The position numbers were made by a program, and so were the translations under genes. DNA of 64,000 nucleotides, from the NCBI RefSeq assembly GCF_963853765.1, contig NC_088856.1, positions 43,896,001 to 43,960,000 of the forward strand, given 5' to 3'. This DNA is from Magallana gigas (lineage: Eukaryota). The notes beneath the pieces are model-generated. The model was not told where the DNA came from. It made no database searches and worked only from the letters and a program-made list of their open reading frames with translations. Positions 1 to 64,000 of the stretch are shown piece by piece (the stretch's first letter is position 1; each line of letters begins with the position of its first letter).

Positions 1-35244: not shown

Positions 35245-37139
35245 GTAAAGAAAACAATATGATATCCTTTATTATTTAAATACTTGTAGTTGCTTTGACG
35301 ATAAAATTAGCAGAAATGATTACCTTTTAAATCATCAATTCTAACAAATGAAAAAAAATGTTGGAATTTGAATGATCTGGTTTTAATTACTAGTATTCTG
35401 TCATAAGTTTATCTTTGATTTTAGTTTTTGGAAGGGGGTAGCTAATGGTCTCTAGGTCCCGGTCTGAAAAAAAGAATCAGCTGGACGATCTGATCGTCAT
35501 CCGATTTGTTTTTATCAGACCGTGAGCTACAAACCTGCAGCTTGGATGAAGAAGGGCAATCTGATTGAAGCAGAGGGGACAATCAATATAACACCCTTTT
35601 TTCTAGATTTCCTTAATTATGAACCTTTTCAAATAAAAATGCACCCAGCACGCATAGTAACCAGGAATTGAACGTTAAATGAATGATTCTTAATAATAGC
35701 GCTGTATGCATGGCATTTGGAAGAGAGAGACCGTGGGTTGATAACATAAGGAATAAAACCGAGGAAGGTAGTTTGATCATTTGTATCCGATATTTAAGTG
35801 AAATGACTTCAGCTTCCTCAACTTTTTTGATCAGCATGGCATCTAAGGCGGCTAATTAGGACCTAGTTTTATTTCATTATCGGTCTGTCAGTTCAATCAA
35901 GCACTCAGCATCCAAAAATTAGAGTCATCTCACCATGCTTTGATTTTATTTTCTGTTACTTAGCATTCAACTCCGACAAATTTTAAAAGGTTTCTCCTTT
36001 CTGATATTTATTTTTTTATTTAGCTTGATTTCAGATACATGTAAAATAAATTCCATCTGTATAGTGATTTTTAAACATTATCTTTTCATCGAGAACATGG
36101 ACAAAGTAATGTGCGTAATTGTATAATTAGTCACTTTTAATTAGGTAACGGTGCATTTTAACAGTATCATTTACTTTTTGCATTCACTTATAATCATTCA
36201 CTCATTCTTAATTTCTTTAAGCTTTGCAGTTCATCATATATCATTATACAAATCAAACATAATAAAGTACAGAAGTGGGTATTTTAGAGGAGACCCTAGT
36301 ACACATATACATATATAAGTAAAAAGGGAAAAGAATCAAAAGAAAAACATCTAAAGTTAATTACAAATATCGTTTCTCAATTTCATACTATAGTAGAATG
36401 ATATATTTGCCGAGGTTACACATATCTTTAAAATTTTAGTTATTAAACAATTGCAACAGCTTGAACATCGGTGGTTTCTCATAAAAATAATCAACATCAT
36501 TTATCAAATAGTGTGGTTCCTCAATTATTTTTTTCTGAGTTAATGCATTACATAATACCGGCGCGTCAATGACATCACTTTTTTAAATGTAGCTTGGAAC
36601 TGGTATATCGAGTCGTTATTTCTTATCTCTTGCTAAAGATTGATTATTATTAGCCTATGCAATGTTTACCGCCTTTGCTCTTGGTGTATGTATTACGTGA
36701 CTTGCACACGTCTGGTCTTGATTGATTATAAAGTACAGGGAAGTAAAAATCTGATAATAATGACGAGCAATGCAAGTTTATTAATCAATGGTAAATGCTA
36801 CTCCTCATTAGCATCTGTTAATCTACATTGATATCCATCTTTTTGCGCATATTGCAAGTTTCAAAAAAGTCATTAAGGAAATATGTCATATCCTAATATA
36901 TGGAACACAAGTTTCATACAAAAATGTCTTCATCTAATGGTGGCACGTTTAAAAAAATCTAAATGCGATCGACAACCTAGAATCTATCAACTTAATCTTT
37001 ATGTTCTGTACAAAATGCAGGAATTTCCTTCGATACTTACTGTTTTTACAGATCAGCAGAACTTTGTGTTCGTTTTATTGGGACTTTAATTGTTACCTTT
37101 TTTTACTTTTCCAATACTAATATTTTTTTTTATTTATAG

Positions 37140-37235
37140 AGCAAAACATCACATTATTTGCGCCTTCCGATGCCGTCTTCGAAGAAATGGGAGCTAACTT
37201 TACAAGTCTCTTGACTAACGCATCAACCATTAAAG
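37140..37235 (+). CDS. FAS1 protein exon 4
   Basis: Acceptor tttttatttatag|; QNITLFAPSDAVF (second H1); donor g|gtatgg. Confidence 0.88.
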
Positions 37236-37284
37236 GTATGGTCTTCATACTGGATAATAAATGATTATAAAAGAAAAACTATTG

Positions 37285-37290
<6 letters not shown>

Positions 37291-37362
<72 letters not shown>
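37291..37362. repeat. (GA)n microsatellite
   Basis: Directly visible. Confidence 0.95.
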
Positions 37363-37365
<3 letters not shown>

Positions 37366-37984
37366 TGCTTCCTAACCACATTATATATTATAAAAATAGA
37401 TGGTTTATGACATTCGGGATCAAAATGCTATATGTTTTTGCGTGTTGAACTTAAATAAAAGTCAATGATGTTCAACCGGCAGCTACAGAATCAGTCATAA
37501 TTATATTCGCCACTGATCTAGTATTTTTTATAGATGAAATTTGCTAAAGAAAGCTAACTTATAAAATTTATGGAACGTTTTATTTAATCATCATTGCATC
37601 TAATCTAACGAAATGTTTTCCTTTTTCATAAAACGTGATGATAAAAACTAGAAACAGACAGCAACGTTTACATTACTGTACTTAGATTTGTAACTTGCCC
37701 AAGCCGATTATTTTTTTCTTCTTCTCCTTTTACAGGCATTATACAGAACTAATTAAAATGAAGCTCAATACACAGTAAAAACATCAGCTGATCAAAACGC
37801 AAAATCTAGAAAGGCCAAAATTGAAATATTTAGTTCACGAAATTTTAAATTGAAATAATGTACTAAAACTTAGAAGTCAGTTTGATATGATATTTTGTTT
37901 GAAAGGCGTTATGTAATATAGGTTAAAAAGTTACAAATAACAGGCAAGCTAATTATCATCACTTTTACATATTTTAACAATATA

Positions 37985-38129
37985 CTGGCGTGCAACCAGT
38001 TCTCGCCGAGTACCATTTCTCGCCAGTACATTGTAACGTCATTTTTCGTCTATAATTTTATGTATTGATAAAATTACGTTAAAATGTCTGGCGAGAAATG
38101 GTACTCGGCGAGATCTGGTCACACGCCGG
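37985..38129. mobile_element. 145-bp palindromic MITE with TA TSD (Tc1/mariner-like)
   Basis: ta|ctggcgtgcaaccagttctcgccgagtaccatttctcgccag ... ctggcgagaaatggtactcggcgagatctggtcacacgccgg|ta. Confidence 0.8.
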
Positions 38130-38200
38130 TATAGTTTGTAGAGGTAAGACCGAAATCTAAGCGGGGAGTTTGTTGATGGTATTATGATTTTTCCATGTTT

Positions 38201-38810
38201 GCTGAATCTTTTGTACAATTGTCTGATGCAGTGTCCATTGTACAATTCTCTTATGCAGTGTCTGTAGTACAATTATCGTATGCAGTGTCTGTTGTACAGT
38301 TGTCTTATGCAGTTTATGTTGTCCCGTTGTCTTATGTAGTGTCTGTTATACAATTGTCTTATGCAGAGTCTGTTGTACAGTTGTCTTATGCAGTGTCTGT
38401 TGTACAATTGTCTTATGCAGTGTCTGTTGTACAATTGTCTTTCGAGTGTCTGTTGTACAATTGTCTTATGCAATGTCTGTTGTACAGTTGTCTTATGCAG
38501 TATCTGTAGAACAATTGTCTTATGCAGAGTATGTAGTACAGTTGTCTTATGCAATGTCTGTAGTATAATTGTCCTATGCAGTGTCTGTTGTACAGTTGCC
38601 GTATGCAGAGTCTGTTGTACAATTGTCTTATGCAGTGTCTGTTGTACAGTTGTCTTATGCACTGTATGTTGTACAATTGGCTTATTCAGTGTCTGTTGTA
38701 CAGTTGTCTTATGCAGTGTATGTTTTCCAGTTGTTTTATGCAGTGTATGTTGTCCAGTTGTCTTATGGAGTGTCTGCTGTACAATTGTATTATGCAGAGT
38801 CTGTAGAACG
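38201..38810. repeat. 27-bp minisatellite (~22 copies), with degenerate copies again at ~39180-39600
   Basis: Unit gcagtgtctgttgtacaattgtcttat; explains the overlapping SVVQLSYAV / CLLYNCLMQ ORFs on both strands. Confidence 0.95.
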
Positions 38811-39610
38811 TGTCTGTAACGTGTCGGGCCTTGACCAGGCGTCTAGGTTCGTGTCCGAGTTTTATAGAGAATGCAAACGAAGAATAAAATGAATCTTGCC
38901 AGGTTTACTGTACAGACCATAGAACAACTAAATAGTGACACCATCTGGCTTTTAAACCCAATGCATTAAATCTAACATAAGTGCTTAAGCACAACCAAAC
39001 ATACTTTTTCGATTTATAAGTCTTTCTGACTAATAAGAAACTACAATAACTGTTTTTGTTGGGTTTTTTTAACAAAATACTTGAATAACTATTTTAATCA
39101 TTTGACATTTTAATTACACTATTTACAATAATTACTGATAAAAAACAAACAAACAAGGGGATATATATCTGTCAACCGTTTCAGAACAATTGTCTTATGC
39201 AATGTCTGTAGAATAATTCTCTTAAGCAGTGTCTGTGGAACAATTGTATTATGCAGTTTCTGTTGTAAAATTGTATTTGCATGTAGTGTTTGTGTACAAT
39301 ATAACTGTATTGTGTGTTAACTGCTGTACAGTTGCATTTTGAAGTGGCTGTTGTACAATCATATAGTGCTGTGTTTGTTGTACCATTATAATTATTATTT
39401 GTACAGTTATCCTGTTCATTATTGTTGTACAGTTATACTGTATGGTGTCGCACAATTGCGTTATGAGATATTTGTTGTGCATCAATGTTGTACTAGATGC
39501 TATCAGTTTTTTAATTGTAATATATGATGTGTTTTGTGCAATTGCACTGTTGTGCAGCTGCACTGTGTGGTATGCATTGCGCATTTCATTGTACTGTTAT
39601 TTGTTACCAG

Positions 39611-39727
39611 CTTTATTCCGAAATCACACGGTAAACAACACGTTTTACACCAACGGCCTTAGAATTCTTGACGGCGGATATATTACTAACTTACCTGGGA
39701 CAAAGCTTCCAATCAAGATAAATCAAG
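39611..39727 (+). CDS. FAS1 protein exon 5
   Basis: Acceptor ttgttaccag|; ALFRNHTVNNTFYTNGL...YITNLPGTKLPIKINQ; donor g|gtaatt; phase 1 at both ends. Confidence 0.8.
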
Positions 39728-41949
39728 GTAATTGTGACGCACGCAAGCGCAAGTTAACGAAGGGGCAATTCAATTAAAAAATATGTTAATGCAATTTTAT
39801 CAGAAAACAAATATATAAAATTAATCATAAATGACTCATTTTGTGATTTTTTTTATTTGGGGGGGGGGGGGGGGGGGGCAAAATAATGCAAATGCTAACG
39901 CTTAAGTCCTTCAAAATAGTAGCAGTTCTTATTTCAGAGTATTTTTTTTCATTTAGAATGAACGCCTCATTTATTCATGTATGAAATATGAAAAATATTA
40001 CATACAGTTGTATTTAAAATTTTTATTATACGCACTGGATAGCAAAACAGTCACTGACAATGTTCTTGATATATATGTATAGAACGGTTTCTTTTGTATT
40101 ACAAAATGGTGGGTTTTTTTTTTTTATAAAAAGTCCCTTTAGCATACTTTGTAAAATATTTCCGTCATTTTTCAGTCACTTTTCGGTTGTCTTGCTGTAA
40201 ATTTTGAATTTATGATGTAAATACATAGTTTACAACATGACAACTGTAAATTTTGTATTTACACCTACAACATGACAGTTAACTGAATGACATTGATCAA
40301 GTTGTGCATGCTCCTTAATATACAACAAGTGCTCCTTACATTCATTGTAACTATGCTCCGAATTATTTTACTTTAATCAAGACCGGTCGATTAGATAGTA
40401 TAGAATGTTTTACCATTTAATCACTCCAAAAAACAAAATAAAAAAAAAACCTAAAGGAAATAAATGCTCATTCTTTCGAAATAAGGAGTACAGAACAACG
40501 TAATTAAACATGGACATTAAAAAAAGAGAGCAGTATTCGACTATCGGTATGATATAGGCTGACTGAGCAATATATTCAGATTATTCATATAAAAATAAAC
40601 ATTACTATCGAGAACATTAATAATTAAAAATATGATGTCACAATGACGTCACAAGTGCCTTATGACGTGGACAAAGGAAAAGAAAAGGGAGGAAATCTTT
40701 TAAACAGTAAATAGAAGTTCATTGACATGCCTGTTATCTTTTGTATATTACACATTAGTGTATTTATACAACAATCGTTAAACAGATATACATTCATACA
40801 CACATTTACAATCACGGCTGCAAAAACTTACAAGCTCGTGGACACTGTGGCAAAGCACTTGTTGTCACAAATTAATATGCACTTCGTCCATATTTATTCA
40901 ATCACCGCCCCTTATCATTTCTTCCAAAACATATGATATTCAACATATTGGATTAAACATCACAAAGCTTAAAATGAGAAAAAATCCGTATGAATTAAGT
41001 ATAATGGTACTGCAAATACAATATAGAAATAGCCAAGCTATATTCTCCAGCATGGTGAACATTTACACATGTCCGGATATAAAACCTCCTCTGATATTCA
41101 AACCAGATATATTATTTTAGTATAAACAAGAGCGATACATTAAGCAAACGATATCAACTGAAAAACAAATCAGGGTATATACTCTCTGCACAGATATTCT
41201 TTAAAAAAAAGCATATTATGTTTGATATACTCAACTGACGTTAAGGTCAAGATCTAGTAAATGAAAGGTGCCTACAGGTTCATAAGATTAAAGATATAAA
41301 TTCTTTCGATGATGCTTCATAACAATAGCTTTGTTTCACAGGGTGTACCGGTGCTATAATGTTTGGTGAACACAATGAAAAATCATGTTTTAAACTGTCA
41401 TTCTTGATGAAATATGAAGGAATAGAGGAAGAAATTCCGGAGTTTTGTCCATTTTGGACAAATGAAATATATCTAGAATGCCTACAGTCTCTCCAAAAAT
41501 GGAATTAAACAAGCTCTTGGCCTCCTCTTTAAAATGATGTCAAATTGAATATAGGCACCGGGATTACTTTTCCCATGATTTAACATAAAATGTCAAGAAA
41601 TTGTTTAATTTTCTACATAATTCCTTTAAAGCCGTAAAGTACGGGAAAAAGATTCTTCAAATCAATTATGACATCATAATGGTTCTAGCACCAAAAAGAC
41701 ACTCTGAAATCATTTACTAGATCTTTACCTTAATATCGATAACATCAACATGTTACTGTGCTTAGCCTGGTCCCAAAAGTTAACGAACTTTGATTTTTTT
41801 TCCAAAGTACATTAACTGTTTTTCGAAGTGATTTGTCAAAATGCGCGCTCATTCAATTTGTGTTGTTCCAAGGGGAAATAGTGCTTGAATAGAAAAATCA
41901 TTTGTTTTCTTTGGCGTCCTTGGTTTTTCTTTTAACACGATAGGTGTGA

Positions 41950-42095
41950 CCAATTAGCAAAGGATGCTCACTCCTTTATGGCACCTGATACTAACTCCAT
42001 TTTTTTTTAGGTCTGTGTTTTTCTGCTCCTGTTTTGTATTTTTCTTTTGGACCTTTGAATTTGAACACTGTTCGATATCACCACATTCCATTTTT
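41950..42095. mobile_element. Short fragment of an interspersed retroelement-like family (Penelope-like end), related to 52525-52590 in the opposite orientation
   Basis: tagcaaaggatgctcactcctttatggcacctgatact aligns with the reverse complement of aggaccagggaccatggaggagaaaacatcctctgctg; family assignment is from memory only. Confidence 0.4.
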
Positions 42096-42515
42096 AATCA
42101 AAGACAGGAAAATATCTTATGTACAGATGCATTTTAAATAAATGTACTTAATAACATTTATTATATATGTATTGTATAGGTTAAAGTTTTTAGGTAAATA
42201 AATATCAAACAATCAAGAAGTCAATCATTTCTGTACCATTCGAACAAGGGTTTGGACTTTGGGTAGATGTGCCAAACAGAAAAGCGACTTGGGCATATCA
42301 ATACTGTCCTTGTGCTGAGATTGTGCAATCTTTGCAATTTGTACTCGAAATCGGCGTTATGTTTAATTTGTTTTGATTTAGATAGATAGTTACGACTATC
42401 AAAAGTCAAAGGTCATGCTCAAATGGTTCTATTTGAATTTTTTTTTTTACAATTTCTGTAGTTCGGCTACTAAATATTTTTACATGTGTCGATTTTTTAA
42501 TTTTTTTTTTAACAG

Positions 42516-42601
42516 GTGTTTATGTGAGCGGAGCTAAACTTGTTGAGGAGGATGTCTCTTTGAAGAATGGAGTTCTACATATAATCAATAAACTCTTATA
42601 A
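42516..42601 (+). CDS. FAS1 protein exon 6 (terminal)
   Basis: Acceptor ttttttaacag|; GVYVSGAKLVEEDVSLKNGVLHIINKLL* (second H2 motif). Confidence 0.9.
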
Positions 42602-43816
42602 AAGCATATTAAATTGTTTTATGATGCGACTGCGAACACGTAAATGCTTTATTTCTTATATCCCTTAACTCTGGTTGTTGTCAATCGTTCTGTTTGTCTA
42701 TTTGTATACTGCATTAAATATTACCGGTTTATCAATATTTCTTGATAAAAATGGCGTTTTGCTTTTAATTAGGGGGCTTTGCTCGCCATCCAGCAAAGAC
42801 AAAAAAAACAATATACTATCATAGTAAATTTCTGTCCCGTTCTGAGGCTACGGGGATAGAGTACCGTCAAAAAAAGAAGGGAAAAAACATGGAAGATAAA
42901 GTACAAAAATCAATTAAAAAAGCAATTGATGGTACGTTAGATGTATCCAAAACGAGGATCAATATAGCATAGATTATGGTATATGACCAGAGGAAAACAA
43001 CGTCTAGAGCGGGCTCCAAAACACACACACAGGACAAAAATCACGAAGTGCCAGAGAATGAAAAGAACGGAATCCTTGAAAATTAATGAAGGTCTACAAG
43101 AAACCTTCAGTGTGAATGAATGAAGCACGTAAAGGCAGAGCAATTTTTGGGTAACATTGACGCTAATTGCAGCAAAATGCGTGTACATGTAGATTACCAA
43201 ACGCTGTTGCGATATTTATTTCTCAATTTATTTGTCATATTTTCATAATTCAAAATGGAAGACGGGAAAACGAAATAGTTCCTTAGTAATTAACAATAAG
43301 GCCAAGCCTTATCTTACTCGATAAAAACAAACACTCTCCACGGTGTAGATAAGTTGATGAAAAACGTAATTAAGATATTGATCTTTAAGTGTGTTGCAAT
43401 GTAGATAGTTCTGGTCATTTTTGTCCATTTTGACAATTTATATTTTTATAAGAAGTTTTGAAGTATTGGGTAATTTAAAATTTTTAAACAGAAATTACAT
43501 TTAAAAGTGTTTTAACAAGAGCTTGAACTTTGGTAATTTGATAATTAACAGAGCATAAGTGATAATCAGTATCAGGTTACATGAACCTACATTAAGCAGC
43601 CGAAGAGGAAGTAGACCATTATTATGTAAAGACGTCATTGTCATTATGAACAAAACGTAAAATCTATATTTTTTTATATTAAACAAATGTTAGATGATGT
43701 ATATACATGTAATTTTAATGATGTTTCTTTGAATTAACATTACATAATAAAATAACGCTTCAGTCAATGACAGTCCATTTCGCCAGATGACTATTACAAA
43801 GCAAAATATTGGTCAG

Positions 43817-43955
43817 GCTCCACCGTCACCAACATTTTCAAATTCCTCAACACATTCCTCAACTCAAATCCTTTAAAGAAATGTGCATAAATTTGAGGTA
43901 AAACCTCAGATTTGAGGCTGAGTATTGACTTGAGGAACGTTGGTGACGGCGGGGC
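43817..43955. mobile_element. 139-bp MITE with a 3-bp CAG TSD (PIF/Harbinger-like)
   Basis: cag|gctccaccgtcaccaac ... gttggtgacggcggggc|cag (TIR 15/17 match). Confidence 0.6.
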
Positions 43956-45734
43956 CAGGTATGATAGATGGAATTAATTTTGCTAACCAGTCAATATTAA
44001 TATTGACTTTATATCAAAGACCTAAGTCTTTTATTATTGTCATTAAAATCATTCAATTGAACTTTTTAGAATTCATTTTTTTAAAGATTTTTTAACGAAA
44101 CAACCTTCTGAATCATGGTTGTACCTTAATATTTTCTAGTTTCATTGTTGGTAAAACTTGTTTTACAAACCTTATATGTTGCTAGTATTAACAGTTCCTA
44201 ATACGATTAGATCTCAAGTATTAATATCCGGCAAAAAATTTGATCGGTTGAGATAAAATCAATAATGTTTGCCATTTTTATGATTTCTGAAACACAACAC
44301 AATCGAAGAATATTATTATAAAAAATGGTAAGATTTCAGGCAACTTCGGACAAGAAGTATTATCGTTAAAACATTTACAGACGACACGTGTTGTAAATAT
44401 ATACAAATATATACAATACAAAAAAAATCGTTTTCGTATTAAAAAAAAAACCGAAACAATACGCAGCAATTTAATATGATATACGTGTACTTTGTTGTTT
44501 GTATATGGTAATAAGAAGATCCACCCTTCCCATAATACATTTAAAAGGGATGAACGTGATGTGCTTCTTCTGTCACCTACTTAACACTTTTTCCACTCAA
44601 GACATTTCATTAAAGTCAATATTGTTCACATTTTTGAGAAAAATAACAAGACATATCGTTTACTTATGAGAATGACAGACTTTAGAGAACTGATTGATGG
44701 CACGTAGACACATGCACATGAGAATATCGTTTACAAATATTTGGATTATGGTTCAATTTGGATCATTATTAAAGCAATTTTAGTTAAAAATTACACAGCA
44801 TTAAATGAGGCTATGGTTGTCTTCAACATTAATTCGTCATTTAAATTCTGCTTAATGTGTTACATAAAATGCTCTTTTTGGTGATTTTTGTGGGTCTGAG
44901 GGTAGCGACACTGCATATAAAAATGCATACCAGTGTTTGCGTGTTGTGTTAATTTTTTTATTTCTGCAAAGGGTCATTATCTTTATTGTTTGCATAAAAC
45001 ATCAGATATAGCAGTTTATTGTTTACATTTACACTTATTAAGAATTAATTAGTTGAAGTAATTAAGTTATTGTTTATGTACTTAATGTACATTAGAAGTT
45101 GAGATGAATGATATAGCCAATTATTCTTATGTGGAAATTTGAGTCAGACATTATCATTCCGTGATTTTTCTTGGGTTGCGCTAGGTTTTGGCATTCGTTT
45201 AACTGATACCTGTATGATATGGATTGTGTATTGTTCAGTACTTTCATTTTCTACACAACTATGCATCGCAATAGGTTTTTTTTTTAGGAAATAAGAAAAT
45301 ATTCTGCGCATGAAAAAAATCACAATATACATTGCCAATTTGTGTTAGTTTTATATTTTTCTTCCAATTTCTGTTTTATTGGCAAACCCTGTTCTATTAT
45401 GCTTTGTCATAATTATGTATACCAGTTATTACACACAGATCTGAAGAAACCGGGAAAACTAATCAAGTAACAGTAATTGATAAAAAAAAACATACATCAT
45501 TAACAAGCACATCACAGTTTACGCCATGAGAGCTTAAAGAAGTTGGGTGGATAACAAATTAACGTCCAGATCTACGTTGTATTTCTCATACAGTGTGTTA
45601 TGCTACAAATTATCATTCAGTAAAACCCCCATTAATTTTAGCTTTAAATTTGAATGTTTTGCAATATAATCGTTCTAAAGAGCTCTTCTTTTAAAGGAGA
45701 TCAATATATTCTATGCCAACGACCATCCACCCCC

Positions 45735-46862
45735 TTAAACCCAACTTCTCAAAGTCATTGTCCTTTGTAAATATCCTGTTCTATCGGTGCACCCACACGT
45801 CAGTTTGAACGACTCGTACATAAACCTGAGAGATTTCTGAAAATGTTTTCCGTAAAGCGCATACAGAAAGAAGTTCATGCTGAAGCTAAAGTAGTATAAG
45901 ATTTGGGATATCTCCTGAATCAGATATTGTGTCATGTTGATATCGAGGGTGGAAACAGATATCAAGCTGGAAAGTTTAGATACATGACTGGGCAAATTCA
46001 GCACCAAAAATGTAGTGGACACAAGGAGAAGTGTTCGAGTCACCCGCATTTGCTGTTTTGAGCGAAAAGTTCTCAGCTTTACACTTTTGGCATCACTCAG
46101 AGATAAGCAGGCTTTTCTTTTTTCTTGGAACTTGGCAGCGGTAAAAGCCACTCGGATGTTCATGTAGCAGATCAGTACGAAAGGGATAAGCATTGTGAGT
46201 ACTGTATCAATCCACGTGACTATATTTAGAAAGTGAATGAAGGATTTGTCGATTGAGCACCGTGCAATACGTTCTGAAGGATAAATAGCAACGTCAGTTG
46301 TCCAGAATGAGAAATGATAAAGACACACTGAAATAATTAGTAACAAAATAACTGTTATTCGCTCACGAACCTTGGTGCAAAACAATTTAGCATGAAGAGG
46401 ATGACATATCGCTATATGTCTTTCGACAGTAAATCCGACTACAAACCAAACAGAGAGAAAACTGGACATATACGTTGAGTAAGCTATGATCCGACATAAT
46501 GGCAGAGAAGTCAAGATATTTCTCACGGATCCATCAAACCACGAAAGAAAAAGGCACAAAAGAAAAACGTTATCCACGAAAGCGAGGGCAACTAGGAATG
46601 TAGAAGACGAAGAGCTACGTAGGTAGTTCGAGGCAAAGACCAACATTGACACAAAGTTCCCGAAAACTCCGATGAAGACAATTGTTGGTATACATATGTT
46701 CCTCATAAGTTTGGCGATGTTATACGTTGCCATTCCATGTTCATCGATGTTATCGTCGAACATGACTGAGGTGTTGGCTGGCTGAGGTTTCAAAAGCACT
46801 TCATATGGAATTAAAATGTTGATGGAGTTATTCAGAACCGACAATTGACGAATATCGTCCAT
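45735..46862 (-). CDS. Class A (rhodopsin-like) GPCR, FMRFamide/sex-peptide-receptor-like group, 375 aa, paralog 1
   Basis: 7 hydrophobic segments: GVFGN (TM1), LAFVD (TM2), ERHIAICHP (TM3), FLVLNLP (TM6), SMNFFLY (TM7). The true ATG at 46862 abuts an acceptor (tacatttcag|ATG); a donor cag|gtaagt lies near 47052. Confidence 0.92.
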   Translation of the reverse strand: MDDIRQLSVLNNSINILIPYEVLLKPQPANTSVMFDDNIDEHGMATYNIAKLMRNICIPTIVFIGVFGNFVSMLVFASNYLRSSSSSTFLVALAFVDNVFLLCLFLSWFDGSVRNILTSLPLCRIIAYSTYMSSFLSVWFVVGFTVERHIAICHPLHAKLFCTKVRERITVILLLIISVCLYHFSFWTTDVAIYPSERIARCSIDKSFIHFLNIVTWIDTVLTMLIPFVLICYMNIRVAFTAAKFQEKRKACLSLSDAKSVKLRTFRSKQQMRVTRTLLLVSTTFLVLNLPSHVSKLSSLISVSTLDINMTQYLIQEISQILYYFSFSMNFFLYALYGKHFQKSLRFMYESFKLTCGCTDRTGYLQRTMTLRSWV

Positions 46863-47889
46863 CTGAAATGTATAATAAATAAACAACAAAAATAAGAATA
46901 TAAAAAATAAATAAATAAAATAATGAGGTTTTTTATCCATTGATAAAAAAGAATTAGTTAATACTGACTTTATAAAAAAACAAACAATTAAACATACTTC
47001 TTTAACATTGATTAATTAAAGCAAAATAAAAAGAAACTCAGTAAAACTTACCTGACTGAGTAATTACAGCGACATCTATCCTGATGAACCGCTCTTTCAT
47101 CACTGAGAGAGCGAGAGCTGAATCTCACGCTGAAATAGTCTACGAGTGAACGATATCATATAGATCCGTCTGATACAGTATACGTACTGCAACCAAAACT
47201 CTGCTCTGACGTATCAAATTAAAAGCCATTGATCATTAGGAGTTTTGGTATTCTCAACAATCAAGAAATTTGTTGTATGCATATTTCACAGTAGTTTGTC
47301 AATATTATTAAGGCATCTTAAGAAGCTATATACGTTTTGTATTTCTTTACATTGTTTATGTCTTGTAAACATGTATTGATTATGTTAAGGATAACGTTTT
47401 ATTTTGTTTCCAATATATCTATGACTATGTGAAAAGCAGACTTACTTTCTTCCAGTTTTTCAATTTTGTTTCCTAGATTATCAGTGACCTAAAGATACGT
47501 CCTTTTTATGCCTTCAAAAGAAAGAAAAGGAAGCACACGATGTTTTTTAGATCTCGCTCGAAATTAATCAGTTTTAAAAATAAAAATGAGCATGCCAGTT
47601 TGAATTATAGTAAGAGTGGAAGAGCGGTTAAAACACTAGCTAGTTTAACCAATTCCTCAAAGGTGGTTACATTTTTTAGGGGTAGCTTGACTGAAATGGG
47701 TGTTTAAAATACGCTACATCATTGAACAAACGTTTTTTTTTTTCAATACTAAACCGACCAAATCTGCTCTTTGTAGAAAAATCCCACAAGTTTTCATAAA
47801 AGATGCCAAGTATGTTTTTCAAAAATATTCAATCATTTTCTTTTGAACGAAGGCGGGGTCTTCCGTTCAAACCGATTTATACCCTCTTT

Positions 47890-48030
47890 AACCTAATAAT
47901 GCTTTGTGCAAAGTTAAATTGATATTGGCTTAGTTCTGATGATGAAGTCGAAAGAGTAAAAAGTTTAAAGACAGACATACGCTGGACAAAAAGTGATCAG
48001 AATAGCTCACTTGATCCGTTTAGCTAAAAT
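47890..48030. mobile_element. Degenerate HINE/Helentron-like 3' end
   Basis: aataatgctttgtgcaaagtt...agacagac...tgatcagaatagctcacttga....agctaaaa, the layout typical of bivalve HINE ends (from memory). Confidence 0.4.
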
Positions 48031-50221
48031 TTGTTTACTCTTTAAACCCACGTCCTATGAAGTCGAAGTTGTTTATTGTCTATTTGACCTTTTGGTACTT
48101 TGTTCAATATATTTTAATATCAACGACTTTATTAAAAGCACGCTATTAAATATAAAAGCGATAAAGCATTTGTAATTAGAACGATTTCATCAGTCAAAGA
48201 AGTAAATCACTCGCCCACTAGCACAGGCTACGGACTTTCCAGTTATGTTCTTCTTTTAAAACTCGTTAAAAACGTATTGCTCTTTTGCTAAAATGACCTA
48301 CTTATATCTTTAAATTAACATTTCTGTACGGTACTAACCCAGGACAAACAATCATCTAAATCAAGCATATCATTGTGGCGTTTATAATTACAGCGCGTGA
48401 CGTAAAGCGCGTGAACAGTACAATAAATGATTGAGGAAATTTTGCCTTTATGACAAACACAACCACGATACAGAACATATGCGTCCTTTTTATTATTAAA
48501 CATGTCTGATTTCCGGTTGTTCAGATCGTCGTTTTAGATATAGAGGTAGATATTAATCCTACTGATTTTATAAAGGCTTAAATGACAGTTTAGTTTAATA
48601 CAGAAAATTAAATTTTAAAGGACTGATACCCTGAAATAAAAGTATGTACAGGTGGGCAGGCAGTGTACATCACTATTTTATCTATCTTGTCCTTCAATAA
48701 ATATCACTATAAATGGTGAAATGTCAAACAGTGTACTTAAGAGTGTTCGTTGTTCGTGACCATTTTTAGACTATCTAAATCGATGTACTAACCAACTTTA
48801 TAATTAAAATATCAAATGCTATCTCAGTACGAAATTAAGTATACCAACTATTTTTTTAAATCCTTCGGTTCATAATTTTTAATATAAAAAAAAAATATTT
48901 CATCCTTTATTTGTGAAAAAAAATATCTATAAATCATGTACCAAATTCATGTACATGTATATTTTTATTATTACTGAGAAAAGTACAAATCTATAAAAGG
49001 TACCAGTATGCTTTATACCGAATGTAAATGAAATCTGTTTTATCCGATTAGTGAGCAGATATTGATTAACTCTATAAGTTATCACCGAGTCTTCCTTATT
49101 CTTCTCCTGTGTTAATTTTCTCACGAGACACCATTACAAGCTTTGCTTCTATTCGAACTCTCAAGATTTTATCTTACTTTTTTCACCTCTCTGATTAAAG
49201 TACAAGAGAGTTATAGGTGTGGAAAACATCGTTACTCCTAAATGCAGAATTGTTGTATACAGTTCAGAGCATGAAGTGCATGACTGACGAAAAATATAAA
49301 AGTACATTTTCAAATTCATTCCGATACTAGATACTTGTGGAATCTTCATATAGAAAACCTTTGATATTTAAAATCAGGAAACGTGTGCGTAATACTTTCC
49401 GAAAAGTATCGACACTATAATAGACTTATATAGTTATTCATTATTGGTTATCATCTGAAATGATGCGAAATCAGACCAAGTCGTAAAAAAAATTACACAC
49501 CAAAGAGAAATATCGCTTTGCGCTAACTTACGCGTGGTATTGATTGTTTTAGTCTAGGTCATTAAAACAAATTGATGTTACCTTTTTCATCGAAAAGACC
49601 AGCCTTGATTGTCTGATGCCCTTAAACAATAGAATTTCACCTCGATTTCGTGGGAACTAATGAAATTAATTTCCTTCGCCTTACGATTGATACATTCAGA
49701 TTCATCGATTTTATTGTTAAATGACACTGAATGTGTTATTTTCAACAAAATTGGGACTTTTAGAAGAATGCTGTCACGACAGTTATGTTTTGCTTAAATA
49801 TAGTACATTTAAAATCGCGTAAGTGCAGGTCATGAACTAATTTTTAAAAAATCTGAATTCATAATGAAGTATCATTTTAGCTATTTGTGGAATATTAATC
49901 ACTTAATATTATTCTACACAATTTCGGTGAAAAACATTTACAGATGGGCTAAAGCGTTATCAAGTTTTGAACTGAAAAAAATCTGTTTTATTCTATCCGT
50001 AACTTCTTAAGTTTTTATATCGTACACTATGTTATTGTTTTTACACAATAGTTGCAAACGGTTTTGCTGGAGACATGAAACAGGTAAGTTTAGGAAGACA
50101 CTTTAACACATTCGAATTTGCTCAGTTTTAATTTCGCCCGCTGACAACGAGCGCGAAATTTAAAAGGACCAAAAATAAGAAAGGACGAACATTTCCCTGT
50201 ATACAGTAAATAACCACAAAT

Positions 50222-50240
50222 CTTGATAAGATAAGATTGA

Positions 50241-50272
<32 letters not shown>
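50222..50272. repeat. (GATAA)n microsatellite, imperfect
   Basis: Directly visible. Confidence 0.9.
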
Positions 50273-50273
<1 letters not shown>

Positions 50274-53200
50274 TTTCTATACGATGTATCCAAACAATGA
50301 ATATATCGCTAAAAAGAGGCTCATGGGCAACCTGAGTAACAATTACATGTAATAGACATAACAAAATCAGCTTTACAGAGACATAATTTTACAATAAATC
50401 CGAACAAACTAGCATAACAGATTCTGTATCAAAAAAGTTCTATTTTCCCGCCGGATATTATATATATTTTATTATTGAGCTCTAATTATCACAAGATAAT
50501 TTTATAGTCATTTTACATATTGGGCATTACAGTTCTTCTGAAGATCTATATCAACTGGGATTTAAATCTACATCAAAGTTGTAAAACCAATGAATTGTCC
50601 AGGGGCCGAAGTCTAAACAATTCTAAAGAATAAACAATATGTAAAAATGCTTACATATAAGTAAAATCATATATTATAACATTTGAGTTTTTTTGAATTT
50701 CAAGTGTTTTTCTTTGTAAGATTGGAGACCCCCTATGTGGCCGCATTCTACTCCAGAAAAATAGGATTATCATATACATGATATATCTGATTTTGAAGGA
50801 TTCCGATTGGATTAAATTTTTCTTGTGAGAAATCGGTCAGAGTCGCGTATAGTTCGTTCAAATTGGCTTAAACATTCACTAGTATATAAATACATCTTTG
50901 ACAAATTGCCAGCTTAGAATTTGACGTCAATTTGTCAAGATTATTAATATTGTCGAGATCCTTGAACAAGTTCAATATTTATATTCTAAGGACACAGTAG
51001 GGACCAACTTATGAAAGAATTGACGTCAAAAGTTACATAAAATTTCCCGTGATGGCGGGGTCAGGACTTCTGTTTATGCTTCATCTTCAAATCATCAAAA
51101 TTAATCATATCAATGACAGCTTCAATCTTGTCAGTAATGTAATTTCAAATTAAATAAGATATTAACGATAAATCTTAAAGGAATAGTTAATCTTACTGTT
51201 TTTCAATCAATTACTAATTTCTAAGAAAATCAATGTTTCAATTCGATTTTATCACAGTTCACTGACAGATTAAAATATCAAAAATACAATAGGAAAATAA
51301 CATCTTCTATAAAAAAAACAAAAAAACAAATAAAAAAAAAAAAAAACCTTTAGGAATATTTTTAATTCTTCTTTAATTTAAAGAAAATTTTTGAATACCT
51401 AATTGAATATATATTAAATGTAGGAAATATTTTCAATCTTCTTACCCTCCCATTGAAAATATAAAAAATATGTTCACCATAAGATGTTTCCCTCTTTTTC
51501 TTAAATAACAGATTTAAGTCCATACAAAAACTGAAAAAAAATCTATGCCGTGTTTTAACATAATTTATGTTTATCTACATTGCTACTAAAAAGGAGATTA
51601 ATAAACTTATGTTCATGGAATTTAATACCTATATATTGTCTTTAATAGCATCTTATTCATGTATAATATAAGTACTGTGTACACGCACAGATCCTAAAAC
51701 TTTCCGGGAGGGGGGAGGAGTAGATCCTGTTTGCATTTTGGTCCGAAGCGTATTTTTATTAAATTTTATTATGTGAATTGAGTTAAGTCAAATTTTACTG
51801 TGGGTTTCAGGCTTTACTTAGATCCGCACAATCATGCAGTATTTCGAAAAGAGTAGTGTTTTCTGATTATTTTCTCTTTATATATTAATATCTTTTTCAT
51901 AAATTAGACTATACATTATTAATGGCTGGTTGTCTCTTACGACAAATGTCATATGAAACAAAAAATGAACACATCTTTGGAAAAGATCAATGTGTTTATC
52001 TACTGTTATCATTACTTTTCCCTTTGATGCAGATGATCTGCACCAACTAAGTTGGAAATTAAAATCTCTTCCTAAGACGGTAAGTACGTAGCTAATTAAC
52101 TCTATATCAGATACTCGTTCGTCTTAACTAGCACTATAATCAAGTAATCATTGATCGCTCTATCTGATAATAATGTTCATTACATACCAGACTTGAGGCA
52201 GTGCTTAATGTAATGTGGTAATGTATTGCAATGCATTACAAATGCTAGTGATGTGTAATGCCACAAATTTAGCATTACAAGTAATGGTAATGTAATGAAT
52301 TACTTTTCAAAATCTAATCTAATGCTGGTATTTCATGACATTATTTTGCATTACTCTTGACTGCTTATTGATGCATGTTCATTTTTTAAATTGTGATGCA
52401 TTGCCTAACTGAACAAGTTTTTATTCAAGATTTATTTTAAAAGAAGAAAAATAATTCTTGAGAAAAATATAATATTATATCTGTTGTTTTATAAAAAGGA
52501 TACAAAATCCAAACGCGGAACTCTAAACAACTTAGAAGTAGGACCAGGGACCATGGAGGAGAAAACATCCTCTGCTGACCGGTCACAGCAGTGTGGCAAC
52601 GCACTTTGAAAAAACTTTTTAAAGTGCGTTAAGAAGGCCCATCAATATGTTTTAATACCGAGATACGTTAAGCTTTCCGAAAAAAATATGTATAAATCAC
52701 AAATTCTGCACGGAAATGAATTTCTTATTTGTTGATATTATAATAATTTGTTAGCACAAGTGAATCTAATGTACCGTCTTTCAGAACGGTGGAGTGGAAT
52801 GTTTTTAGGAATTGGAAGTGAAATTTTTTTTTTATCAAAGTCATTACTTTAAAAGGGTATATAATGAACTACAAATGGTCTTTTTATTATATCTAGTTTA
52901 TCATGATACATCTTAGGAACAAACTAAATATGGCGGCTTCCTATGCTATAATAAGTCGGAGGAATAATTTACGAAGAGAAAAGTAGGAACAAGATCTAGA
53001 ATAATCCACTCAGCTACATCGATGATCTTGAAATAATGCCAAGGTTATTATAATAATATAAGGCTCCCTCGAATCTGATTCCGGGAATATGCCATGAGAT
53101 AGAGAACGTCATCACAAGGCCAACAAGAAGGACACATTTATATTTCACAATCACCGTCCCATCAGATCGTTGCTACTTTGTTTTTTTTTTGCCACCGGGA

Positions 53201-55175
53201 ATTTCCATGCAGACAGTTCTGTGGATCTCCATGGTATAAGTAAATCTAGCATACACAGTTTTTGGGGATTGTAAGTGATGTGTCAATATCCTTAGTTAAA
53301 AGTTTAAGATATATTAGATAACCTTAGAATTTAGCGGCAATTACTTCTTCCATGTTTGATTTTACGAGAAGATAACTTTTTTTTTTGGTTTCCAAGCGTT
53401 ATAAGAGTAACCCACGGAACACATGTTAGAGATACGTGCACTTTTTTAAAAGGAAAATATAGTTGTTCATTGGAAATTTATCATTCAATAAAGACAATGG
53501 CTGTCCATGATGCCAAATTAAATATTACCAATATGGTAGCAAAATGGTCTAGATCAACTCATGATTCATTTTTGTGGATTACAGTTCCATACTTTACCAA
53601 ACGGAGAATTACCGAGTAATTGACTATTTACTATAATGTTGATAATTGCAATATACGTATCATTAGGAAGATGTTTGGTGTTGTAAACACTATTTTGCAT
53701 ACTGCCTGCAACATTTTTTTTAAAGTAAGATATCAACCACCAATAGATAGTGGATGTGCGAGGCTGAAACCATATACACTGTATACTCTTAGCAACTCAT
53801 ATGACAGAGACATCGGTTGCCCCAATTTCAAAAGCATTTTGATTGCCCTTTTGCCAGTCACTTGAGTATAGTGTAATAAATCCTCTCTAAAAAGCAATAT
53901 ACACTGTACCTAAGTGCCGTGAATTGCAAACATGAAATGTTATTCTGCTACGGTTCAGGGTTCAATCTTACGTGTATATGTAGTAAGTAAGCTACCAGCA
54001 TTTACAAGGTTTCCGCGCGAAGAAGTTGAAATAACATTTATATAATTTTTTAACACTCCTCTTGGCCTGCAATATGTTCATGTACATAGTGAATGACATT
54101 CTATAGCAGAGAGTCGTCAGTGTAGAATAATATAAAACTAAATTACAGATATGAAACATACTTGTAAAGAAAGATACATAAATCTTTATGATCATAATTA
54201 TTTTGATAGATAACATCTTTTGTGGAAGTACTTTATACGTGCTTTAAGGAGGCTGGTTGGTCTACAAAATAACCATAAGATCTGCCTTAAACTTTCAGAT
54301 TTATACATGTATATTCTGCCATAACTGACATTTTGTAATTAAATATATTCAAGCTTTCAAACTGGACCATTTTCCTGAGTTCTTATACGGACGTCTTTAT
54401 CTCAACGAAATTAAACTAGTTTTAAGATGGCCAAGACCATCGAGCCTTCTCAGTTCTAGGCAGTTTCAGTCTCTTCAAAAGAAAGACAACCCTTAATGAA
54501 AGAAAGTCTTGGAAACTCTGAAAACTGCGGTGCATAAAATCTTAAACAAATTTTAAGTACGGTTTCTGTAAAAATTTTATAAAATCTGTCGTGTTAGTGT
54601 ATTTTTCTCTTCTTTTTATCTCTTGAATTAAAAAACAGATCCAAAAAAAAAATCATAATTTAAATTAGTAATTAAAGAGATTGTCCTCTCGCGTCAAGAA
54701 ATTCTATAAATGAAAATCCATAATTTAAGGAATATGTATACATGTTTAGAGAAGTTCAACTTTTCGTAAGAAGAGAAATTATGCCGAAATTCGGCTGCCT
54801 GTTTTTATGAGATGGGAAGATTTTAGTCTCTAATCGCCCTTTTGAAATTTTAACTTAAGATATTCTTCTAATAATAATTGCTATAAAATATTTGTTTCTT
54901 ACCTTTACAAAATCCAAATCAGAAAAGAAATCAATTTGTTGATTTGAACTGTTTATATTTGCTTTAGTTTCGCAGAATGGAGTCAAGTCTCAATTGTCAA
55001 GTCGTAGAAAAATTCCTGTTGAAAATGTTGTTAGTTTAACGATCTTGTAATAAATGTTTACCCAATTTACTTGACAATAAATGTGTATTGTCTTTTACCA
55101 TGGCAAACAGTTGTACGAAATTCGATAGACATTCATGTAAGGGTTTTTTTTGGATCCTGAAATATCCAAAAGAAG

Positions 55176-55176
<1 letters not shown>

Positions 55177-55243
<67 letters not shown>

Positions 55244-55248
55244 GCACA
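55177..55248. repeat. Compound (CA)n(CG)n alternating purine-pyrimidine tract
   Basis: About 25 CA units followed directly by about 8 CG units. Confidence 0.95.
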
Positions 55249-55493
55249 GCAGCGATGCAATACCCCTTTCGGAACAAGTTGCACGAGGTCAAAAAATGAT
55301 ATCTGAATATCTTGAATTGAAACAAAATGCCAATACATTTATATGCAAATGGTCTCAGTTGTTCAATAGTGTAATAAAGATTGTAACGTGTAAATGTATC
55401 TTTATTATTTTGTATACCTGACAGTAGAAAACATAATACTAGTATAACTTGACATAGCAGAACTTTGATATAATATAACTGCCCTTATGTAAC

Positions 55494-55498
<5 letters not shown>

Positions 55499-55582
<84 letters not shown>
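55499..55582. repeat. Interrupted (TC)n microsatellite
   Basis: Directly visible; interrupted by tgagac. Confidence 0.95.
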
Positions 55583-56232
55583 GCTCTCTCGATCGATAGC
55601 TCAACTCATCTGAAAAATAATCAGCATGATTTTATTAAATGTTGTAGTCAATCAGGACATAATGTTTAGTTGTGAGTATATTATTCTACCAATTCTGATG
55701 TCTTTAATCGCTGTTAAAAAAATCTAGTTTGTTGCTCGTTACGCCATGCACTTGTCATTTGCATGCTTGCAGGAGTCTCTTATTTAAGGAGGCTTGGTGG
55801 TTAACAAATTCGCCATCAGATCTTGCTAAGATTTTTTGTAAAGAAAAATGTTTAGCTTTGAAAATTGAATATATTTAGTTAAATAGTTATACAGATATAT
55901 TTTTTTTTAAGGGAATTAATATAGTATAATAAAGTAAACAACAATGGTAAACGCCATCTAACCCTTTAAATTGCAATATTCACTCGTTCAATTTAAGTGC
56001 CAACAAAAAAAACCTTTTGAAAAACATGTATTGATCAGAATGCACCTAGGGAAATCGGTTTAATTAGGAAGCAGACTTTGCGGAGATTCTAATGGCATCA
56101 AATATTTTAATGCTTATGTAACGTGCAAGGGGGTCACTGCCTGTGATCCCCCGCGGGCCCGTACCCGAGATAGAATCGGATAGCCCTGATTGCTGCCAAT
56201 ACTTACAAGTGCAGACTTTAATCACCACTCCT

Positions 56233-56646
56233 GCACATATATAGGGACTCAACGTTACGCAGGCAGGGATGACCGCACACTTACGCAACTGAACAGATAC
56301 CAACGTTAACGCAAGCAGGGATGACCGCACACTTGCGCCAACAACGCAACCTAACGAAAGCAGGGAGTGCCGCATACTTGCGCTAGAAAGGCCAGAACAC
56401 CAGCAGGGATGACCACACACTAGTGCTCCGCCATAACCACCACCAGTACTAGCAGGGATGACCGCACACTTGTATCAATGCGATACAGGGCAGGGATGAC
56501 CGCACACTCTGTATCGTAGGTTAAATAACACGAAGATTAGAAGGAGCAGGGATGTCCACACCCTCAATCTATCCGTACCTGTTCAAGTTAAACCCCAAAA
56601 AGTCGTTCCTTCAATCACGCAATTGACACTGTCCCTATATATGTGC
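56233..56646. repeat. Repeat-spacer array: 7 x 19-bp GCAGGGATGACCGCACACT with unique 19-37 bp spacers, enclosed by a perfect 16-bp inverted repeat
   Basis: Repeats at 56263, 56315, 56360, 56403, 56452, 56490 and 56546; IR gcacatatatagggac (56233-56248) / gtccctatatatgtgc (56631-56646); no cas-like ORF in the window. Confidence 0.9.
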
Positions 56647-57944
56647 CGGCCTAAAATAATTTGAAGTATCTAAAAACGGGAAATCAAAAATAAACAAAGT
56701 AACCCAACCTTATCCAAAACTACATATGCACAACACCTTAGTTAAATTGAATATTTATTATTGTATAAAAAATAATCATTACACTGATTGGTAATTATTG
56801 GTAACATTATTTAAATAATCAAAAATCAATTAATCAAAGGGGAATAACTCTTGCTAAAAAAATACATCAATAAGCTGCCCGCTTCACTTATATACATTAC
56901 CTTCATTTAAATCATTCAACGATTTAAATTGCTTTGTCAAAACATGATCTTTAAATACTCGATATCAAAGTAAACATGTTTAAGTAAAAGAATTTTTAAT
57001 TCGTATATATTCATAGCAGGACATATGTGTTATATTACACACAAAATAGCATTTTATTTTTCTATTCCCTGCGTATCTCCAAGCAATAGTAATTACTCTT
57101 AAGGAATCAAAGGATTAAGGTATCAATTTATAAAGAAAATATTTTACCATGTCAAAAATAAATTCCAATAAGTTTCAGATACCTGGTTTTGAAAAAAAAA
57201 ACGAAGCCTTGACATTGCATATACAAGGAACAGCCATTTGAGTTTTCAAACCAACCTTATACAATACTAGATAAATCAAGCACCTTGTCGTATTGCACCA
57301 TCGAATTATCTGTCAATGATGTGGCTCTATGATGTAAATAAAGTTTATAACTATTTTTGTAATATGTCAATGCCTGTTATATTATACAAGTATGATATTT
57401 TCGACACTCATATTCAGCTTACTAAATACGCCCCCATTAGGTTCTTTTTTTTTCAACAGTTTTGTCTGTCTTTGTGAAAATCTCTTTTAAAGAAAAAAAC
57501 AACAACAAAAACCACAATTATTAGTTGTATTCGACGAGGAACATTGTTAAAACTTTTAAGTGGTAGTAGTAGTAGTGAAGAAGAACATTTTCTGCTAATC
57601 TGATCAAAAAGCGATTGCTTACAAAAGTAATAAAGATATACAAGATACAATTGTATACGTATGTAAATACATTTATAAATGTCACATTGATAAACGACAA
57701 GCCTTGATCTACGACAAAATCATAATTGAGATCACGTCAGACGTGAATTAGTTTTTCGTTGTTTAGTCGTTTAGTCTTTAGCTGGACAGACTGGTTTGTT
57801 AAGAAACGAAATAATGGGGAAAAGGGAACATATGCTTAAAGCAATTGTCCTCGGTCACACTGAAAGTCAATCTATATGTTAAAATGATAAGTTAATGGAA
57901 ATCGCCTCTGCCGACAAGTTTGGCTAATTGATCTTTTCTTCTAG

Positions 57945-58404
57945 TTTTTTAGCCGGGCTCTGCTGAAAGCAGAGTCCTGGCTATAGGCAGGCAAATCGCC
58001 AATGTTACTGTAAATAGCACAAGTAAACAAAAAACCAAACAGCGTCAAGGTAAAGCTTCCGCTATACCAAATAGTTACACAAAGAGCCACGTTTTGTAAA
58101 AAGTGTTGGCATTTTGTTTCTTTTTTTTTTAAATTTCGAATGAATTGTCTATCTGTTTGAGTTTTCTTATTAACAATGTGTTTTTAACACATTACTATGC
58201 ATTTTGGACACATACAATGCACATGAATTTCCATGAACTACTTTGCTGCGCGATGAAGAAATGGGGATTGAATATATAATGCTTGTTGCAAAATTCAAGG
58301 CAGCAACTGTTGAACTTTTTAACTTCTACTAGACAGACATATTTTTTGTTTATAGCCGCTTACAAAATTTGGTCGCTCTCTGATGCTTTGCCGACATTAA
58401 AAGC

Positions 58405-58472
<68 letters not shown>

Positions 58473-58540
58473 CAGTCTTACTACACAATATGCATAAAGA
58501 CACACCAAAAGAGCCCGGCTTTCAGTACTTCAATACTTTG
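57945..58540. mobile_element. HINE/Helentron-like non-autonomous element containing a (GA)n tract
   Basis: 5' ttttagccgggctctgctgaaagcagag hairpin; the subterminal IR agccgggctc has its reverse complement gagcccggct at 58511-58520; (GA)n at ~58407-58468. Confidence 0.6.
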
Positions 58541-58547
58541 ATTTACA

Positions 58548-58740
58548 TACTGTATTGAGGGTTAGTTTCGGCTAGTGTTATTTCCGCAGTCTCTCACTGG
58601 AAAAAAATACAGTCTTAATTTTTTCCAGACAAGGTTGTGTTTAAGGAGAAGAAAAATTGAGACTTTCAAATTCGCCCGCTGACAACAAAGGCGAAGGGGG
58701 CGAAAATAAAACTGGGACGAATATTTCTCTGTATGCAGTA
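58548..58740. mobile_element. Tc1/mariner-like MITE (TA-flanked); related 3' end at ~50120-50208
   Basis: tactgta ... aattcgcccgctgacaac...gacgaatatttctctgtatgcagta; the same tail (atttcgcccgctgacaac...gacgaacatttccctgtatacagta) occurs near 50130-50208. Confidence 0.55.
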
Positions 58741-59538
58741 AGACATCAGTTCTCAGTACACTGACTGGAACAAATAAAGTGTTTTAATTTTTTTTCATTT
58801 TTAGAGTTTCATTATAGTATATACGCTGTTTGTCGTCCTAAGCAACCGTTATGATGCAAAAGGATTTCGTTTTGTTATAATAACTGTTGAATCGTTTAAA
58901 TTCGTTGGGACCATTTTTTTGGGGGGTAGATTCTGATTCATTTGCTTATTGGTGGGGATGTTATTTTGTGAATGCGTCGCTAGATATAAACTCTTACATA
59001 AATAGCTTTCGTCATTGATCTAGATTCAACAGTATTTGACAATATGTAGAGTGTACAGTTGCGTATAAATATAAAATAGCCAGAAAAAAGTACCTATTAC
59101 TGTAATGGAGAACAAATTATCTTCAAAAATCTGCATAAACCAATAGACTTCAGTCAATTGGAGTTCATTTTTTATTGTAAATATCAGAATAACATACAAT
59201 TCAAATAATACAACAAAATTGTTCAACAGACAACTTCAAGAATAACAACACACCGGATGTAATACGAGTGGTTTCATCATTATTCGACATATTTATAACT
59301 TTGTTGATTTCGTTGCTGACTTCATCCAGGATATCAAAATTAAAGTTATTTAAAGGGCACTATATAATAACAAATTGAATTGAAAGAATCATTTCCACGA
59401 AATATAGTATCCTACAATATATTACTTTAAAATTTATTTAATCTACAAAGATTACCACGATATTGATGAAACCACAGTGTCATGGGAACTATTAACAATT
59501 TAGTGGAATTCTATAGATAAACTTCAAAATTCATAGAG

Positions 59539-60672
59539 TTACGTCCAGCTTCTGAGAGTGCTAGTACGTTCCAGGTACTCAATCCTGTCACTACATCCTA
59601 AGCGAAGCCTCGAGGACTCGTACATGAAACTAAGTGATCTTTGGAAATGTTTCCCATACAAGGCATACAAAAAGAAGTTCATGCTGAAAGAGGCATATAA
59701 GACTATTTGAGATAGTTCTTGTATGAAATATTGAGCCATGCTGATGTTGTAGGCGTTTGACGGGTTCACAAAGGCAGATATGAGGGAGGAAAGTTTGAAC
59801 ACGTGGCTTGGCAAATTCAGAACAAGAAACGTAGTGGAGACTAGGAGCAAAGTCCGCGTCACTCTCATTTGTTGTTTTGAACGAAGAGCTCTATGCTTGA
59901 CTCGCTTGGCATCTCTTGGCGTTAAGCAACCTTTCCTTTTTTCCTGAAAGGTTGCTGCTGTACAGGCAACACGCATGTTCATGAAAAAAATTAGCGTGAA
60001 TGGAATTAGCATGGTTACAACTGTGTCAACCCACGTGATAACATTCAGAAATTGTATGTAGTTGATCTTGTAGGTACACCTTGTGATGGAATTTGATGTG
60101 TACACGTCAGTTGTCCAAGAAGCGAAATTGTACAAAACAACCGAGAGCATCACGAATATGATGACAGCAACCCTTTCTCGCACCTGCGTACAGAACACTT
60201 TGGCCCTCAACGGATGACAAATCGCGATGTATCGCTCGGATGTAAATCCCACCACAAACCAGACAGACAGGAAGCTGGAGACGTATGTTAGATAAGAGAT
60301 AACCTGACATATTCTCACAGAAGTCAGGATGTTATCCACGGAGCCGTCGAACCAAGAAAGGAAGAGACAGATCAAAAACACATTATCAGTACAAGCTAAT
60401 GCCACCAGAAACGTAGAGGAAGAGGATCGACGCAGATAATTTGAGGTGAAAACCGACATGGAAACTGAATTTCCGAAAACTCCCACGAAAACGATTATAG
60501 GAATAAATACGTTTCTCATCATTTTGGCCAAATTGTAGATCTCCATATCATTAACTTCATCTTTTACATCGGTCAGTGTTCTGTTTTGAAGTGACTTGGT
60601 ATCGACGTAAATGGAATACGTGTTTTCAAAGTTTGCTGATATATTCATGACTGGATTATCTGTCGTATCCAT
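59539..60672 (-). CDS. Class A GPCR, FMRFamide/sex-peptide-receptor-like group, 377 aa, paralog 2
   Basis: GVFGN, LACTD, ERYIAICHP, FLVLNLP, SMNFFLY; long identical stretches with paralog 1 (e.g. RSKQQMRVTRTLLLVSTTFLVLNLPSHV); acceptor ctatttacag|ATG. Confidence 0.93.
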   Translation of the reverse strand: MDTTDNPVMNISANFENTYSIYVDTKSLQNRTLTDVKDEVNDMEIYNLAKMMRNVFIPIIVFVGVFGNSVSMSVFTSNYLRRSSSSTFLVALACTDNVFLICLFLSWFDGSVDNILTSVRICQVISYLTYVSSFLSVWFVVGFTSERYIAICHPLRAKVFCTQVRERVAVIIFVMLSVVLYNFASWTTDVYTSNSITRCTYKINYIQFLNVITWVDTVVTMLIPFTLIFFMNMRVACTAATFQEKRKGCLTPRDAKRVKHRALRSKQQMRVTRTLLLVSTTFLVLNLPSHVFKLSSLISAFVNPSNAYNISMAQYFIQELSQIVLYASFSMNFFLYALYGKHFQRSLSFMYESSRLRLGCSDRIEYLERTSTLRSWT

Positions 60673-60962
60673 CTGTAAATAGAAATCAAAGTACTGAAGT
60701 ACTGACGAGAGTTGATTTTATCGATTATCATTCATCTTAAAATCAACGATATGTTATTTTCCTTGGCAAGTAGTTTATAATCTCTATTTGAATTACGCAC
60801 ATTTTTATAATATGGATTCTCTGATTTTTCCGACAAGAATTTCGAGAAAATATCCTATGAATCATGTTGTGTAATATTTAAAAATCGAATTGATTTCATC
60901 AAACTATGTATCGGTATTCGAAATATTTCAAAAAGTGTATGGATCCAACCAATAATGAACTC

Positions 60963-61114
60963 TAGTCTCGTTCAACCAGATGCTCGGCTGTCTCCGTTAA
61001 TCTCTGACAAGTAAGAGATACCAGGTCACGTGATAGCTCGTGCGACCTCTAAATATAGACTAACTCTCTGCTTGTCGGAGATGTACGAAGACAGCCGATG
61101 GCTGAACGAGAATA
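60963..61114. mobile_element. ~150-bp MITE with TAG...(C/A)TA-type TIRs
   Basis: tagtctcgttcaacca / tggctgaacgagaata (14/16) plus an inner IR tcggctgtct / agacagccga. Confidence 0.6.
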
Positions 61115-62586
61115 TATTGAACTCTGGCGTAGGAATAATACAACTGCAACAAAACTTCTAAATTGTTCGTACTATTTAAAATCTGACTATTTCTTAGGAA
61201 TTTATAAATAAGTTTCCATTTATAAAAATACTACAGCGTACATTACATCGAATTTATCGATTATTTTCAAGAACTAACTCTTGTCAGCGGTGATAATTTG
61301 GGCTTGGGTCCAAACATTGTTTCAGTTTTGGTTTGCCAGAGTAACTGCATAGGAGAGTTGATTAAAATCAACTCCCAAAAATAAATATGATCCTTTATTT
61401 TTTATTTTGTATCAAAATGCCTACTAACAATGCTATTCGAATTTTCGGTGTCTGTCCTATTTCTAATGATATAACTATTATAAAAAAAATTAACTATATA
61501 TTTAAAGTAAACCGTTCCCAGAAAATTTAAACGTAAGCATTACCATGTTTTTAAAAAAGATACGACAGAGGCACTCAGCACAATCTTAGCATATACCTTA
61601 CCATTCATATAGTCGTATTACCTGCACCATAGGTGAAATGACGTCATAATGTATTCTATTCTTCTACATTTTGCAAAGTTTTTGATATTCATATTATATT
61701 ACCAACCCCAACTCATTTAACTGTTACTATTAATACTGGAAATCAATATACGGAATGAATAATATGAGAAGAAACACGATTATTTTTTTTTTTAATTTTG
61801 ATAAAACATCAAATTAAAACACTATTTAAAGGTATTGCTTACAACGCAATAAGAAATATACGAAACCTCTGGGAAATGTCAGACATTTGAATGATTTAAA
61901 ACATTAACCAGACGAACTGAGAATTGTTTGGAGATTTTTAACATCAGCGGAAACTTAGGATGTTATCGCTCCAGCGCGTTCAATACCCTGGTTCATGAAC
62001 TAAGTATTTGCGTTTTACTCCCCTGATTGATATACAATGTCTGTATGAAAGGTGGGGGTTGGAAGTCTTAGTCTAAACTTAAAAGACATGACGCACCAAT
62101 ACTGATCGCATCCTTATACTTTTCTTCATTAACGACGCTCACTAGGGAAATTAGCAGAGTTGTCTATCCTACAGTGAATGACATTACTAATAATGAGGAA
62201 GTGTCCATCAAAGGACACAGGACGGGCATTAATAAAAACCTTATATGGACAAGTATTTATCTGATCCTTGCCACGAGGAAGTCTAATCAATGAGGCCAAT
62301 AAGAAATTCGTATTTGTATATTAGTTGAATATAATGGATTACTTAATATATACAATTATCACAATACCAGTGTCATAAAGGGGTCAGAATGAATAAGTCT
62401 GATCAAAAGTAATTTCGATTTTTGAAAATGAATAAAAGTATTTTTTTTTTTTTTTTGTAAAATTGTAAAAGGCATCTTAAATGGTGTTGTAGAATCACTA
62501 AGTTTCATTAAACGAAACTGTTACTTCGCATTGTATTTTTAAGAAAATTACTTTATGTGCAGTTTTTCTTCCAATGAATAATTGTG

Positions 62587-63173
62587 AAAGAACTATATAT
62601 ATGATATTAGTCAAATTTGGCCCCCAAAATTCGCAATTTTTAAAATCATTCATGTACATTAATTTGTTGGGTTATTTTATAAAAGAGTTGACATAAAATA
62701 TGTTTTTCACCTATTTATTTTATTAATATGCACTCATTGGCAGTATATGACGTCAGAAGTGACGCTATTTTGATAATTCAATCAAAATCAGTCAAAAATG
62801 GACATTTTTCTTATCTTTTTTCAAATGGGAAATATAGAGCGACTCTTTAAACAAGAACAAACTTTTTGTCACTTATAAGTATTGGAGAGATACATCTTTG
62901 GTGAAAATATTTTGTTTGTTCAAGCAGTCGCTCAATGTTTCCTTAAAGAAAAACTGCTTAAAAACAAGCCGTTTTATGCTAAAAATGAGAAAATGGTGGG
63001 AAAAGGTTAACGTTATGATGCCATATTTTTAAATTGTGGGCACTTAAAATCAAAATGACAATTATGAAAAAACTTCAAATGTATATTTGTACACATAAAA
63101 CAAAAAATTGCAGTAAAATAACAATGTACATTTAAGGGGGCCATTTTTTGGGTCAAACTATATATAGTCCTTT
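62587..63173. mobile_element. Non-autonomous DNA transposon with imperfect TIRs
   Basis: aaagaactatatatat...tttggccccc / gggggcc...caaactatatatagtccttt. Confidence 0.55.
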
Positions 63174-64000
63174 GCTAAAAAAAAAAAAGAAAGTGATCTT
63201 TTGAACAGGTTTAAGGGGGCTCAATGCTCGTGGCCGTTTTTAGACTGTATTGATCTCCTTTAGAAGAAGATCTCTATATAAAGCTAAGGGAAAATATTCA
63301 ATTATAAGGGCAAACTTTATGTACACTTTACTTTTTAAATGACTGTGTAATTTAGCTACACAAACCATATCTTAATTAAAACTTTACGTAGATCCGATAG
63401 TAAATTTTTATGAAAACAGACTCCTTAACGAATTGCTATGTATCGTACATTGTTTTTTGGGTTTTTTGTTTTTTTTTTAATTTATTTAATATCATTATTT
63501 GTTAAATTGATTTACTATATTGTCATGTTGAAAATTTTGATTTTACTGGGTGATTTAAATACAAAATTTACAACCTGACAACATGTAAGTTTTGTATCTA
63601 AATCCACCAATTTACAAAATTTACAACATGACAATAAAAAAAAAAATGACAATAACAAACCGTCAACCATCTCAAAAATATTATTCAATTGGGTAGTTTT
63701 GAGATCAAAATAAATTCAAGTAGTGCATATACATGTATTTAGTATATTAATAAGCATTATTTGAACACAAACTGTGTACATATACATATCTTAATCAGCC
63801 ATATGAATAAATGATTGTCTTATTTTGGATTAGTTTACAGTTGAAATAAGGCACAGTTGAACAAGATATCGCGATTAAAGCTGTACATCAATATGTAGAC
63901 AAATAATTCAATGTTAAAATTAATAATAATAATAAAACATATCATAGCAATAATACCTTTTCACTTTGTGAATATTGTCCGTTATTTACTTCACTCGATG

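What the first reader, a model, noticed from the sequence alone, without database searches (positions are those of the whole stretch)
56233..56646. CRISPR-like repeat-spacer array in an animal genome whose repeats sit in loops of spacer-encoded hairpins
Seen: seven copies of GCAGGGATGACCGCACACT (four exact; R3, R4 and R7 variant) separated by six different spacers of 33, 26, 24, 30, 19 and 37 bp, so this is not an ordinary tandem repeat. The spacer ends flanking a repeat tend to be complementary, closing a stem around the constant CAGGGATGACCGCACA loop. Examples: R2 cgcaag/cttgcg (perfect), R6 cgatacaggg/ctctgtatcg (one G-U), R3 cgaaag/cttgcg, R4 caccag/ctagtg and R5 tactag/cttgta (one mismatch each); R1 and R7 are weaker. 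Stem sequence changes between units while pairing is roughly kept. A perfect 16-bp IR encloses the whole array. Inference: a multi-hairpin RNA or ssDNA presenting seven copies of one binding loop. It could be a protein decoy or scaffold (architecturally like bacterial CsrB, whose hairpin loops carry CAGGA(U/C/A)G), or a recognition module of a rolling-circle (Helitron/HINE) element. It is not called CRISPR because there are no cas genes and spacer lengths are irregular.
Basis: partly seen in the sequence, partly recalled or inferred. Interest (0 to 1): 0.8.

Follow-up and report, generated by a model that had tools for sequence, protein, structure and literature searches.

The report
Seven-hairpin RNA array in Gypsy LTR
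The "CRISPR-like" array is the middle of a solo long terminal repeat left by a Ty3/Gypsy retrotransposon of the Pacific oyster; on the element's sense RNA it folds into seven near-identical hairpins that look selected, probably as a multi-site protein-binding platform.

Summary
In detail: seven copies of a 19–20 nt motif, six unequal "spacers" and a 19-nt enclosing inverted repeat. It is not a stand-alone or CRISPR-like element.

The array is the central 420 bp of a 770-bp solo LTR (window 56117–56886, TG…CA, 4-bp target duplication CTTA). The LTR belongs to a Ty3/Gypsy retrotransposon family with hundreds of copies in this genome. Full elements have two LTRs, a tRNA-Leu(AAG) primer-binding site, a polypurine tract and a gag-PR-RT-RNaseH-IN polyprotein.

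All 30 copies examined carry the same seven units and the same spacers in the same order.

The element's sense strand is the window's minus strand. There the array folds into seven 36–40 nt hairpins inside one long closing stem.
- Energy in a young copy is −175 kcal/mol (z −6.5), against −127 (z −3.7) for the other strand.
- Stems differ between units but stay complementary (1 of 5040 permutations does as well).
- Variants shared between copies always keep pairing through G·U (8 of 8). Private mutations mostly break it (52 of 78).
- A sister family (76% Pol identity) has four hairpins with a related apical motif.

Best reading: a selected cis-acting RNA domain offering seven binding sites. The partner (Gag or a host factor) and the U3/R position are unresolved. 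The window's own copy is a decayed relic.

The parts
56117..56886 (-). Solo LTR (770 bp) of a Ty3/Gypsy retrotransposon. On the sense (minus) strand it reads 5'-TGAAGCGGGCAG...TTGCACGTTACA-3'.
   Evidence: Homology to 29 other genomic copies starts and stops here. Same-strand pairs of this unit, 98.5-99.7% identical, flank gag-pol elsewhere. Termini were read.
56113..56116 (.). Target-site duplication CTTA (left copy).
   Evidence: Full elements of the family also have 4-bp TSDs: ATAT, TTAG, GTAC.
56887..56890 (.). Target-site duplication CTTA (right copy).
56631..56649 (-). 5' arm (in sense RNA) of the long closing stem. It contains TATATA.
   Evidence: Inverted repeat I1. It pairs with 56230-56248 in the single-sequence and alignment folds. 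It is nearly invariant in 30 copies.
56537..56572 (-).
   Evidence: -10.1 kcal/mol in the window copy.
56481..56516 (-). Hairpin U2 (R6), lower stem CGAUACAG / CUGUAUCG.
   Evidence: Two shared polymorphisms in its 3' arm are G.U-compatible.
56443..56478 (-). Hairpin U3 (R5). Its stem is broken by private mutations in the window copy.
   Evidence: One search gives -5.4 kcal/mol here, against -14.9 in a young copy.
56394..56429 (-). Hairpin U4 (R4), lower stem GGAGCACUA / UGGUGUUCU with G.U pairs.
   Evidence: The antisense version does not fold (z +0.8).
56351..56386 (-). Hairpin U5 (R3), with variant apex GG-CACU-CC.
56306..56341 (-). Hairpin U6 (R2).
56254..56289 (-). Hairpin U7 (R1), lower stem GUUGCGUA / UGCGUAAC.
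56230..56248 (-). 3' arm (in sense RNA) of the closing stem. It contains TATATA.
56217..56222 (-). ATTAAA, a candidate poly(A) signal 7 nt downstream of the closing stem.
   Evidence: Read. Function is inferred only. Sense RNA depth stays high to about 40 nt beyond it.

Best explanation
Shown: window 56117-56886 is an inverted solo LTR of a Ty3/Gypsy LTR retrotransposon family of the Pacific oyster, left by LTR-LTR recombination and flanked by the 4-bp target duplication CTTA. The seven repeats occupy its central 420 bp. On the element's sense strand (the window's minus strand) each 18-nt repeat, GUGUGCGGUCAUCCCUGC, forms the apex of a 36-40 nt hairpin. The flanking 'spacer' ends form a 9-11 bp lower stem that differs in sequence from unit to unit. 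A 17-19 bp stem made by the enclosing inverted repeat closes all seven hairpins into one ~420-nt domain. Poly(A)+ RNA reads cover the domain, mostly in the orientation expected for sense RNA. Variation among copies shows purifying selection for sense-strand pairing. Inferred: the array lies upstream of the likely poly(A) region, so it sits in the 3'-terminal U3/R part of every full-length element RNA, and also in the 5' leader if the upstream TATA is the promoter. It most likely acts in cis as a multivalent platform that binds seven copies of one protein. My first choice for the partner is the element's own Gag, through its CCHC zinc knuckle, to select or condense the genomic RNA for packaging. 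My second choice is a host factor for nuclear export or stability, as with retroviral CTE, RxRE and RcRE elements. The window's own copy is an old, partly decayed relic with no coding partner beside it and is probably inert.
For: LTR identity:
- Homology to other copies is bounded at 56117-56886.
- There are at least 426 candidate copies, and the exact 18-mer occurs 517 times against 0 for the reversed control.
- Same-strand pairs are 98.5-99.7% identical and flank a 1697-aa ORF with zf-CCHC, aspartyl protease, RVT_1, RNase H and integrase domains in that order.
- The 18-nt PBS is complementary to the 3' end plus CCA of this genome's tRNA-Leu(AAG).
- A polypurine tract is present, and TSDs are 4 bp.

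Structure:
- In a copy from a young element the sense fold is exactly seven hairpins plus the closing stem, at -175.2 kcal/mol and z -6.49. The antisense fold is -127.2 kcal/mol and z -3.73.
- Single units fold at -9.9 to -18.6 kcal/mol on the sense strand (z to -4.6), against -3.7 to -11.5 on the antisense strand (z +0.8 to -2.3).
- The alignment fold of 30 copies keeps the same 149 pairs.

Selection:
- 98.6% of cells are paired on the sense strand, against 80.4% on the antisense strand.
- Variants shared by 3 or more copies in stems keep pairing 8 to 0. Singletons keep it 26 times and break it 52 times (Fisher p = 3.4e-4). On the antisense strand the same shared variants give 2 kept and 6 broken.
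- Paired columns are 3.5 times less variable than unpaired ones.
- Unit-level covariation: a unit's own flanks give 8.57 of 9 pairs, swapped flanks give 5.38, and only 1 of 5040 permutations reaches the observed total.

Conservation beyond the family: a sister family (76% RT-IN identity) has four hairpins with loop GUGUUGG(C/U)AU on four different stems at the same LTR position.

Transcription: reads from poly(A) libraries lie mainly with the first mate on the minus strand, which in most stranded libraries means sense RNA. Depth is 40-210 across the array.

Gag carries CYYCRKPGHIRKDC. From recalled knowledge, retroviral NC knuckles prefer exposed G/U-rich motifs.
Against: - No protein binding has been tested, and none can be tested with these tools.
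- The transcription start and poly(A) site were not resolved. Most RNA reads are only 90-95% identical to the reference, and many come from an abundant variant subfamily. Almost none continue into gag (depth 1-3). So expression of full-length element RNA in these samples is not shown.
- Within-family divergence is low. Only 2 pairs show double-sided compensation, and the RNAalifold covariation term is -0.2 kcal/mol. The selection argument therefore rests on G.U-compatible variants and on between-unit covariation.
- More distant families of the clade have repeated LTR motifs without convincing hairpin covariation, so the architecture is not demonstrably clade-wide.
- The position upstream of a TATA-like box and ATTAAA is also where U3 enhancer repeats sit.
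- The strand assignment of the reads assumes a standard dUTP-type library.
Confidence: 0.6

Rival explanations
1. The array is a DNA-level U3 enhancer. The seven repeats are binding sites for a host transcription factor that drives the LTR promoter, and the flank complementarity is incidental.
For: The array lies between an AT-rich 5' LTR part and a TATATA / ATTAAA region. Other families of the clade have family-specific repeated motifs at the same LTR position, some without hairpins, for example GAAGCGAC repeats in L040. From recalled knowledge, repeated U3 or leader motifs act as enhancers or insulators in Tnt1, Tto1, MLV and Drosophila gypsy.
Against: A DNA site array does not predict covarying flanks (1 of 5040 permutations). 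It does not predict strand-specific G.U compatibility of shared variants (8/0 sense against 2/6 antisense). It does not predict a conserved 17-19 bp stem closing the whole domain, or a z-score of -6.5 on one strand only. The two roles are not mutually exclusive.
Confidence: 0.18
2. The array has a structural RNA role in replication or 3'-end formation rather than protein recruitment. It would be a long structured R region that aids strand transfer, as TAR does, or a fold that sets the spacing of poly(A) signals, as the HTLV RxRE does.
For: The closing stem brings the two ends of a 420-nt segment together, 7 nt from ATTAAA. A TATATA lies in the 5' arm, so the array could lie in R. A variant subfamily shares the LTR up to about 60 nt before its end and then differs. 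That is the pattern expected from recombination at R during strand transfer, though this is inference.
Against: Such roles do not require seven copies of one conserved apical sequence. ATTAAA is already at a normal position relative to the region where read depth falls. The R boundaries are unknown.
Confidence: 0.1
3. The hairpins are precursors of small RNAs, a miRNA-like cluster in an LTR as in bovine leukaemia virus and foamy viruses.
For: The array is a tandem set of hairpins in an LTR that is transcribed in poly(A)+ RNA.
Against: The hairpins are 36-40 nt with 15-18 interrupted pairs, shorter than canonical pre-miRNAs. Conservation is concentrated in the apex, not in an arm. There is no Rfam match. 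Small-RNA data were not examined.
Confidence: 0.06
4. The array is a neutral minisatellite-like duplication inside the LTR with no function, and the hairpins are a by-product of duplicating an imperfect palindrome.
For: U2/U3 and U5/U6 have similar stems, so units arose by duplication. Some copies and RNA reads lack one to four units (joints).
Against: Stems differ between unit groups with both sides changed (AUAC/GUAU, GCGC/GCGU, GCAC/GUGU). Shared variants never break pairs, whereas private ones mostly do. A sister family keeps the architecture with other stems.
Confidence: 0.04
5. One reading: a CRISPR-like array, a stand-alone TIR element, or a Helitron/HINE recognition module.
For: Only the superficial repeat-spacer layout and the enclosing inverted repeat.
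Against: The spacers are the same in all 30 copies. Homology extends beyond the inverted repeat. TG..CA ends, a 4-bp TSD, a PBS, a PPT and gag-pol define an LTR retrotransposon.
Confidence: 0.01

Closest known systems
Retroviral cis-acting RNA 'responsive/transport' elements in or next to the 3' LTR (HTLV/BLV RxRE, HERV-K RcRE, MMTV RmRE, MPMV CTE, IAP RTE) - recalled knowledge
   Same: Each is a structured domain of a few hundred nucleotides in the 3'-terminal part of the genomic RNA, overlapping U3/R. It is closed by a long stem and carries several stem-loops with repeated recognition motifs that recruit a protein multivalently.
   Different: Those elements have heterogeneous stem-loops, whereas this one has seven near-identical hairpins. 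No accessory ORF (Rex/Rec/Rem-like) exists in this element, which has a single 1697-aa ORF. No sequence or Rfam similarity was found. Binding and export function are untested.
Retroviral/retrotransposon packaging signals bound by Gag-NC zinc knuckles (HIV-1 SL2/SL3, MLV UCUG motifs) - recalled knowledge
   Same: They present G/U-rich motifs on hairpins. They offer several sites per RNA. The element encodes a Gag with a CCHC knuckle. The motif changes between families, as expected for a co-evolving, element-encoded partner.
   Different: Known packaging signals lie in the 5' leader, not in the LTR body, and are not arrays of identical units. No binding data exist here.
Bacterial CsrB/RsmZ sponge RNAs
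   Same: The architecture is the same: many hairpins, each presenting the same short motif, for multivalent protein binding.
   Different: This is a different domain of life, motif and context. It is part of a retrotransposon LTR, not a free-standing regulatory RNA. No Rfam hit was found. It is an analogy of design, not membership.
Repeated U3/leader motifs of LTR elements acting on DNA (Tnt1 BII boxes, MLV 75-bp repeats, Su(Hw) sites of Drosophila gypsy) - recalled knowledge
   Same: They consist of several copies of a short motif with unequal spacers inside or next to an LTR of a retroelement.
   Different: Those act as double-stranded DNA sites and show no flank complementarity. Here the flanks covary and the constraint is strand-specific.
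Mollusc Ty3/Gypsy families (Thomas-Bulle et al. 2018, PMC6238403)
   Same: The element is a Ty3/Gypsy with the gag-PR-RT-RH-IN order, abundant in a bivalve genome.
   Different: I could not assign the family to one of their clades, because no reference sequences were at hand. In my term search of that paper (clade names, primer binding, tRNA) I saw no account of LTR-internal structure.

Membership tests
LTR retrotransposon, Ty3/Gypsy (Metaviridae) | Two long direct terminal repeats flank an internal region, and solo LTRs also occur. | tested here: met
   Five same-strand pairs are 98.5-99.7% identical, 770-787 bp long, and span 3.5-6.9 kb. The window copy has no partner within 64 kb.
LTR retrotransposon, Ty3/Gypsy (Metaviridae) | TG...CA termini and a short target-site duplication. 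| tested here: met
   The sense LTR reads TGAAGC...GTTACA. The window TSD is CTTA/CTTA. Full elements have ATAT, TTAG and GTAC.
LTR retrotransposon, Ty3/Gypsy (Metaviridae) | A primer-binding site complementary to a tRNA 3' end lies just after the 5' LTR, and a polypurine tract lies before the 3' LTR. | tested here: met
   TGGTGGCAGCGGTGGGAT lies 7 nt after the LTR. Its complement is the 3' end (plus CCA) of tRNA-Leu(AAG) genes of this genome. GAGGTGGGGGTAA abuts the 3' LTR.
LTR retrotransposon, Ty3/Gypsy (Metaviridae) | A polyprotein with the order gag(CCHC)-PR-RT-RNaseH-IN. | tested here: met
   Pfam hits along the 1697-aa ORF: zf-CCHC 407-422, Asp_protease 479-567, RVT_1 803-963, RT_RNaseH 1026-1153, Integrase_H2C2 and rve 1274-1444.
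CRISPR array | Spacers differ between copies or strains and are of near-uniform length, with cas genes nearby. | tested here: not met
   The same six spacers occur in the same order in 30 genomic copies. Spacer lengths are 19-37 bp. The sequence is part of an animal retrotransposon.
TIR element / MITE | The inverted repeats are the element's termini, copy homology stops there, and a TSD flanks them. | tested here: not met
   Homology continues 113 bp and 237 bp beyond the two arms in all copies. No duplication flanks the arms.
Helitron / HINE | No TSD, TC...CTRR ends with a 3' hairpin, and rolling-circle Rep/Hel partners. | tested here: not met
   The ends are TG..CA with a 4-bp TSD. The autonomous partner encodes RT and integrase.
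Known RNA families (Rfam 15), including CsrB/RsmZ, miRNA and retroviral elements | A covariance-model match. | tested here: not met
   No match at E <= 1 in window 55000-58000 on either strand.
Retroviral-type cis-acting protein-binding RNA domain (RxRE/RcRE/CTE/psi-like) | A stable, conserved, strand-specific multi-stem-loop fold in the genomic RNA. | tested here: met
   All evidence is in silico and comparative.
Retroviral-type cis-acting protein-binding RNA domain (RxRE/RcRE/CTE/psi-like) | Specific binding of Gag or an export or stability factor, and a replication phenotype when deleted. | not testable with these tools
   No RNA-protein tool was available. The complex predictor takes proteins only.
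pre-miRNA cluster | Hairpins of about 55 nt or more with stems of about 22 bp, and discrete small RNAs. | tested here: not met
   The hairpins are 36-40 nt with 15-18 interrupted pairs. Small RNAs were not examined.

The most novel reading that the evidence does not exclude
The array is a natural multivalent 'hairpin cassette', comparable in design to the engineered MS2 arrays. Seven copies of a family-specific recognition hairpin in the LTR would be read by the element's own Gag zinc knuckle, or by a dedicated host factor. The number and apical sequence of the hairpins would evolve quickly between sister Gypsy families (7 units with GUGUGCGGUCAUCC here, 4 units with GUGUUGGCAUCC in the 76% family). 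That would give each family a private packaging or export code and limit cross-mobilisation.
Probability: 0.35. Interest if true: 0.6.

Novelty: new variant of a known kind. Interest (0 to 1): 0.4.

Why it matters
It removes a false lead, because there is no CRISPR-like system in this animal genome. It also identifies the carrier precisely.

What remains is modestly interesting for retroelement biology. Cis-acting RNA signals of invertebrate Ty3/Gypsy elements are almost unknown. Here a compact and easily testable design shows comparative signs of selection on the sense RNA: seven near-identical hairpins on covarying stems, closed by one long stem.

If the partner is Gag, this would be a clear packaging signal for a metazoan Gypsy element and an example of family-specific signal turnover. 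If the partner is a host factor, it would be an invertebrate counterpart of CTE/RxRE-type elements.

With hundreds of copies (517 exact motifs) scattered through oyster genes and intergenic DNA, the hairpins could also add protein-binding sites to host transcripts.

Tried and rejected
1. CRISPR-like, MITE and Helitron readings were rejected.
2. Rfam scan of 55000-58000 on both strands found nothing.
3. RNA-end mapping. The single read-laying run, with three poly(A) raw-read runs and one contig run on a 5' LTR plus flanks, reported no places where many molecules begin or end, and no poly(A) tail was among the loose ends it listed. Reads come mostly from divergent copies and from a variant subfamily, so U3/R/U5 borders stay open.
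4. The dominant 'loose end' after the array is not one expressed locus. It is a repeat with at least 209 copies, a subfamily whose LTR differs after sense position 720.
5. Bipartite-PBS idea (Ty3-like). The apical motif shows no better duplex with tRNA-Leu(AAG) or with the U5-leader-gag start than shuffled motifs do.
6. Cross-species test. The protein search found no relative closer than about 54% identity (Pinctada, Mytilus), so no orthologous LTRs could be fetched.
7. More distant families of the clade (57-67% Pol identity, 13 LTRs). None carries the motif. Some have other repeated motifs. L045 has three inverted-repeat units, but their stems share a core, so they show no covariation. The second element in the window has only weak GGGUAAUUC hairpins.
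9. Two PBS-pattern loci (L050, L051) held no tRNA gene. A longer pattern was needed to reach the tRNA genes.
10. Earlier findings of this scan returned nothing, either near the place or by words.
11. I did not pass a long dot-bracket string to the count of structure pairs. Pair statistics were computed with fold_alignment and in scripts instead.

Full report
OBSERVATION

The array is real. Seven copies of the motif lie between window 56262 and 56564. Start-to-start spacings are 52, 45, 43, 49, 38 and 56 bp, which gives spacers of 33, 26, 24, 30, 19 and 37 bp. No shuffle of the window yields a single match to the 19-mer. Tandem Repeats Finder does not see a tandem repeat there. A 19-nt, 95% complementary inverted repeat (56230-56248 / 56631-56649) encloses the array.

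WHAT CARRIES IT

The array is not a unit of its own. The genome has at least 426 candidate copies at 90-94% identity. The genome is 564 Mb, and the window is C4:43896001-43960000. One protein hit labelled Magallana gigas lies on a contig of exactly the length of this assembly's C9, and RNA runs labelled 'oyster metagenome' hold the sequence.

Copy-to-copy homology runs from 56117 to 56886, well beyond the inverted repeat. This 770-bp unit starts with TG, ends with CA, and is flanked by CTTA on both sides.

Elsewhere the unit occurs in same-strand pairs that are 98.5-99.7% identical and 2.7-6.1 kb apart. Between the pairs lies an ORF of up to 1697 aa. It has a CCHC knuckle, aspartyl protease, reverse transcriptase, RNase H and integrase, in the Ty3/Gypsy order.

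Seven nucleotides after the 5' LTR lies TGGTGGCAGCGGTGGGAT. This is the exact complement of the 3' end plus CCA of this genome's tRNA-Leu(AAG) genes. A polypurine tract abuts the 3' LTR, and full elements have 4-bp target duplications.

The window therefore holds a solo LTR of a Ty3/Gypsy family. The ORF lies on the strand opposite to the window's plus strand. The element's sense strand is therefore the window's minus strand, where the repeat reads GUGUGCGGUCAUCCCUGC.

NOT CRISPR-LIKE

All 30 copies aligned have the same seven units and the same six spacers in the same order, with 96% mean column identity. RNA reads and some copies lack one to four units (joints skipping 54-237 nt). That is unit loss, not spacer acquisition.

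THE FOLD

In a copy from a young element (its own LTR pair is 98.98% identical), the sense strand folds into exactly seven hairpins inside a long closing stem. The energy is -175.2 kcal/mol with z -6.49. The antisense strand gives -127.2 kcal/mol with z -3.73 and a disordered fold.

The window's copy is weaker, at -163 kcal/mol with z -3.6. Private mutations have opened several stems, and U3 falls from -14.9 to -5.4 kcal/mol.

Taken singly, the sense units all adopt one shape. A 9-11 bp lower stem is made from the 'spacer' ends. Above it the conserved repeat pairs with itself: three pairs including two G.U, a bulged U, one G-C, a bulged C, then GG/CC closing a UCAU tetraloop. Energies are -9.9 to -18.6 kcal/mol, with z down to -4.6. 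The antisense units give -3.7 to -11.5 kcal/mol, with z between +0.8 and -2.3.

IS THE FOLD SELECTED?

Between units:
- In the young copy, six of seven hairpins have 9 of 9 flank positions paired, yet the stems differ (for example CGAUACAGA/UUUGUAUCG, GGAGCACUA/UGGUGUUCU, GUUGCGUAG/CUGCGUAAC).
- A unit's own flanks give 8.57 pairs, and flanks swapped between units give 5.38.
- Only the true assignment, out of 5040 permutations, reaches the observed total.

Between copies:
- The alignment fold keeps 149 pairs. 98.6% of cells are paired on the sense strand and 80.4% on the antisense strand.
- The eight stem variants shared by three or more copies arose in lineages that went on transposing. All eight keep pairing through G.U (UA/UG, GC/GU, UG/CG).
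- Of 78 private changes, which are post-insertion decay, 52 break a pair (Fisher p = 3.4e-4).
- Read on the antisense strand, six of the same eight shared variants would be A.C mismatches.
- Paired columns are 3.5 times less variable than unpaired ones.

Double-sided compensation within the family is rare (2 pairs), because the copies are only about 4% apart. This evidence is good but not overwhelming.

BEYOND THE FAMILY

The genome holds a clade of related Gypsy families with 57-76% RT-IN identity. They share the LTR end CACGTTACA and the tRNA-Leu PBS.
- The 76% family has four hairpins at the same LTR position. The copy examined has 100% identical LTRs. The hairpins carry a visibly related apical motif, GUGUUGG(C/U)AU, on four different stems of 7, 6, 5 and 3+4 bp.
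- Families at 67% identity or below lack the motif. Some have other repeated LTR motifs, but I found no convincing covariation there.
- No closer relative exists in the protein database, so a cross-species test was not possible.

EXPRESSION AND POSITION

Three poly(A) RNA-seq runs cover the array at depth 40-210. Most reads have the first mate on the minus strand, which in most stranded libraries means sense RNA.

Two thirds of the reads are only 90-95% identical to the reference. Many come from a variant subfamily whose LTR differs after sense position 720 and which has at least 209 copies. Depth in gag is 1-3. Full-length element RNA is therefore not demonstrated in these samples, and the call reported no places where many molecules begin or end.

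On the sense strand, each arm of the closing stem contains TATATA, and ATTAAA follows the 3' arm by 7 nt. Depth stays high for about 40 nt beyond ATTAAA and then falls.

As Benachenhou et al. stress (PMC3601003), U3/R/U5 borders cannot be set without RNA ends. If the poly(A) site is where depth falls, the whole domain is in the 3'-terminal U3/R part of every full-length RNA, whichever TATA is used. If the first TATA is used, the hairpins are also in the 5' leader.

MECHANISM

Shown: the array forms a strand-specific, conserved, covarying seven-hairpin domain that occurs in sense poly(A)+ RNA.

Inferred: seven copies of one conserved apex on interchangeable stems is the design of a multivalent binding platform. 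I favour the element's own Gag for three reasons.
- It has a CCHC knuckle.
- The apex is G/U-rich, the kind of motif retroviral NC proteins prefer (recalled knowledge).
- The motif changes between sister families, as expected for a co-evolving, element-encoded partner rather than a fixed host factor.

A host export or stability factor, as with CTE, RxRE and RcRE elements that also sit in U3/R, is the second choice.

I tested and found no special complementarity of the apex to the primer tRNA or to the leader.

The main rival is a DNA-level U3 enhancer. It is not excluded and could coexist with an RNA role, but it does not explain the stem covariation or the strand asymmetry. The miRNA-like, purely structural and neutral readings are less likely, for the reasons given under rivals.

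THE WINDOW'S COPY

The window's copy is an inverted solo LTR, about 6% diverged in the array from young copies, with three or four weakened hairpins. It is most likely an inert relic. Its value is as a pointer to the family.

VERDICT

The feature is a new variant of a known kind, a cis-acting structured RNA domain of an LTR retroelement. Interest is moderate.

The alignment tool printed its own consensus line, which I did not use.

Noticed in passing
window 7236-14975 (+): A second, more distant Gypsy element of the same clade. Its LTRs are 7236-8182 and 14032-14975 (97.6% identical). The LTR ends ...CCGTTACA, with the same tRNA-Leu PBS at 8182-8199. Its ORFs are split (8635-9798, 9723-10748, 10669-12465). 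RT-RNaseH is 45% identical and Gag 27% identical to the family studied. Its LTR has only weak small hairpins with a GGGUAAUUC apex.
   Followed up: partly
L052 and L053 (G000:C1:10040719-10043748, C1:10989214-10992243); at least 209 genomic sites: A variant subfamily shares LTR sense positions 1-720, including the seven hairpins (79-88% identity), and then continues with GTTCCAAGGGGGAAAAATGG... instead of the last ~60 nt. It is the main source of the poly(A) RNA reads on the array. The breakpoint may mark an R-region recombination.
   Followed up: partly
L032:1533-1803 (joints): RNA reads join across 54-237 nt inside the array, so some expressed copies lack one to four hairpin units and the unit number varies within the family.
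   Followed up: no
G000:C1:47616638 / 47621937 / 47627237, and C1:50468655 / 50473865 / 50479075 / 50484285: Hairpin-motif hits recur with a 5.3-kb period, and PBS-pattern hits recur with a 5,210-bp period. These may be tandem arrays of LTR elements sharing LTRs.
   Followed up: no
G000:C4:43839799-43841784 (about 56 kb upstream of the window): A copy of the 76%-identity sister family, the one with four GUGUUGGCAU hairpins, lies close to the window on the same chromosome.
   Followed up: no
window 56600-56620 (alignment A1 columns 33-50): A short segment between the 5' arm of the closing stem and the first small hairpins is hypervariable, with indels in nearly every copy, in contrast to the conserved stems around it.
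   Followed up: no
window 55179-55590: Microsatellites (CA)25, (CG)8 and (TC)46 lie about 0.5-0.9 kb from the solo LTR.
   Followed up: no
window 5181-5931, 6464-6686 and 12363-12462: A self-comparison shows a ~750-bp imperfect palindrome (69%) at 5181-5931, a 98.5% tandem duplication with an 86-bp offset at 6464-6686, and a 100-bp palindrome at 12363-12462 inside the second element.
   Followed up: no
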